A stretch of 64,000 nucleotides of DNA, taken from positions 512,001-576,000 of the forward strand of contig CAVSBQ010000002.1 in the NCBI GenBank assembly GCA_963726265.1. The letters are read 5' to 3'. How positions within the stretch are numbered: the first letter of the stretch is position 1; every line of letters begins with the position of its first letter. Under the pieces are notes generated by a model, which was given only the letters and a program-made list of their open reading frames with translations, did no database searches and had not been told where the DNA came from. Source of the stretch: Candidatus Aenigmatarchaeota archaeon (GTDB lineage Archaea; Aenigmatarchaeota; Aenigmatarchaeia; QMZP01; QMZT01). Made by a program: the position numbers and the translations under genes. Positions 1-64,000 of the stretch are shown here, piece after piece.

Positions 1-176
1 ACCCTGCCCGCCTTCCTTGCCAGTGCCTTCGTGAGTATGCCGAAACCGGCGCCTATTTCCAGCACCGTGTCCCTGCGGCCTACGCCGGCACACGAGACTA
101 GTCTTTCGACGGTTTCCCGGCTCGTCATCATGTGCTGGTCTTTCGCCGGCTCCGTCTGGAAGGCTTCTTTCCTCAT
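1..176 (-). CDS. rsmA: 16S rRNA dimethyladenosine transferase KsgA/RsmA, 5' part (runs off window)
   Basis: Manual translation MRKEAFQTEPAKDQHMM...VLEIGAGFGILTKALARKAGR matches the KsgA N-terminal (G/D)QH and VLEIGxGxGxLT motifs; ATG overlaps the stop of the upstream gene (ATGA). Confidence 0.85.
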   Translation of the reverse strand, partial: MRKEAFQTEPAKDQHMMTSRETVERLVSCAGVGRRDTVLEIGAGFGILTKALARKAGR

Positions 177-1819
177 ATTTTTTTCTCTCTGAAGAAATGG
201 TCTATTTTCTGGACGAACCTGTCCCCTGAGACGTATTCGGGTATGATGACGACATCGGCGCCGGCCTTGTATATCCTCTCCGCCTCAACCCTGTCCGGTG
301 CCCTTGCGAAAATCCTTATCTTCGGGTTCGCGCGCCTGGCCTTCTTGACCACGAACGACGTTACGTCGGGGTAGGGTATGGTCAGAATGAGCAGCTTGGC
401 CTTGTCGAGGAAAATCTTGCCCATCATTTCCTCGTTCTCCGCGTCCCCGTACAAAACATACATGCCCCTGCCCTTCAGGTTTTTCACTATCGCCGGGTCC
501 CTTTCCACGACGACGAATTTCTCCCTCCTGCCCTTGAGGTAGTATATTATTTTCTCGCCCATGGTGTGCGCCCCGAAAAGGACCGTGTGGTTTTTGATGG
601 CTTCGGGCGGATTTTCCATGTCACGGATGTTTTTGGGATGGATGAGATGCGACATCGGGATTTTGAAGCGCGAAAAGAAATTATAGAATATGTTTTTCGC
701 CGCAATCATGTAGGGCGTGGTGACGATGGAGATGACGACCAGGCTCACCAGAAGCGAGTAGAACTCCCGCGTTATGCTGCCGACTCTAATCAGTTCTGCC
801 GCTATTATGAACACGAATTCGCTGGTCTGGCCGAGGCCGAGGCCTATGTATGCGGCCGTTCTTCCTCCGTAGCCGAGCAGGAGATACGTCGCCGCAAGTA
901 TCGCCGGCTTGAGGAACATCAGCATGAGCAGAATGGTTATGAAAAACGGGAGCGAATTGCCTATGGCAATGAAGCTGAATTGCATGCCCATGCTCGAGAA
1001 AAACAATATGGAAAAGAAGTCTCGAAGGGAATGGACTTCGCCCTCTATCTCGAGGTTATAGGGGAAATTCGCCATCGAAATGCCGGCTATGAAGCCGCCT
1101 ATGGCAATCGAGAAGCCAAGCACGTAGGAAACGCCGATGAAAAAGAAGCAGTTGGCCACGGCAGTCAGGAAAAGTATCTCATGCCCCCGTGCGGCGTAGT
1201 CCATGAGCCTGGGGAACAGGAATTTGTTCACGAGTATTGCGACCGCGAAAAGACCCAGGCCCTTGAGCGCGAAGAAGGCGAACATCTCTAAGGATATCAC
1301 GGGCAGGGAAAGGTAAAGGCTCAGCATGGGCAGCACGATAACGGCCACGATGTCCTGCAGGATGAGCACGCCGACCATTATCCTGCCGTGGAGCGTGCCG
1401 AGCTCGTCCTTGTCCGCGAGGACCTTGGCCACTATCATGGTGCTCGATATGGCCATCATGAGGCCGACGTAAACCCCCATCATGCCTGGCATGCCGAATG
1501 CGGTCGCGGCAAGAAAGCCTGCGGCGAATGTCAGCACCATCTGGACGGTCCCGCCGACAAGCGTAGCGAAGCCCACATCCTCGATGCGCCTGAAATCGAG
1601 CTCGAGACCGACGGAGAAAAGCAGGAATATTATGCCGAGTTCGGACAGGATGCTTATTTCCTCCGTGTTGGTTATCAAGCCCAGGCCGGCAGGGCCGACT
1701 ATAAGGCCGGCGACGACATATGCAAGTATCACCGGCTGCCTGAGGAAACGAGCGGCGTATGCCAGCACGGCCGAAACGAGGATTATCACGCCGACGTCGA
1801 ACAGGAGGGGCAGTGCCAT
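173..1819 (-). CDS. CPA2-family (Kef-type) cation/H+ antiporter with C-terminal TrkA-N/KTN domain
   Basis: About 12 hydrophobic segments, ELGIIFLLFSVGLE and ILQD motifs, C-terminal Rossmann-like GAHTMG...YGDA domain. Confidence 0.9.
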   Translation of the reverse strand: MALPLLFDVGVIILVSAVLAYAARFLRQPVILAYVVAGLIVGPAGLGLITNTEEISILSELGIIFLLFSVGLELDFRRIEDVGFATLVGGTVQMVLTFAAGFLAATAFGMPGMMGVYVGLMMAISSTMIVAKVLADKDELGTLHGRIMVGVLILQDIVAVIVLPMLSLYLSLPVISLEMFAFFALKGLGLFAVAILVNKFLFPRLMDYAARGHEILFLTAVANCFFFIGVSYVLGFSIAIGGFIAGISMANFPYNLEIEGEVHSLRDFFSILFFSSMGMQFSFIAIGNSLPFFITILLMLMFLKPAILAATYLLLGYGGRTAAYIGLGLGQTSEFVFIIAAELIRVGSITREFYSLLVSLVVISIVTTPYMIAAKNIFYNFFSRFKIPMSHLIHPKNIRDMENPPEAIKNHTVLFGAHTMGEKIIYYLKGRREKFVVVERDPAIVKNLKGRGMYVLYGDAENEEMMGKIFLDKAKLLILTIPYPDVTSFVVKKARRANPKIRIFARAPDRVEAERIYKAGADVVIIPEYVSGDRFVQKIDHFFREKKI

Positions 1820-1860
1820 ATTATAATCTTAAACTGCAACATAATAAAAAACGGTATCTT

Positions 1861-2934
1861 ATGGGAAGGGAAGAAGATATAAAGAAAATCGAAGAGGAGA
1901 TACACAAGACCAAATACAACAAGGCGACGCAATACCATTTCGGCCAGCTCAAGGCGAAGCTCGCGCGGCTCAACGAGGAAGCGGAGTCCGGCGGCAAAGC
2001 CGGGGCAGGCGGCAAGGTTTTCTCGGTCAAAAAATCAGGCGACGCGACCGTTTTACTGGTCGGCTTCCCTTCCGTGGGAAAATCGACGCTTCTCAACAGG
2101 ATAACTTCCGCCGAATCCAAGGTGGGCGATTACGACTTCACGACGCTCGACGTCATCCCGGGCATGATGGAATACAACTCCGCCCACATACAAGTGCTCG
2201 ACATCCCGGGAATAGTCTCTGGCGCTTCCGCCGGCCGAGGCCGCGGAAAGAAGATCTTATCCGTGATCAGGAATGCGGACCTCATTGTCATCATGATAGA
2301 CAAGCCGGAGCAGCTTCCGGTGATCCAGAGCGAGATGCACGACGCCGGCTTCAGACTGAACAGCAGGAAACCCGAAGTCGTGATAAGGAAGACGGAGAGG
2401 GGCGGCATAAAGGTCGCCGGCGTGAGGCTGAGGCACGTGGACGAGAAAATGGTCAAGGTGGTCATGAACGAGCGCGGCATCCACAACGCCGACGTAATCA
2501 TCCGGGAAGACGTAACCCTCGACAGGCTCATAGACGCGACTTCCGGCAACCGCTCGTATGTCAAGGCGCTCGTGATTTACTCCAAGTCCGACCTGCTGAA
2601 CGAAGAAAGAAGGAAGTCGCTTCCGAAAGACTTCATGAAGGTGTCCGCGCTCAGGGGCGAGGGCATAGAGGAACTGAAGAAGGCGATATGGAGCAGGCTC
2701 GACCTCATGCGCGTTTACATGAAGAGGCTCGGCAAGCCGCCTGACATGGAGAAGCCGCTGATAGTCAGGAAGCCTTCGAGCGTCTACGACGTCGCCGAAA
2801 GGATACACAAGGAATTCGCAAGGAACCTTGACCATGCCAGGATATGGGGGCCTTCGGCGAAATTCGAGGGCCAGAAGGTCGGGATAAAGCACATTCTCAA
2901 GGACTGCGACGTCGTCGAGCTGCATATGACATAA
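1861..2934 (+). CDS. DRG/Rbg (OBG family) GTPase with TGS domain
   Basis: TKYNKATQYHFGQLKAKLA, GFPSVGKS, YDFTT, DIPG motifs and C-terminal TGS (ARIWGPSAKFEGQKVG). ATG at 1861 preferred over the track's 1759. Confidence 0.95.
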   Translation: MGREEDIKKIEEEIHKTKYNKATQYHFGQLKAKLARLNEEAESGGKAGAGGKVFSVKKSGDATVLLVGFPSVGKSTLLNRITSAESKVGDYDFTTLDVIPGMMEYNSAHIQVLDIPGIVSGASAGRGRGKKILSVIRNADLIVIMIDKPEQLPVIQSEMHDAGFRLNSRKPEVVIRKTERGGIKVAGVRLRHVDEKMVKVVMNERGIHNADVIIREDVTLDRLIDATSGNRSYVKALVIYSKSDLLNEERRKSLPKDFMKVSALRGEGIEELKKAIWSRLDLMRVYMKRLGKPPDMEKPLIVRKPSSVYDVAERIHKEFARNLDHARIWGPSAKFEGQKVGIKHILKDCDVVELHMT

Positions 2935-2986
2935 AACACGAAGCGTGAAGCCAAATTAATTTAAGTTCCAAGGTGGAATAAGAAGC

Positions 2987-3106
2987 ATGGCCAAATTCCG
3001 CTGTCTTCAGTGCAGGTGGGAAGGCAAGCCCATCATAATGGAGCCTGTCACAAAAGTTTGTCCGAAGTGCGGTTCTGTAAGGCTGGAAAAGCTGAAAAAG
3101 GAATAA
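2987..3106 (+). CDS. 39-aa zinc-ribbon microprotein (CxxC...CPxCG)
   Basis: MAKFRCLQCRWEGKPIIMEPVTKVCPKCGSVRLEKLKKE*; AT-rich TATA-like AATTAATTTAA about 25-30 nt upstream; fills an intergenic gap. Confidence 0.75.
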   Translation: MAKFRCLQCRWEGKPIIMEPVTKVCPKCGSVRLEKLKKE

Positions 3107-3127
3107 TTTCTGGAAAACCGTTAACTA

Positions 3128-3159
3128 TTTTAGTCATTAATCCAACTACATGACTAAAA
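3128..3159. promoter_or_regulatory. Perfect 10-bp inverted repeat TTTTAGTCAT-N12-ATGACTAAAA, possible operator
   Basis: Arms at 3128-3137 and 3150-3159 are exact reverse complements, upstream of the ORF at 3175. Confidence 0.45.
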
Positions 3160-3174
3160 ACTTCCGGTCAGTTC

Positions 3175-3342
3175 ATGGAAAGTAAAAACTGCATGGAGTG
3201 CGACAGGAGCCACAACTCTGCCGCGCTTGTTGTCTGCAAAAAAACGAAAAAGCCTGTTTGCAGGGACTGCTGCACGAGGGCGAACGGCGGCTTCAGAAAC
3301 TGCGTTGACTGGAACTTCTGCTGGACCAGCTTTTACATCTGA
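3175..3342 (+). CDS. 55-aa Cys-rich microprotein (8 Cys), probable metal-binding protein
   Basis: MESKNCMECDRSHNSAALVVCKKTKKPVCRDCCTRANGGFRNCVDWNFCWTSFYI*; two CxxC pairs; convergent with primase (10-nt overlap). Confidence 0.6.
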   Translation: MESKNCMECDRSHNSAALVVCKKTKKPVCRDCCTRANGGFRNCVDWNFCWTSFYI

Positions 3343-4646
3343 GGGCGACGCTTTCTTTTGCCCGGCTTGTGAGTTTTATCGTGCCTTTCCTTCTCTGCCT
3401 TCTCCATGCCCCTGAGCGCGTAATTGAGCGGATTTTTCAGGCCCTTGCATTTCTCGTCCGGCTTGCATGCGCCGAAGGCCTTATACCATCCCTCGCCGCT
3501 GCAGTTCGGCGGCAGGACCTCCTTGTTTCTCGTCCTGTGCCACCTGACATGCGAACGGATGTAGCTTTCCGGCAGCGGCGGCTTGTTCTTGGCGTTCCAC
3601 TCGATGATGAACTTCTCGATGTCGTCCCAGCTCCATTTGGAGGAGCGCAGGAAGTTTAGCAGGATGAAAAGCGAGCGCTTCCTGCCGTCCGAAAGGCCAC
3701 CCAAGATGTTTTTCACGCACGGTGGGAAGCGTTCCAGAGGGACGGGCCTCGTTATCTGCAATCCTCTTCCGACGCGCTTCTCTTCCTTCTTCTTCATCCT
3801 CGCATGCCAGTCCAGCGCCTCGGCTATCAGCAGTTCGGCCTCGTTTTTCTCACCGTTGCCGAGGAAATGCGCATCGACCTTGACGTTTTCCGCCTTGGCC
3901 TGCATCCTTTCGAAGGCGTCGAGCCTTTCCGGCTTGAGCGGCAGGGAAACCAGAAACGTTTTTCCGTTCAGCGAGTAAGGCATGCGGAAAAGGTGCCTGG
4001 GCGATATGAGCACCGGGTCGACGTCCAGAATCTCGTATACGTTAAGCCCGTCGTCGGTGAGGATTTTGCCGAGCGGCTTGTTGACCTGGTGCGAAAGCTC
4101 CTCGGCCGAATATTTTTTGAACAGGTTTTTTTCCAGGCGCTCGAAGACGAAGTCCTTGAGATACATGACTATTTTCCTGGCGAGCTCGGGATAGAGGGAA
4201 ACGGACGGCTTGTAGTCTATGGTCTTGGGTATCGCTTCCCACGGGACGCCTAGATGGAAGCCGGTCCCGCCCGTGAATTTTATGGACACCCCGCGTATGT
4301 CGTGCTTTTTCAGGCCCCAGATGAACGCTTCGCTAGCGATTTTGCCGTGCTCGAAGAGCTTGCAGTCTATGTCCATTATAATATCCCAGCCCGTCCGCAG
4401 TTGCTCGTAGTTGTCCTGGCGCAGGCTCATGGGCTGCGACCAGCGCTCCAGCGACGAATGGAACTCGACTACGCCCGTCTTGACCATCGCGCTTATGTCG
4501 TTAGGATACAGCACGATGTTCGGCCGCTGCGAGAAACTTCCGCTGCGAAAGACGCCGACTACTTCCCTGTCCTTGCCGAAGTTGAGCAGGAAGTTCTGCA
4601 CGTCCTCGCGCGAGTAGTATTCGTATACTCTCCTCAGGTCCATCAT
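3333..4646 (-). CDS. Fused archaeal DNA primase (PriS catalytic domain + PriL C-terminal Fe-S domain)
   Basis: AEP motifs MDIDC, FTGGTGFHL, RHLFRMPYSLN followed by PriL-CTD motifs FPPCVKNIL, DGRKR, PPNC...C...C..KNP. Confidence 0.9.
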   Translation of the reverse strand: MMDLRRVYEYYSREDVQNFLLNFGKDREVVGVFRSGSFSQRPNIVLYPNDISAMVKTGVVEFHSSLERWSQPMSLRQDNYEQLRTGWDIIMDIDCKLFEHGKIASEAFIWGLKKHDIRGVSIKFTGGTGFHLGVPWEAIPKTIDYKPSVSLYPELARKIVMYLKDFVFERLEKNLFKKYSAEELSHQVNKPLGKILTDDGLNVYEILDVDPVLISPRHLFRMPYSLNGKTFLVSLPLKPERLDAFERMQAKAENVKVDAHFLGNGEKNEAELLIAEALDWHARMKKKEEKRVGRGLQITRPVPLERFPPCVKNILGGLSDGRKRSLFILLNFLRSSKWSWDDIEKFIIEWNAKNKPPLPESYIRSHVRWHRTRNKEVLPPNCSGEGWYKAFGACKPDEKCKGLKNPLNYALRGMEKAEKERHDKTHKPGKRKRRPQM

Positions 4647-4682
4647 AGGTATAGATTAATGGCAGGGATTAAATTATTTAAC

Positions 4683-5537
4683 ATGAAAGTCGTCTTTTCG
4701 CCCGAGTGCCTCGGCTACGACGCGCCAGGCCACCCGGAATCGAGCGAGCGCGTGCGCAGGACGCATTCGCTTCTCGCCAACTTCAGGGAGTTCGAGTTCG
4801 TCAAACCGGAGCCGTGCACGAGGCAGGACCTGCTTCTCATCCACTCTGCCAAAATGATAGACGAGATAAAGCACGACAGGTTTTTCAATCCGGAAACCCC
4901 GGCTCTCCCGGACATTTACGACTACGCGAAGCTCTCCGTTGGCGGCGCGCTGCTCGCCATAGACTTCGCGTTAAAAGGGGAGAAAGCATTCTCGTTGCTT
5001 CGGCCGCCCGGCCATCATGCAGGCAAGGCGAATTTCGAGGGCTTCTGCTACTTCAACAACGTCGCCATCGCCGTCGCGAAGGCGCTGAAAACGAAAAAAG
5101 TTAAGAGGGTCGCGATAATCGACGTCGACGTCCACCACTGCAACGGCACGCAGGCCATATTCCTCGGTAGGAAAGACGTGCTCGTCGCCTCGCTCCACCA
5201 GTTCGGGCCGTTTTTTTATCCGGGCACGGGCAAGCATTCTGAAAAGAACTGCCTGAACTTCCCGCTCGACAGCGGCACAGAGGAACCGTTATATCTCCAG
5301 AAACTCGAGGTCGCGCTCGAAGCAGTCGAGGCTTTCAAACCCGACCTCGTCGCTGTTTCAGCGGGCTTCGATACGCTCGACGGCGATCCGATAGCGAGCC
5401 TCAAGCTACAGGTCAGCACGTATTCCAAAATCTCGAAGCTGATCGTCGAACTGAAGAGACCTAGCTTCGCCGTCCTCGAGGGCGGCTACAGCCAGAAGCT
5501 GCCGGAATGCGTTTACGCCTTCCTGAAAAACTTTTAA
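4683..5537 (+). CDS. Histone deacetylase (HDAC/AcuC) family protein
   Basis: HPES, RPPGHHA, GFCYFNN, DVDVHHCNGTQ, SAGFD, LEGGY motifs; start at ATG 4683 (MKVVFSPEC). Confidence 0.95.
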   Translation: MKVVFSPECLGYDAPGHPESSERVRRTHSLLANFREFEFVKPEPCTRQDLLLIHSAKMIDEIKHDRFFNPETPALPDIYDYAKLSVGGALLAIDFALKGEKAFSLLRPPGHHAGKANFEGFCYFNNVAIAVAKALKTKKVKRVAIIDVDVHHCNGTQAIFLGRKDVLVASLHQFGPFFYPGTGKHSEKNCLNFPLDSGTEEPLYLQKLEVALEAVEAFKPDLVAVSAGFDTLDGDPIASLKLQVSTYSKISKLIVELKRPSFAVLEGGYSQKLPECVYAFLKNF

Positions 5538-5538
5538 A
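5526..5538 (+). promoter_or_regulatory. Putative BRE/TATA promoter for the thr leader-thrS transcript
   Basis: AAAAACTTTTAAA ends 22 nt before the leader ATG (5561), the spacing expected for a leaderless archaeal transcript. Confidence 0.6.
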
Positions 5539-5560
5539 CTTTCCGGCACAATTAACTTTC

Positions 5561-5626
5561 ATGAACTCCGGCAAGACCAAGAACGCTGACACAACAACCA
5601 CAACGACGACCACTACGACGTGTTAG
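5561..5626 (+). CDS. Putative thrS leader peptide (21 aa, 10 consecutive Thr)
   Basis: ATG AAC TCC GGC AAG ACC AAG AAC GCT GAC ACA ACA ACC ACA ACG ACG ACC ACT ACG ACG TGT TAG; all four Thr codons used; 117 nt upstream of thrS. Confidence 0.8.
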   Translation: MNSGKTKNADTTTTTTTTTTC

Positions 5627-5678
5627 TCCATGGTCCCGGCCGGACTGCTTCTTTCGGTTCTCGGCCAGCCTGGAGTTT
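5624..5678 (+). promoter_or_regulatory. Candidate attenuator RNA with alternative hairpins
   Basis: GGCCG-GACUG (5638-5647) pairs with CGGUU-cu-CGGCC (5655-5666), closed by UCCA/UGGA; alternatively UAGUCC (5624-5629) pairs with GGACUG (5642-5647). Confidence 0.5.
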
Positions 5679-5743
5679 AGGGCTTAGTTTGGATTGAAGT
5701 TAATTAATAACGGCGACAAAAAATAAAGGTAGGGTGATGGCGG

Positions 5744-7639
5744 ATGAAGATACTGTTGCTGCACTCGGATTTCATAGAATGGGAGCCGAAGGAGAAAGCG
5801 CTTTGAAAAGCGCTGCTGACATTGAGAAAAAAGTCAGCAACGTGAAAGAGGTTCTGGTCGTGTTCTCGGCGGTCGAAAAGACGGACGAAGGCAAGGAGAA
5901 GGTGATAATCGAGAAAACGACGGACGAAATACTCAAGGTCATGAAGGACGTGAAGGCGGAGAACGTCGTGATTTATCCCTACGTCCACCTCACAAGGAAC
6001 CCGTCATCGCCTTCTACTGCGATTGCAATCCTCGAAGGCGTCGAGAAGCATCTCAAAGGCAGCGGCGTGAATGTCTACCGCGCGCCTTTCGGCTATTACA
6101 AGAGGTTCACGATATCCGTGAAAGGCCATCCGCTTTCCGAGCTTTCCAGGGAAATCGTTGCGGAAGGCGAGGCGAAAACCGAAATTTCCAAGGCCGTGGA
6201 AAAGGAGAAGACGCTCGTATCCGAATGGTTCGTGATGGATCTCGAAGGGAAGCTGCACAAGCTGCATATCGAGGATGGCAATGTCCACGGCTTTGATTTT
6301 TCGAAACACAAAAACCTGGAGAAATTCGCCCATTACGAGATGGCGAAGTCGAGAATCGCTGACAAAGAGCCGCCGCATGTGAGGCTTATGCGAAAACTGG
6401 AACTGGTCGATTACGAGAGCGGCAGCGACCCGGGCAACCTGCGCTTCCTTCCCAAGGGAAGGCTGATCAAAGGCCTGCTCGAGGATTACGTGACGAGGAA
6501 AACGGTCGAATACGGTGCCATGGAAGTCGAGACTCCGATAATGTATGACTACGAGCATCCTGTGCTTAAGGACTATCTGAACCGCTTCCCGGCGAGGCAG
6601 TACACCATCGAGACGCCGAACAAACGCGTGTTCCTGCGCTTCGCCGCATGCTTCGGCCAGTTCCTCATGGCGAAGGACGCGAACATTTCCTACCGCAACC
6701 TGCCTCTGCGCATGTATGAACTCACGCGCTATTCGTTCCGCGTGGAGCAGCGGGGCGAGCTCGCAGGGCTTCGCAGGCTTCGCGCGTTCACCATGCCCGA
6801 TTGCCACGCCATGTGCAAAGACATCGAACAGGCGAAGGAAGAGATGCTGACGCGCCTGGACCTGGCGAAGGACGTGTTAACCGGCGTAGGAGTGCCGCTG
6901 GACGAGAACCTGGAAGGCGCGCTCAGGGTCGTGAAGGACTTCTATGACGACAACAAGGATTTCCTGCACAGGCTCGTGAAGAAAATCGGCAAACCCGTCC
7001 TTCTCGAAATGTGGAGCAAGCAGTTCTTCTATTTCGTGCTGAAATACGACCTGAACTTCGTGGACGCGCTGGACAAGGCCGCTGCCCTTACGACTGACCA
7101 GATAGACGTTGAGAACGCGAAGCGCTATGGCATAACTTACATGGACAGCGACAACAAGAAGAAGAACCCGATCATCCTGCATCTTTCGCCTTCGGGCGCG
7201 ATAGAACGCGTCATGTATGCGCTGCTCGAGAAGGCGGACATGGAGGCGAAGGCGGGCAGGAATCCCATGCTCCCGTTATGGCTCTGCCCCACGCAGGCGA
7301 GATTCATCCCGGTCTCGGACAAGTTCCTGAAGCAGACCGAGAAGCTCGCCGATGAAGTCGCCAGCGAAGGCATACGCGCCGACGTAGACGATCGCAGCGA
7401 GAGCGTGCAGAAAAAGGTCCGCGACGCAGAGGTCGAATGGGTTCCTTACTCAGTCGTTATCGGCGAAAGGGAGCTTGAGCGAAGGGAAGCTCGCGGTCAG
7501 GTCAAGGGAAACAGGCAAGGTCGAGACGATGTCTCATGAGGCGTTCGTCAAGATGCTGAAGAAGCAAACCAGCGGAATGCCCTTCAAGCAGCTGCCGCTT
7601 CCGAAACTCCTGACCAAGAGGCCGATATTCATAGGTTAG
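5744..7639 (+). CDS. thrS: Archaeal-type threonyl-tRNA synthetase, split over three reading segments by two frameshifts
   Basis: N-terminus [20 protein letters not shown] from ATG 5744 (SD-like GGGTGA at 5732-5737); editing domain YPYVHL and [39 protein letters not shown]-terminus GKLAVRSRE...[15 protein letters not shown] in a shifted frame. Shifts near 5801-5806 and 7474-7481. Confidence 0.93.
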
Positions 7640-7709
7640 CCGCCTTCGGCTTTCGCAAAGTTTTAATAGCGAGCTGCGAACAATTATAATCCAAGCCAGA
7701 TGTGATTTC

Positions 7710-8375
7710 ATGAACATAATACTGCTCGGCCCTCCGGGCATCGGAAAAGGAACGCAGGCGGACGTGCTGGCAGCGAGGCTGCATCTCACGAAGATATGCA
7801 CGGGCGACATGATGCGCGCGGAAGCGGCGAAAGGCACGCCGCTGGGCAGGAAGGTGAAGGGGTACATGGACCGCGGCGAGCTCGTGCCTGACATCATCAC
7901 AATAGAAATCGTCAGGAAAAGGCTGGCCAGGCCCGACTGCAGAAAAGGCTTCATTTTCGACGGCTTCCCGAGGACGCTTGCGCAGGCAAAAGGCCTGGAA
8001 AAGGCGGCCAGGATCGACATGGTCCTGAATTTCAAGGCCCCGCGCAGGGAAATCATGGAGCGCATAACAGGACGCCTCACGTGCAGATTCTGCGGCGAGA
8101 TATACCATAAAAAATTCGCCAGGCCGAAGAAGAACGGCGCCTGCGACAAATGCAGCGGCAAGCTTTACCAGCGCGAGGACCAGAAGGAAGAGGTCGTCAG
8201 GACAAGGCTTCTGGTCTACGAGAAGCAGACCAGGCCGCTCATCGCCTATTACAGAAAGAAGCGCCTTCTGTTCGACATCGACGCGAAAGGCAGGAAGGAA
8301 GATGTCGCGAAAAGGACGTGGAAGGTAATTGATGCTTTCATCAAAACCCCTGGCAGACAGGGAAAGAGGAAGTGA
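7710..8375 (+). CDS. adk: Adenylate kinase (bacterial-type, Zn-lid)
   Basis: GPPGIGKGTQA, TGDMMR, GELVPD, DGFPRT, CxxC...CxxC lid, QRED. Confidence 0.95.
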   Translation: MNIILLGPPGIGKGTQADVLAARLHLTKICTGDMMRAEAAKGTPLGRKVKGYMDRGELVPDIITIEIVRKRLARPDCRKGFIFDGFPRTLAQAKGLEKAARIDMVLNFKAPRREIMERITGRLTCRFCGEIYHKKFARPKKNGACDKCSGKLYQREDQKEEVVRTRLLVYEKQTRPLIAYYRKKRLLFDIDAKGRKEDVAKRTWKVIDAFIKTPGRQGKRK

Positions 8376-8379
8376 TGCT

Positions 8380-8814
8380 ATGGAGAGAACGCTGGTCCTG
8401 ATAAAGCCTGACGGAGTCGAGCGCAACCTCATAGGCGAGATAATAAAGAGGTTCGAGGAAGGCGGCCTCAATGTCAAAAATATCAGGATGGCCACGCCAA
8501 CGAAGGATTTCGTGAAAACCCATTACGCCATGCATAGGGACAAACCCTTCTTCAGCCTGCTCATAAAATACCTGGCCGGCAGACCAGTCGTCGCGATGGT
8601 TCTCGAAGGCAAGGACGCCGTTGTCAGAGTGAGGCAAATCACCGGCGCGACCGACCCCAGCAAGGCTGAGAAGGGCACGATACGCGGCGACCTGGGCAAC
8701 GACTCGCGCGAGAAGGCTGACAGGGAGCACCGCTCGATCTACAACCTCATCCATGCTTCAGGAACGAAAGACGAAGCAGACGTCGAACTTAAGCTCTGGT
8801 TCGGGATGGTTTGA
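8380..8814 (+). CDS. ndk: Nucleoside diphosphate kinase
   Basis: MERTLVLIKPDGV, GATDP, GTIRGD, NLIHAS, terminal LWF. Confidence 0.95.
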   Translation: MERTLVLIKPDGVERNLIGEIIKRFEEGGLNVKNIRMATPTKDFVKTHYAMHRDKPFFSLLIKYLAGRPVVAMVLEGKDAVVRVRQITGATDPSKAEKGTIRGDLGNDSREKADREHRSIYNLIHASGTKDEADVELKLWFGMV

Positions 8815-8822
8815 AGCTAATT

Positions 8823-8879
8823 TTTGTAAATATGTTTACAAATAAAGCTTATAAATAGACATTTGTAAATATATTTACA
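8823..8879 (+). promoter_or_regulatory. Promoter with two palindromic operator-like sites flanking a TATA box
   Basis: TTTGTAAATATGTTTACAAA (8823-8842), TTATAAAT (8849-8856), perfect palindrome TGTAAATATATTTACA (8864-8879) ending on the A of the ATG. Confidence 0.65.
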
Positions 8880-9247
8880 TGAGACAGGACGAAATAATAA
8901 AGGAACTGATATCGCAGAATATAGCTTCTGGCATAGATAACGAAAAACTCAAAAGGTATAACGCAGCGGCATCTTCATTTTTCAAGGCGATAACCGGCAT
9001 ATGCGACATAATCATTTTCAAGAGAACTGGCCGCATTCCGGATAATCACACGGAAAGGTTTGACGCCCTCATGAAGGAATGGAAGGACATTTACGAAATC
9101 ATGAGGAACTTGTTTAGGACATACAGGGACTCGTACACAAGGTTCATTTCGGCCGAAGAGGTGAAGAGGATCAAAAATGGTATCAAAAGAATTGCCAAGC
9201 TTGGCGGAGTTGAGAAAGAGTTTGCTGAAAGTGTTCAGAAACTATGA
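8879..9247 (+). CDS. HEPN-like helical protein, putative toxin/partner
   Basis: Predominantly helical 122 aa; FFKAI..CD, GRIPDNH.ERF and YRDSY segments resemble HEPN; overlaps the downstream nucleotidyltransferase gene. Confidence 0.55.
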   Translation: MRQDEIIKELISQNIASGIDNEKLKRYNAAASSFFKAITGICDIIIFKRTGRIPDNHTERFDALMKEWKDIYEIMRNLFRTYRDSYTRFISAEEVKRIKNGIKRIAKLGGVEKEFAESVQKL

Positions 9248-9740
9248 GAAGTTTCTGTGGGACATAGTTATTTTTGGCTCTTACACCAAAGATAAGGACA
9301 AGCCAAATGACATAGATGTCGCAGCAGTTTTAAAGGATGGAAACCTGGAAATAGTGGAGAAAATATCCTCAGAAATTGATAAAATAACAGACAAAATCCA
9401 TTATAGCTGGATTTTTCTGAAGGAAATCGATAAAAACCCCTTATGGATGACCCTCATGGTCGAGGGCTTTTCTGTAAAAAGCGGTAAAAAAATCTCAGAC
9501 ATGTTCGGTTACAGGGCCGGCGTGATATTTTCATACAGCCTCGCCAAACTCGACAACAAATCCAAGTTTTCTCATGCGCTTTTCGGAAGGAACGGCAGCG
9601 AAGGCAAGATAAACGAAGTATCTGGAGAAGCGATTGCCAGAGGCGTTGTTTTTGTCCCGATTGAAAAATCGGACTCTTTCAGGGACTTCCTCAATTACTG
9701 GAAAGTGGATTACAGAATTCATAAAGTAATCGTGGTTTAG
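9177..9740 (+). CDS. Minimal nucleotidyltransferase (MNT/Pol-beta fold) with extra C-terminal domain
   Basis: DIVIFGSY...PNDIDVAAV (GS + DxD) motif. Confidence 0.8.
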   Translation: MVSKELPSLAELRKSLLKVFRNYEKFLWDIVIFGSYTKDKDKPNDIDVAAVLKDGNLEIVEKISSEIDKITDKIHYSWIFLKEIDKNPLWMTLMVEGFSVKSGKKISDMFGYRAGVIFSYSLAKLDNKSKFSHALFGRNGSEGKINEVSGEAIARGVVFVPIEKSDSFRDFLNYWKVDYRIHKVIVV

Positions 9741-9746
9741 GTCCCG

Positions 9747-9797
9747 GGCACGCAAGACGAGGCGAAGGTGGAGTTGAGGCTGTGGTTCGGAAATTAA
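9747..9797 (+). pseudogene. Second, diverged copy of the ndk 3' end
   Basis: Encodes GTQDEAKVELRLWFGN* versus ndk GTKDEADVELKLWFGMV* (8761-8814); 12 of 16 residues identical. Confidence 0.8.
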
Positions 9798-9866
9798 ATA
9801 TGCACTTCCCCGTTTTTTCTATGATTTTTTAACCTTCCGCCCCAATTAATTAACATAAATGAAAAG

Positions 9867-12815
9867 ATGGGGATAGAATTGCGGAGTCCATTAAGTATTT
9901 TTAGAAAGAAAAGTGGAGAAATACCAGATACATTGGATGCGTTGAACCTAAAAGCGACTGTAGAAAAATTCAAAAAAAAACATCCAAATTATTCAAGAGA
10001 TACAACAAAAAGATATCTTTTAAATTATGCTAATTCTTCGAAATTCCGTTCACGCGGTATTTTTATTCCAGACCAATATGTCGACGATGTTATAAATGCT
10101 GTTTATGAAAAAGAAATGTCAAGAGATGTAGCTCCAGGCGCAATTCCAATAAAAAAAGAGATGGGTGAAAAATTTAGACCCATTGGTTATCTCAGGCCAG
10201 AAAAGGGAAGGCAAAATTACGCTGTTGGTGGAGTAACAGGTATGGTTGTAGATCAAGAAGGAAAACCAGTACATGACGCGCATGTAATTGTCTATTCGTC
10301 TGTTGGACCGATAGGTTCAATGACAGGTGAAGATGGTGAATTTTTCATAGGCAACGTGCCTGCAAGCAAAATACCGTATCAACCTGGAACCCAGGCAGAA
10401 GCTTACAGGGTAGATGTTTACAAAGACTATAGTGATGAGCTGGGAGGAGCCCACAGGGCAGAAGCCCATGCAAAGGTTGTTGTTAGTGTCGGTGACGTAA
10501 ATCCAACCAGACCTGAAAGCATAAAGCTCGATATAAAAAGCGAGACAAAGGAGGAGCAGGTAACGGCTTATTTGCACGGAAAGGGCCCAAGACCAATAGG
10601 TTATAAAGGCCCGGGCGCCGGTGTCGGCAAGGCTGCCAAGCCCCTCACCCTGATATCGGAAAAAATGGGTTCGAGCGTCAAGACCGCCGTCTTCTCGCTG
10701 ATTTTGTTCGTGATAGGCATCGCCGTTTCCGCGGCGTTCGGCAGCATATGGTTCGTGCTGGGTTTCTCCTTCTGGGCGTTCCACGTCATAATACCTGACC
10801 CGGAAGCGATAAAGCTGGCGGAAAAAATCGTCAAATACAAGAAAAACCCGGAAACGGGCGAAATCGAAGAGGTGGAAAAGAAGCAGGTCATAGACAAGGA
10901 TACCGGCAAGATGGCGGGGTGGGGCAGCTATATGGCAAACCAGGAAAACAGGACCAACACCGGCCTCGCCTTCATGAAGGCCGTGAGCAAGGTCGGGATG
11001 GTCGTGTGCTTCATCGGCGGCCTTTACACGACGCAACTGCCCATGGCCAACCTCGTGCTGCTGTTCCTGGCATTCGGCTTCTATTTTTCCATGCCCGTCG
11101 AGTTCGAGCCGACCAAGCCCTATGAATTCATACTTTCCGCATGCAGGTTCCTGCTGGCGCTTTTCATAGCGTTCTTCATCTTCGGCGCGCTGGGCGGCGG
11201 CATATTCCAATCCGTCGAACTCGGCTGGCTCACGCTCGCGTTCTTTGCCGTCCTGCCGGTGGCGACTGAAAAGAAAAACCTCGCAAGAGCTATGGGCATA
11301 ATGGGAAGCGCCTCGGGCGCTAGCTATGATACGATAGACAAATTCGTATTCATGTTCATAATGATATTTTTCGGTGCTGCTGCCGGCTTCAACATGTTCG
11401 GTCTTTTCGGCGAAGGCGGCGCCTTTTTCACCGGAACGGCCGGCATAGTCTTCGGTGCGGTGTGGCTGCTGGGCGTGCTCACGGGCCTCACGACTCCCGC
11501 ATCGACAAGGCCGTGGATGGGCATCATAATACTGATGGTGGGTTTCATGGTCTTCGGCCTCGGCGTGGGCCAGCAGGCGATGGGAACCGCCCTGTTCGGC
11601 CAGTGGTGGCCTACCGTGCACAACACGGCAAACGATTTCCTTACGCCCCTGGGCGACATGTTCAGCCAGTTCCAGAACACGTTCGGCCAGAGCTTCATGC
11701 TGCTCACCAACCCCGTCGGCTACGCGCAGCAGATAACGCAGGGAAACTATGCGCAGAATGAGCTGGGTGTGACAGGCGCATACGGTCTCGAAATACGCAA
11801 GTTCGACGTCCAATCTATCTATATCGATGAACCCTTCATGATACAGATTGAGCTGGAGAACAAGGGGATATACAAGGCCAAAATCAAAAAGGTCGAGGTT
11901 CTCACCAACATAAAAGATTTCCGGATTTCCCAGGCCCCAGACGCCCTGAATAATACGGAGTCGGATGAAACCAAAATGAAAAAGGCATACGAAGACAAAT
12001 CCACTAAAAAGCAGTGGTATAGCTATACGATACCCGGCCTGGAAAATAAGAACATAGAAACTCAGGATGTCCTTCCTATTTTCATTTATGGCGAAATGAC
12101 CTGCAAAGATTTCAATAATTCTGCGTGGAAGGACTTCGGCGTTCTGGGCGGCAAGACTCATACCGTAAGGGAATACTTCATACCCTTCGTTTTAAACGTG
12201 ACTTATGATTACGAGGCGACTTCGAGCCTGCAGATAGATTTCATCTCGAACGACGAATGGAAGAGACTTTCTGCGGAAGACAACCTGAACAGGGGACCGA
12301 AAGCCTCCATAATATCGACGTCGCCGGCGAGCCTGAACCTCGGTGCCATGGACCAGCCGATAAAGGACAATTCGCCGTTCTACGTCGGCTTCAACCTGAC
12401 GACGACGTGGCCGAAGAGCACACAGGTAACAGGAGGCATCGTATACTTCTCCCTGCCCACCGATTTCACCCCCTATCCAGGCATCGTCTGCAGCGATGCG
12501 TACAAAACAACTGAAACTGACAAACAAAGGGATTCTTACAATGTCTACAAATTCAACCTCAGCAAAGGGGAATCGAATTCGAGGATTTGCAGCTATTCAA
12601 GTTTGTCAACCACGCTAACAGCTCCTAAAAAGACCTACACTGTCTTTGCGGATGCTGCTTACACGTTCTCAAGATGGGAGAGCAAGGACACGCAGTTCAA
12701 CTTCAAGGACACGTGCTGGCCCAGAGAAGATGCTGCTTCTGAATCTGGAAGCGCAGGAAGCACAGATGGGAATGAGAGCGGTAGCGGCGGGGCTGGCGCT
12801 TCAGTCCATTTTTAA
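9867..12815 (+). CDS. Large multi-pass membrane protein: N-terminal soluble region with carboxypeptidase-regulatory-like beta domain, about 10 TM segments, C-terminal Cys-containing extracellular domain
   Basis: 982-aa ORF; GMVVDQEGKPVHDAHV..TGEDGEFFIGNVP motif; central hydrophobic block; Gly/Ser tail. Confidence 0.75.
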   Translation: MGIELRSPLSIFRKKSGEIPDTLDALNLKATVEKFKKKHPNYSRDTTKRYLLNYANSSKFRSRGIFIPDQYVDDVINAVYEKEMSRDVAPGAIPIKKEMGEKFRPIGYLRPEKGRQNYAVGGVTGMVVDQEGKPVHDAHVIVYSSVGPIGSMTGEDGEFFIGNVPASKIPYQPGTQAEAYRVDVYKDYSDELGGAHRAEAHAKVVVSVGDVNPTRPESIKLDIKSETKEEQVTAYLHGKGPRPIGYKGPGAGVGKAAKPLTLISEKMGSSVKTAVFSLILFVIGIAVSAAFGSIWFVLGFSFWAFHVIIPDPEAIKLAEKIVKYKKNPETGEIEEVEKKQVIDKDTGKMAGWGSYMANQENRTNTGLAFMKAVSKVGMVVCFIGGLYTTQLPMANLVLLFLAFGFYFSMPVEFEPTKPYEFILSACRFLLALFIAFFIFGALGGGIFQSVELGWLTLAFFAVLPVATEKKNLARAMGIMGSASGASYDTIDKFVFMFIMIFFGAAAGFNMFGLFGEGGAFFTGTAGIVFGAVWLLGVLTGLTTPASTRPWMGIIILMVGFMVFGLGVGQQAMGTALFGQWWPTVHNTANDFLTPLGDMFSQFQNTFGQSFMLLTNPVGYAQQITQGNYAQNELGVTGAYGLEIRKFDVQSIYIDEPFMIQIELENKGIYKAKIKKVEVLTNIKDFRISQAPDALNNTESDETKMKKAYEDKSTKKQWYSYTIPGLENKNIETQDVLPIFIYGEMTCKDFNNSAWKDFGVLGGKTHTVREYFIPFVLNVTYDYEATSSLQIDFISNDEWKRLSAEDNLNRGPKASIISTSPASLNLGAMDQPIKDNSPFYVGFNLTTTWPKSTQVTGGIVYFSLPTDFTPYPGIVCSDAYKTTETDKQRDSYNVYKFNLSKGESNSRICSYSSLSTTLTAPKKTYTVFADAAYTFSRWESKDTQFNFKDTCWPREDAASESGSAGSTDGNESGSGGAGASVHF

Positions 12816-12826
12816 TAAAATTATTT

Positions 12827-13693
12827 CTAGACCCCAACCATCAGCCGTATCGCGTCTCTCAGGCCGGGTGCAAGGCCGAGGATGAGGATCACGATTTTCA
12901 GGAAGTTCCTGAACTCGCCTTTCTCCGAATAATGGTCGATGATGTAAAGAACTGGTATCAGAACGACGAGCTTGAGGACGAACATCGCGGCCGGGTTCGA
13001 GAGCGCGATGAGCGTGCGCGGCAGCGGGTGCTGCTCGGCGTAGCCGAAGAATGCGAGCGCAACGAATGTCGCGCTCGCGTCCAGCATGTGCGCAGAAAGT
13101 ATGCAGGAATTGTCGAGCGTGAAAATCTGCTTTATGTGTTTTAGGATTTTGAGCTGCCCGAATTTTTTGAAATCCGCTTTTTCAGAGAATTTGTATAGCA
13201 GGAGAAAAAGCGCTGTCCATAGGCCCGTTATGCCCAGTATCATGAGCATGGGTATCGGATAAAACCGGGGCAGCAGTATGAAGTTGATTATATCGAGAGC
13301 TATTCCGGCTGCGAGCATGCATTTCCAGTAAGGCAGTTTTGCGAATTTCTGGATCAGGAGCGAGCCTACGAGAACGACGAGCGCGAGCGTAAACGTTATG
13401 AAATACGAGCCCGGCGTCGGGAATACGGGCAGCGAGTAGAAGGCGCCGAGCGCGCCTGTCAGGACGCCTGCGTATGCGGCGTCATGCAGAACCCGCGTGC
13501 TAGCGCCCCATAAAACGAAGGGCAGGATGGCATAAAGGAAATGGCGGTCGATGCGGATGCTCATGCGCTTGAGAAGCCTGAAGACGAGATAAACCGCCGC
13601 GGCAAGGATGATGCCGTAGACAATCGAATTGATCGGATTGAACCAGCCATTCGAAAGTATCGGGTTCAGAAAATAGTCGTTGAGGAAGTCCAT
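12827..13693 (-). CDS. DUF63-like archaeal membrane protein
   Basis: GWFNPINSIVYG, RVLHDA, FPTPGSY, AHMLDASATF, YAEQHPL, LGLAPGLRD motifs. Confidence 0.8.
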   Translation of the reverse strand: MDFLNDYFLNPILSNGWFNPINSIVYGIILAAAVYLVFRLLKRMSIRIDRHFLYAILPFVLWGASTRVLHDAAYAGVLTGALGAFYSLPVFPTPGSYFITFTLALVVLVGSLLIQKFAKLPYWKCMLAAGIALDIINFILLPRFYPIPMLMILGITGLWTALFLLLYKFSEKADFKKFGQLKILKHIKQIFTLDNSCILSAHMLDASATFVALAFFGYAEQHPLPRTLIALSNPAAMFVLKLVVLIPVLYIIDHYSEKGEFRNFLKIVILILGLAPGLRDAIRLMVGV

Positions 13694-13765
13694 ATTTTTT
13701 ATTGGTTTGCCCTTTTATAACTTTTCGGAATTTATCAGCAAAGCCGCCTGAGCCATGCGCCTTGC

Positions 13766-14695
13766 CTAAACCGGCAGAAGGCCGCTCCTTATCAGGAACA
13801 TGAAGATTATGAATATCGCGGCCAGCATGATGAGCGAGTGCTTAGTGCCAGCGACGATCGAATTCTCGCCGAGCTGGCCAGCTATAAGGCCCATGAATAT
13901 CGCCTGTATCAGCAGGATGGTGAAGAAGAGCGAGAAGTAATAACATCCTATGCCCGACGGGACGGAGAAGGCAGAGCACATCACGTCGAAATACGCGCAT
14001 GGCAGGGGCATGTATACCTGCTCGCAGGGATTGTTGAAGGTGAATGAAAGCGGCGAAGAGATGCCGCCTGTCGCGCCCTGGCTCTGGCTCATCATTGGTA
14101 TGAGGACCATTATTATGCCTATCGAAATCGCGACGAACATGAAGAATATGCCATACATTATCATGACGTGCTGGCGGACTATCGATTTCCTCTCTTCCTC
14201 TATTTCCTTCAGCGTGATCATGTCCCTTGAAAGCGATTCCAGCGTGGCGGCGATGTTGGCGCCGGAGACGTAGGACTCCTTGAGTATGGACAGGACCTCT
14301 GTTATGAGCTTCGAGGCGCGGAAGCGCTTGCCGAATATCTCCATGGCGCGCAGGAAATGCACGCCCCAGGACAGGCGGTTGGACAGCTTCTGGACCTCGG
14401 GCGTGAGCTTGCCGTAGTTGTTCTTCGTCGTCATCTTTATGGCTTCGGAAAGCGTTATGCCCGACCTCTTGAGGCCGGCGACGTCGCGTATGAAGGCCGG
14501 GAACTCCTTCTCGACCGACTTTATCCACAGGAATTCGGTGTATTTTATCAGGAAGAGCGGGGTTATGACTATGAACAGCGCTATGACTCCGACATTCACT
14601 ATTATGCCGACATCCTGCGTGAGGAAGGCGAAAACGCTTATGAGCATGGCTGCCACGAGCAGCGAAATCCCGACAACTTTTCTTTCCTTTTCCAT
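13766..14695 (-). CDS. Type II secretion F / TadC-like pilus platform membrane protein
   Basis: EKEFPAFIRD, YGKLTPEV, SWG, GLIAGQLGE..AGTKH motifs; in operon with the secretion ATPase. Confidence 0.88.
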   Translation of the reverse strand: MEKERKVVGISLLVAAMLISVFAFLTQDVGIIVNVGVIALFIVITPLFLIKYTEFLWIKSVEKEFPAFIRDVAGLKRSGITLSEAIKMTTKNNYGKLTPEVQKLSNRLSWGVHFLRAMEIFGKRFRASKLITEVLSILKESYVSGANIAATLESLSRDMITLKEIEEERKSIVRQHVMIMYGIFFMFVAISIGIIMVLIPMMSQSQGATGGISSPLSFTFNNPCEQVYMPLPCAYFDVMCSAFSVPSGIGCYYFSLFFTILLIQAIFMGLIAGQLGENSIVAGTKHSLIMLAAIFIIFMFLIRSGLLPV

Positions 14696-14716
14696 AGCAT
14701 CACTTTTATCTCTTCT

Positions 14717-15565
14717 TCAGTCCGTCGGCGAAAGGCTCTTGAGCAGCACGAGGAATCCGGCCGATATCAGGGGTATGAAGAAGAACACCAGGAACGTCTG
14801 CACCATGAGCACGTCGCCTCCCACGAGCGGCGACATTATCGAAGACAGGACGATGAAGAACAGCGTCCCCACGATTATCAGCGTTATGTAAATCTCGGTG
14901 TAGAAGCTTATCTGCTTCGAATAGTCCTCCAGCGAGCGCCTGTAATCCGCCATGAACTCCTTTGACTTGTCCGTCATGTATTCGCCTAAATTGCCGCCTC
15001 TCCTTATTATCGAGAGCATGCCCCAGAGCAGTTCTGAGAATTTCGCGGAAGGCGTCCTGTTCGCGGCTTTCGTCAGCGCGGTCGTGGCGTCCATGCCGAG
15101 CATGTGCATGTCCCTGTATATCCTTTCGCATTCCTTTCCCACTTCTCCTCCTCTCAGCGAAACGACCTTGAACACGTCGGCAGGGTTCATCTCCGACGAG
15201 GCGACTGTCGCCATGTATATGACCGTGAACGGAAGGCTCTTGTTTATCCTGCCCTGTATGCCCTTCGCCCTCATGTTGGGATAATAATAGCCCGCGGCGA
15301 AAACCCCGGCTGCCGAAACGGATGACAAAATTATCGAAAGCGTATACGAATAGAAGGCATACGTGGTCGTGATGGTTATGTAGAACGAGCCCGCCATTAT
15401 GACCGCGGCGAAGGTTATGACTGCATACAGCATTAACGTGGAGACGTATTCCGAGACCGAGCATTTCATCCCGGCCTGCTTCAGCTGCGTGCCGAGCGTG
15501 TCGAAATAATCGGCGTAGGAATCCACTACCCTGCCGAAAAGCCTGTAGGATATCCTTTCAATCAT
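14717..15565 (-). CDS. Type II secretion F / TadB-like pilus platform membrane protein
   Basis: LKQAGM, INKSLPFTVIYMA, GEVGKE, G.D..TAL..A..TPS..F, GGNL motifs. Confidence 0.88.
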   Translation of the reverse strand: MIERISYRLFGRVVDSYADYFDTLGTQLKQAGMKCSVSEYVSTLMLYAVITFAAVIMAGSFYITITTTYAFYSYTLSIILSSVSAAGVFAAGYYYPNMRAKGIQGRINKSLPFTVIYMATVASSEMNPADVFKVVSLRGGEVGKECERIYRDMHMLGMDATTALTKAANRTPSAKFSELLWGMLSIIRRGGNLGEYMTDKSKEFMADYRRSLEDYSKQISFYTEIYITLIIVGTLFFIVLSSIMSPLVGGDVLMVQTFLVFFFIPLISAGFLVLLKSLSPTD

Positions 15566-15611
15566 ACAATTCCTTTGTTTTTTCGAAACGTAACATCCAG
15601 AACCAGCGCGT

Positions 15612-17414
15612 TCAGGTGCCTTCGACGAGGGCTATTATCCTCTCGGGGTTCGAGTAATAGCCGTTTATGATGCCCGCTACCTGCCTGTAGTCGAACATCC
15701 GCCTCTCGCGCATCCACTCCAGCACGTCTCTCCTGGTTCTCAGCTCCTCCCTGAGGCTCGCCTCGGTCAGGCCGAGCGATCTCGCGATGTGCTCGAGCAT
15801 CTGGCTCTTTTCAGACGTTTCGAATCTGTCTTCAGATGGCTTCCACCTGAATATCTCAGACGTCACCGGCTTGTCGCCTTTCACGCCCGTGACCTCAAGA
15901 ATCTGGTTAACGCGCCTCACGTAGCGGTCCCTGGATTTGACCTGCATCAGGAAGACTATGACGTCCAGGTTCTGTATCAGGCTTGCAGGAAGGCTTATGG
16001 GCGGCGTGGTAAGGCGGTCAACGAGCTGCTGCAGGTTGGCCGCATGTATGGTCGACAGGCCTGCGTGACCTGTTGCAATCTGCTGGAAGAGCACGTAGGC
16101 TTCCATGCCCCTGACCTCTCCGACTATTATGTAATCCGGTCGCTGGCGAAGCGAGGATTTCAGCAGGTCGAAAAGGCTGACTTCGCCTGCTTTCGTGCCC
16201 TCGGATATCGGGGTTCTTGCGACTTCAGGGACCCAGTGGGGATGGGGAAGGCTCAGCTCGGGCGTGTCCTCTATGGAAACGATCTTCATGCTGGGCCTTA
16301 TGAAAAGCGAGAGCGCGTTGAGGAGCGACGTCTTGCCCGACGCCGTCCCTCCGGATATCAGGAGCGACTTGCGGTTCTCAATCGCCAGCCAGAGGTATGC
16401 AAGCTGGATGGCATCCATCGTCCCGTATTCCAGCATATGCACCGGCGTGAGCGGCGCCTTGGTGAACTTGCGTATGGTGAAATTCGATCCCCGCCTCGCG
16501 ATATCCGTCCCCAGCGTTGCGTGGACTCTCGAACCGTCGGGCAGCGAGCCCTCTGCCATGGGCTCCGCGACAGAAATCGACTTGCCGCATTTCTGAGACA
16601 GCTTCATCACGAACGTGTCCAGGTCGTCAGTGTCCGAGAAAACGACGTTCGTCATCAGCGAGCCGAGCAGCTGGTGCCTGTGGTATATGTAAAGCGGTAT
16701 CCCGTCGCCATCGCAGGATACGTCTTCTATGTCCTTGTCGTGCATGAGCGGCTCTATCTTGCCCAAGCCTATTATGTCCCTCTCTATGTAGTATTTTATG
16801 ACGTCGGCCTTGGCCAGATCCATGCGCTTTATTTTTGTGATTATGTTCTTTATCTCGGCCACTAGCATTTCCTTCGCGCGGATTTCGCCGAGCCTCATGA
16901 AGTCTATGTCCAGGCGCTCCTCAAGTTCCTTTTTGACGAACTCTATGATTTCCCTGTCCTTGTCATCGATGTAGGGCTCGACGACGGAGTAAACGACCTC
17001 GTTTATGCGCGGGTCCCACTTTATCTTGGCGTAGGCATAGACTTTCTCCGCCCTGCCTGGCCTTTCCGGGATGAGCGGGTAGGTTATGTCCAGGTTCCTC
17101 AGCATGTCCTTCTCATCGCTGGATAGCGGCGTCGTGAGAGGAGTCGGTTCCTTGGAAATTTCCATCTGTATGCCCGGAGTCTCCTGGATTATTATCTTCT
17201 CGGCAATCACCGACGGGGGAATTTTCGCTTTTTCGCGGTCGGAAAAAAACCTGTCCTTCGGCGGGATGAACTGTCCATACTGACCTCTTTGCATAAGCTG
17301 TTTATGGAGCAGGTAGCCTGTCTTGAGCTTTCTTATTATTTTTTTCGCTTGCCCGCTGGGCTTCGTTTCCCTGGCTTCTGCCGCTTTTATGATTTTAAGC
17401 TTCCTGACCTTCAT
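15612..17414 (-). CDS. Type II/IV secretion (VirB11/FlaI/TadA-like) pilus assembly ATPase
   Basis: IEDVSCDG, FTIRKF, GGTASGKT, SIEDTPEL, LRQRPDYIIVGEVRG, TGH, STIHA motifs. Confidence 0.95.
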   Translation of the reverse strand: MKVRKLKIIKAAEARETKPSGQAKKIIRKLKTGYLLHKQLMQRGQYGQFIPPKDRFFSDREKAKIPPSVIAEKIIIQETPGIQMEISKEPTPLTTPLSSDEKDMLRNLDITYPLIPERPGRAEKVYAYAKIKWDPRINEVVYSVVEPYIDDKDREIIEFVKKELEERLDIDFMRLGEIRAKEMLVAEIKNIITKIKRMDLAKADVIKYYIERDIIGLGKIEPLMHDKDIEDVSCDGDGIPLYIYHRHQLLGSLMTNVVFSDTDDLDTFVMKLSQKCGKSISVAEPMAEGSLPDGSRVHATLGTDIARRGSNFTIRKFTKAPLTPVHMLEYGTMDAIQLAYLWLAIENRKSLLISGGTASGKTSLLNALSLFIRPSMKIVSIEDTPELSLPHPHWVPEVARTPISEGTKAGEVSLFDLLKSSLRQRPDYIIVGEVRGMEAYVLFQQIATGHAGLSTIHAANLQQLVDRLTTPPISLPASLIQNLDVIVFLMQVKSRDRYVRRVNQILEVTGVKGDKPVTSEIFRWKPSEDRFETSEKSQMLEHIARSLGLTEASLREELRTRRDVLEWMRERRMFDYRQVAGIINGYYSNPERIIALVEGT

Positions 17415-17481
17415 GAAAATCCGCCCCCAGCAGGCTTGCACCGTATAATATTTGATTCCGTTCTATTAAATAAGTTTACAA

Positions 17482-17504
17482 AAAGCTCTTTAGAAAAGAG
17501 CTTT
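17482..17504 (-). terminator. Perfect 10-bp hairpin followed by Ts on the minus strand (terminator or operator)
   Basis: AAAGCTCTTT-aga-AAAGAGCTTT between the pilin-like genes and the ATPase promoter region. Confidence 0.4.
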
Positions 17505-17537
17505 AGCAGAAAACGGGAGGCTTTTTAGGAAGTGGCT

Positions 17538-17969
17538 TTAGCGGCGGTCGAGGGTTACGGCGTTGCCACTCTTGTAAATAACCACCTTGCCCGTGTCGCT
17601 TATCACCATGCCGCTGAAAACGAAGCTCTGGTTGAGGCCGTAAAGCGGCGAGAAATCGCTTATGCTGCCGTCGGGTTCCGAGGTTACGTTGACACCGGTG
17701 CCGGAAAGGCTTATCTTGTAGAAATGGCCGCCTATTGTCTTGGGTATGGAAAGGATGTCCGTGGCATTCGCGTCCTCCCTGCCGCACATCTCTATGACGT
17801 TGGAAAGCATGTATTCCTTTATTTCGGTTATCTGGTTCTGCGACGTGGACGCAACGTAGTAATTCTGGTACATGGTGAAGAGCGAGAGCGAGGACATGAG
17901 TATGACGATGCCTATCGCGAAAATGAGGACCTGCTCGAAAACAATCACCTGACCCTTCCGCTTCATCAT
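17538..17969 (-). CDS. Pilin-like protein with class III signal peptide
   Basis: MMKRKG|QVIVFEQVLIFAIGIVIL: basic residues, KG|Q cleavage site, hydrophobic helix. Confidence 0.8.
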   Translation of the reverse strand: MMKRKGQVIVFEQVLIFAIGIVILMSSLSLFTMYQNYYVASTSQNQITEIKEYMLSNVIEMCGREDANATDILSIPKTIGGHFYKISLSGTGVNVTSEPDGSISDFSPLYGLNQSFVFSGMVISDTGKVVIYKSGNAVTLDRR

Positions 17970-18613
17970 AGCGCCTGCACTTCTATTTTAGAAAGGACGA
18001 GGTCGCCGTTGTTGCGCGCGGCCTCCTGCATGGTCTCGGAGCCGCCGTATGAGAATGATATCCTGCTGTTGCCGCTCGCCTTGCCCGACTTCACCAGCTG
18101 TATTTTGTAGCCCTTCCACGGTTCGTCGCTGTCCAGCTCGCGGTAGCGCAGCGTGAATATCAGTTCGTAAAGGCCGCCCTGCGTGCTGTTGCCCGTCAGG
18201 GAAAGAACGCCCGGCGTCTCTCCGTAGCGCGCGACCGTGCTATTGTCTATCGTGTTGAACAGCACTTCGCCTTTCGTGATAAGCGGCTGGTTTACCTGAA
18301 AATGATAAGTTATGGTATTGGCGGCCTCGTCGACCGTTATCAAGCCCGGGACGGGCAGGACCAGCGAATCCTCGCATGCGCCCTCGAAAGAACAGGAACC
18401 CGCCATGCCGACTATCTTCGAATCCAGGTCTTCCATGAATTTCACGGCAGAAGTGAACTGCGTCACGACAGAGCGCTTCTCTATCATGGGCCTGCCCCAC
18501 ATGTAGGCCACGCCGACCAGCGCTATTATGATGCCCGATATCAGAACAAGGGTGATAGCCTCCGTCTGCGCCTTTCTTGCGCTTTTTGCGGCATTCCTTC
18601 GCATGTGGCCCAT
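17966..18613 (-). CDS. Pilin-like protein with class III signal peptide
   Basis: RKA|QTEAITLVLISGIIIALVGVAYMWG.P; adjacent to the T4P ATPase operon. Confidence 0.8.
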   Translation of the reverse strand: MGHMRRNAAKSARKAQTEAITLVLISGIIIALVGVAYMWGRPMIEKRSVVTQFTSAVKFMEDLDSKIVGMAGSCSFEGACEDSLVLPVPGLITVDEAANTITYHFQVNQPLITKGEVLFNTIDNSTVARYGETPGVLSLTGNSTQGGLYELIFTLRYRELDSDEPWKGYKIQLVKSGKASGNSRISFSYGGSETMQEAARNNGDLVLSKIEVQAL

Positions 18614-18652
18614 GATATTATATTCTGCTCCGCATTATAAAAATTAGAAAAA

Positions 18653-19381
18653 TCAGCCCTTCTTGACAATAATCCCCTTGTCCGTAATGTCTATCGGAAG
18701 GATATCGGTCACGTGCCTCGTCCTTCTCATCTTCCTTATGGAGATCGACCTTGATATGCCCTCGCCTATGCCGAAAAGACTGAGCACTATCACGCCGTCA
18801 GAAACGAATTCGCTTACCCCGTCGCGTGAAAGGCTGCCGCCTCCGCGCTCGCTTATCTCGTTGTCCAGGACTTCCGAGCTTATCAGCGTGGTGGCGCCGG
18901 TTTTCCTGAGCATCCTTATGATCTCGAAAAGCCGCTTCCTGAGCACGGCAGGGTCCTTCATGTACATGCCCATCAGCGAAACCGGGTCCAGCACGACCCT
19001 CTTCGCGTTCAGCGCGTTGATGGCGTTGACTATCGTCGAGGAGATGTCGGAAGCCTCGAAGGGGTTCTGGTAAAGGAATTTGAATAACCCGTCCTTTTCG
19101 AACCTGCCGAAATCAAAGCCGTAGCGGCGCACGTCTTCTTTTATGTCTTCAGGGTCTTCTTCCATGGTTATGTAAAGCCCCGCCTCACCTTTTTTCAGGC
19201 CGTCATAAATGAACTGGGCGCAGAACGTCGTTTTGCCCGTGCCCGTCCCGCCCGTCACAAGGACTGTGGCGCCTTTGACGAAGCCGCCCTCGATAAGCTC
19301 GTCGAGGCCGTGGATGCCTGTGGAAACCCTCACGGCAGAATCCGCGTATTCACCCTGTCCGAACTCGGCTTTTCTGGGCAT
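18653..19381 (-). CDS. KaiC/RAD55-like single-domain ATPase
   Basis: STGIHGLDELIEGG, GGTGTGKT, YITMEE, RVVLD, EFVSDGVI, IRKMR motifs. Confidence 0.9.
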   Translation of the reverse strand: MPRKAEFGQGEYADSAVRVSTGIHGLDELIEGGFVKGATVLVTGGTGTGKTTFCAQFIYDGLKKGEAGLYITMEEDPEDIKEDVRRYGFDFGRFEKDGLFKFLYQNPFEASDISSTIVNAINALNAKRVVLDPVSLMGMYMKDPAVLRKRLFEIIRMLRKTGATTLISSEVLDNEISERGGGSLSRDGVSEFVSDGVIVLSLFGIGEGISRSISIRKMRRTRHVTDILPIDITDKGIIVKKG

Positions 19382-19474
19382 ATGATAATATTTATCGGGA
19401 CTGCTTATATTTTTAAAATTTTTTCATCAGGCAGTTTTTACATGAATTGGCAAGAACCGTGCAAAAAACATGCG

Positions 19475-20458
19475 CTATTTTTTCCTTTCGATGAGGTATT
19501 CCGCAAAGCCGTCGAGCATGCGCCTTAGCCCTTCAGGCAGCGAAGACGTCACGTCCCTGCTTTCGGCAGCGAGTGCCTTCGCCTTCGCTTTTGCATATTC
19601 CAGCGAGCCATATCTTTCGAAAAGCCGCTTTACGTATTCGATGTCTTCCGTGCGCGTCTCGTCTCTCGGCCTGTCGAGGCTTTCGAACATGCGTTTGCGT
19701 TCGCTATCGCTGCATCTGGAAGCGCAATGAACGACCATGATGCTGCGCTTCCCCTCCTTTATGTCCGAGCCTATCTCGCCGCGACCCTTGCCTTCGGTCA
19801 GGTCGAGCATGTCGTCCGCTATCTGGAATGCCGGCCCGATTTTCATGCCGAAATCGCGGATTTTCCCGACCAAATCGCTCCTGCCGGCGACTATCGCTCC
19901 GCCGACCATCGGAAGCGTCAGATACCACGCGGTCTTCAGCTCTATCATCTTCATGTAGTCTTTCTCTTTAGGCGTCCTCTGGCCGCGCAGATTCATGTCC
20001 ATGGTCTGGCCTTCCGCCGTCTTCACGCTCGTCTCGGCTATTTCGCTGACCAGCGAAAGCTTCGTCTTCTCGTCGAGATGCGAGCCGAGAACGAGCTCGT
20101 AGACCTTTTCCGACATGAAGTCGCCCACGTTTATGCCGTGGGGCATGCCGTATTTGACCCACAGCGCGGGCTTGTCCCTGCGCACGCGGTCGCCGTCCTC
20201 TATGTCGTCGTGGACGAGAAGCCAGTTGTGCAGGAGCTCGCACGCGGCTGCGAAGGGAATGACCTTGTCCGCATCGCCGCCCAGCGCCTCGCACGTAAGG
20301 ATTGCCAGCACGGGTCGTATGCGCTTGCCTCCAGAGTCAAGGTGATACCAGACGGCGTCGTGGAGGTTGGGTATGCCCTTCCTGGATATCGCCTTCTCGA
20401 GCGCTTTCTCTATCACTTTCCCTTTCTTGTCCAGGGCGCGCTCGACCTCTTTCATCAT
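19475..20458 (-). CDS. Polyprenyl (geranylgeranyl) diphosphate synthase
   Basis: GGKRIRP, LVHDDIED...RR, EGQ.MD, KTA, FQIADD, GSDIKEGK motifs. Confidence 0.93.
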   Translation of the reverse strand: MMKEVERALDKKGKVIEKALEKAISRKGIPNLHDAVWYHLDSGGKRIRPVLAILTCEALGGDADKVIPFAAACELLHNWLLVHDDIEDGDRVRRDKPALWVKYGMPHGINVGDFMSEKVYELVLGSHLDEKTKLSLVSEIAETSVKTAEGQTMDMNLRGQRTPKEKDYMKMIELKTAWYLTLPMVGGAIVAGRSDLVGKIRDFGMKIGPAFQIADDMLDLTEGKGRGEIGSDIKEGKRSIMVVHCASRCSDSERKRMFESLDRPRDETRTEDIEYVKRLFERYGSLEYAKAKAKALAAESRDVTSSLPEGLRRMLDGFAEYLIERKK

Positions 20459-20513
20459 GTTTTTATAATTGCCTCCGTGTATTAAAAACAAGCTGCTGCT
20501 CGTTAATTGTAGC

Positions 20514-20882
20514 TTATTCACTCGGTTTTGGCGCGGGAGCCGGCTTCGCTTCTTTCGCCTTTCCGCCTTTGCGCCTGAGCAGCTTGAGCGGCGAGAATAT
20601 GAGTCTCACGAACTTCCAGCCCATGCGAACCGCCGAGTAGGCGATGAACAGACCTATGCCTGTCGCCGCAAACCATATCATGTTGTAAAGCGAAATCTCG
20701 ATGTTCATGCCGAATACCATGCTGCCCACGACCGGGAATAACGCCGCAACAAGACCTATCATGAACGCCTTGAACAGGAACTTGACCAGCTTGTAGGCGA
20801 CTATGGTGAAGATTATGAATACGACGAAGAAAATGAGCACGCTCTGGTCGCCCAGCCCCCCAAGCCCGAGGAATTCGAACAT
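20514..20882 (-). CDS. Small membrane protein (about 3 TM), unknown function
   Basis: Hydrophobic ORF from MFEFLGLGGL with a basic tail; host-like codon use. Confidence 0.7.
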   Translation of the reverse strand: MFEFLGLGGLGDQSVLIFFVVFIIFTIVAYKLVKFLFKAFMIGLVAALFPVVGSMVFGMNIEISLYNMIWFAATGIGLFIAYSAVRMGWKFVRLIFSPLKLLRRKGGKAKEAKPAPAPKPSE

Positions 20883-20914
20883 GTTTATAAATTGCTTTTC
20901 TTTCTTTAATTTGT

Positions 20915-21172
20915 ATGGGTCTTGAAAGCGAGCTGGAAAGGGAGACGAACAAGTGGACCATAAAAATAGAGAAGGCAATGAAAAGCGTCAAGCTCAGAAA
21001 TAAATACCAGAAAGACCCGTCAAAACAGCGCCTCCTTGAAAACATCCATGCCTACATAAAAGACTCGAAACACTTCGCAGAAAAAGGCGACCCAATTCGC
21101 GCGTTCGAAGCCATCATATGGGCCTGGGCGTGGCTCGAAATCCTCAAAGACCTGGGGATTCTGGAAAACTAG
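20915..21172 (+). CDS. DUF357-like protein
   Basis: AYIKDSKHF..KGD.IRAFEAIIWAWAWLE pattern. Confidence 0.8.
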   Translation: MGLESELERETNKWTIKIEKAMKSVKLRNKYQKDPSKQRLLENIHAYIKDSKHFAEKGDPIRAFEAIIWAWAWLEILKDLGILEN

Positions 21173-24100
21173 ATTGTGAAACTGAAATCCTTTGTAGCAG
21201 TTGAAGTGCCCGCAGTGCATGTCATTTTGCATTCATATGTCCCAGCAGGCAAATCCAGAGGGGGACCTTTTGTAAGCTCTTGCGTGAAACTGGAAGCGGT
21301 GCCAGAGCTGACATCGAGGGTTTCTTGACTTTGGGGATATTTGCAGGAAAATGAACAAGTCGATTTTACGCTCGTTGTCCACGTAAACGTCAAAATGTCT
21401 CCGCTTTTCGCTGTTGTTACATCGGATATCGTCAGTTGTGTGGTCGTTGAACTTTGCGATTGCTGCGAGGTCGTGCTCCCCTTCGTATAATGCAGGACTA
21501 TGCTCTTCGTCTTGGTTGCTGTCGCCGTGATGGTTATATCGCCGTCCTTGCATTTGCTGGTGGAAAATTTGAGCGTCATAAAGTTGCTTGATTGCTGGCC
21601 AAAGTTCCACGTGACCGGTGTTCCGCTGGTCGTGGTGGCTGGTGATGTGTAACTGCAGTCATCGGTATGCGTATCGCCGCCGCCATTGCACACAATGTTG
21701 ATCGTCTGTTCCTTCGAGAAACCGTCGCACATGCGCGATTGGATGTCAAGTTCACCATCGCCTTCAATATTATCTCCGTTGGCCCTTTCCCTTCCGCCGT
21801 AGCTTACTCTGAAGCTTGTCTGGTAATTGCCCATGGTGCCTACATAAGTGGCTGTTGTCAGCACCTTGTTGAAGAACGTGTCGAAGGCTCCTGTGAACGT
21901 GCTGAAACACTGCATCATGCTACTCATGACGTTCTTGGAGGCTGTCAGCTCTGCCTGGGTCGCGTATGCCTCGCTGCTTGCGCTGGAAGCCATCCTGGAG
22001 CCTGCTTCAACCTCTGACTGAACCATGTCCATGCACATATCGAACTGCAGGTAGGCTATCCAGAACTGTATAAAGCTCATTATGAGGGGCATGACATTCA
22101 TGACCACGTTGCAGACATGGCGCATGCCGCTTCCGATAGCCGACACCGTGTTGAAGCCCTTCTCCCATGACGAGTTCTCCTCGGCTATCCATCCGCCTAT
22201 TTCGCCAACGAGCCTCGGAAGGACGCAGGTTATGAAACCCCATTTCAGGCCGCCTTCCATGGCCGTTGTAAGATCATTTTTCTCGCCTTCCACGCTGCCG
22301 CTGAAGAGCTTCATCTTGTCCAGAAGCAATACGAATGTCAGGATGCCTATGACAGCGCTCACGGCAACCGCCATCCATTCTCCTCCGCTACCGGAACTGC
22401 TACTTCCCTGCGGAAGCGAAGAACATGCATCTGAAAAAGCTGTGCAACTTATTCCTACAGGTCTATCATCAGTGACGCGGCATTTTGCATCATCGCACCA
22501 AATTTTTCCGCTTCTAATACATTTTTCACATTCGGTGAGTGTGGTGATGCATTTTCCCGTTGTCTTGTCGCAGGTCTGGTCTGCGTTGCAGATTTCTTTG
22601 CAGCTGCTGTCACCACCCACGCCTTTTATCGCTCCTTTTATGTTGTCTATCATGGCGTTACCTGCGCTGCAGACTGCACAGAATGAAAGGACTTTGATGG
22701 CGGTCTTGAATATGCCGTTGACGCTGTCAAACATGTCCTGCATCTTCTTCTTCATCTTTTCAGCGTTGACCATGGCATCGGATTTCATGGGTTTGACTGC
22801 TATCGAACCGTCGAGCTTCGATATCGTCTCCTTGGCCAGATCGCCCGCGTATTTGACATAGACGCTGATGTTCGCGCTGCCCATGGAGATGGGCTCGAAC
22901 GTCTGGTCAGGGTCGTCGGTGACGTTGTATCCCGGCTCGTCCGGAAGGTTTATCAAAGGCCCTATCTGGAACGGGCACACGTATTTGTCCGAATCCGCCT
23001 CCTTCCTGCAGCCGCCGAGCGCGCGCTCGTTAGCAGCGACAGTGTCGCCTGTCATCTTGACGTCAAAGCCGTATACGCTGAGGTCTGTGAGCTCGACTTC
23101 TTCATTCGCGTTATATACCCTGAGCGTCACGTTCTGGTTCGAGCCTGAAGCAATCGAGCATGAAACGCCCTTGCCATACCGCCCCTGTATCTGGCAATCT
23201 AGTTCCTTGACGGGCGTCGTGATGATGTCCATCTCTATCTGGTAAAGCCTGTCGTCCCTTACTATCTGTGCGTCGAGCGTCGCCTCAGCCTTCTTTCCCG
23301 TGGCGGAGAGCGCGGTGAGCATGAGCTGACCTTCGCCGTCCTCGCACCTCTGGAACATCCTGTAATCAAGATAAAGTGAGCATTCGTAATCCTCTATGCG
23401 GTGGGCTCCCATCTTCTGCTGGCTCTTCAGCTTGCATATGGTCGAGTTCGCCTCGGGCGAGACTCCCATGCCCTTGGTTAGCTTGCCCTTGTCGTCCTGC
23501 GCGTCGAGCCTGAAGGACCATGTCAGGTCGTCCTTCGCTTCGGCATGGAGCAAATCCGCATACATTATTCTGACGTAACCTGAATCGCCCAGTTTCAGGG
23601 ATTTCGAGCCCAGGCAGTTGATCGGGCTTTGTATGGCGCCAGCCGCGACGTCGTTGTCAACAACCTCGACGTAAGGTTCGAGCGGCCTCGCCACGACGGC
23701 TATGTCCTTCGTGCCGCCGATCGACATCTGCTGGCTGCCGGACTTTACAAGGAACGCCAGCCTGAGCGGGTAATAATGCGAGCCGCCGCCAGGCACGAGC
23801 TCACCTGAGCCGCACTTGACTTTTTCAAGGAGCTTGTCCGAGGGGATGGTGCAGGTTATGCTCTGCCCCTGCTGCGTGCAGTATTTGGCGTTCTGCGAAA
23901 CAGACGCGCCGTTGAAGGTTATGGTCTCCTCGCTGAGCGTGAAGCTCTGGATGTTCTTGGCGGTCGCGGAAATCTTTACCGTGTCCTGGTTCTGCTGGGT
24001 CTGGCCTTCGCAGTAAAGCGTGTCCGGACTCGCGCTCTGGATGTCCACGCCCGCCTGCTCAGCGAGGACATAGACGTCGAGCGTCTTCGAAACATCGTAA

Positions 24101-26831
24101 GCTTTTTTACCGCTGATCTTGAGCGTGACACTGACGTGGTTGACACCTATCGCCGCGGCCGAAGCCGCTGTTATGGTGACGTTGCAATTGAAATAATATT
24201 CTATGTTGCTTTCAGCACACGTCCCGCTTATCCATGAATTCGACACCAGCGTCGCCTCGTGCTTGAGCTGGTTCTCGGCGGCATTGTGGACGGTCACGTA
24301 AAGCGAAGCAGATGTGTGGTTGCCCTGATATGCTTCGAGTTTGGCTGGCGTCGTGGAAACTATTTCAAGCCACGGCGCTGCCTGGCTGGAAAACGACGAC
24401 ACTAGAATGTTCATGGGGAATGAAAGCGTCGTTCCCTGAACGGAGAAAAGCACGGGCAGGCTGCTTTGCGCGTAACTTTCAGGAATGTCAAACTGCGTGC
24501 CTGCGCAGGTATAGAAATCGCGGTTGCTCGTAGACGACTCCTTGCTGCACGTCATCGTCTGGCCGCTCTTGCCAAGATACGTGTAAGCGAACGCGGGGTT
24601 GTCGCCGACCATCTTAGGATACTGGATGAAAAGGTTTACGGTGAGCGTGTTTTCACCGCCTGCCGTCAGCGTGTCCGGCGCAATGGAATATACCTGCATG
24701 TGCGGCTCGGGCAGCGTCACGTAAACGTTCTGCGGATTGCTTGTAATCTCCTTTGACGAATATGTGAATTTCAGCAGGAGCGTGAGCGAGCTGCTCATGA
24801 GGTCGCACAGGTCGTCTTTCGGTATCGTGCACGTGTAGGTTACGCCGGATGCGGAGCAGGCCAGCGTATTGTAGCTCTTGCCCCCGTCGACGGAGTATGT
24901 GGTGTTAGGCGTTCCCTGGATGTTGTCGGTCCTTGCGGTCACCGTGAGCGACGGACTCTGGACGCAGTCCAGCGGCGACGATGTCGAGATTATCCTGAGC
25001 GATGGCTCTGCGGCTGGCTGCAATATCTGGAAGAAGGCGTTCGCATTCAGTTGTTTCGTCGCGCCGTTCATGAAGCCGTCCAGGCGGAACGACAGCGTCT
25101 CGACGCCCTGCCTTGCCTGCGGTATTTCAAGGCTTGCCGAGCATTTGTAATATTTTATGTTGGAATACGATGTCTCCAGCGAGCAGTTCATCGTAGCGAA
25201 ATCCTTGGACAGGTATTTGTAGCTGAAGCTGCTGATCGTGTAGGTGATGAAGTCGGGATAGTTTACATGTAGCAGGACATTCACGGCCGTGGTTTTGCCC
25301 GCCTCGACGGACTGCGGAGTCAGCGTGTCTATGCCCAGGCTCGGTGGCGGGAAGGTTACCAGTACGTCCGAAGGCAGCGAAAGCACCTCGGTCTCGCCGT
25401 AGACGAACTTGAAGGTTAGCTGCAGGCTCTCCTGGACGAGCTGGCATAATGCATTCTCGGAAATGGTGCAGGTGTAGCTGCTGCCGGAGCCAGTGCAGTT
25501 GAGCGCGTTGAAATTCTTGCTATCGAACGAATAGTATGTTTTAGGCGTAACGCCTGCAGGATTGGAAACCTGGAGCTTCGCCGTCAGGCCGCTGTCGATG
25601 CCGCAGTCGAATGGCGCGGGCAACAGCGAACTGAGCGTGAGCTTTGCGGCAGCCTGGCTTAGCGTGACTGGGAAGCTGCCTGATATCTGCACGCCGCCCG
25701 CGTAATTGAAAACCACCCTGATGGTCGACGTGCCGGGCGCCGTGCATGCCGGGAACTTTGAAACAGGGATGGTGCAGTGGTAGGAATATATGCTCGCGTT
25801 CGGGTTTATCACCGAGCACGCGATCGCTCCGTCGGCTGAGTGCGCGCCGTCGATGGTGTAATAATAAGACTGGAAGTAGCCAGCGCTGGTGTTGTCCGCG
25901 TGCATGTCAGCGCTTATGACGTCGCTGCTCCAGCATGGCGTTATCTGGGGCGACCAGGTGTCGATGACGAGCTTCGCGCCGCCAGCGGCTGGCGGGCCTG
26001 ATGCCGTGGAGTAGAAAATCACCGGGCTGGCTATCCTGCTGTTGCCGGCCAGGACGAAGTCCCAGGCCGAGGCGCTCCTGTTGAAAATATTGCCGCCTGT
26101 CTTTGACGAATAGAAGGACGGAATGTCCGTCCCTGACGGGTCGATATTGGCGTTGCTGCCGTAAAGGTCGTAAACATTCGCTACCGCCGATCCGCCAACG
26201 GGCTGGAATACCGAGCGGTTCATGTCGTCGGAAGGGACCGCATAGTAACTCTCGATGTAGCTCTTGACGCTCTCGCCCGTTACGCCCTGCTTGAGGTAAA
26301 CGTCCAGCCTCTCGGCTTCGTAGGCATCGGAGGAGTGAACGTCCTTATGCCGGTTTTCGTGACCTTGTCCCAGCTGGCGCTCCACACCTCCTTGCCCGAG
26401 ATGTCGAGCTTGACCAGCATCAGGAAATTGCCGACGCTGCCGGAGCTGACCTCGTCCCACTTATATTTGTTGTTGAAAACGAGGGTGGAGCTTCCCGTAT
26501 TGGCCGCTATGTCCGGCACTATGCCGTTAGTGATGCACTGGCCTGGATCGAAGCCTTTGCATCTGAAAAGGTATACTTTCTTGATGATATTGGAAGGGAG
26601 CTTGCTCGAAAGGCGGACCTGGAGGTATTGGTAGTTCTGCTCGTAAGGGTATGTAATCTCCTTCTGTATCAGGTCCGAAAACTTCGGCATGCTCGCCGAA
26701 ACTTCCTGGCCGCCTGAGGTGAATATCTTCACCTCAAGCGCGGAAGTGATCACAACGCTGAGCATCAGGTAAGAGCAGAAAACTGCGACTGCCTGAACTA
26801 CCAGCAACTGCCATCCTTTGAGTTTCAACAT
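21169..26831 (-). CDS. Giant (about 1,880 aa) Cys-rich surface protein with tandem beta-rich repeats and a C-proximal hydrophobic helical region; one frameshift near 26325-26345
   Basis: Signal-like N-terminus MLKLKGWQLLVVQAVAVF (ATG 26831) in the 26280-26876 ORF continues into the 21169-26460 ORF; about 9 repeats of the form LxIxSxxP...C...YxCxI. Confidence 0.8.
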
Positions 26832-26833
26832 AT

Positions 26834-28714
26834 TCAACACGAAAGCTCTGAATCGCTCACGGCCTGGCCGCCGCATTTCGCTTTCACAAGGCTCGTGAGC
26901 TTAGCTGCTTCTGCCGGGTCTATGCCCGGCGCGGGAAGATCTGAACCGTCCGCCTTAAGCACCGCCGGAAGATAGACGTAGATGTCTTTCTTGCCTTCCT
27001 TTATCTCGAATTGCGTGTCTATGTAGCCGACCGGCATGCTGTTTTCCTCGTCCGTCGTATCGGACAGGCTTGCGGTAATCCTGTATTCCACCGGCTGTAT
27101 GCCTGGCGTCTGGGTCGCGGTGAGCAGCCCGCCGCTTTCATCGTAGTTGGTCAGAACTATAGCAGAATCCTCCCCGGTGAAGTAGTTCGGGTCCTCGGGA
27201 GAGAACGTAAGGAAAAGCGTCAGCTTCCTGTCGCCGAAAGCCGTCAGATCCTTTGAGGCGCTCTTTATGCTGTAGGAGCCGTATACGCCGTTGCTGCCTG
27301 TGCCGCTTGCCTCGGCCTCAAGGGCCTTGAAATGGATGGTTATCGTGTCCTCTATTTTTTCCATGGTAACCGTTTTATCCGCGACCTCGTCCGATCTGAA
27401 CAGGTCGCCGAACGTCCTGTAGCCGGTGCTGTAAACGTGCAGCTCGCTTACGATGCACGGTATCTTGGCCTCGACCACACCGTTCTTGTCAGTCTTGCCC
27501 ACATCGCATATGTAGAACGATACATCAGCGCCCTCTATCGGCTTTCCGGCAGTGTCCTTGACCGTGACTTTGGCGCTGCACTTCGCGTCCGTAACGCACG
27601 TCTTGGTGTATTCTGACTCCTGGCCGAATTCGGCCGTGCAGTTGCCGGGCTGCGTGTTCTGGACGTCGACCATGACTGCGAACTTGAACCACTGGCCGAG
27701 GGTCGTGTCCTCGACCATCACGACCACCGGATAGCGGAAGGAATAGGCTACTGAATACGGGCCCATGCATATCGGTATCAGCGGCATTATGGGCTTGGGT
27801 ATGACCCTGAGCGGGTCAGGCGAAAACATGAAATATTTGTCGATTTCCGAGTCCCACGAATCGGGATAGGCGAAGGCGACCTGCATGTCCGGGTAGAACT
27901 TGCCTCCCACGCTGCTTATGGGGTAGAACGGGTTTTCCGCGAGCTTGAGCGGCTGCGTGTTCCATACGACGTGCGAGACCGTGTATCTTATGATGCCCTT
28001 TATGCCCGGGAGCAGCTGGCTCCTGGTCTTGGACAGTATGTTGCCGCAGCCCGCCTGCACGCCGGCGACGGGAACCCATGCCTCGCTGTCCGGGTTGGAA
28101 TGGACCATCGAAGTTACGGTGACCATCTCGAAGAACCTGTTCTTGGCATTGTCGCTGACGAAGTTATTGGAGAAGTCAAGGACGTCGTAGAGCTTCGAGT
28201 TCAGGGAAATTTCGTAGGGCTGGGCGATGTCGAGATCTTCGACTTTCGTGGGCAGGTAGATGCGCACGTTGAGCCTGTCCTTAAAAATATCAACCTCGTA
28301 TTTCGGCTTGCTGAAATCGAACGTGACTTTCTTGCCGTAGAACTCCATCTCATCCTCCAGGTTCTCGCGCAGGTAGGCCCATACGCCGGCGCCTATCTCC
28401 TTCGATACATCAGGCACGTTGCTCTCGCCGCAGGCCGACCAGACCTGAGTGTCGAACATGCCAAACGTCACCGTAGGCGAGCCTGGCTTCAGCACGCCTC
28501 CCTGGTTGTATATGAGAAGCAGCTTGTCCTTCGCCCCTGCCCTGATGAGGTTGACGACGGAGTCTTTTATCGTCTTCGCCTCTTCGGTAAGGCCTGGGGT
28601 TATGGAAGGCTGTATGGCCGCCTGCCTTGAGGCCAGGACAACCGCGACGATGGCAACGACAACAAGCGCGATTATGACGATGAATTCGACCTGCCCTTTC
28701 TTGCGGGAATTCAT
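26834..28714 (-). CDS. Large pilin-like protein with class III signal peptide and carboxypeptidase-regulatory-like domain
   Basis: MNSRKKG|QVEFIVIIALVVVAIVAV; VKDTAGKPIEGADV..GKTDKNG motif. Confidence 0.8.
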   Translation of the reverse strand: MNSRKKGQVEFIVIIALVVVAIVAVVLASRQAAIQPSITPGLTEEAKTIKDSVVNLIRAGAKDKLLLIYNQGGVLKPGSPTVTFGMFDTQVWSACGESNVPDVSKEIGAGVWAYLRENLEDEMEFYGKKVTFDFSKPKYEVDIFKDRLNVRIYLPTKVEDLDIAQPYEISLNSKLYDVLDFSNNFVSDNAKNRFFEMVTVTSMVHSNPDSEAWVPVAGVQAGCGNILSKTRSQLLPGIKGIIRYTVSHVVWNTQPLKLAENPFYPISSVGGKFYPDMQVAFAYPDSWDSEIDKYFMFSPDPLRVIPKPIMPLIPICMGPYSVAYSFRYPVVVMVEDTTLGQWFKFAVMVDVQNTQPGNCTAEFGQESEYTKTCVTDAKCSAKVTVKDTAGKPIEGADVSFYICDVGKTDKNGVVEAKIPCIVSELHVYSTGYRTFGDLFRSDEVADKTVTMEKIEDTITIHFKALEAEASGTGSNGVYGSYSIKSASKDLTAFGDRKLTLFLTFSPEDPNYFTGEDSAIVLTNYDESGGLLTATQTPGIQPVEYRITASLSDTTDEENSMPVGYIDTQFEIKEGKKDIYVYLPAVLKADGSDLPAPGIDPAEAAKLTSLVKAKCGGQAVSDSELSC

Positions 28715-28820
28715 ATAATAATATTTCACACTATCACTTATAACCTTTAATAGCAAACCTTTTTAACGCCATTTCTCCGGCCTAAACGTGCCAGCGCGTA
28801 TCGTCTTTGCATGCTTGATG

Positions 28821-31193
28821 TTAGGCGCACGGATGGTTCACGTAGTTAAGCGTATAATCAATTTTTTTATCCGCATAGCGCAGGGTGAACGTGTAGGGTT
28901 CTGGCGGGTCCCTGGCCGGGTCAGTTCCCAGCAGCATGTCTGCAGCATAAGGGCCATACGTCCCCTTGAGGCCTTCGAAATGCAGGAGCTTTGCATGCGT
29001 GGCCGACTGTATGGAAAGCTCTGACTTGAAGCCTTCTATCTGGCTCAGTTTCTCGAAATTGTAGTCTATGCCAATCATGTCTCCCGAACATATGCTGTCT
29101 CCTGTCCCCAGTACACCAGTCCTGTCGGATGAAAACACGATGCTAACGGTTTCGTAGGAAGGGTATGTGATGTTCTGCAGGGCGGCGCTTGACGCCATCT
29201 CGGTTGCCAGCGTGCTCATCGTGCCCTGCAGCGCCTCCGCGTAACCTGCCAGTATGTTCGATGCCTCCAACTGGACATTAATTTTCTCCCTTGCAATGGC
29301 TATGGATTTCATCGACGTGTTGAACGTTTCCAGCATCAGGTAATATGTTATTGCCATCAGAAGCAGGTTCAGCGAGAGCTTGATGAGATTTGCTGCAGGG
29401 CTTTCCATGGCCTCGCATATGGGGCCGATCACGCCTGCAGCGGCGCCCTGAGTTACTACCAGAGCGAGGAACGACATCACGGCGCACAGCCATTTGCTCC
29501 ACGAGGGCTTCACCGCGTCCCAGAAGCTCTGACCTACGCACTGCAGGGCATAATCATCTATGAGCGAGTTGATGGTGGGGACTTGGAGCTTGCTGGTTAT
29601 CTCCCCCTTTTCGAACTTGTCCAAGTTCTGGGTTTCCTTCTCTATCGCCTTTATGCCCTTGTCCGCCAGGCAGTTGATGACGGACGGGCCGTATTTGGTG
29701 ATGACCGCTATTATCCTGTTCCTGGTCCCCTCCGCCGGACCCCAGCCATACGTCTTCAGCAGCTGGTTGAGCGCCTCTTTCAGGTTGCCCGTGGTTAACT
29801 GGAGTAGCAGCTCTGTCAGTAAGCAGCAGCTGCTTATGAAATCGGCCAGCCACAGCGCCTTGCCTATCCATCCCTGCACGTCGTTGTCCTGTATCCACTT
29901 CAAAAGGCCCTTGTTTTTTTCAAGGACGTTCGTGGTGTTGAGGACGTCGCTAAGCAGCGTCCCTTCGAGCGTGACATCGGTCTTCGCCGACACGTTCCTG
30001 TAATAGTTCAGATACTTGACGTCGAGGAAGACCGCCAGCTCTATCGTCCTGCTGCTCTTGTCCGTCTTCTTGGCAGGCAGCGGCAGCTTCTCGAGCGGCA
30101 TGAAGATGGGGCACTGGTACCTGACGCCCGTGATTTTCCTGCACGAAGTCAGGGTTATGTCGCCGGCGCCGATCCTGTATCTCGCCTCGAAAACGCTGAG
30201 CTTTTCGGGGACGTTTCCGGTAATGGTCGCTGTAACGTTCTGCTGCGGTTTGCCGGGAACGCATGTGCCGTCCTCGTCTATTATCTGGCATTCGAGCTTG
30301 CTGATTTTGGACAGCTGGAGCGAAAGGTCAAGTTCCTGCGAGACGAGCGTGGTCGCGAAGCTGTCAGAAATGTTGTAGGCCTGCGTCCTGGCCTGGACGG
30401 CGACCGTTACCTCTGTACCGTCTTCGCATGTCCCGAAAAGCGTGTTGGGCACGACAAGCGTGCACAGGTAGATATCCTCCGTCCCTTCGCCTTCCCGGCT
30501 CAGCATCTTCTCGCATTCTATGCCGCCGGTTTGTATGCCGCTCACGGAAAACGACCACAGCAGGCTGCCGAAGAGCGTTTCCGCGTGGCTTATCACGACC
30601 GGGACGTCTATCTGGCTGCCGGTCCTGCAGTTTATCTCGGGGACGCCGTAGGCGGGCTGGGAGACTGCGAAATCGACTGCCAGCGAAGGCTGCGTTCCTG
30701 ACTCCGAGATGGTGAGCGTTTTTTCGTCCGCTGCCTCCGCCTTCTTGTCCAGGTAGGAAAGCTCGAGCGTCAGGTAGAACTTGTTCTGCGCGTTTTCGAG
30801 CGGGCATGACGGGAGTTTGGAAAGCAGCTCCTTGACGCTGAGCCTGCAGGTTATTTCCTGGTTGCTGATGAGGCCGGCCTTCGGATTGCACGAAATAGAA
30901 GAGGACACGTTGTAGTAAACGTCGTTAATGATGTCGTGGACCGAGGCCTCTGCGCCTGAGACGTCGAATTCCGCCACGTTCTCGACATAGGCCCTGAAGG
31001 TTATGTAGCCTGAAGACTCGCAGTTCACCGGCTCGAGCTCATCGAGTATCTTGAGCACGGGCTCGAAGGCGAGGCTCGCCTTCCTCTCTTTGAACACGCC
31101 GCCGGCCTGGTATGCCGAAACGAGCGTCAGGGAGAATATCAGATAGCAGGAAAAGACGGCGATGAAAACAATCAGCGGGCGTTTTGCTTCCAT
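28821..31193 (-). CDS. Secreted/membrane Cys-rich protein, paralog of the C-terminal half of the giant protein
   Basis: N-terminal signal ending LVSA; motifs INC..GS, EDIYLCTL, KLECQI, YQCPI, VKY mirror the giant protein; hydrophobic helices near the C-terminus. Confidence 0.8.
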   Translation of the reverse strand: MEAKRPLIVFIAVFSCYLIFSLTLVSAYQAGGVFKERKASLAFEPVLKILDELEPVNCESSGYITFRAYVENVAEFDVSGAEASVHDIINDVYYNVSSSISCNPKAGLISNQEITCRLSVKELLSKLPSCPLENAQNKFYLTLELSYLDKKAEAADEKTLTISESGTQPSLAVDFAVSQPAYGVPEINCRTGSQIDVPVVISHAETLFGSLLWSFSVSGIQTGGIECEKMLSREGEGTEDIYLCTLVVPNTLFGTCEDGTEVTVAVQARTQAYNISDSFATTLVSQELDLSLQLSKISKLECQIIDEDGTCVPGKPQQNVTATITGNVPEKLSVFEARYRIGAGDITLTSCRKITGVRYQCPIFMPLEKLPLPAKKTDKSSRTIELAVFLDVKYLNYYRNVSAKTDVTLEGTLLSDVLNTTNVLEKNKGLLKWIQDNDVQGWIGKALWLADFISSCCLLTELLLQLTTGNLKEALNQLLKTYGWGPAEGTRNRIIAVITKYGPSVINCLADKGIKAIEKETQNLDKFEKGEITSKLQVPTINSLIDDYALQCVGQSFWDAVKPSWSKWLCAVMSFLALVVTQGAAAGVIGPICEAMESPAANLIKLSLNLLLMAITYYLMLETFNTSMKSIAIAREKINVQLEASNILAGYAEALQGTMSTLATEMASSAALQNITYPSYETVSIVFSSDRTGVLGTGDSICSGDMIGIDYNFEKLSQIEGFKSELSIQSATHAKLLHFEGLKGTYGPYAADMLLGTDPARDPPEPYTFTLRYADKKIDYTLNYVNHPCA

Positions 31194-31259
31194 GATTAAT
31201 TATTTGGCTGCGTACAATTTTAAACCAAACTTATAAATTTCCCTCGTTCAATTATAAAC

Positions 31260-32507
31260 ATGGCAAAGATAGCCAGGGAAAAGACGGAGGCGCTCGAAAA
31301 CGACTCCGATGAAGGGGCGTTCGAAGAAGCCCCGAAAATCACCGAGAACGATAACGATGCTCCCGTAAAAAAGGCGGCGAAGGGCAAGAAAGGCGAGAAG
31401 GAAAAACCCTACAACAAGACGGAGGACGAGAAGAAAAGGGTACTGATCATAAAGAATTTCACCAAGGAGGTCCTCAAGAAATACGGCTCCATGGTGCGCT
31501 CTGTCGTGCTCTTCGGCTCGAGCGCGCGCGGCTCATGGCACAAGGAAAGCGACATCGACGTTTTCATAATCATAGACGACACCAAGCACAAGATTTCCCC
31601 CGCTTTTAAAGAACAGATGGAGGAGGAGCTTGACGTCATCGCGAAAAGGCTTTCGGACAAGCTCTCGGTCCAGCAGCCCTATATGCTCACGGAATTCTGG
31701 AACATGGTGAGGATAGGCCATCCCATCGTGTTCAATTTCATCCGCGAAGGCGTCCCTGTTTTCGACAAGGACATCTTCCTGCCGATAAAACGGCTTCTCC
31801 AGATGGGCGAGATAAAGCCGTCTAAAGAAGCGGTGGAAAAATACATAGACCGCGCACCCAAAAGGATAAAGAGGGTTGAGAGCGCCAAGATGTATATGGT
31901 GGCGGAGGACTGCTATTACGCCATGCTGGAGAGCCTGCAGGCGGTCCTCATGTTCCTAGGGAAGAATCCTCCCAGGCCCAGCGACGCACCCGACGCCATG
32001 AGGAAAACGCTCATCGACATGAAACTCGTGAAGCCCGAATACGCGGAGTGGATGGAGGGCATGGTGAAGCGCAGGAAGGAAATAGAGCACAAGAACCTGA
32101 AATCCATAACGGGCCAGGAGCTTGACGACTGGATAGACAAGTCGAAGAAGTTCGTGAAGGAGATGCAGAAGACGCTCGTGCGCGTCGAAGTGCTGAAGCG
32201 CGAAAACCTGATAGAGAAATCATATGCCATAATGGCCGAGACCATAATGACCATCCTGAAGTCGATGGACAAGACGCCGGAAAGGGAGGAGAAGCTGAGC
32301 GAGTATTTCGAGACCTACGTCGTGAAGCCGGGCCTCGTCGCCGATACGTATCTCGAAGTCTTCAACGAGCTGAGCAAGATGAAGAAGCTGGTCAAAGACG
32401 GCAAGATCCTCGACCTCCAGAAGAATGACATCCTCATGCACAGGGAATACGTCAGGAAGTTCATCAAGGAAGCGGGCAGAATACTCAAAGGCAAGATAAA
32501 GACGTGA
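31260..32507 (+). CDS. Nucleotidyltransferase (MNT)-HEPN fusion protein
   Basis: VVLFGSSARG..ESDIDVFIIIDD, then CYYAM..LQAVL and R-x4-H (RKEIEH). Confidence 0.8.
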   Translation: MAKIAREKTEALENDSDEGAFEEAPKITENDNDAPVKKAAKGKKGEKEKPYNKTEDEKKRVLIIKNFTKEVLKKYGSMVRSVVLFGSSARGSWHKESDIDVFIIIDDTKHKISPAFKEQMEEELDVIAKRLSDKLSVQQPYMLTEFWNMVRIGHPIVFNFIREGVPVFDKDIFLPIKRLLQMGEIKPSKEAVEKYIDRAPKRIKRVESAKMYMVAEDCYYAMLESLQAVLMFLGKNPPRPSDAPDAMRKTLIDMKLVKPEYAEWMEGMVKRRKEIEHKNLKSITGQELDDWIDKSKKFVKEMQKTLVRVEVLKRENLIEKSYAIMAETIMTILKSMDKTPEREEKLSEYFETYVVKPGLVADTYLEVFNELSKMKKLVKDGKILDLQKNDILMHREYVRKFIKEAGRILKGKIKT

Positions 32508-33053
32508 TTACTTCTTCAGCTTTTTTATCATTTCCAGGATTTTCTCGACGACCTGTTTCGGAGCGAGGCGGGTCGTGTCGATGACGACATCGTAATGAGA
32601 TTTATCGGTGAAATCGTTTATGCCGTAGTATTTTTTGTACCTCTTGCGATCGCTTTCTGTTCTTTTCCTTATCGCTTCGAGCGCCTCGCTTAGCGTGTCC
32701 TTCTTTCTTTCGTCGGGCCGCTGGTCATTGAAAATTCTCTTGGCCCCGGTCATCGTGTCGACATCGAGAAAGATTTTAAGGGACTGCGGAATGAAGTGGA
32801 AGCCGAGCCTGCTTTCTATGACGAAATCATTCTCTTTTTCAGCCAACTTTTTCTGGTATTCGTCCGCTTCCGTGTCGGTCCAGGCCTCCTTCATGCCTAT
32901 CTCGTTCAGCTGTTCCAGCGTCAATCCTCTCTCCATCGCCATCCGCCCTCTCAAATCGCCAATGGAGTAAAACTTCATGCGCAGCTTTTTGGCGAGCAGC
33001 TTCGCGACGGTCGTCTTGCCAGAGCCAGGCATCCCAGAAATCGTTATTATCAT
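32508..33053 (-). CDS. cmk: Archaeal cytidylate kinase
   Basis: MIITISGMPGSGKTTVA, VIESRL, RYKKYYGI, YDVVIDT motifs. Confidence 0.92.
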   Translation of the reverse strand: MIITISGMPGSGKTTVAKLLAKKLRMKFYSIGDLRGRMAMERGLTLEQLNEIGMKEAWTDTEADEYQKKLAEKENDFVIESRLGFHFIPQSLKIFLDVDTMTGAKRIFNDQRPDERKKDTLSEALEAIRKRTESDRKRYKKYYGINDFTDKSHYDVVIDTTRLAPKQVVEKILEMIKKLKK

Positions 33054-33080
33054 GCTTCCCCTTCCTGCACCCTGCGAAAA

Positions 33081-33968
33081 TCATCTTACCATGTCGGCGA
33101 GCTCGTGCAGGATGTCGACGATGTCCTTCTCGCGGTTCGGCGTCTCGAAGATGAGCGTCCCCTTTATGCTCATGGCCTGTATCGATTTGACCAGGTGCTC
33201 CAGCTTCATCTCGGAGCGCGCGAGCGGCTTGTGCTGCAGCGCTCCATTACGGTCGTACGAAATGCCGGAAAAGATGAAATACGCGTCGTTCAGCCAGTGC
33301 TGGCCTACCTCGGCGCGCACCTTGTCGATTATCCTCCTGAAGTCGGTTTCGTGCGTGAGAAGGCCGCGGTCTCTCGCGTGTATGTGCGCCCAGTTGAGGA
33401 CCGGCTCCGTCCTAGTCGTGCGCTTCACCATGTCCACGACGTCCTCGACGCTTCCCAGCTCGTCTATCCTGCCCGTCGTCTCTATCCCGAACCTCGAGCG
33501 TATCCTCATCTCGTTCACTATCTCGTTTATCTTGTAGACGCTCAGCTTCAGCGCCTGGTTCTGCGGCATGCGCGGATAAAAGGTCGGGTGGACGACGAGC
33601 GTTTTCGCGTCCATGACGTTCGCTATGTTGCAGTATATCTTGAGCGCGTTGTCGAGCATCGGCTCTTCCGGGAACGAGTTGTTGTGTATGGAGAGCTCGA
33701 TGTTGTATTTGCTTGCTATGGTCTTTATCTTGAGCAGGTTCGTGTAGTGCTCCTTGTAAAGCGCTGAAACGTCCTTTACGTTGTCGAACAGCTGCCTCGG
33801 CAGCAGGAAGGCGCGGAAGCCCACGCGATACAGGTCCTCGAGGACGCTGAGCGCCTCGCTCGGCTTCTTCACCACCGGAATCCTTGAGCTGCCGTAGGCT
33901 ATGCCTATTCTCATCCCTAAACGTTCCTGGATTTTGAGGCTCTTCTTACGGATAAGCATATCTGCCAT
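33081..33968 (-). CDS. Endonuclease IV-like TIM-barrel protein with several substituted metal ligands (start may be 33914)
   Basis: LSIH, VVHP, ETTGR..LGS.ED, WAHIHAR, FSGISY, ETP match the archaeal Nfo-like pattern. Confidence 0.75.
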   Translation of the reverse strand: MADMLIRKKSLKIQERLGMRIGIAYGSSRIPVVKKPSEALSVLEDLYRVGFRAFLLPRQLFDNVKDVSALYKEHYTNLLKIKTIASKYNIELSIHNNSFPEEPMLDNALKIYCNIANVMDAKTLVVHPTFYPRMPQNQALKLSVYKINEIVNEMRIRSRFGIETTGRIDELGSVEDVVDMVKRTTRTEPVLNWAHIHARDRGLLTHETDFRRIIDKVRAEVGQHWLNDAYFIFSGISYDRNGALQHKPLARSEMKLEHLVKSIQAMSIKGTLIFETPNREKDIVDILHELADMVR

Positions 33969-34050
33969 CTTCCTATAATTAATTATTGGCCGAGCCCATA
34001 GAAATAGATAACTATGTCACAGGAAATGTTTAAACATGGCCAATTTTTAA

Positions 34051-34800
34051 CTAAAAACCGGGGACTTCTGCAAGATTTCCTATCTTTTGATATATGCCAT
34101 CCTTTCCGCCAAAGGTTTTTCTTGCCCAATTCTTCAGTGCCGTATAGTATGCCCCAGGGCCCAACAGAGAATAACCTCTGATATCCTCTGCGATGTTCTC
34201 TGTAAAGGCCTCATTCATCTCCGTGCTAATTTTTTGAGCCACCCCTATGGCCGAGAGCGCATGATGCGTTGGTTCGTGTGTTAAAACGTATCTTGCTGTC
34301 TTCCGAGGATTTTCCATCAGTCTTATCTCCTCTTTAGCGATTCTTATGTAATCATTAAGGAAGTTTCTTTCATCTGATCCTATCTTTGTTTTTTTGCGGA
34401 GAAGTCTTGCCACATAGATCGCTTCCTTGTATTCATTGAGCTTCTCCTTATTGTAGGGCCCTTCCAAAAATTTCGGCTTTATGCCTATGAATTTTTTTCT
34501 GTTTTTTGCTTCCACATAAATTCCCATTGTACCGCTTTTGAAAAGATTCGGAATTCTGTAAACCTCATTTCCACGTCCAAGCTTGAAGTATTCTTCGCTT
34601 TCTGGCTCCGGCATAAGGAAAACGCCATTTGGACCTTCGGAAAAATGATAGGGTGGTATGCCGGTGTTTCTGGATAGAGTTTCATTTACTTCAGCTGTTC
34701 CGGCTTTTACATGTTCCATTGCTTTTTTAACTGCTTCCTGCTCCATTGGGCCATAAAGCTGATTTATCCGTTCTTGCGCATCGAATGCCATATCAACCAA
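34051..34800 (-). CDS. Hypothetical protein with gluzincin-like HExxH...NExxxE motif
   Basis: LTHEPTHHAL...MNEAFTE; more AT-rich than neighbours. Confidence 0.6.
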   Translation of the reverse strand: MVDMAFDAQERINQLYGPMEQEAVKKAMEHVKAGTAEVNETLSRNTGIPPYHFSEGPNGVFLMPEPESEEYFKLGRGNEVYRIPNLFKSGTMGIYVEAKNRKKFIGIKPKFLEGPYNKEKLNEYKEAIYVARLLRKKTKIGSDERNFLNDYIRIAKEEIRLMENPRKTARYVLTHEPTHHALSAIGVAQKISTEMNEAFTENIAEDIRGYSLLGPGAYYTALKNWARKTFGGKDGIYQKIGNLAEVPGF

Positions 34801-34950
34801 CCATCGCCTCTTCTAATTTATCTATCTTTTTTCGCAGCTTTAAAAATCTTTAGCCACCGCCGAGTGATTATAATTTTGATTATAATTTTCAGGCGCAAAG
34901 GAAAAACGCTCTAATTTATACCAGTTCAGCCAATAGGATAAATAGATAAC

Positions 34951-35382
34951 ATGCAGGTAAAAGAGATAATGAGCAAGAACGTGATAACGGTCGACCCGGA
35001 CGCAACCCTGCTCGAGGCGGCCAAGAGCATGGTGGACCACAACACGAAGTTCCTCATAGTGACGCACAAGGAAAAGCTCATCGGCATAGTCACCGAGTGG
35101 GATTTCGTAAAAAGGATAGCGACCGGCACGAAAGCCATACTGGACGCCAAGCTCGAAACCATAGTAACGAGAAAGGTCATCGTTATTTCTCCGGAAATTG
35201 AAGTTGAGGAAGCGGCGGAGATAATGGTAGCGAACAACATAAAGAGGCTGCCCGTGGTGGAGAACAGCGTGCTCATAGGCGTCGTGACGGCGACGGAGAT
35301 AATGGCAGCCGAACCGAAGCTGGTCGAGCAGATAACGGAGCTTTTTGTCACGAGAAAGGGCCAGAAATCGATGGCGGGCTAG
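34951..35382 (+). CDS. CBS-domain pair protein
   Basis: VKEIMSKNVITV, GIVTEWD, IKRLPVV..LIGVVT..I motifs. Confidence 0.93.
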   Translation: MQVKEIMSKNVITVDPDATLLEAAKSMVDHNTKFLIVTHKEKLIGIVTEWDFVKRIATGTKAILDAKLETIVTRKVIVISPEIEVEEAAEIMVANNIKRLPVVENSVLIGVVTATEIMAAEPKLVEQITELFVTRKGQKSMAG

Positions 35383-35390
35383 CAGCCGCT

Positions 35391-35969
35391 TCAAATCAGC
35401 GCCACCGTAAACATCACAAGGCCTGACGCCAGCGGGATTGTAAGATTGTCGTCGATGCGGGGCACGAGTTCGGCGGCCGCTGCCGCAAAGGCCCCGGCAA
35501 GCGCAAGATACGGGTTGACAAAAAACGCGCCTGCGGCCAGCGAACCCACGAAGCACGCCAGCGAGCCCTCGAGGCTCTTGCTGCCTATCATGTGCTTCCC
35601 GAATTTTTTGCCTGTTAAGGTCGAGAGCGCGTCGCCGACCGCGAGCATCGCGCACGCGGCCGAGGCGATGTGAAACGGGAAGAAAACAAAGGCGAGGGTG
35701 CACCCGGTGTAAAAGAAAAACGCGCCCGCGAACGGGCTCGCCTCGCTCCTCTCGAATTTCAGGGTGAACTCCCTGAACCTGGATTCGAACCGTCCCAGGA
35801 AGCTTTCGAGCTTCTTCCCCTCACTGCTGACGTACCATGCATAAAGGAAGAAGAACAGCGAGATGAGGAAGAAATAAACGATGCTCGCCACCCTTCCCAC
35901 GAACTGCGCGAATATGACGAAGACGATGCCTGAGACGTGGAGCATCTGTCTTTGCAATTCGAATCTCAT
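35391..35969 (-). CDS. Polyprenol/phytol/dolichol kinase (CTP-dependent, Sec59/DGK1-like)
   Basis: RQMLH, GDALSTLTGKKFG, KSLEGS, DDNLTIP motifs. Confidence 0.85.
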   Translation of the reverse strand: MRFELQRQMLHVSGIVFVIFAQFVGRVASIVYFFLISLFFFLYAWYVSSEGKKLESFLGRFESRFREFTLKFERSEASPFAGAFFFYTGCTLAFVFFPFHIASAACAMLAVGDALSTLTGKKFGKHMIGSKSLEGSLACFVGSLAAGAFFVNPYLALAGAFAAAAAELVPRIDDNLTIPLASGLVMFTVALI

Positions 35970-36033
35970 GCATTGGATTATGCTGAGCTGTTTTAAAAAA
36001 TCAAATTAATATCCGGGCTTCAAGATTATACTG

Positions 36034-36636
36034 ATGCGCGCCAGAATCAGGTTCGACAAGAGGCAGAAAAGGCTTTTCGAAACGCTGCTGTTCCTGCTAA
36101 AGCTCCTGGCCTTCGCCATACCGCTCTGGGCAATACTCTCCTTCCAGAACGTCCTTCTGCCGCTCCAGGAGATGGTAAGCCAGAACGCGCAGGCGCTCCT
36201 TCAGGCGCTTGGCTTTGCGGTGTCGAAGGACGGCTTCCTGATAAGGGCCGACGGGATACTCTTCTTCATCTCCGAAGACTGCACGGGCTGGAAAAGCATG
36301 CTGCTGCTGACGGCGCTGATTTGCGCAGTGCCGCGGGTTGGGGTGAAAAAACGGTTCTGGGGCCTGGCCGCCGGCATCCCTGCGCTCTACGCCGGCAACC
36401 TTGCAAGAATCCTGCTCATGATACTCGTCTGGAACGCGTATGGCTTCGAACTCGCCATGACGCTGCACAATTACCTGTGGCAGGCGGGCCTTATCGCGCT
36501 TGTCCTGGCCCTATGGATTGCCTGGCTCTACTGGGCCGGAAAGCTTGAAAAAACGCTTTTAAAACGCCCCCACAAATTAATAAAACCGAAAGGGCGAAAG
36601 AAGAAAGCAAAGGAAATAAAGCATGTAAAAAGGTGA
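36034..36636 (+). CDS. Archaeosortase/exosortase family membrane protein
   Basis: ISEDCTGWKS (catalytic Cys), GNLARI (Arg), LHNYLWQ (His) within a multi-TM protein. Confidence 0.8.
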   Translation: MRARIRFDKRQKRLFETLLFLLKLLAFAIPLWAILSFQNVLLPLQEMVSQNAQALLQALGFAVSKDGFLIRADGILFFISEDCTGWKSMLLLTALICAVPRVGVKKRFWGLAAGIPALYAGNLARILLMILVWNAYGFELAMTLHNYLWQAGLIALVLALWIAWLYWAGKLEKTLLKRPHKLIKPKGRKKKAKEIKHVKR

Positions 36637-36640
36637 CCTC

Positions 36641-37480
36641 ATGGAAGAAATCGTCGGTCTGATACCTGCAGCGGGCATAGGAACACGGCTATACCCCTTT
36701 TCCCGCGCAGTGCCCAAGGAAATGTACCCCATATTCGGCAAGGCCGTGATAGAGCACACCATAGAGAACCTGAAGATCGGCGGCGTCAAAAAGATTTACG
36801 TGGTCGTAGGCTACCAGAAGGGCGCGCTCATGGACTACATAGGCGACGGCTCGTTCTTCGGGGTCAACGTCGTCTATCTTTACCAGATGATGCGACGTGG
36901 GCTTGGCCACAGCATACTCCAGGGCAAGAAATGGATAGACAGGACGTTCGTCACGCTGCTCGGCGACTCCTTCATAGAGCCCAAAAAGGAAATAAACGAG
37001 CTAATAGAATACCACAGGAAAGAGAAACCGCTCGCGACGGTCATGCTCTTCGAGGTCGGCGACGTCGCTGGCTACGGCATCGCGAAGTTCGCAAGCCTTG
37101 AAAAAGGCAAAGGCAGGATAGCAAGGATGGTCGAAAAGCCGTCAAAGGGCGATGCAAAACGTCTGAAGACCGGGGGGAAGTTCTACGCGCTCTGCGGAGC
37201 ATACGTGTTCGAACCCAGGATTTTCGACTACATTGAGAAGACGCCGGCTGGCATAAAAAACGAGGTGCAGCTTACCGATGCGATGGCCCTTGCGCTAAGG
37301 AAAGGCGAGAGGATAAACGGCTTCATTCTCAAGGGCAAATACCTCGACATCGGCAAATGGCATACTGTCAGGGAAACGGAAAAATTCATGGGCAGCATCA
37401 TGGATATGGAAAAGCATTACGAAGAGCGTGAAAGGATGATGGAGTTCGTCAAGAAGAGCGAGGAAGAGAATGGCAGGTAA
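36641..37480 (+). CDS. Sugar-1-phosphate nucleotidyltransferase (GalU/RmlA-like)
   Basis: [38 protein letters not shown]. Confidence 0.92.
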
Positions 37481-38411
37481 GACCATCATCGTCACGGGAG
37501 GAGCGGGCTTCATCGGCTCCCACCTATGCGAGAAGCTGCTGGAAGGCGGGAACGACAAAGTCATTTGCGTGGATAACCTGATAACGGGCAAGGCCGAGAA
37601 CGTGAAGCATCTCACGAAAAATCACAATTTCACTTTTCTGAAGCACGACGTCTCAAGGCCGCTTAAAATAAGCGGCAAGATCGACCAGCTTTATCACCTT
37701 GCATCGCCTGCCTCGCCGGTCGATTACCAGAAGCTTCCGATCGAGACCATGCTTGCGAATTCTTTCGGTACGAAAAACATGCTCGACCTGGCGAATGAAA
37801 AGAAAGCGAGAATCCTGCTCGCTTCCACGTCGGAAGTCTACGGCGACCCGGAGAAACATCCGCAAAACGAGGACTACTGGGGACACGTCAACCCCGTCGG
37901 CCCGCGCTCGTGCTACGACGAGTCCAAGCGCTTCGCAGAGGCGCTGGCCATGGCTTACCACAGAATCCACGGCATCGATGTCAGGATAGCGAGAATTTTC
38001 AATACCTACGGCCCGAGGATGCGGACCAACGATGGAAGGGTTATACCCAATTTCATAACGCAGGCGCTGAAAAACGAACCGATAACCGTTTACGACGGGA
38101 AGCAGACCAGGAGCTTCTGCTACGTCTCTGACATGGTCGACGGCCTAGTCAGGCTTATGGAATCCGGCTTCGCCGCAGAGCCGTTCAATCTGGGCAACCC
38201 CGATGAAAGGAAGATAATAGACGTGGCGAAAAACATCAAACAGATAACAGGATCAAAATCCGAGATAGTTTTCAGGCCTTTGCCGCAGGATGACCCTGCA
38301 CGCAGGCGACCTGACATAAGCAAAAGCAGAAAGAAGCTGGAGTGGGAGCCGAGAATCGGGTTCGATGAAGGCCTGAAAAAGACTATCGAATGGTTTAGCG
38401 GAAATTGCTGA
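37470..38411 (+). CDS. UDP-glucuronate decarboxylase (UDP-xylose synthase)-like SDR
   Basis: [56 protein letters not shown]. Confidence 0.9.
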
Positions 38412-38453
38412 TTCTGTTGCAAATATTTATTCAGAGAATCTCAATTCTATTGC

Positions 38454-40010
38454 ATGAGCAAGGACGATGCCTCCAAGGACGCGCTCAAAACCGTCGTGAA
38501 GGGCGCGGGCATAAGCCTTGCCGCGCTCATATTTTCCAACCTGGCGCTCTACCTGATGAGGCTGGTTCTTGCGCGGGCTTTGACACCCGAGGAATATGGA
38601 CTCCTTTTCCTGGCGATTTCCATAGTGTCGATAATAATGGGCGTGATAACCCTGAGCCTCGAGGGCGGCGTGCAGAGGTACGTGCCGTATTATCTGGCCA
38701 AAAACGACATGCGCAAGGTCAGGGGCTCTGTGATTTCATCGCTTAAAATCTCGCTGCCCTTCTCGATAATCGTGTTCCTGGCGCTCTTCATCTTTGCCGA
38801 CCAGATATCGGTTCTGGTTTTCCACGACCCTTCGCTTTCGGTGGTCATAAGAATACTTTCGCTGACTCTGCCGTTTTATGTGATTTATAAAATGTTTTCC
38901 TCGCTGATGATCGGCTTCAAAATGATAAAATACGACGCTTATTCATGGTCGGTGGGAAGGCCCCTGTTCACTCTCATATTCCTTTCCCTGTCAATGCTGC
39001 TGGGCTTCGGCCTCGCGGGAGCCACAGCCGGCTACATGATGGGTTACGTGATGGCCGGCGTCCTAGCCTTTGTTTTTGCTGAAAAAATGGTGTATCCGGT
39101 CATAAGCAGCAGGATAAAGGCAGAAAACATGAACAGGAAGCTGCTTGCATTCTCGCTTCCCCTGGTGGTCTTCGGCGTCATGTGGAACGTGATGACAAAG
39201 GTGGACACCATCATGCTTGGCTCACTGAAGTCCTCTTTCGATGTGGGCCTTTACCAGACATCGGTGCCGACTGCGCAGTTCCTCTTCATGATACCCAGCG
39301 CCCTCGGAGCGCTTTTCCTTCCGGTGATATCCGAGCTCCTGTCGAAGGATAAAGGCGAAAACATAGGGACTGTCTACAGCACCGTCTCCAAATGGGTCTT
39401 CTACATAAACCTTCCGCTGCTGCTGCTGTTCGTGATGTATCCCAACGCCGTCATAAACACGCTTTTCGGGGCGGAATACATCGTCGCCGGCAACAGCCTC
39501 AGAATCCTCTCAATCGCATGCTTCATATTCGCCATGGGCATGCTCTCCGGCAACATAATAAGCCTTTACGAGAAGACGAAATACTTCATCCTGAATTCGG
39601 GGGTTTGCCTGGCGATAGGCATCGCCATGAACTACATCCTCATCCCAATATATGGCATCGACGGCGCGGCCACGGCCAACCTGATAACCCTCGCAGTGTA
39701 CACCGCCATGGTAATCTACGAGGCGCGCCTTTTCTCCGGCCACCTGCCTTTCAACAGACACACATTAAATTCGCTGGCCGCGGGCGTCATATCAATACTG
39801 GCCGTGTATTTCTCAACAAAGGTCATGTTTGCGGAGCTTACCATATGGGTGCTGGCGCCGATGTTCATTGTTTTCGTGGCTCTTTACGCGCTCCTGCTGC
39901 TCGTCTTCAGGGGCCTCGGCAAGGAGGACATAATGATCCTCAAGGCAATAGAAGACAAGAGCGGCCTGAAGATAAAGTTCCTGCGCGACCTGATAAAGAA
40001 GTTCACTTGA
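38454..40010 (+). CDS. Polysaccharide/oligosaccharide flippase (Wzx/MOP family)
   Basis: About 14 TM segments, LARALTPEEYG, DTIMLG, VGLYQ, LIPIYGIDGAA. Confidence 0.9.
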   Translation: MSKDDASKDALKTVVKGAGISLAALIFSNLALYLMRLVLARALTPEEYGLLFLAISIVSIIMGVITLSLEGGVQRYVPYYLAKNDMRKVRGSVISSLKISLPFSIIVFLALFIFADQISVLVFHDPSLSVVIRILSLTLPFYVIYKMFSSLMIGFKMIKYDAYSWSVGRPLFTLIFLSLSMLLGFGLAGATAGYMMGYVMAGVLAFVFAEKMVYPVISSRIKAENMNRKLLAFSLPLVVFGVMWNVMTKVDTIMLGSLKSSFDVGLYQTSVPTAQFLFMIPSALGALFLPVISELLSKDKGENIGTVYSTVSKWVFYINLPLLLLFVMYPNAVINTLFGAEYIVAGNSLRILSIACFIFAMGMLSGNIISLYEKTKYFILNSGVCLAIGIAMNYILIPIYGIDGAATANLITLAVYTAMVIYEARLFSGHLPFNRHTLNSLAAGVISILAVYFSTKVMFAELTIWVLAPMFIVFVALYALLLLVFRGLGKEDIMILKAIEDKSGLKIKFLRDLIKKFT

Positions 40011-43000
40011 CTCTGAGTTCCGCAAGGACGGCTTTCTCCAATGAAACCTCGCCGGAAAATGCGGTAGCGTTCGTTTCGGTCGTAAGGCTGTCCTGACTCT
40101 CTGCCTTGTCGCTCAGAATTAGATATTTTATCACAAGCACGTCTTCTTTACCAATATCCCTTCCGAAATTGGTTCTGGAAAAATCTTCGGTTTTTATGAA
40201 AACCCTGCCATCGATAATGCTTGCGTTGTAATATTCCCTTTTAAGCATTCTGAGTTTTTTGCCGAACAAGCCGTGTCCCTTTCCTTTCTCGGAAGCGAGG
40301 AAAACGAAGACAGGGATTCTTTCATCGGTTTCAAAAGTCTCCCCTTCTGTTTCAATTCTTCTGAACGAATTGTAACCGGGCACGCGGAAGCCAGCGGGCA
40401 TTGCATCGCTGATTTCGATTGAGGTGATGTTCATAACATCCGTGCTTCTTATCCTGATCTCGGGGAAGTTAATAGGCGGGAAATATTTTTTCCTGAACAG
40501 CCTTACCTCCTGCGGCACGAATTTCTTGCCTAATTCGAAATCCAGGCCGCCGACCTTGAAGTAGGAGTTCCTTGGTCCTATCGTTATGCTTTCAGAAACG
40601 AAAAGTACTTTGACCGAATACGTGCCTTTATAGCTTGGCTTGAATGAAAATTCTCTTGCTACTGAGGAATTGAAAGGTATTGTCACGTTTTCCTTGAAAT
40701 CCCAGGAATCGTTGTTTCCGTCTGCCCATATGAATAGTTCGCCTGAAACCTCCTCTCCCTGGTTGAATAAAATTACCTGCAGGTTTTCATCCTGGTCGAG
40801 GCCTATATCATTCGTTTCTACGTCCATTTCCAGTTGCGCATCGTATTCCACGGTTATCTCTGCTTCTTCCAAGACGCGTGATACGAACCTGTTATCATGA
40901 ATAATCGCAGGCAAGTAAACATAAACGATCTGCCTGTCGTCGAGCAGTTCCTGGGTTGTGAACCAGTATGTTTCGTTTGGGTAAGGATATGCGATGACCG
41001 GCTCTGCTTTTTCCTTTATGCACGCGACCAGTTTCGCTTCGTCATGCTCGCTCGGTTCCTCGTTCCCGAGGCCGAGCTCTGACATGCAATCTATCAGAAG
41101 CACGGTGTAATTGGTATAATATGAATCGTTATAAATTATGTTCTTTTCGAGGCCGCGCTCACGCAAATACGCCGGTTTGACTTTTACTGATTCCAAGATG
41201 GAATTCGTCGGCAAGACGAACTCCCTGACGAAAACTGGTATCACCGGCCTTTCCTGCTCCGTCAGATATGAATCCGCATTGAAAACGGTCAGGCTCCTGT
41301 TTTGTATGGTGTAATTGCTTTTCACATCCGCGGTTATTGAAAAAGAGCCTGACGGTGTCACGGAAAAGCTCTGTTCCGTGGCGACGGTCTTGGCCCGAAT
41401 GCTCACTGGCTTGTATGCAGGATCGGCGAAAAGTATTCGTTCAATCAGATCCTTGACGCAAAGATATGCGTTTGATTTGGTTAACGGATGTGAAGGATAC
41501 AATACGGCTGCGATCGAACGGTCAGCGGGATTGACGTTCATCACATCACTGAAGGCTTCGCCCAAAGATTTTCCGGACTCCAAGCCGTTGAAAAATGACG
41601 CCGATGTGATGGTCGTGTAAGGGTCGTGTATCACGCCTGAGGAGCCCAGCACCTCGCCGCCCTGCGCCTGGACCTGCCTCTTTATTTCCGACTCCGCCGA
41701 AATGTCATGGTCATCATAAAGGAAACCTGAAAAGTTTATTTCAGTAAAATTGGTTGAGCGGCCATATGTATTTAAATATAATTCAAGCCAGTTTCTGTCT
41801 TCTGGTGGTATTGTCCAGTATTTGTCGCCCAGCCCGAAATAGCCGACGACATCCGCATCGTGGAAATGCTCGTTAAGATTTCCGTCAATGACGGGCAGAT
41901 GATCCGGGAAACCGCCAGGATGCGAAAGCCAGGGGTCCCAGTCAAACTCGAAAAGTGAATACATCACAGTGATGCCCAAATCTGCAAAGGACGGCAGCTT
42001 CCAGAACCAGCCAAATATCCGGCCGAGCCTTTCGCTTACGGCTATTTTGGCGACGTCCTTGAGCAGGTCGTCCATGTCGCCGTTTATTCTTGGCGCATCG
42101 ATTCTCTTCTCAACTATCCTTTCCGTTTCCATGCTTTTCAGAATCATTTTGTCCAAGATTAAGACCTGCGACATTCCTCCGAAGGCAAAAAGCATGTCTG
42201 CAAACTTCCCATGCCTGTATTCTCCTATGAGGACTGCTTTGTTCCCGACCGGGAGTCTCTGCCTAGCGAGATTAAGCGTCGTTTTGCTGGTCAGCCCGTC
42301 CAGCCTGCCTGTCGCCAGTTCAAACCTGCCGTCCCTGTTGACGTCGCCGTACATGATATCCGAGTATATGAAATCGCCGTCCTTGTCATCGAATATCTCA
42401 GAGCCGATGTCAGGAATCTTCCAGAAGGAAACCGAACTTCCGTTACCCAGAATCGCAAGATACAATGGTCCGCCTTTCTTGTAGTCCAGTGATTCAGAAA
42501 ACATCCCGTTGCTTCCCAGATATGCGATGCTCTCCTTTATCTGTTCGAGTGCATGCCATGAACTGCTGTTGAAGATGGGTATGATGAACCCTCTTCTAAT
42601 CCCAGCCAGATAACCAGCTATTTCGCTCTCTGCGCTGTCGAAATTCGCGAGCACGAGGTAATCCGTGTTGTCCCCGTTTTCCTTCAGTTTCTGGACGTAA
42701 AGGTCCTGGATGTCTTCGATGGTTTTGCTTTCAATATCAATAATTTCATAGTGCAGGTCCTGCTCAAAAATGATTGGTAAGCCGAGGTAATATGCTAGAT
42801 TAGATCCTAGTATTGCCTTTGTTTTATCCGCAGCATAAACCGCTTGGGTCACATCAGGGAAGAAGAGTTCCGGTATCTGGGTATACTGGATTTCATATGA
42901 ATTATTCAAGTCCAAGGAAAAGCCGAGGGTGTAGATGTAATCCGGTCCGTATTCATTTATGAATTTTTCAACTTCAGCGGTCAGCGAATCCGATACTATG

Positions 43001-44115
43001 ACCGGAAGCCTTGTCGGCGTCGCTGAAATTATGTTTTTCCAGTCGGAGTTCGCAAGAATCAAGGAGCGATCCGTTGGCTCTGGAACTTGAGGTTCAGGTG
43101 GCTCGGGTGGCGGTAAATCTGTTATGATATACGTCGGCTCGCTTGGCGTGAATTTCCTTACTTTGTATGTGTCCCAGTAGAAGGTTGATTTCTGTGGACC
43201 CCACCAATCTCCAAACACACTTCTTAATGGATGTAACAATCCATATTCCCAAGCATCTGGGGATTTTGAAACTAATTTATTATCTATGTAAATGAAATAA
43301 TTCGTGCCATTCCAGTATATCCCGAATAAGTGCCAGCCTAATGTTGATGGAAATTTTGTATCATAATTATTTAGAATGAGACCATATCTTGCTGTGTAAT
43401 TTTTGACATTGCTACTTTCAAAATAACCGACACCTACGTTTTTAAATTGTCCTCCTGGTTCATCCGCATCTGTCTCAAATGTCTGTATCTGGTCTTCTGG
43501 TAAATTTTCTTTTGTGTCGTAGAAATAGATTTCATAAATATATGAAGGATGTGGTATATCTGTTCTTTTTAAAACGGCCTTCCCATCGGAATTCCCAAAT
43601 ATCTTAACACACGTCTCACCAGTTTTATTATAAATATTAGAAATTGATATTTCAGAGCCCGGAGATTTTTCAACTATGGTCCATTGATTGAGGTCGTTGA
43701 AATCATCAAACAAGGGAAATACACTGCTCCCGTTGCTCTTGCTCTCGGCGTTTTCGTTGCCATAATATATTATCACTGTTGCATTCGAATTCGAAGGGAC
43801 GAATGGCACTTTGATCCAAACGTCTGCATAATTTCCGTCGATTTTTTCCTGTATCCAATAGGGAATTTCGAACTCCTGAATAGAGCTTGCATTGTAGTAA
43901 GTGAATCTCAAGTCATCAAAATCCGGTTGCATTGAATCGTTATAGTCTATTTCCAGCAAAATCTGGTAATCTGTCAGATCATTGCCTGAATTTTCATAGA
44001 CACTTATCATCTTTGCGTATTGCCAATCGGAATTCGGCCAATCACCCGGATACGCATAAACGCTTCCCGCTATTAAGAAGAACGCCAAAACCGAAAAAAT
44101 AAAAAATATTTTCAT
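40003..44115 (-). CDS. Large secreted protein: DUF2341-like N-terminal domain, Pro-rich linker, peptidase C25 (gingipain)-like domain
   Basis: Signal peptide; LTDYQI, DFDDLRF, IPYWI, VWIKVP, IYYGN (DUF2341); YSDIMYGD...ELATGRL, LGEAF, LFADP (C25-like). Confidence 0.75.
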   Translation of the reverse strand: MKIFFIFSVLAFFLIAGSVYAYPGDWPNSDWQYAKMISVYENSGNDLTDYQILLEIDYNDSMQPDFDDLRFTYYNASSIQEFEIPYWIQEKIDGNYADVWIKVPFVPSNSNATVIIYYGNENAESKSNGSSVFPLFDDFNDLNQWTIVEKSPGSEISISNIYNKTGETCVKIFGNSDGKAVLKRTDIPHPSYIYEIYFYDTKENLPEDQIQTFETDADEPGGQFKNVGVGYFESSNVKNYTARYGLILNNYDTKFPSTLGWHLFGIYWNGTNYFIYIDNKLVSKSPDAWEYGLLHPLRSVFGDWWGPQKSTFYWDTYKVRKFTPSEPTYIITDLPPPEPPEPQVPEPTDRSLILANSDWKNIISATPTRLPVIVSDSLTAEVEKFINEYGPDYIYTLGFSLDLNNSYEIQYTQIPELFFPDVTQAVYAADKTKAILGSNLAYYLGLPIIFEQDLHYEIIDIESKTIEDIQDLYVQKLKENGDNTDYLVLANFDSAESEIAGYLAGIRRGFIIPIFNSSSWHALEQIKESIAYLGSNGMFSESLDYKKGGPLYLAILGNGSSVSFWKIPDIGSEIFDDKDGDFIYSDIMYGDVNRDGRFELATGRLDGLTSKTTLNLARQRLPVGNKAVLIGEYRHGKFADMLFAFGGMSQVLILDKMILKSMETERIVEKRIDAPRINGDMDDLLKDVAKIAVSERLGRIFGWFWKLPSFADLGITVMYSLFEFDWDPWLSHPGGFPDHLPVIDGNLNEHFHDADVVGYFGLGDKYWTIPPEDRNWLELYLNTYGRSTNFTEINFSGFLYDDHDISAESEIKRQVQAQGGEVLGSSGVIHDPYTTITSASFFNGLESGKSLGEAFSDVMNVNPADRSIAAVLYPSHPLTKSNAYLCVKDLIERILFADPAYKPVSIRAKTVATEQSFSVTPSGSFSITADVKSNYTIQNRSLTVFNADSYLTEQERPVIPVFVREFVLPTNSILESVKVKPAYLRERGLEKNIIYNDSYYTNYTVLLIDCMSELGLGNEEPSEHDEAKLVACIKEKAEPVIAYPYPNETYWFTTQELLDDRQIVYVYLPAIIHDNRFVSRVLEEAEITVEYDAQLEMDVETNDIGLDQDENLQVILFNQGEEVSGELFIWADGNNDSWDFKENVTIPFNSSVAREFSFKPSYKGTYSVKVLFVSESITIGPRNSYFKVGGLDFELGKKFVPQEVRLFRKKYFPPINFPEIRIRSTDVMNITSIEISDAMPAGFRVPGYNSFRRIETEGETFETDERIPVFVFLASEKGKGHGLFGKKLRMLKREYYNASIIDGRVFIKTEDFSRTNFGRDIGKEDVLVIKYLILSDKAESQDSLTTETNATAFSGEVSLEKAVLAELRVK

Positions 44116-44275
44116 TATTTTTTAATTGCAGAGGTTATTTATAAACTTTTCTATAAAATGTTTAAACATTTACGTAAAATATATAAACATATGGGCTTTG
44201 AACCCTAAAACGAATGTGGCGAGAAAAATGAAATATGATAAATCAATTTAAAAAAAGACTTCATTAAAAGGAACT

Positions 44276-45340
44276 ATGCAATACGTAAAGAGAATAAGAA
44301 TATTCACGGGGATGACGTGTAACGTAAGCTGCAGATTTTGCTATTATATAGGCCTTCACAAGGACAGGACAACCGAAAACATAAAGAAGCAGATGGATTT
44401 TGCAAAGAAATACAGCATGGAGCATATCGATTTCTCCGGCGGTGAGCCGACGATGAGGAAGGATTTTGTGGAACTAGTAAAATATGCCAAAAAAAGCGGC
44501 TTCAGAACGATATGCACCCTCACGAACGGCCAGAAGTTCGTTGACATGGATTTTTTAAAGGAATGTGTAGACGCGGGATTGAATGAAATATTGTTTTCAG
44601 TTCATGGGTACGACGAAAAGAATCACGACTGGCTGACCCAGGTTCAGGGTTCGTTTCAAAAGCTGATGAAATCAGTGGAAAACGCAAAGGAACTCGGTAT
44701 AAGGTTCAGAACCAACACGACTGTCACCAAGGCAAACTATAAAAACCTCGCTGACCATGCAAAAATTTTCATAAAGATGAAACCATTGCAGTCAAACTTC
44801 ATTTTATTCAACGACTGGGACTGCGCGGAAAAAGTGGCCAAGGACTTCTCTGTCAAATATTCGATTGCTTCACCGTACCTGAAAAAGGCAATAGACATGA
44901 TGAAGAGTCATGTCAAATACATAAATGTAAGATACATACCATTCTGCTTCATGCTCGGATATGAAAAATATGTCTGTGATTATCCGCAAAAAATATATGA
45001 TTCTTTTGAATGGTCCCAGCGCCTGCTGAGCAGGTTCGGCGATCCGCTGGATTTCAAAAACACGCTGAAGCATTATGGTTTTATCGTCTCAGGTACCTTC
45101 AAATTCAGGCCATCACCCAAATTAAACTGGAAGGATTACATTGAGGACGTTTTCCTCGCCTACAGGAGAAACACATATGTAAAACCGAAGGATATATGCG
45201 GCAAGTGCAAGTTCTACAACATCTGTGACGGCCTTGAACGCTCCTATGCGAAAATAATAGGAACAGGTGAACTCAAGCCGCAGCCCGGTAAAAAAATAAC
45301 TGACCCCGTTTACTTCAGGCGCGAATTTTATGGTGATTAA
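44276..45340 (+). CDS. Radical SAM protein
   Basis: CNVSCRFC, FSGGEPT, TNG, and C-terminal CGKC.....CDG cluster. Confidence 0.9.
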   Translation: MQYVKRIRIFTGMTCNVSCRFCYYIGLHKDRTTENIKKQMDFAKKYSMEHIDFSGGEPTMRKDFVELVKYAKKSGFRTICTLTNGQKFVDMDFLKECVDAGLNEILFSVHGYDEKNHDWLTQVQGSFQKLMKSVENAKELGIRFRTNTTVTKANYKNLADHAKIFIKMKPLQSNFILFNDWDCAEKVAKDFSVKYSIASPYLKKAIDMMKSHVKYINVRYIPFCFMLGYEKYVCDYPQKIYDSFEWSQRLLSRFGDPLDFKNTLKHYGFIVSGTFKFRPSPKLNWKDYIEDVFLAYRRNTYVKPKDICGKCKFYNICDGLERSYAKIIGTGELKPQPGKKITDPVYFRREFYGD

Positions 45341-46193
45341 ATTGGAAAGAGTTTCTATTATCGTTCCAGTCTTCAATAGCGAAAAAACCGTGAAAAGATG
45401 CATCGAATCGCTTCTTGACTTAGATTATCCAAAAAACAAACTCGAGATAATTTTCGTTGATGACGGCTCCAAGGATATGACCAAGGAAATAATAAAATCA
45501 TATAGACAAATAAGGTTAGTAGAACAGGAACATCGTGGCCCTGCAGCGACGCGCAATAATGGCTTCCGCAATTCTTCAGGCAATTTCATATTTTTCACCG
45601 ATTCCGACTGCATCGTCCCGAAAAACTGGATAAAAGAAATGCTTGGAAGGTTCGGAAAGGACATAGCGATGGTTGGAGGCGGGCTAGTGCCTTTTTCCCT
45701 TGAAACGCTGAGCGAAAAATTTGAGCAAAATCGGAGAGACAGGTTATATGGCGACAAAAAGCGCTTAATAGAAGCGCTTCCGTCGTGCAACATGGCAATC
45801 AGAAGAGACGTGTTCGAAAAGGTGAAAGGCTTCGACGAGCAGTTCAGATATCCGTCATTCGAGGACTATGACCTTTGTTATCGCATACGTGATTTGGGCT
45901 ACAACATCTTATACGACCCTAAAATTGGCGTAGTGCACCTGCATTCTTCGACATGGAAAGGTGTTTTCAGAAGGGCTTTTATGCACGGTAGAGAAGGTGT
46001 AAAATTTAGAAAAAAAATAAAATTTTTATCAAGTAAGGAAATTTTATTTTTTTTTAAATTATTTTTATTACCATTAATGACACTCAAATATTCTAAGAAA
46101 TTCATATTGGTATCAATGCTATACAATTTCATAACTCTTGTTGGTGAAATATTTGGTATTATTAAATATGGAATGAAACGTGAATTTGAGTGA
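45330..46193 (+). CDS. Glycosyltransferase family 2
   Basis: VSIIVPVFN, VDDGSKD, RNNG, FTDSD, GFDE, EDYDL. Confidence 0.92.
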   Translation: MVIKLERVSIIVPVFNSEKTVKRCIESLLDLDYPKNKLEIIFVDDGSKDMTKEIIKSYRQIRLVEQEHRGPAATRNNGFRNSSGNFIFFTDSDCIVPKNWIKEMLGRFGKDIAMVGGGLVPFSLETLSEKFEQNRRDRLYGDKKRLIEALPSCNMAIRRDVFEKVKGFDEQFRYPSFEDYDLCYRIRDLGYNILYDPKIGVVHLHSSTWKGVFRRAFMHGREGVKFRKKIKFLSSKEILFFFKLFLLPLMTLKYSKKFILVSMLYNFITLVGEIFGIIKYGMKREFE

Positions 46194-46198
46194 TATAA

Positions 46199-46876
46199 AT
46201 GAAATCTAGAAATCCTGAAGTCTCCATAATAATAGCTTGCATGAAGAATTCTAAACATCTAGAACGCATAAAACAACAATTGAAAAACCAAACCTATAAA
46301 AATTTTGAAACAATAGTGATTGATAACGATGATCCAGTCGCGAAAAAACGCAATGATGGATTTAAGAAAGCGAGGGGAGAATGGATAATCTTCATAGATG
46401 ATGATATCACAATTCCCTCGAATTGGCTGAAAGAATTTATGGACAATAGAATGAAGAATGCTATAATAGGTGGTCCTCAGTCTAGATTTGAATTCGGTGA
46501 AAGCCACATAGTTTCAACCTGTAATGTTTTAGTGCATAGAGATGTGATGAAAAAGATAAATTTTGATGAGAATTTCAAAAGAGCTGCCCATGAGGATCTA
46601 GATTGGTGCATACAAGCAAAAAAGAAGGGGATTAAAGTGATTAACATATCTAATGCGTGTGTTTATCATATGGGTGGTGGCGGAACACGACTTAATCGTT
46701 TAAAGAAAGAATTTTATTTCGGATCTGAACGTCTAAAAGTTGAAAGAAAATGGGGCAATGTCATATATCCATGGAAAAAACAACTAACCAATAAATTATA
46801 TATTATAATCGGAAATATTTTTCACATAATAGGAATATTCTATGGTTTATTGAAATATAAGATATTGAGAAGATGA
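46199..46876 (+). CDS. Glycosyltransferase family 2
   Basis: VSIII, KRNDG, FIDDD, FDE..HEDLD. Confidence 0.85.
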   Translation: MKSRNPEVSIIIACMKNSKHLERIKQQLKNQTYKNFETIVIDNDDPVAKKRNDGFKKARGEWIIFIDDDITIPSNWLKEFMDNRMKNAIIGGPQSRFEFGESHIVSTCNVLVHRDVMKKINFDENFKRAAHEDLDWCIQAKKKGIKVINISNACVYHMGGGGTRLNRLKKEFYFGSERLKVERKWGNVIYPWKKQLTNKLYIIIGNIFHIIGIFYGLLKYKILRR

Positions 46877-47853
46877 AAATTAAAAATGCTTTCGGATATG
46901 CAAAAGATTATATTAGAATAAAATGTGGTTTGGAAACACCACTTTCATTGGTTGTGTTCATTTCTGATAGATGTAATTTGAAATGTAGGTTTTGTTTTTG
47001 GTGGAAAGCGGATCGGAAACCACAGGAAATGAGTTTGGAAAAGTATGAAAAGATTGCTAAATCTTTGGTATATCCTCTAAAAAATTTACACATAACGGGC
47101 GGTGAACCATTTTTCCGCGATGATATAGTTGATATTGTTAAAACATTTGTATTGAATAATAAAACTGAAAGTGTAACAATTTCAACTAATGGTACCTTGA
47201 CTGATATAATATTAAAAAGATGTCTAGAGATGAAAAAGTTTGTTCCCAAACTTGATATTTTTCTTTCGCTTGATGGATTCGAAAAAACGCATGATTGGAT
47301 AAGGGGTGTGAAAGGCACTTTTAAGAAGGCATATAAAACTGTGGAATTGTTGACAAAAAATGGAATAAATGTTCATATTTGTGCTACTCTAACAAATGAA
47401 ACCGACGAAGATGAACTTTTAAAATTATCAGAGCATACGGTTAAAAAACTAAATTTGCCTTTTTACGGCGATATTGTAAGAGGTAATCCGAGAATTCCTT
47501 ATATTAAACCTCCAATATTCAACAAAAAATTTTTGAAATTACATGATGAAAAGAAATATGCTTTCGGAAATTACATGATGAAAAGAAAGTTTGATATCAT
47601 TGATAGAAAATTTAAATTTAATTGTGTTGCGGGTAATTTTGCAGGTGTAATTTATTCTAATGGTGATATATCGATATGTGAACTTGTCAAACCGTTTGGT
47701 AATCTTAAAGAAACAAATTTCAATTTTAGAAAGTTGTGGAAAAAACGTCCTAAAGTTCCTAAAGGATGTGCATGCACAGAGGGTTGTTTCATGAGTCCTT
47801 CGTTGTATTATAGTTTGCATTATATCAAAAATAGAAAGTTTAGAGCCAGATGA
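46873..47853 (+). CDS. Radical SAM protein with SPASM/twitch-like C-terminus
   Basis: CNLKCRFC, ITGGEPF, STNG, SLDG..HD.IRG, CVAG...NGDISICE, CACTEGC. Confidence 0.9.
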   Translation: MKIKNAFGYAKDYIRIKCGLETPLSLVVFISDRCNLKCRFCFWWKADRKPQEMSLEKYEKIAKSLVYPLKNLHITGGEPFFRDDIVDIVKTFVLNNKTESVTISTNGTLTDIILKRCLEMKKFVPKLDIFLSLDGFEKTHDWIRGVKGTFKKAYKTVELLTKNGINVHICATLTNETDEDELLKLSEHTVKKLNLPFYGDIVRGNPRIPYIKPPIFNKKFLKLHDEKKYAFGNYMMKRKFDIIDRKFKFNCVAGNFAGVIYSNGDISICELVKPFGNLKETNFNFRKLWKKRPKVPKGCACTEGCFMSPSLYYSLHYIKNRKFRAR

Positions 47854-47902
47854 AAAAAATTATAGTTTAAATTTGTCATTTTAAAACCAGTGAAGTGTGA
47901 TT

Positions 47903-48913
47903 ATGAAAAATCCAAAAGTCTCGATTATAATAATAAATTATAATGGTAAGGAATATCTGAAAAACTGTCTGGAATCGATCAAAAAAAATACAAAATATCC
48001 GAATTATGAAGTTGTGGTAGTTGATAATCACTCAAACGATAAAAGTGTAGAAATGATTAAAGAAAAATTTCCAAATGTGAAAGTTATCGAAAATAAAAAA
48101 AATTATGCTTTCGCCGGTGCATCTAACATAGGAATCAAAAAAACCAATGGTAAATATGTTGTTTTATTGGATAATGATACAATTGTTTATCTATCTTGGC
48201 TTTCTAAACTCGTTGAAACTGCAGAAAATAATGAAAAAATTGGTATAGTATCTTCCTTTATTATACGCAAAGGTTTGTATGATTATTACAAAGGAAAGGT
48301 TTCATGGAATGACGATAAAATAACAAAAGTTATAATGAACGATTTTCGTAAAAAATATCCTGCATTAAAACGAATTGGTAAATTTTCACATGTCTCGGTC
48401 ACGGCCACTCTTTTAAGGCGTAGTCTATTTGATAAGATAGGCCCTTTCAGTGACTATACGTTTCTATTTTGGGAAGACACCGAACTCTGTTGGAGAGCTG
48501 TTCTGTGCGGATATACCGTTCTTTGCGATTTTAATTCATTAGTATTTCATTACGGTGGAGGTACGCATAAAAATAATCCTATTTGGACTTATGAAAAAAC
48601 CAAAAATAGAATCTATACTTATTTAAAGTTACTTGATTGGTATCATTCCTTGCTATATACTTTCATGGTTTTAATACAAAATTTTGGCGGGATGATAACT
48701 GATATAAAAACAGTCAAACCGCGTTTAAGAGCTTTCGTGCAGATTTTGAAAGATATCAAATTAATCCTGAATGAAAGAAAAAAATTTGAAAGGATAAAAA
48801 CTGTGGATACCAAAAAATTAATTAATTTGATGAAAAAAAGCTACAAATTTGAAGAAATAAGAGTAGCGTATGAAAAAAGTTATTATGGAATTCGTGATGA
48901 ATTGAATTATTAG
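47903..48913 (+). CDS. Glycosyltransferase family 2 (rhamnosyltransferase-like)
   Basis: VSIIIINYNG, VVDNHSND, LLDND, EDTELCWR. Confidence 0.9.
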   Translation: MKNPKVSIIIINYNGKEYLKNCLESIKKNTKYPNYEVVVVDNHSNDKSVEMIKEKFPNVKVIENKKNYAFAGASNIGIKKTNGKYVVLLDNDTIVYLSWLSKLVETAENNEKIGIVSSFIIRKGLYDYYKGKVSWNDDKITKVIMNDFRKKYPALKRIGKFSHVSVTATLLRRSLFDKIGPFSDYTFLFWEDTELCWRAVLCGYTVLCDFNSLVFHYGGGTHKNNPIWTYEKTKNRIYTYLKLLDWYHSLLYTFMVLIQNFGGMITDIKTVKPRLRAFVQILKDIKLILNERKKFERIKTVDTKKLINLMKKSYKFEEIRVAYEKSYYGIRDELNY

Positions 48914-49089
48914 ATTTATGTATGTTAATAATCATCGATATAAATTCATAGAAAACAATTATGTATTTCTAACATCATTTATTTTTAATCAGTGGAAAAT
49001 GGCGATAAATATCGCAATTCATGCCTAATTTTAAGATATGGGATATTATTGCTCCGTACTTTTAAATCTCTTCATAATATACATAGAAC

Positions 49090-50964
49090 ATGGCGGGAAT
49101 AGTTGGTATAATCCATAAAGAAGGGGTTATAAATAAATCTCAAAAAAATCTGTTTAACCGCATGTATAATTCAATCAGGCATGAAAAATGGTACAAAATT
49201 GATAAATATGTTGATGGGAAATTTGCAATCGCAAGAGTGCACTTAGGTATAATAAATTCAGAGACACAACCCATTTTCAATGAGAATAAAAATTTATGCA
49301 TATTTATGGATGGTGAAATTTTTGATTATGAAAGAGAAATGCAAAAACTGATTCTGAATGGTCATAAGTTTAAAATTAAAAATGATGCTGAGTTTTGTTT
49401 ACATTTTTATGAGGAATTTGGTGAAAAATCCTTTTACAAATTGAATGGCTCTTATGTTATAATTATAGTGGATATAAAGAATAAAATGGTTTTAATTGTC
49501 AATGATCGTTATGGTCTAAGACCAATATATTATGCTAAAAGAAATGGTAAATTAATCTTTGCTTCTGAGGTTAAGGCCTTTTTGGAGGATGCGTCATTTA
49601 AAAGAGATTTAAACGAAGATTCTATAGCAGAATTTCTGAACTTCGGACAGTTACTTGGAAATAAAACATTTTTCAGGGAAATTGTATTGCTGCCACCAGC
49701 ATCAGTTTTAGAGTGGAAGCATGGAAAAGTTTTCGTAAAAAAATATTATGAGTTTGGAAATTTTAAAACTACCAATCTTTCTGATGAAAAATACTCTGAG
49801 ATTGCTCTTTCCTTATTTAAAGACGCCACCAAAAGAATGTCTAATAAAAATGATAATCTTGCAGTTGCTTTAACCGGTGGTTTAGATTCGCGTTTGGTTT
49901 TGGGCTCATTTGAAAATGATATTGTAAATCAAGTTGAAACCTTTACCTTTGTTTTTGATGGAATGGATGCAACACCTAAAATTGCAAAAAAAATAGCAAA
50001 GATATGCAATGTAGAAAATGTTCAATTAAAATTAACTCCAGAGATATTTTTGAAATATCTAAAGAGAGGTATTTTTCTAACTGATGGGATGAATCCTATT
50101 TATGATAATATAAATATGCTACCACTAATCGATAAACTTGAGGGCAAAATACTAATCAATGGTTTTTTGATGGATGCTATATTTGGCGGAGGTTATATAA
50201 AGAAGAATTATTTTGAAACAAATAATATAGAATCATTTAAAAAAATGATGTACAAAGAAGTTTCTCTTCCAAGCGAACAACTGGTTAAACTATTAAATAG
50301 AGACATAATTGATAAAGCGCATAAAAGTTTCAATTCTGAGTTTGAAAAATATATCAAAAATTTCCAATCACGTGCATCATCAGCACTTTATTTCAAAATT
50401 GAAAACAGAGGCAGAAGGAGAATTGGCAGCATTTTAATAGCAATTAGATGGAGAGCAGAGTTTAGAAATCCTTCATATGACTACAATTTTATGGATTTTG
50501 TAATGTCTATACCTAAAGAAAAATTAATGGATCGAAAAATACAGATAAAATCGATTAAAAAGTTAAATCCTGACTTAGCAAAAATAAAAAATAATCACAC
50601 GAACATGAGTGCCGATGCTTCTAACTTCACGAAATTTGTTGCAAGTATGATAACAAATAAATATGCTAAATTTAAAAAATTTTTAGAATTTAACACACAT
50701 GGAAAAATATCCATACCTGGTGGGTCCGATTATCCCGATTATGGTAAATGGTTCAGAGAAACTAAAGAGTTGAAAAATTTTGTCATGAAGATTCTTTTGG
50801 ATGAAAAAACAATAAAGAGAAAATATTTTAATGGAAAGTTTATTGTGAAAATGATAAACGATCATATGAATTATAAAAAGGATTATACACAGCTCATATG
50901 CATACTTTTAACTTTTGAATTGTGGTATAGAATTTTTATAGAGGGTGAGAGTATACGTGACTGA
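49090..50964 (+). CDS. Asparagine synthase (AsnB)-like amidotransferase lacking the N-terminal Cys
   Basis: MAGIVG start, QPIFNE, DGEI, DRYGLRPIYY, FASEVKA, LTGGLDSR. Confidence 0.88.
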   Translation: MAGIVGIIHKEGVINKSQKNLFNRMYNSIRHEKWYKIDKYVDGKFAIARVHLGIINSETQPIFNENKNLCIFMDGEIFDYEREMQKLILNGHKFKIKNDAEFCLHFYEEFGEKSFYKLNGSYVIIIVDIKNKMVLIVNDRYGLRPIYYAKRNGKLIFASEVKAFLEDASFKRDLNEDSIAEFLNFGQLLGNKTFFREIVLLPPASVLEWKHGKVFVKKYYEFGNFKTTNLSDEKYSEIALSLFKDATKRMSNKNDNLAVALTGGLDSRLVLGSFENDIVNQVETFTFVFDGMDATPKIAKKIAKICNVENVQLKLTPEIFLKYLKRGIFLTDGMNPIYDNINMLPLIDKLEGKILINGFLMDAIFGGGYIKKNYFETNNIESFKKMMYKEVSLPSEQLVKLLNRDIIDKAHKSFNSEFEKYIKNFQSRASSALYFKIENRGRRRIGSILIAIRWRAEFRNPSYDYNFMDFVMSIPKEKLMDRKIQIKSIKKLNPDLAKIKNNHTNMSADASNFTKFVASMITNKYAKFKKFLEFNTHGKISIPGGSDYPDYGKWFRETKELKNFVMKILLDEKTIKRKYFNGKFIVKMINDHMNYKKDYTQLICILLTFELWYRIFIEGESIRD

Positions 50965-52105
50965 AATCACAATTTCCGCGGTTGGTGACGTGTTTACTGG
51001 TGGTTTGTTATCAGAAGAAATTGAGAAGTATAAAAATATTTTTTTATCGGAAGAAATAAATAAAATTTTCAAATCTTCTGACATTTGTTTTTGTAATTTA
51101 GAGTCTCCTCTTTGCAAATTGGAAGATCCACCAGAACCAAATAAAACTCTTTTATATGCGAAGGGAGAATCCATAGAATATTTAAAAAAATCCGGTTTTA
51201 ATGTTGTTTCGCTGGCAAATAATCATACGATGGATTTTGGTTGGAAATCACTGCAAAAAACCATAAAAATTCTTGAAAAAAATAAAATTGGACATGTTGG
51301 TGCAGGAAAAAATATAAACGAAGCGAGAAAACCTGTTATTTTAGAGATTAATAAAATTAAAGTTGCTTTTCTTGGCTATTCGTGGGCACTTCCAATGGTT
51401 GAAGAAGGATCGATAGCCGCAACGAAAAATTCACCCGGTATATCTCCTTATAATTTAAAATTTATTAATGAGGACATCAAAAAAATAAGAAAAGGTGTTG
51501 ATTATATATTTTTATCTATTCATTGGCAATATGAGTTTTCTCACTATCCTCCACCGCAAATCATATCCGAAGCTCACCAAATTATTGACGCAGGAGCCGA
51601 CGTAATCCTCGCCCACCATCCGCATGTCCTGCAGGGCTTTGAAAAATACAAGAATGGCCTTATTTTTTACAGCCTGTCCAACTTCCTGTTCTCACCGTGG
51701 TTCGCAACCAATAGTGGTAGGTGGATAAATTATGAAAATAATGGGAAGTTGAGAATCTGGTATAAAGATAGAAGGAAGGGTTTGATATTGAAATTCGTTC
51801 TGTCTAAAAATAAGAACCTTAATTATAAGATGATACCAACGTTGCAGGAAAGAGAACCTGTTGTGAAAATTCAATCTGAGAAAAATGCTAAAAAAACCGT
51901 CAGGAGAATGAATAAATGGTCGCTTGAATACGGGAAAAAATATTATGAAAAAAATTATGAAAAATTGATTGAAAATGAAAATAAGTTGAAATATATAAAA
52001 GCCATTAGAAACGAAATTGAAACCTATGGGTTTGTAGCTACTTTCAAGAAGGCTAAAAACAAATTTAAAAAGATAATATACAAGAATACTCCGCTAATGG
52101 GTTGA
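50945..52105 (+). CDS. CapA/PGA_cap family metallophosphoesterase-fold protein
   Basis: AVGD, NLESP, SLANNHTMDFG, IHW..E, GADVILAHHPHV, YSLSNF. Confidence 0.9.
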   Translation: MRVYVTEITISAVGDVFTGGLLSEEIEKYKNIFLSEEINKIFKSSDICFCNLESPLCKLEDPPEPNKTLLYAKGESIEYLKKSGFNVVSLANNHTMDFGWKSLQKTIKILEKNKIGHVGAGKNINEARKPVILEINKIKVAFLGYSWALPMVEEGSIAATKNSPGISPYNLKFINEDIKKIRKGVDYIFLSIHWQYEFSHYPPPQIISEAHQIIDAGADVILAHHPHVLQGFEKYKNGLIFYSLSNFLFSPWFATNSGRWINYENNGKLRIWYKDRRKGLILKFVLSKNKNLNYKMIPTLQEREPVVKIQSEKNAKKTVRRMNKWSLEYGKKYYEKNYEKLIENENKLKYIKAIRNEIETYGFVATFKKAKNKFKKIIYKNTPLMG

Positions 52106-52169
52106 GCTGAATATGAAATATTCAAAAGTATCCATAATAATAGATTTTAAGGTTGGGACGTAGATTTTT

Positions 52170-53120
52170 ATGAAACTGCTGATAACGGGCGGCGCCGGCT
52201 TCATAGGTAGCAATTTTGTAAAACATATTATCAGAGAGTATCCTGCTTATGAAATAACAGTTTTGGACAAGCTCACCTACGCAGGCAACAAGAACAATCT
52301 GAAAGAGGATCTGAAAAAGATAAAATTCATAAAGGGAGATGTCTGCGATAAGAAAATCGTGGAAAAACTTGTTAAAAAATCCGATGTTATCGTTCACTTC
52401 GCAGCAGAAACGCATGTCGACAGGTCGATAATCGATGCCGGCTCATTCGTCCTGACCGACGTTTTCGGCACATACCAGCTGATGGAGGCCTGTAAAAAAT
52501 TCGGCATAGAAAAATTTGTTCACATATCAACAGATGAGATTTACGGACAAATAATAAGAGGATCTTTCAGAGAAACCGATAAATTAGAACCACGAAATCC
52601 TTATTCGGCTAGCAAGGCCGGAGCAGAGCTGCTGGCCCGTTCCTTTTTCATAACGCACAATGTTCCCGTGGTGATAACGAGGAGCTCCAACAATTTTGGG
52701 CCGTACCAGCATCCTGAGAAAATGATACCACTCTTCATAACAAATGCGATGCAAAACAAAAAACTTCCTCTTTATGGAGATGGTAAAAACATCAGAGACT
52801 GGCTTCATGTAGCAGATAACTGCAAGGCCATAGACCTTGTCATGCATGAGGGAAAAACTGGTGAGATATATAATATCGGCGGCGATAACGAGAGAATGAA
52901 CATCGATATCACCAGATTGATACTCAAATTCTTGGGTAAACCGGAAAGCCTCATAGAATTTGTCAGAGACAGGCCCGGTCATGACATTAGATATTCCCTA
53001 GACAGCACCAAAATCAAAAAACTCGGCTGGAGAACTGAATTTAAATTTGAGGAAGCGCTCAGGCAGACTGTGGAATGGTACAAGAAAAACAGTTGGTGGT
53101 GGAAGCCTTTGAAGCTTTAA
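52170..53120 (+). CDS. rfbB: dTDP-glucose 4,6-dehydratase
   Basis: [50 protein letters not shown]. Confidence 0.95.
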   Translation: MKLLITGGAGFIGSNFVKHIIREYPAYEITVLDKLTYAGNKNNLKEDLKKIKFIKGDVCDKKIVEKLVKKSDVIVHFAAETHVDRSIIDAGSFVLTDVFGTYQLMEACKKFGIEKFVHISTDEIYGQIIRGSFRETDKLEPRNPYSASKAGAELLARSFFITHNVPVVITRSSNNFGPYQHPEKMIPLFITNAMQNKKLPLYGDGKNIRDWLHVADNCKAIDLVMHEGKTGEIYNIGGDNERMNIDITRLILKFLGKPESLIEFVRDRPGHDIRYSLDSTKIKKLGWRTEFKFEEALRQTVEWYKKNSWWWKPLKL

Positions 53121-53144
53121 TTTTATGTAAAATGTGGTGTCGTA

Positions 53145-53789
53145 ATGGAATCCAAGAAAATGACCAAAAAACTGTATGAGGAAACATATGGAGAGTTTGG
53201 TACAAGTAAACAGGATGACCTGAGCGGCAAAAAAATATTCGAGATGGTAAGCAGGCTGGTAGAAGCTGACAAATGCTCATCGGTTATCGATTTCGGGAGC
53301 GGAAGCTGCTCCCTAATAAGAAGGTTGCATGAAAAATACAAAATAAAAGTGACCGGCGTCGACTTCGTGAAGCACAAGGATTCGTTCAACACCATACTGC
53401 ATGACTTGGACGACTTCCCTTATCCTTTCGAAAACGAATCCTATGACGTGGCTTTTTCGATAGGCGTTTTGCATGCCATGCATTTTCCCAAAGAATTTGT
53501 GAAGGAATGTCACAGGATTTTAAAGCCTAACGGGATGTTTTTCCTTACTGTCGTTAATTCCATTCCGGTAAAAAGCAGGCCTGGATATCTTTTTGGGAAA
53601 TTATACAAAGTACACTCATACCCGTTCCACATCTCGTTTTTTAACAAGGCAACTCTTGAAAAATATTTCAAGGAAGCAGGTTTTTCGGATATTAAATTTT
53701 ACAACGTAGGCAAAATATCATGCAAATTAAAGGTCCTGCCGCCGTCGTGGTTTTCCCTGCTTTTTCTGAGCGCGAAAAAGAAGGCCTAA
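53145..53789 (+). CDS. Class I SAM-dependent methyltransferase
   Basis: VIDFGSGS, GVD, PFENESYD, RILKPNG. Confidence 0.85.
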   Translation: MESKKMTKKLYEETYGEFGTSKQDDLSGKKIFEMVSRLVEADKCSSVIDFGSGSCSLIRRLHEKYKIKVTGVDFVKHKDSFNTILHDLDDFPYPFENESYDVAFSIGVLHAMHFPKEFVKECHRILKPNGMFFLTVVNSIPVKSRPGYLFGKLYKVHSYPFHISFFNKATLEKYFKEAGFSDIKFYNVGKISCKLKVLPPSWFSLLFLSAKKKA

Positions 53790-53857
53790 ATTCTGCATTT
53801 AATGGATTGTAAGTTACATAGAATACTTTACATTTCAAAATAGAATGAAAAATAATA

Positions 53858-54121
53858 TCAACTGCATTCCATTTCTCGTATTTTCTCAAGCGTTTCCCGA
53901 CCTTTTTCTGTCAAAACGTATATCCTCCCCTTCAAACTTTCTTCATTTATGCATTTCACGAGTCCTGTATCCCGCATATCCTTGAGTTTGAGGGAAATAT
54001 TTGGTAGGCTTGAACCCATAGCTTTGGATAACTGTGTAGGCGTTTTTGGCTTTTCTAGAAGAAACAAGAGTCTTTTTCGTTTCTCGCTTTTGAGAACAAA
54101 CGCCACGTTATCCCATTCCAT
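53858..54121 (-). CDS. Winged-helix (ArsR/MarR-like) transcriptional regulator
   Basis: S.KRKRLL..L..PKTPTQLSK...NIS..LKDM...GLVKC...KGRIY.LTEKG. Confidence 0.85.
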   Translation of the reverse strand: MEWDNVAFVLKSEKRKRLLFLLEKPKTPTQLSKAMGSSLPNISLKLKDMRDTGLVKCINEESLKGRIYVLTEKGRETLEKIREMECS

Positions 54122-54122
54122 T

Positions 54123-54184
54123 TGATTAGTTTGGTTAAATGTTGATAGGACATTTACTATAGAATGATTAAGTTTTGGTTAAAA
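54123..54184. repeat. Imperfect direct repeat in the divergent promoter, possible operator pair
   Basis: TGATTAGTTTGGTTAAA (54123-54139) and TGATTAAGTTTTGGTTAAAA (54165-54184). Confidence 0.45.
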
Positions 54185-54215
54185 CTTATAAATTCTGACA
54201 CGAATAAAATACAGA

Positions 54216-54719
54216 ATGAAACAAAATTTTCCAAAAATATTAAACAAAAACAAACTTCATTTGGGTTGCGGAAAAATATATCTGGATGGATTTGTGAATG
54301 CAGACATTGGAAGGGGTATTAAGGTTGATATTTCTTTTGATGCTGACAAAAAATTTCCATTTCCAGATAATCGTTTTGAATTTATCTTATGTAACTACAT
54401 GCTTCAGGATGTCAAAGACCTAGTGTTCACGTTCAACGAGATGCTTAGGGTATCCAAGAATGACGCGATAATAGAAATCAAAGTTCCATTCAATAATTAC
54501 GAAACATGGTCCGACCCGATGGCAAAACGTGAATTCAGTGAGCATACTTTTGATTCATGGGATCTAAAGACAAATCTTGGAAAGGATGTTGCCCATGAAA
54601 CTGGTAATTCTAATAAAATAAATATCATTAAGGTTAAAAAGAAAAGGGGTAAGTATAATTGGTTTCGTGTGCATGGTTTACATTTTATATTTCAGGTTAA
54701 AAAATCCATTCATCACTAA
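54216..54719 (+). CDS. SAM-dependent methyltransferase (type 11-like)
   Basis: KLHLGCG...GFVNAD, FPFPDN, EMLRVSK, I.VP, DP motif. Confidence 0.8.
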   Translation: MKQNFPKILNKNKLHLGCGKIYLDGFVNADIGRGIKVDISFDADKKFPFPDNRFEFILCNYMLQDVKDLVFTFNEMLRVSKNDAIIEIKVPFNNYETWSDPMAKREFSEHTFDSWDLKTNLGKDVAHETGNSNKINIIKVKKKRGKYNWFRVHGLHFIFQVKKSIHH

Positions 54720-54774
54720 ATTCTGATATTCAAATTTTAAGTAAATTTATAAAACAAAACTATAATTAATTGAC

Positions 54775-55503
54775 ATGAAAGGGATTTTGCTTGCTGGCGG
54801 AACGGGCAGCAGGTTATACCCTCTCACCAAAGTCACGAACAAACATCTGCTGCCGGTATACAACAAGCCGATGATATACTATCCGCTCAAGACGCTTATA
54901 GATGCCGGCATAAAGGACATACTGATAGTCACCGGCCCAGAGCATGCCGGCGATTTCTTGAAGTTGCTCGGAAGCGGGAGGGAATGGGGAGTAAGACTGA
55001 CCTATGAGCTTCAGGATGAGTCGGGCGGGATAGCACAGGCCCTGTCTCTTGCCGAGACGTTTGTCGGGGATGATAAATGCATTGTGATACTGGGAGATAA
55101 CATATTCGAGGACAACATAAGAAAACATGTCGAAGCGTTCGAAAAACAGAAAGGCGGAGCGAGGATATTCCTGAAGCGGGTTTCGGACCCGAGGAGATTC
55201 GGCGTGGTTGAAATTAAGGATGGCAAAATAGTCCGCATGGAAGAAAAACCGAAGCATCCCAAGACCAACATTTCCGCGGTCGGGCTCTACATGTATGACA
55301 ACACGGTCTTCGGTAAGATAAAAAAGCTGAAGCCGTCCGGTAGAGGCGAGCTTGAAATAAACGATGTCAACCTGATGTACATGAACGAAGGCAGGCTTTA
55401 CTACAATTTCTTAAAGGGTTTCTGGACCGATGCGGGAACATTTAATTCTTTATTCGTGGCTTCAAAACTGATAAAGGACCGCGAAAAGAAGGCTAAGAAA
55501 TAA
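54775..55503 (+). CDS. rfbA: Glucose-1-phosphate thymidylyltransferase (short form)
   Basis: LAGGTGSRLYPLT..NKHLLPVYNKPMIYYPL, LGDN, EEKP, PSGRGELEI, WTDAGT. Confidence 0.92.
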   Translation: MKGILLAGGTGSRLYPLTKVTNKHLLPVYNKPMIYYPLKTLIDAGIKDILIVTGPEHAGDFLKLLGSGREWGVRLTYELQDESGGIAQALSLAETFVGDDKCIVILGDNIFEDNIRKHVEAFEKQKGGARIFLKRVSDPRRFGVVEIKDGKIVRMEEKPKHPKTNISAVGLYMYDNTVFGKIKKLKPSGRGELEINDVNLMYMNEGRLYYNFLKGFWTDAGTFNSLFVASKLIKDREKKAKK

Positions 55504-55536
55504 ATTTAAAAACGGCCGCGGTATTTTGAATACGGG

Positions 55537-56550
55537 ATGCGGATGAAAGGCTATAAAATCAGGGGCATGCGCGGACAGAAGGTCCTTATAACAGGTGGGC
55601 TTGGATTCCTGGGAAGCAATCTGGCGATAGGATTGCAGGACCTCGGCGCAGAAATAATGCTGTTCTCAAAATCGAACAAAAACATCCGTAACATAAGGGA
55701 GATAAAAAACGACGTCAAACTGGTTTTTGGCGACATAACAGACAGGAAAATGCTGGACAGAATAGTGAAAGATAAGGATGTAATATTCCATTTCGCGGGC
55801 CAGACGAGCCACATAAACTCTATGGAAAATCCCCTGAATGACATAAAGATGAACTGTCTGGGGGTGATGAACGTCCTCGAGGCGTGCAGGAAGGTAAACG
55901 ACAGGGCAAAAATAGTTTTTCCGGGAACGACGGGGCAAGTGGGTAAAGTTGAAAGGGGAAATCTTCCAATATCCGAAAATCTGAGGGATGCGCCCATAAC
56001 CGTATACGATGCCGACAAGCTGGCGGCTGAAAAATACCTGATGATTTATAACAAGGTCTACGGCATGCGGACGGTTTCGCTGAGGCTTGCCACCATATAC
56101 GGTGAAAGGCAGGACGTAAAAAGCAGCAGGTACGGCATAACTAACATGTTCATCAAAAAGGCAATGTGCGGGGAGACGATAGCGGTTTATGGCGACGGCT
56201 CCTTTGTAAGAGATTACAACTACGTCGGCAACGTGGTTGACGCGTTCATTCTCGCCGCGCAGACGAAGCGGACCAGCGGCAATTATTTCAACCTCGGCTC
56301 CAACAGGCCCACAAAATTCATTGACATGGTGAAAATAGTAATGGAAAGGGTCAAGGAAGTGACAGGCAGGCAGGGCAAATTTGAATTTGTTCCCTGGCCC
56401 GAGAAGGCGAGGGCGATAGATGTGGGCGACATGATTGTCGACTACAAAAAACTCAGGGACTTCACCGGCTGGTATCCGAAAATCAGCTTCGAGGACGGCA
56501 TCAGAAGAACTGTTGAATTTTACAGGGAAAGGTTGGATGAATATTTATGA
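55537..56550 (+). CDS. NAD-dependent sugar epimerase/dehydratase
   Basis: TGGLGFLGSN, YDADK (YxxxK), RDYNYV. Confidence 0.9.
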   Translation: MRMKGYKIRGMRGQKVLITGGLGFLGSNLAIGLQDLGAEIMLFSKSNKNIRNIREIKNDVKLVFGDITDRKMLDRIVKDKDVIFHFAGQTSHINSMENPLNDIKMNCLGVMNVLEACRKVNDRAKIVFPGTTGQVGKVERGNLPISENLRDAPITVYDADKLAAEKYLMIYNKVYGMRTVSLRLATIYGERQDVKSSRYGITNMFIKKAMCGETIAVYGDGSFVRDYNYVGNVVDAFILAAQTKRTSGNYFNLGSNRPTKFIDMVKIVMERVKEVTGRQGKFEFVPWPEKARAIDVGDMIVDYKKLRDFTGWYPKISFEDGIRRTVEFYRERLDEYL

Positions 56551-57524
56551 GCGGTTATGAAGGCAGGGAAATCCTGATAACAGGCGGTCTGGGAGCGATA
56601 GGCAGCAACATAGCGGTCACGCTCGCCGGCATGGGGGCAAAGGTGACGATAATTGACAACATGCTCAGCGGCTCCGGCGCGAACATTAACAACATAAGCG
56701 AAATCAGGAGTAAGGTCAAACTGATAGTGGGTGACATAAGAAATGAAGAAGATGTCAGGAATGCGGTGAAAAACAAGGACATCATATTCAATTGCGCCGC
56801 GCAGATAAGCCACGTGGCATCGATGGAGAATCCATACCTCGACATAGACATAAACCTCAACGGCAACATCACGCTTCTTGAGGCATGCAGGAAATTCAAT
56901 GACAAATTAAAAATTGTTTACACCGGAACCAGAGGTCAGATAGGACCTCTTAAAACCCTGCCCGCAGACGAAAGTCATCAGGACAACCCCACGGACATAT
57001 ACGGAGTCGACAAGCTTACGGCCGAGCACTACCACCTCATTTATTACAACACATACGGGCTGCGCACGACGTCGCTAAGGCTCGTCAATACATATGGTCC
57101 TAGGGCACAGATAGACGACCCGAAGCACAGCATCGTCAACTGGCTGATAGGAAGAGCCATAAAAAACGAGACCATAACCGTGTACAGGCCAGGCACGCAG
57201 AAAAGGGACTGCAACTACGTAACGGACGCCGTTGACGCCCTCCTCCTGGCAGGCGCAAGCGAGAAATCGAACGGCAATGCCTATAATCTGGGCTCCGGAA
57301 GGCCAGTGGAATTCATAAATATCGTAAAGAAAATAATAGAAATATCTGGCTCTGGAAAATGGAAGCTTGTGCCATGGCCCAAGGAAAGGAAATACATAGA
57401 AGTCGGCGATTCGTTCCTGTCGTATGAAAAGATAAAGCACGATATGGGATGGGAACCGAAAACCAGTCTTGAAGATGGAATACGGGAAACTATAAGCTTC
57501 TACAGGAGGAAGATGAATGCTTAA
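56547..57524 (+). CDS. NAD-dependent sugar epimerase/dehydratase, paralog of the upstream gene
   Basis: TGGLGAIGSN, YGVDK, NTYGPR, RDCNYV. Confidence 0.9.
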   Translation: MSGYEGREILITGGLGAIGSNIAVTLAGMGAKVTIIDNMLSGSGANINNISEIRSKVKLIVGDIRNEEDVRNAVKNKDIIFNCAAQISHVASMENPYLDIDINLNGNITLLEACRKFNDKLKIVYTGTRGQIGPLKTLPADESHQDNPTDIYGVDKLTAEHYHLIYYNTYGLRTTSLRLVNTYGPRAQIDDPKHSIVNWLIGRAIKNETITVYRPGTQKRDCNYVTDAVDALLLAGASEKSNGNAYNLGSGRPVEFINIVKKIIEISGSGKWKLVPWPKERKYIEVGDSFLSYEKIKHDMGWEPKTSLEDGIRETISFYRRKMNA

Positions 57525-58458
57525 AAAGAACGTGCTTGTTACTGGAGGCCTCGGTCACATAGGCTCCAAACTGATAACCAATCTTGCCGGAAGGAAGGAC
57601 GTCGGCAAAATAGTCATACTGGACAATCTGCATACCGAAAGGTATTGCAGCCTGATGAACCTCCCGAAAAACACAAGATATAATTTCATAGAAGGCGACA
57701 TAAGGAACGCAACTGACGTCGGAAAGGCGATGGACGGGATTGACACGGTGATCCATCTTGCCGCCATAACAAACGCGCCTGAAACCATAAAATTCCCGGA
57801 ACTCACCAGGGAAGTTAATTATGATGCGACAAAAATGATGCTCAAAATCGCTAAAGAGATGAATGTTGAAAAATTCTTTTTCCCATCGACCACGAGCGTT
57901 TACGGGCCCGCAACAGGTTTTATTGATGAAAACTACAAAAAATGCAAGCCGCTCACGCCATATGCAGAATACAAGCTCAAGGCCGAAAACGAAGTCTTGA
58001 AGGAAAATGGGAAAATGAAAACGTGCGTTGCAAGATTCGGAACAATATACGGCTACAGCATAGGCATGAGATTCCACACCGCAGTGAACAAGTTCGTGTT
58101 CCAGGCCGTGAACAGGCAACCGATAACTGTCTGGGAGGACGCACTGGACCAGAAAAGGCCGTATCTCGATTTGAACGACGCCATAAACTTCATAAACTTC
58201 TTCATGAACCAGAAAAATGTCAGGTTCTTCGGCGAAGTTTACAACGTGCTGACTGAGAATGCGACTGTCAGAAACGTCATAGACATAATCAGGAAATATG
58301 CCGGCAACGTCGAGATAAAAATGACCAAAAGCCCGATAATAAACCAGGAGTCGTATGAAGTGAGCAGGAAAAAGCTAGAGAAGCGTGGCTTCAAATTCAG
58401 CGGCAATATGGAAAAGAGCGTGAAGGAAACGATAAACTCGTTCAAAGCCCTGCTTTAG
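57517..58458 (+). CDS. Extended SDR sugar epimerase/reductase
   Basis: TGGLGHIGS, HLAA, STTSVYG, YAEYK, RFGTIYG. Confidence 0.88.
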   Translation: MLKKNVLVTGGLGHIGSKLITNLAGRKDVGKIVILDNLHTERYCSLMNLPKNTRYNFIEGDIRNATDVGKAMDGIDTVIHLAAITNAPETIKFPELTREVNYDATKMMLKIAKEMNVEKFFFPSTTSVYGPATGFIDENYKKCKPLTPYAEYKLKAENEVLKENGKMKTCVARFGTIYGYSIGMRFHTAVNKFVFQAVNRQPITVWEDALDQKRPYLDLNDAINFINFFMNQKNVRFFGEVYNVLTENATVRNVIDIIRKYAGNVEIKMTKSPIINQESYEVSRKKLEKRGFKFSGNMEKSVKETINSFKALL

Positions 58459-58879
58459 CTTTTCTGCTTTTGGAAGCCCAGACGTTGCCGAATGATTTCG
58501 GGTCTTTTCTTTCCGTGTCTTCTGGGTCGAATGTCGTATCCATCACATGGACAAGAATTGCTTCTTTGCCGACGGCCATGTAGCCGTGCCACACGCCTGG
58601 TGAGACTTTTATCATGACCGGGTTTTTATCTCCTATTGTGAAGGTTTCCGCCTTCTTGCCGTTGCATACGCCGTATATTATGTTGCCTTTAGCGCACAGC
58701 GTGTAATCCGTCTGTTTTTTGTGTTTATGCCAGCCCTTCACAATACCAGGGTAAACCACTGATATGAGCGTTTGGCCGAATCTGCCGCCGAAAATGGCAT
58801 CGTCTTTTCTCAGGCCCTCGAAAAGGTAGCCTCTCTCGTCTGAATGTATTTTTATTTTCTTGAACTGAACTCCTTTCAT
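58442..58879 (-). CDS. rfbC: dTDP-4-dehydrorhamnose 3,5-epimerase-like cupin
   Basis: DERGYLFE, PGIVKGWHKH..QTD, PGVWHGY; start MKGVQFKK at 58879. Confidence 0.82.
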   Translation of the reverse strand: MKGVQFKKIKIHSDERGYLFEGLRKDDAIFGGRFGQTLISVVYPGIVKGWHKHKKQTDYTLCAKGNIIYGVCNGKKAETFTIGDKNPVMIKVSPGVWHGYMAVGKEAILVHVMDTTFDPEDTERKDPKSFGNVWASKSRKAKAGL

Positions 58880-60096
58880 CAAATCACTCTTGCATAAGGT
58901 ATATGCACTATGAACCTGACACCGGTGTTTTTTTCCTTTTTCTTTATCTCGTTCGCATAATTCCATGCCAGCAGCAATGCGTAGTCGGGCGGGCTTTTAT
59001 GGAACACGTCCTCTGAAACGATGGGTATGTGGGTCCCGGGGCTGTAAAGGCCGATTTTAGTCGGCGTGTTGTCGGAAATGTAATCTATTTCGCTGCTGGT
59101 TATGCCGCAGTAGTTCAAAACCACCGTGCCTTTCGACGAAGCTGCATAGCCCGTTATTCTCTTGTTCTGGGATTTTATCTTTTTTATCAGCTCAACCAGC
59201 ATTTCCCTTGACCTGTTGACGTTATCCGCGAATTTCCGGTACGTTGCAATTTCCTCAAGGCCGCGCTCCTGCTCCTCTTTGATCGCCTTCGTGACGCTCG
59301 CGTCCACCGCGTAGTCGCCTTTGCTGCAGACGTAATATCTCATCGAGCCGCCATGCGTCGTTTGCCTCTGACAATCAAAAATTTCCATGCCATACTGTCT
59401 GAACAAATTACTGAGCGACAGGACCGAAAAATAGAAAACATGCTCGTCATAAATCTGGTCATACGCGTTTTTTTCTATTATGTCTACTATGTATGGGTCC
59501 TCGAACACCAGAACGCCTTTTCTGTCCAGAAGGATTTTTGCCCCCTTAACGACCTCGTGGAAAGCCTCTATGTGGCACATGACGTTCGCCGCGCATATCA
59601 CCTTGGCCTTGCCTCTTTTCTTAAGGATGTTCTTCGCGAACTTCTCGTCGAAGAATTCGCTTACCACGTCCAAGCCTCTTTTTCTCGCGGCATCGGCAAC
59701 GTTGTTCGACGGCTCGACGCCGAGAACCTTGTATTTGCCTCTGTCGAAATTCTTGAGCATTATGCCGTCATTGCAGCCCACCTCGATGATTATGTCATTG
59801 TTTTTCAGGAACCGTTTAGTCAACTCATCCGCAAATCTTTTGAAATGCTCTTCCATCGTCTTAGACACAGAAGAGAAATATGCATAATTGCTGTTGAAAA
59901 GCACTTTTTTGTCAATCGTGCTGATAAGCTGGACCATTTTGCATTTTTCGCAGAAGCCGACCGCCAGCTCGAACTTGAATTCCTTTTTATTGAGGTCATT
60001 CTTGGCGAGGAAGGCGTTGGCTATCGGCATCATGCCCAGGGACAAAAACTGCTCCAGCGACTGGCTGCCGCATGCGCGGCATTCGTATTTTTTCAT
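58879..60096 (-). CDS. NDP-hexose C-methyltransferase (Zn-binding N-terminus)
   Basis: CRAC, LG.MPIANAF, C..C.MVQL, YAYFSS, EVGCNDG, YDQIYDEH, HGGSMR, YAASSKG, LAWN. Confidence 0.9.
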   Translation of the reverse strand: MKKYECRACGSQSLEQFLSLGMMPIANAFLAKNDLNKKEFKFELAVGFCEKCKMVQLISTIDKKVLFNSNYAYFSSVSKTMEEHFKRFADELTKRFLKNNDIIIEVGCNDGIMLKNFDRGKYKVLGVEPSNNVADAARKRGLDVVSEFFDEKFAKNILKKRGKAKVICAANVMCHIEAFHEVVKGAKILLDRKGVLVFEDPYIVDIIEKNAYDQIYDEHVFYFSVLSLSNLFRQYGMEIFDCQRQTTHGGSMRYYVCSKGDYAVDASVTKAIKEEQERGLEEIATYRKFADNVNRSREMLVELIKKIKSQNKRITGYAASSKGTVVLNYCGITSSEIDYISDNTPTKIGLYSPGTHIPIVSEDVFHKSPPDYALLLAWNYANEIKKKEKNTGVRFIVHIPYARVI

Positions 60097-60148
60097 AATA
60101 ACAACCTTGTCTCTTAAAATTTATAAGTATTGCTTATATGTGTTAACT

Positions 60149-61252
60149 ATGCCAATACCCTGTTTCGATTTGTCAAGGCAGTACAATAAAATCAAGAGAG
60201 AAGTGGACTCGGCCGTGGGCAATGTTTTCGCGAGCAGCAACTTCATTCTCGGTAAACAGGTAGAACTTTTTGAGAAAAAGTTCGCGCAATATATTGGAAC
60301 GAAACATGCGGTCGGGGTCGGGAACGGAACCGATGCCCTGACCCTGAGCCTGGTCGCCTGCGGCGTAAAGGGCGGCGACGAGGTGATAGTGCCGTCATTC
60401 ACCGCAAGTCCGACCGTATTGGCTGTATCGGATGCGGGCGCGAACCCGGTTTTCGTTGACATAGACCCCGAGACGTATTGCATGAACCCGTCGCTGATAA
60501 AAAAGCAGATAACTAAAAAGACCAAGGCGATAATACCGGTACATCTTTACGGACATCCTGTTGACATGAAACCGGTCATGGAGATAGCCGACAAGCATGG
60601 TATAAAAATCATTGAGGATGCCTGCCAGGCGCATGGCTCAGAATATCGGGGCAGAAAGACTGGCTCGCTCGGCGATATCGGTTGCTTTAGTTTCTACCCC
60701 ACAAAAAATCTCGGCTGTTTCGGAGATGGCGGAATGGTTGTTACCAGAGACGGCGAGCTAGCAGAAAAAATCAGGATGCTCAGATGCATGGGTCAGAAAG
60801 GTAGGGTCTACCACAGCCTGATAAAAGGCTACAACAGCCGGCTTGATGAGCTGCAGGCCGCGGTTTTGAACGTGAAACTGCCGTATCTTGATGTATGGAA
60901 CGCGGCCAGAAGGAAGCACGCAAAAACCTACGGCAGACTTTTGGGCGGGACCGTGGTTACTCCTGATGAAGGCAAATACGCAAAACACATATATCATTTG
61001 TACGTTATCAGGACGCAGAGAAGGGACTGGCTAAGAGACGTGCTGGCCAGAAATGCCATAACGACCAGCATACATTATCCCATACCCGTCCATTTGCAGA
61101 AAGCTTACCTTGGCTGCTGTAAAGGCAGAGATGGCCTGCCATTCACTGAAAAATTTGCAGGTGAAATAATAACCCTGCCGATGTTTCCTGAAATGGAAAC
61201 CGACGAGATTGAAAAGGTCGCCGAAGTGATAACGAACGCTATGAAGAAATGA
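60149..61252 (+). CDS. DegT/DnrJ/EryC1/StrS family sugar aminotransferase
   Basis: NGTDAL, PVHLYG, EDACQAHG, SFYPTKNLG..GDGG, NSRLDELQAA. Confidence 0.95.
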   Translation: MPIPCFDLSRQYNKIKREVDSAVGNVFASSNFILGKQVELFEKKFAQYIGTKHAVGVGNGTDALTLSLVACGVKGGDEVIVPSFTASPTVLAVSDAGANPVFVDIDPETYCMNPSLIKKQITKKTKAIIPVHLYGHPVDMKPVMEIADKHGIKIIEDACQAHGSEYRGRKTGSLGDIGCFSFYPTKNLGCFGDGGMVVTRDGELAEKIRMLRCMGQKGRVYHSLIKGYNSRLDELQAAVLNVKLPYLDVWNAARRKHAKTYGRLLGGTVVTPDEGKYAKHIYHLYVIRTQRRDWLRDVLARNAITTSIHYPIPVHLQKAYLGCCKGRDGLPFTEKFAGEIITLPMFPEMETDEIEKVAEVITNAMKK

Positions 61253-62348
61253 CTTTTTTATAAACCTCAATAGTCTTGGCCGCTATTCCTCTCCACTCAT
61301 ATTCTCTTGCCGTTTTCTTCCCATTCTCGCCAAGTTTTTTGCGCAGCTCCCTGCTCTCTATCAGCTTTTCTATGTTCTTAGTAAACTGGTCCAGATTGCC
61401 TGCTCCGGCAAGGAGGGCCGAATCTCCGGTTATTTTCTCGATCTCTGCAAAATCATAGGAAACTATCGGCTTTCCGGATGCCATGTATTCGAAAAGTTTT
61501 ACAGGACACCAGTAAAATCCGTATTTTTCCAGGGACCTGAACCTCTCGACACTGAACGGGGCTATCAGTATATCTGACTGGAAAAGAACGGACGGTATGT
61601 CCGCATAAGCCAGCGGCCCGGTAAAAATCATGCCTTCCCTTTTCCTGCTTCTGATTTCATTGAAAAGCGGCCCGCCGCCAGCCAGAAGGAAAATCGTATT
61701 CTTGTATTTTTTACCGATTTTTTCCGAGATTGCGGGTATGTCCTGAACCCCATGCCACTCGCGGAAAGCGCCTACAAAGGTTATTATGATTTTTCCCGGC
61801 GGTATGTTGTATTTCTCTCTTATGTCAAAATTGCCTTTGTTTTTTTCGAAAAAATCTATGTCAACCCCGTTTGGTATTACAAATATCTTTCCATGGTAAA
61901 ATTTTGACAATATTTTTTTCATCGTATCGGTCTGCGTTATGATTGCATCCGCGCGGCCAAACTTTCTTTTAATAATTTTCGAATATATCTTTTTTTTCAG
62001 GCCGGAGTGGATGATTGGAGCGGGGTCATTCACCTCCAGCACGTATTTTCTTTTTCCCACGAAAAGCAGGTCCATCGGGTTGATGTGAAACCTTTCGTGT
62101 ATTATGTCGAACTTGCCAGTCTCTTTCTTCATCTGTCTGTAGCTTTTGACGTTTTTTATTGGGTTCTTCATGCCAGAAGGTGGTAGGGAAACGAACGTGG
62201 CTGGTATGTCTGGCTTTGCATTGCTGCCTCTTATGAAAAGCCTTATCTCCGTCAACCTGGAAAGGGCCTTCACGATGTTGTATGTGTGGACGAAGCCGGC
62301 ATGGTTCGAGCCATATGTTTCGCCAAGAGCAAAATAAGCGATTTTCAT
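61239..62348 (-). CDS. Glycosyltransferase family 4
   Basis: IPNGVD, FVGAFREWHG, PVKLFEYMASGKPIV. Confidence 0.92.
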   Translation of the reverse strand: MKIAYFALGETYGSNHAGFVHTYNIVKALSRLTEIRLFIRGSNAKPDIPATFVSLPPSGMKNPIKNVKSYRQMKKETGKFDIIHERFHINPMDLLFVGKRKYVLEVNDPAPIIHSGLKKKIYSKIIKRKFGRADAIITQTDTMKKILSKFYHGKIFVIPNGVDIDFFEKNKGNFDIREKYNIPPGKIIITFVGAFREWHGVQDIPAISEKIGKKYKNTIFLLAGGGPLFNEIRSRKREGMIFTGPLAYADIPSVLFQSDILIAPFSVERFRSLEKYGFYWCPVKLFEYMASGKPIVSYDFAEIEKITGDSALLAGAGNLDQFTKNIEKLIESRELRKKLGENGKKTAREYEWRGIAAKTIEVYKKVISS

Positions 62349-63052
62349 TGCCGCCACACCTTCCAGGGGGTGTTTCCTCTTTCCCACATGTCGTTCAGCT
62401 CCTTCACTTCCTTGAGCGTGTTCATCGACTTCCAGAATCCCCTGTGCTTGAAGGCGCATATCTGCCTCTTCTTGGCGAGCTCCCTGAAAACGTCATCCTC
62501 CAGCTCCATTCCCTTCTTCATGTAAGAAAATATTTTTTTATTCACGACGAAAAAGCCGCCGTTTATCCAGTGCCTCAGCACGGGCTTCTCCTTGAAATCG
62601 ACTATCTCGCTCTTCTCATTGAGTTTAAGTATGCCATATTGGGACACAGGATTTATGCTCGTCATGGTTGCTATTTTTTTATTTTTCGTGTGAAAATTCA
62701 GTATTTTGTTTATGTCGACATCCGACAAATCGTCGCCGTAAGCAAGAAAGAAATCCTCGCCATCAATGAGCTTTTCAATCCTGCGCAATCTCTCGGCTTT
62801 GCTGCTTTTCAGGCCGGTGTCTACAAACGTTATGTTTCCTAAGCCGCGGCCGTTCTTCCTGAAATATGCCTTTATTTTGTCACCCTTATAGCCAAGGCAG
62901 AGGATAAAATCGTTGTAACCGTAATGGGAATAAATTTTCATGATGTGCCACAATATCGGCTTCCCGCCGACTTCAATCAGCGGCTTTGGTATCTTTTCCG
63001 TATACTCCCTCAGCCTCAGACCTTCTCCGCCGCACAGTATTACTACCTTCAT
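62345..63052 (-). CDS. rfbF: Glucose-1-phosphate cytidylyltransferase-like
   Basis: ILCGGEGLRLRE.T..IPKPLIEVGGKPILWHIMK.YS.YG, YGDDLSD, WINGGFF, GFWKSMNT. Confidence 0.85.
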   Translation of the reverse strand: MKVVILCGGEGLRLREYTEKIPKPLIEVGGKPILWHIMKIYSHYGYNDFILCLGYKGDKIKAYFRKNGRGLGNITFVDTGLKSSKAERLRRIEKLIDGEDFFLAYGDDLSDVDINKILNFHTKNKKIATMTSINPVSQYGILKLNEKSEIVDFKEKPVLRHWINGGFFVVNKKIFSYMKKGMELEDDVFRELAKKRQICAFKHRGFWKSMNTLKEVKELNDMWERGNTPWKVWRQ

Positions 63053-63100
63053 GTCCCTCGCCTTTATATTTATATAAATCGGTGCGAGTTTTAAAACATT

Positions 63101-64000
63101 TCACTTCAGCAACAGTTTTATGAAATGAAAAATCTCCAGAAATCTGCGCATGCCCCACAGAAATGGCGAGCATACGCCTACAAGAACATCGCCGGTTCTC
63201 CGCATCATCGCAGAAAATAATGCCAGGTACATTACCGGCAATGAAAACGAAAACATCAACATCTGTATGAAAACGCCTATCGCTTTGAAGGGGTATATGA
63301 AAAAGCCCTTCGCCATGTTGCTGCACTGCCTCTTGTAATCTTTAAAATGGGTCCCCATGTCGGTGTAATAAACAATATCGCCTGAATCCAGTTTCGGTAT
63401 TTTCAGCTTCTCCAGTTTCATGGCAAAGGCGATATCCTCCCTGTAGTAGGCTTTTTCATCGAAACGGCCGGCCCTGAAAAACTCCTTTGTTCTTATTATA
63501 TACGGGCAGAACGGGCCTGTGTACAAAATTTTATTGGGTCTCCTGCGGAATTTTTTCCTAGTCATCCAGCGATACAAAAAAATCCTTCTCCAGTTTTGTG
63601 GTATGGCGGTTCTCCTGTCTCCGCACACAAAGTCTATGTCCCTATATTTCTGGAACGTTTTCGCTATGCTTTCGAGCGTATCCTCTCCTGCCCAGTCATC
63701 CGAGTCCAGAAAGAACAAAATGTTCCCTTTGGCTGTCTCAGCTCCTCTGTTCCTTGAAAAGGCCACGCCCCTTTTTTTTATGAATTCCTTGCTGGGGTCG
63801 GGATCATAATTGAGCAGTTTTATTTTTTGGGGATGCTTTTTTACAAGACCCTTTGCTATCTCCCCTGTCATGTCGGTCGAGCCGTTGTTGACGACGATTA
63901 TCTCATAATTATTATAAGTGGATTTGAGCACGGAATTTATCGCTTTTGCTATGACATCCTCTTCGTTGTGAGCTGGGATTATAACTGATATGAAATTTTT
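63101..64000 (-). CDS. Glycosyltransferase family 2 (start beyond window)
   Basis: ISVIIPAHNEE at the window edge, VNNGSTD, SRNRG, FLDSD, REDI. Confidence 0.88.
   Translation of the reverse strand, partial: KNFISVIIPAHNEEDVIAKAINSVLKSTYNNYEIIVVNNGSTDMTGEIAKGLVKKHPQKIKLLNYDPDPSKEFIKKRGVAFSRNRGAETAKGNILFFLDSDDWAGEDTLESIAKTFQKYRDIDFVCGDRRTAIPQNWRRIFLYRWMTRKKFRRRPNKILYTGPFCPYIIRTKEFFRAGRFDEKAYYREDIAFAMKLEKLKIPKLDSGDIVYYTDMGTHFKDYKRQCSNMAKGFFIYPFKAIGVFIQMLMFSFSLPVMYLALFSAMMRRTGDVLVGVCSPFLWGMRRFLEIFHFIKLLLK

Follow-up and report, generated by a model that had tools for sequence, protein, structure and literature searches.

Directly upstream of thrS, the gene for an archaeal threonyl-tRNA synthetase (ThrRS), lies a short ORF in which ten threonine codons follow one another. 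The question raised by this locus is whether an archaeal ribosome uses that run to sense the supply of charged tRNA-Thr. The original prediction held that it does, with scarce threonyl-tRNA stalling the ribosome within the run and thereby switching thrS on. Analysis of the window, by which we mean the whole 64,000-nt stretch of Candidatus Aenigmatarchaeota archaeon DNA, together with its relatives supports the leader-peptide reading through recurrence of the unit, leaderless promoter geometry, a codon-phase signal, a covarying fold and the existence of leaders that combine Thr, Lys and Met codons. On balance, the region 5533–5743 is probably the window's member of a family of amino-acid-sensing leaders, specific to this lineage, in which stalling raises thrS expression. 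The features of the region are collected in Table 1.

The threonine-codon ORF and its promoter

The leader ORF extends from an ATG at 5561 to a TAG at 5624–5626. Re-reading of coordinates and codons bore out a 21-codon ORF with a run of ten Thr codons (3 ACA, 2 ACC, 4 ACG and 1 ACT) and a distance of 117 nt from its stop codon to the ATG of thrS at 5744, and the observation itself is confirmed as real. A second ATG in frame with the leader ORF is located at 5507, inside the upstream gene of the histone-deacetylase family. When the whole 1.13 Mb genome was scanned for short ORFs between genes in which five or more of seven residues are identical, 52 were recovered and the leader ORF was the only one to reach seven of seven.

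A BRE/TATA-like element had also been proposed in front of the ORF, and a TTTAAA hexamer does begin 28 nt 5' of the leader ATG in the window. The layout of this putative promoter, in which a TATA-like box is followed by ~10 nt, an AT-rich element and a further ~5 nt, is also found 5' of tRNA genes in the source genome, and the TATA-like hexamer starts 28–31 nt 5' of the conserved ATG in 22 of the 24 members of the leader family described below. Genes without a Shine–Dalgarno (SD) sequence make up 333 of 434 in the source genome, and genome-wide these show a TATA-like peak at −30 to −23 and an AT-rich peak at −11 to −3; for genes with an SD the TATA distance is not fixed. Judged by sequence, the leader promoter has the geometry of the source genome's leaderless genes. 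The leader ORF is probably translated from a leaderless transcript, with transcription probably beginning at or beside the ATG at 5561 and the ribosome then translating the 21 codons. Scans for bacterial-type promoters and terminators are uninformative for an archaeon.

Table 1. Positions of the features of the leader and of thrS in the window; promoter elements and helices are predicted.
Feature	Position	Strand	Basis
TATA-like box TTTAAA, sharing bases with the stop codon of the deacetylase-family gene upstream	5533–5538	+	sequence, family and genome-wide geometry
AT-rich promoter-proximal element CAATTAAC	5549–5556	+	tRNA-gene and genome-wide comparison
Leader ORF, 21 sense codons and TAG, 11 Thr codons	5561–5626	+	sequence, ORF list, family comparison
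P1, 5' strand (UG of start codon and codons 2–4)	5562–5572	+	RNAalifold on MAFFT alignment, covariation
Hairpin A, 5' strand (GACCA and next codons)	5575–5592	+	free-state folds, complementarity against shuffles
First Thr codon (codon 6, ACC)	5576–5578	+	family codon table, masked folds
Ten Thr codons in series (codons 11–20)	5591–5620	+	codon reading
Hairpin A, 3' strand (last sense codons, stop codon and conserved post-stop motif, to UGGUC)	5620–5635	+	alignment, folds, shuffles
P2 hairpin (GGCCGG and CGGCC, with a G-U pair, flanking a pyrimidine-rich loop)	5638–5666	+	RNAalifold, covariation
P1, 3' strand	5668–5679	+	RNAalifold on MAFFT alignment, covariation
20-nt segment between P1 and AT-rich box, window copy only	5680–5699	+	alignment gap in 8/8 relatives
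AT-rich box (5700–5710) and A-rich stretch (5716–5729)	5700–5729	+	conserved in alignment
Shine–Dalgarno sequence of thrS, GGTGAT	5733–5738	+	sequence, alignment
thrS, archaeal-type ThrRS	5744–7539	+	ORF list, protein comparison, relatives' alignment

Recurrence in the order and codon content of the leaders

The relatives comprised 91 genomes of the same order, labelled Aenigmatarchaeota (DPANN); genomes and loci are referred to by G and L numbers where they need to be told apart. A covariance model trained on 10 copies gave one match per genome in 18 of the 91, and a broader model one match per genome in 24, counts that overstate independence because the copies are kin. No match to the broader model was present in 67 genomes of the order. 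In the recurring unit, a promoter of the leaderless type goes with a short ORF whose Thr codons begin at about codon 6 and with a fold made up of P1, hairpin A and P2. Because this unit of promoter, Thr-codon ORF and covarying fold recurs in 24 of 91 genomes, a chance origin of the leader ORF can be dismissed on comparative grounds.

In 21 of the 24 genomes with the leader, thrS is situated downstream on the same strand. The two are adjacent in most, with a small or inserted ORF between them in four (G016, G035, G049 and G054), and the leader is followed by an aspartokinase gene (G076) or an aspartate-semialdehyde dehydrogenase (ASD) gene (G023) and then thrS in two others. The gene 5' of the leader varies from genome to genome. 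The original prediction had named a Thr-rich upstream ORF before thrS in relatives as its test, and the outcome is positive: within the order, two families have the leader in front of thrS, and it accompanies two ThrRS types, the catalytic part of ThrRS being just 27–28% identical in G003 and G004.

Start, stop and Thr richness of the leader ORF are kept in relatives. All 24 members possess the conserved ATG and an in-frame stop, at 11 different lengths (12–31 codons), and Thr is first encoded at codon 6 in 13 of the 24 and within codons 2–7 in 22. Thr accounts for 147 of 374 leader residues, against 5.1% of codons in the long ORFs of the source genome. Run lengths differ between close relatives (10, 8 and 6 in series), and the breaks in the run are whole codons. 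The use of all four synonymous codons, which in the leaders amounts to 55 ACA, 49 ACG, 28 ACC and 25 ACT, had been taken as a sign of selection on Thr decoding rather than of a microsatellite; this is upheld across the family by AC dinucleotides falling in codon phase (157 in one phase vs 24 and 20 in the others). In five relatives the frame of the upstream ORF enters the leader ORF without an intervening stop, so that the Thr run could there also be the tail of the upstream protein. To go by the genome sequences of the order, the element is dispensable, being missing, deleted or decayed in many of them.

Outside the order, none of 99 usable stretches upstream of thrS (100 retrieved) carried a Thr-rich leader, with four of four positive controls found. 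Among 80 named loci spread over many archaeal phyla, the Thr-leader search returned a stretch in eight; seven are known family members, and the stretch in the remaining one, L197, falls where coding sequence is expected. Weak matches to the model were also recorded within the order. In G078 a leader-like ORF rich in Lys and Thr has 3' of it a 63-aa ORF that matches nothing in Pfam and a gene of the Fe-ADH family, and the match in G050 (E 0.08) is doubtful.

By codon counts, the content of the leader follows the downstream gene. Leaders of thrS hold 5–11 Thr codons in 17 of 19 cases, with few Lys or Met codons, the exceptions being G017, which keeps only 2 Thr codons, and G049 with 3. Leaders of aspartokinase genes mix Thr, Lys and Met codons in six genomes (G036, G039, G042, G046, G047 and G076), as does the leader of the ASD gene in one (G023), and all five canonical family-f6 aspartokinases have a Thr/Lys/Met leader. 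Thr, Lys and Met are end products of the pathway to which aspartokinase and ASD belong, and codons that follow the regulated gene are a hallmark of leader-peptide sensing. The occurrence of Thr, Lys and Met codons before these genes, which formed no part of the original prediction, is the strongest point for sensing. The hom gene was found in one of the 91 genomes (G076), without a leader of its own. Cognate leaders before other aminoacyl-tRNA synthetase genes, which had also been proposed, find no support in the source genome, where none of the 15 other run-bearing short ORFs inspected precedes a synthetase-like gene, likeness being judged by eye on the proteins.

Leader fold, output step and alternative readings

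RNAalifold applied to the MAFFT alignment predicted 18 pairs, with compensatory changes in seven. Across 19 copies, in an alignment fitted to the model, 90.1% of cells were paired compared with 77.7% in shuffles and 20–47% in slid controls, and double changes were seen in 12 of the 18 pairs, a level matched by none of 500 shuffles. The post-stop segment of hairpin A had a mean z of −1.56 against its own shuffles, with 16 of 23 members below −1. The 221-nt region 5540–5760 folded whole is no more stable than its shuffles (z +0.59), and the leader fold is apparent solely by comparison. The conserved structure overlaps the leader ORF, with the start codon and codons 2–4 held in P1 and Thr codons and the stop in hairpin A, and in the free fold the Thr codons are mostly inside the hairpin loop. 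An Rfam scan of 4500–7000 (E up to 10) placed no family on the leader, RF00506 and T-box included; the only matches, mir-196 and COG3860 RNA, were at chance level (E 3–10) and off the leader. ARAGORN detected no tRNA in the window.

From these data we infer leader translation, stalling, the direction of the response and an output step, which could be read-through, translation or the stability of the RNA. With ample charged tRNA-Thr, the ribosome would complete the leader ORF and depart, and the three-helix fold would close, with P1 pairing the start codon and codons 2–4 to the segment at 5668–5679, hairpin A pairing early codons of the Thr region to the stop codon and post-stop motif, and P2 in between. 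When it is scarce, the ribosome would wait at a Thr codon, the first being codon 6. Masked folds indicate that a ribosome waiting there would cover the 5' strand of P1; since hairpin A would be masked as well, the closed fold would be blocked and more of the downstream gene would be expressed from the leader promoter. The output might lie in factor-dependent termination governed by a fold under ribosome control, in decay of the RNA from its 5' end, or in re-initiation.

Two familiar output steps were rejected. T runs of at least five are enriched after source-genome genes (105/382 vs 282/3000 background windows). Such runs occur in 6 of the 24 leaders (5 without the doubtful G050), and in the window leader the longest T run is 3 and no canonical archaeal terminator is present, which disposes of an oligo-T terminator as a conserved part of the family. 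Termination signals of archaea differ from bacterial ones, and for this reason the missing terminator weakens membership of a bacterial-type class and not the sensing model. Masking of the SD, of the mycobacterial or erm type, is ruled out by equilibrium folding of 22 members, in which the mean probability of an unpaired SD is 0.35 in the free and 0.37 in the stalled state (up in four, down in three), with no systematic change in accessibility. The 5' strand of P1 can alternatively pair with the 5' strand of P2, as it does in folds of G053 and G060; no mutually exclusive helix pair conserved across members was definable from free and masked folds.

As assembled, the thrS frame breaks after codon 20 through a 2-nt insertion at 5804–5805 relative to five of five aligned relatives, and the two extra bases are absent from related strains (DNA contigs of four public runs). 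The strong SD of thrS fits a distal cistron or a long leader, given that SD genes in this genome have no fixed TATA distance. The stretch 5700–5729, part of which (5700–5710) the original prediction had named as a possible thrS promoter that would count against it, matches the local promoter layout (TATA, ~10 nt, AT-rich element) and is possibly a second, thrS-proximal promoter, the geometry of which would place a transcript start ~12 nt before the thrS ATG, or the unstructured spacer of a long 5' UTR. The AT-rich box is kept in relatives L009–L011, which have lost the upstream ORF. In L030, which has no leader, thrS must be driven from a similar short region because a divergent tRNA gene lies upstream. 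The box may give the essential thrS a basal transcript to which the leader adds a regulated one. In G035, G036, G076 and G023 the SD and start codon of the next gene follow the 3' strand of P1 by ~4–25 nt with no promoter-like box between, and since this leaves no space for a promoter after P1, the leader in these genomes is probably part of the mRNA.

These observations bear on an unlikely alternative, namely that the unit is a separate small gene, encoding a Thr-rich micropeptide or a structured small RNA that ends before 5700, with thrS transcribed from the 5700–5729 promoter and any link between the two acting in trans or via promoter interference. The promoter architecture of that box, its retention in relatives without the upstream ORF and the same short-leader geometry in L030 all fit such a gene, and P1 would join both ends of a ~120-nt RNA, a trait of many stable small RNAs; from folds and T-run counts, a terminator–antiterminator pair is likewise not definable. 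However, the four genomes with an SD right after P1 and no promoter-like box speak against it, a separate gene does not predict codon content that changes with the downstream gene, and the unit stays fixed directly 5' of thrS despite changes of upstream neighbour and ThrRS type. A chance ORF or functionless ACN microsatellite, which the shortness of the ORF and the unequal runs of close relatives might suggest, is already contradicted by the comparative data and has a negligible probability: start, stop, promoter and flanking helices are kept across two families, the run is the sole one of its kind in the source genome, and the 99 thrS upstream stretches from other orders contain none.

Two further readings dispense with a stalled ribosome. 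A T-box-like sensor, in which the tRNA-Thr anticodon pairs with the ACN run that hairpin A displays in its loop and uncharged tRNA remodels the fold without translation, would make sense of Thr codons lying largely in a hairpin loop and of the variable third codon position, which would suit wobble pairing. It is highly improbable in view of the ATG at the leaderless start position and in-frame stop of every member whatever its length, the interruption of the run by whole codons only, the mixing of codons for three amino acids in the aspartate-pathway leaders and the lack of any Rfam match, T-box or other. To a protein operator, with ThrRS or another protein binding the folded leader and repressing thrS, we attach a similarly slight probability. 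Family f6 thrS genes of the same order carry, immediately 5' of the SD, a hairpin whose loop resembles the tRNA-Thr anticodon, and autoregulation may therefore exist in the lineage. Yet neither sequence nor fold reveals such a hairpin near the thrS ribosome-binding site in the window, the same scaffold, bearing Lys and Met codons, is also found in front of aspartokinase and ASD genes, and the coding signature would be left unexplained.

Relation to known systems

Leader-peptide attenuation is a textbook bacterial mechanism that needs a ribosome close behind the polymerase, and full-text literature searching brought up no archaeal case among the papers listed. The family may well be the first archaeal leader-peptide, ribosome-mediated amino-acid sensor, a proposition on which we are evenly divided, and would then form an Aenigmatarchaeota regulon with one scaffold serving thrS (Thr) and aspartokinase/ASD (Thr, Lys and Met). 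As the leaders are without a bacterial-type terminator, the output of such a regulon would need to be an archaeal mechanism not yet described. If this is true, the ribosome serves archaea as an amino-acid sensor, a single scaffold is re-tuned by codon change alone, and the locus is a compact natural test object for archaeal transcription–translation coupling and for translation of leaderless mRNA. It would also reveal gene regulation in DPANN archaea, the reduced genomes of which are thought poor in regulators. Archaeal leader-peptide sensing is directly testable with reporters.

A close bacterial counterpart is the pheM leader of the E. coli pheST operon, where an aminoacyl-tRNA synthetase is controlled by ribosome-mediated transcription attenuation. 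Both have a short ORF rich in cognate codons directly before the synthetase gene, with stalling proposed here also to yield more synthetase. The pheM leader is SD-led and has a hairpin and U-tract terminator with a defined antiterminator, whereas the archaeal leader has a leaderless-type promoter and a three-helix fold closed by the start codon, and in the window no oligo-T terminator. The likeness is one of design, and no sequence relationship is claimed. The E. coli thrL leader (Rfam RF00506, Thr_leader) is a Thr-codon ORF controlling an aspartokinase gene; the archaeal family shares the Thr-codon run and, in its Thr/Lys/Met members, apparently the control of aspartokinase, but where thrL pairs Thr codons with Ile codons, the archaeal aspartokinase leaders have Lys and Met codons beside those for Thr.

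Regulation of thrS itself is known through tRNA mimicry, in the E. coli thrS operator that is bound by the repressing ThrRS, and through the T-box of Bacillus thrS, neither of which uses a translated leader. The gene and the signal, threonyl-tRNA status, are the same here, but neither an anticodon-like loop nor a T-box match is present in the window.

In mycobacteria, leaderless short ORFs with poly-Cys runs form a 'ribulon' in which ribosomes that stall are reported to block a structure by which the next gene's ribosome-binding site is sequestered (bioRxiv 10.1101/834739). Unlike that system as described there, the 22 archaeal members folded show no consistent SD masking, and they belong to another domain of life and use another scaffold. 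In common with it, they place a short, probably leaderless ORF as first cistron, contain a run of codons for a single amino acid, and share one kind of proposed sensor among several loci of the same pathway (bioRxiv 10.1101/834739).

A threonine-codon leader upstream of thrS and its recurrence

The original prediction placed a threonine-rich ORF of 21 codons upstream of thrS, and re-reading of the sequence matched its position and content exactly. Threonine is encoded at codon 6 and at codons 11–20, the latter a run of ten consecutive ACN codons (three ACA, two ACC, four ACG and one ACT). The ORF ends 117 nt before the thrS start codon, and a TTTAAA hexamer begins 28 nt upstream of its own ATG. 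In the long ORFs of this genome (four contigs, 1.13 Mb), 5.1% of codons specify threonine, and a scan of the whole genome returned 52 short intergenic ORFs with at least five identical residues in seven, the leader ORF being the only one with seven of seven. In the named collection, the nearest relatives by ThrRS bear the label Candidatus Aenigmatarchaeota, which is a DPANN phylum.

Loci containing thrS were taken from 40 relatives and the upstream 330 nt was read in 27, with two partial matches (L027 and L029) and one locus at a contig edge (L020) left out of the comparison. An ORF of the same design was present in ten of the 27, the recurrence in relatives on which the original prediction depended. 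These ORFs share an ATG start, three nearly constant codons thereafter, threonine from about codon 6 and a TAG stop, and a conserved GC-rich segment lies downstream in the ten copies. In three loci (L009–L011) the leader ORF is lost through a deletion that spares the AT-rich box and the distal portion of the GC-rich segment. The upstream gene varies among leader-bearing genomes, indicating that the unit travels with thrS.

Among 24 leader-bearing genomes of the order, thrS lies downstream on the same strand in 21, in most of them directly next and 90–107 nt from the leader stop. A small ORF or gap separates the two in G016, G035 and G049, a LAGLIDADG-type (homing-endonuclease-like) gene in G054, an aspartokinase in G076 and an aspartate-semialdehyde dehydrogenase (ASD) in G023. 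The leader also precedes a divergent ThrRS type in G003, G004, G011, G015 and G016, whose catalytic part is only about 27–31% identical to that of the window's ThrRS; for the G003 and G004 proteins the identities are 45–50% in the editing domain and 27–28% in the catalytic part. Two ThrRS types, both with the same leader, occur inside one genus. In five loci (L004, L005, L006, L008 and L054) an ORF upstream of the leader, with repeated SDY/SEY motifs, lacks its own stop, and its frame continues across the leader promoter and through the leader ORF, ending at the leader TAG.

AC dinucleotides in the leader ORFs fall 157 times in codon phase versus 24 and 20 times in the other phases, a count made with ORFs that at some loci began at an in-frame ATG further upstream. 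Interruptions of the threonine run are whole codons, and the frame stays open across 11 different lengths of 12–31 codons. In the window's genome 434 genes have unoccupied upstream sequence, and 333 of them (about three quarters) lack a Shine-Dalgarno (SD) sequence; in these 333 a TATA-like signal peaks at −30 to −23, its centre about 27 nt upstream of the start codon, with AT-rich sequence at −11 to −3. Leaderless mRNAs thus dominate, and the organism appears to rely mostly on them. SD-bearing genes have no fixed TATA distance, as expected of distal cistrons, and thrS has a strong SD. A TATA-like hexamer lies at −28 to −31 of the leader ORF in 22 of 24 members; in the other two, the ATG taken as the start was a later one within a cluster. 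In promoters of tRNA genes in this genome, TTTAAA is followed after about 10 nt by an AT-rich element, which lies about 5 nt from the start. Many of these tRNA genes contain introns.

As assembled, thrS contains a 2-nt insertion (TG) after codon 20 relative to five of five aligned relatives, which makes a TGA and shifts the remaining gene to the frame of an upstream GTG and ATG. Contigs of related strains from two public runs show a net −2 nt at this site, with no homopolymer-length difference, and the frame-broken gene is the sole full ThrRS match in the genome. The insertion could be a real lesion, could be an assembly artefact, or could be bypassed by a start at the upstream ATG that gives an unrelated 23-residue N-terminus.

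Coordinates of features in the window and in related loci
Feature	Position	Strand	Description
437-aa single ORF	3333-4646	minus	Matched weakly by Pfam models of both primase subunits, large and small; a possible primase fusion
Gene upstream of leader	4698-5534		Histone-deacetylase-family protein (Pfam)
Leader ORF	5561-5626		ATG 5561, TAG 5624-5626
P1 closing helix	5562-5572 with 5668-5679		Start-codon UG and codons 2-4, paired with segment just before AT-rich box
P2 inner hairpin	5638-5643 with 5661-5666		
20-nt segment	5680-5699		Between P1 and AT-rich box
AT-rich box	5700-5710		Candidate second promoter
A-rich stretch	5716-5729		
Starts in shifted thrS frame	5734, 5737		GTG, ATG
thrS	5744 onward		ATG 5744; Pfam archaea-specific ThrRS editing domain, class II core, anticodon-binding domain
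Insertion in thrS	5804-5805		TG
Divergent ThrRS, G003	C8:22897-24441		
Divergent ThrRS, G004	C7:37035-38612		
LAGLIDADG-type gene, G054	L045:1640-2797		
hom region, G076	C24:3000-6300		Loci L047, L248
Family f6 thrS hairpin	L017:1345-1422		
Family f6 thrS hairpin	L019:1357-1434		
Family f6 thrS hairpin	L022:1357-1434		
Family f6 thrS hairpin	L023:1360-1437		
Family f6 thrS hairpin	L024:3234-3311	minus	

Codon content and the downstream gene

In G036 the scaffold of promoter, short ORF and fold lies upstream of an aspartokinase (AA_kinase and ACT domains, E 8e-48), the contig lacking thrS, and the short ORF is rich in Met, Thr and Lys. A scaffold with a Met/Thr/Lys-rich ORF is likewise found in G076 (AA_kinase and ACT) and G023 (both semialdehyde dehydrogenase domains). 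The aspartate pathway yields all three amino acids as its end products. Leaders that precede thrS alone contain almost exclusively Thr codons. With the G036 aspartokinase as query, homologues were found in 13 of the 91 genomes of the order and none in the window's genome; upstream regions were read for all of these homologues except those of G043, where the match is partial, and G019. All five canonical aspartokinases of family f6 (61–100% identical) carry a mixed-codon leader and a leaderless-type TATA box, as does the more distant G076 gene, and no such leader was present in the upstream regions read for the other five distant homologues.

Regulatory codons that switch with the regulated gene are the defining trait of bacterial leader-peptide sensing, and the tracking of the downstream gene by the codon set is the key result for this mode of control. 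Read instead as a protein operator, an independent peptide or an RNA that binds tRNA, the leader would not be expected to have a codon set that follows the downstream gene. The interpretation as a threonine attenuator is supported by this comparative evidence. Given the arrangement in G076 and the gene order in G023 (leader, ASD, small ORF, thrS), the thrS leader is suggested to derive from the leader of a Thr-pathway operon. In G076, hom is divergent from the leader-aspartokinase-thrS unit, lacks a leader of its own and is the only Homoserine_dh match in the 91 genomes.

Predicted RNA fold and output

Helices P1 and P2 were predicted by RNAalifold on a MAFFT alignment of the ten copies, with compensatory changes in seven of 18 predicted pairs. 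Across 19 copies, 90.1% of cells were paired versus 77.7% in shuffles and 12 of 18 pairs changed on both sides, values reached by 0 of 500 shuffles; slid controls were 20–47% paired. These figures are upper bounds because the copies are related and were aligned by fitting to the model. Free-state folds show a further helix, hairpin A, between codons early in the Thr region (GACCA, GACUA) and a 3' strand made up of the stop codon and the conserved motif after it, which ends UGGUC. Complementarity of the post-stop segment to the ORF beats its own shuffles (z < −1) in 16 of 23 members, with a mean z of −1.56. The 20-nt segment after P1 in the window, missing in eight of eight aligned relatives, appears to have arisen by local duplication of the AGTTTRG motif that precedes it.

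Threonine is first encoded at codon 6 in 13 of 24 members and within codons 2–7 in 22. We infer that a ribosome waiting there would cover about the first 30 nt, including the 5' strands of P1 and hairpin A. Masked folds lost P1 and hairpin A and kept P2, so that an adequate supply of the amino acid would correspond to the closed three-helix fold and starvation to the open leader. An increase in downstream expression on starvation would be expected from the analogy with all known leaders of aaRS and aspartokinase genes. Equilibrium SD accessibility did not differ between free and stalled states. Oligo-T runs of at least 5 are enriched after genes in the window's genome (105/382 versus 282/3000); they occur in only six of 24 leaders, of which five have the run in the P2 loop and the sixth is that of G050, a doubtful member, and the window's leader has no run longer than 3.

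Transcription of thrS may also start from a promoter of its own at the AT-rich box. The box and A-rich stretch reproduce promoter architecture, with a start that would fall about 12 nt before thrS, and the box is kept where the ORF is lost. In G035, G036, G076 and G023, however, the SD of the next gene directly follows P1 without such a box, and the leader must therefore belong to the mRNA there. A coherent reading of these sequences is that essential thrS would have a basal promoter and a regulated upstream one, with biosynthetic genes on the leader promoter alone.

Distribution and comparison with known systems

A first covariance model identified the leader in 18 of the 91 genomes, with a single hit per genome (two thrS contigs are present in G018), and a broader model (E up to 0.1) in 24. 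By family, the broader model hit 13/22 in f1 plus the window's own genome, 1/1 in f2, 0/5 in f3, 0/1 in f4, 7/47 in f5 and 2/14 in f6. In a class-level sample of 151 genomes hits were confined to the order, with none among the 125 genomes of other orders. A model-free scan that recovered four of four positive controls found at least five in-frame ACN codons in eight in none of 99 usable thrS upstream stretches (56.9 kb) outside the order. Of 80 named thrS loci spread over many archaeal phyla, eight had an ACN window, comprising seven known members and one in presumed coding sequence. This distribution marks the leader as a lineage-specific invention.

Five thrS loci of family f6 have no leader ORF; their SD is immediately preceded by a hairpin of 6 bp with a loop of 7 nt. 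The loop ends UGUAA, like the anticodon loop of tRNA-Thr(UGU), and a second UGUAA/GGUAA motif lies upstream. This hairpin resembles the E. coli thrS operator and may represent archaeal synthetase autoregulation by tRNA mimicry.

Further systems compared were the E. coli pheM/pheST and thrL leaders, the Bacillus thrS T-box and the E. coli thrS operator. No Rfam family matches the leader. The original statement that no cognate-codon leader is described for an archaeal aminoacyl-tRNA synthetase agrees with the portions of the literature searched, in which no archaeal leader-peptide attenuator was found. Within the same portions, the closest described system is the mycobacterial leaderless poly-Cys sORF 'ribulon' (10.1101/834739), whose stated output, RBS sequestration, is unsupported for the archaeal leader. 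In a domain of life where none was found described, the leader appears to be a new, lineage-specific variant of known regulation.
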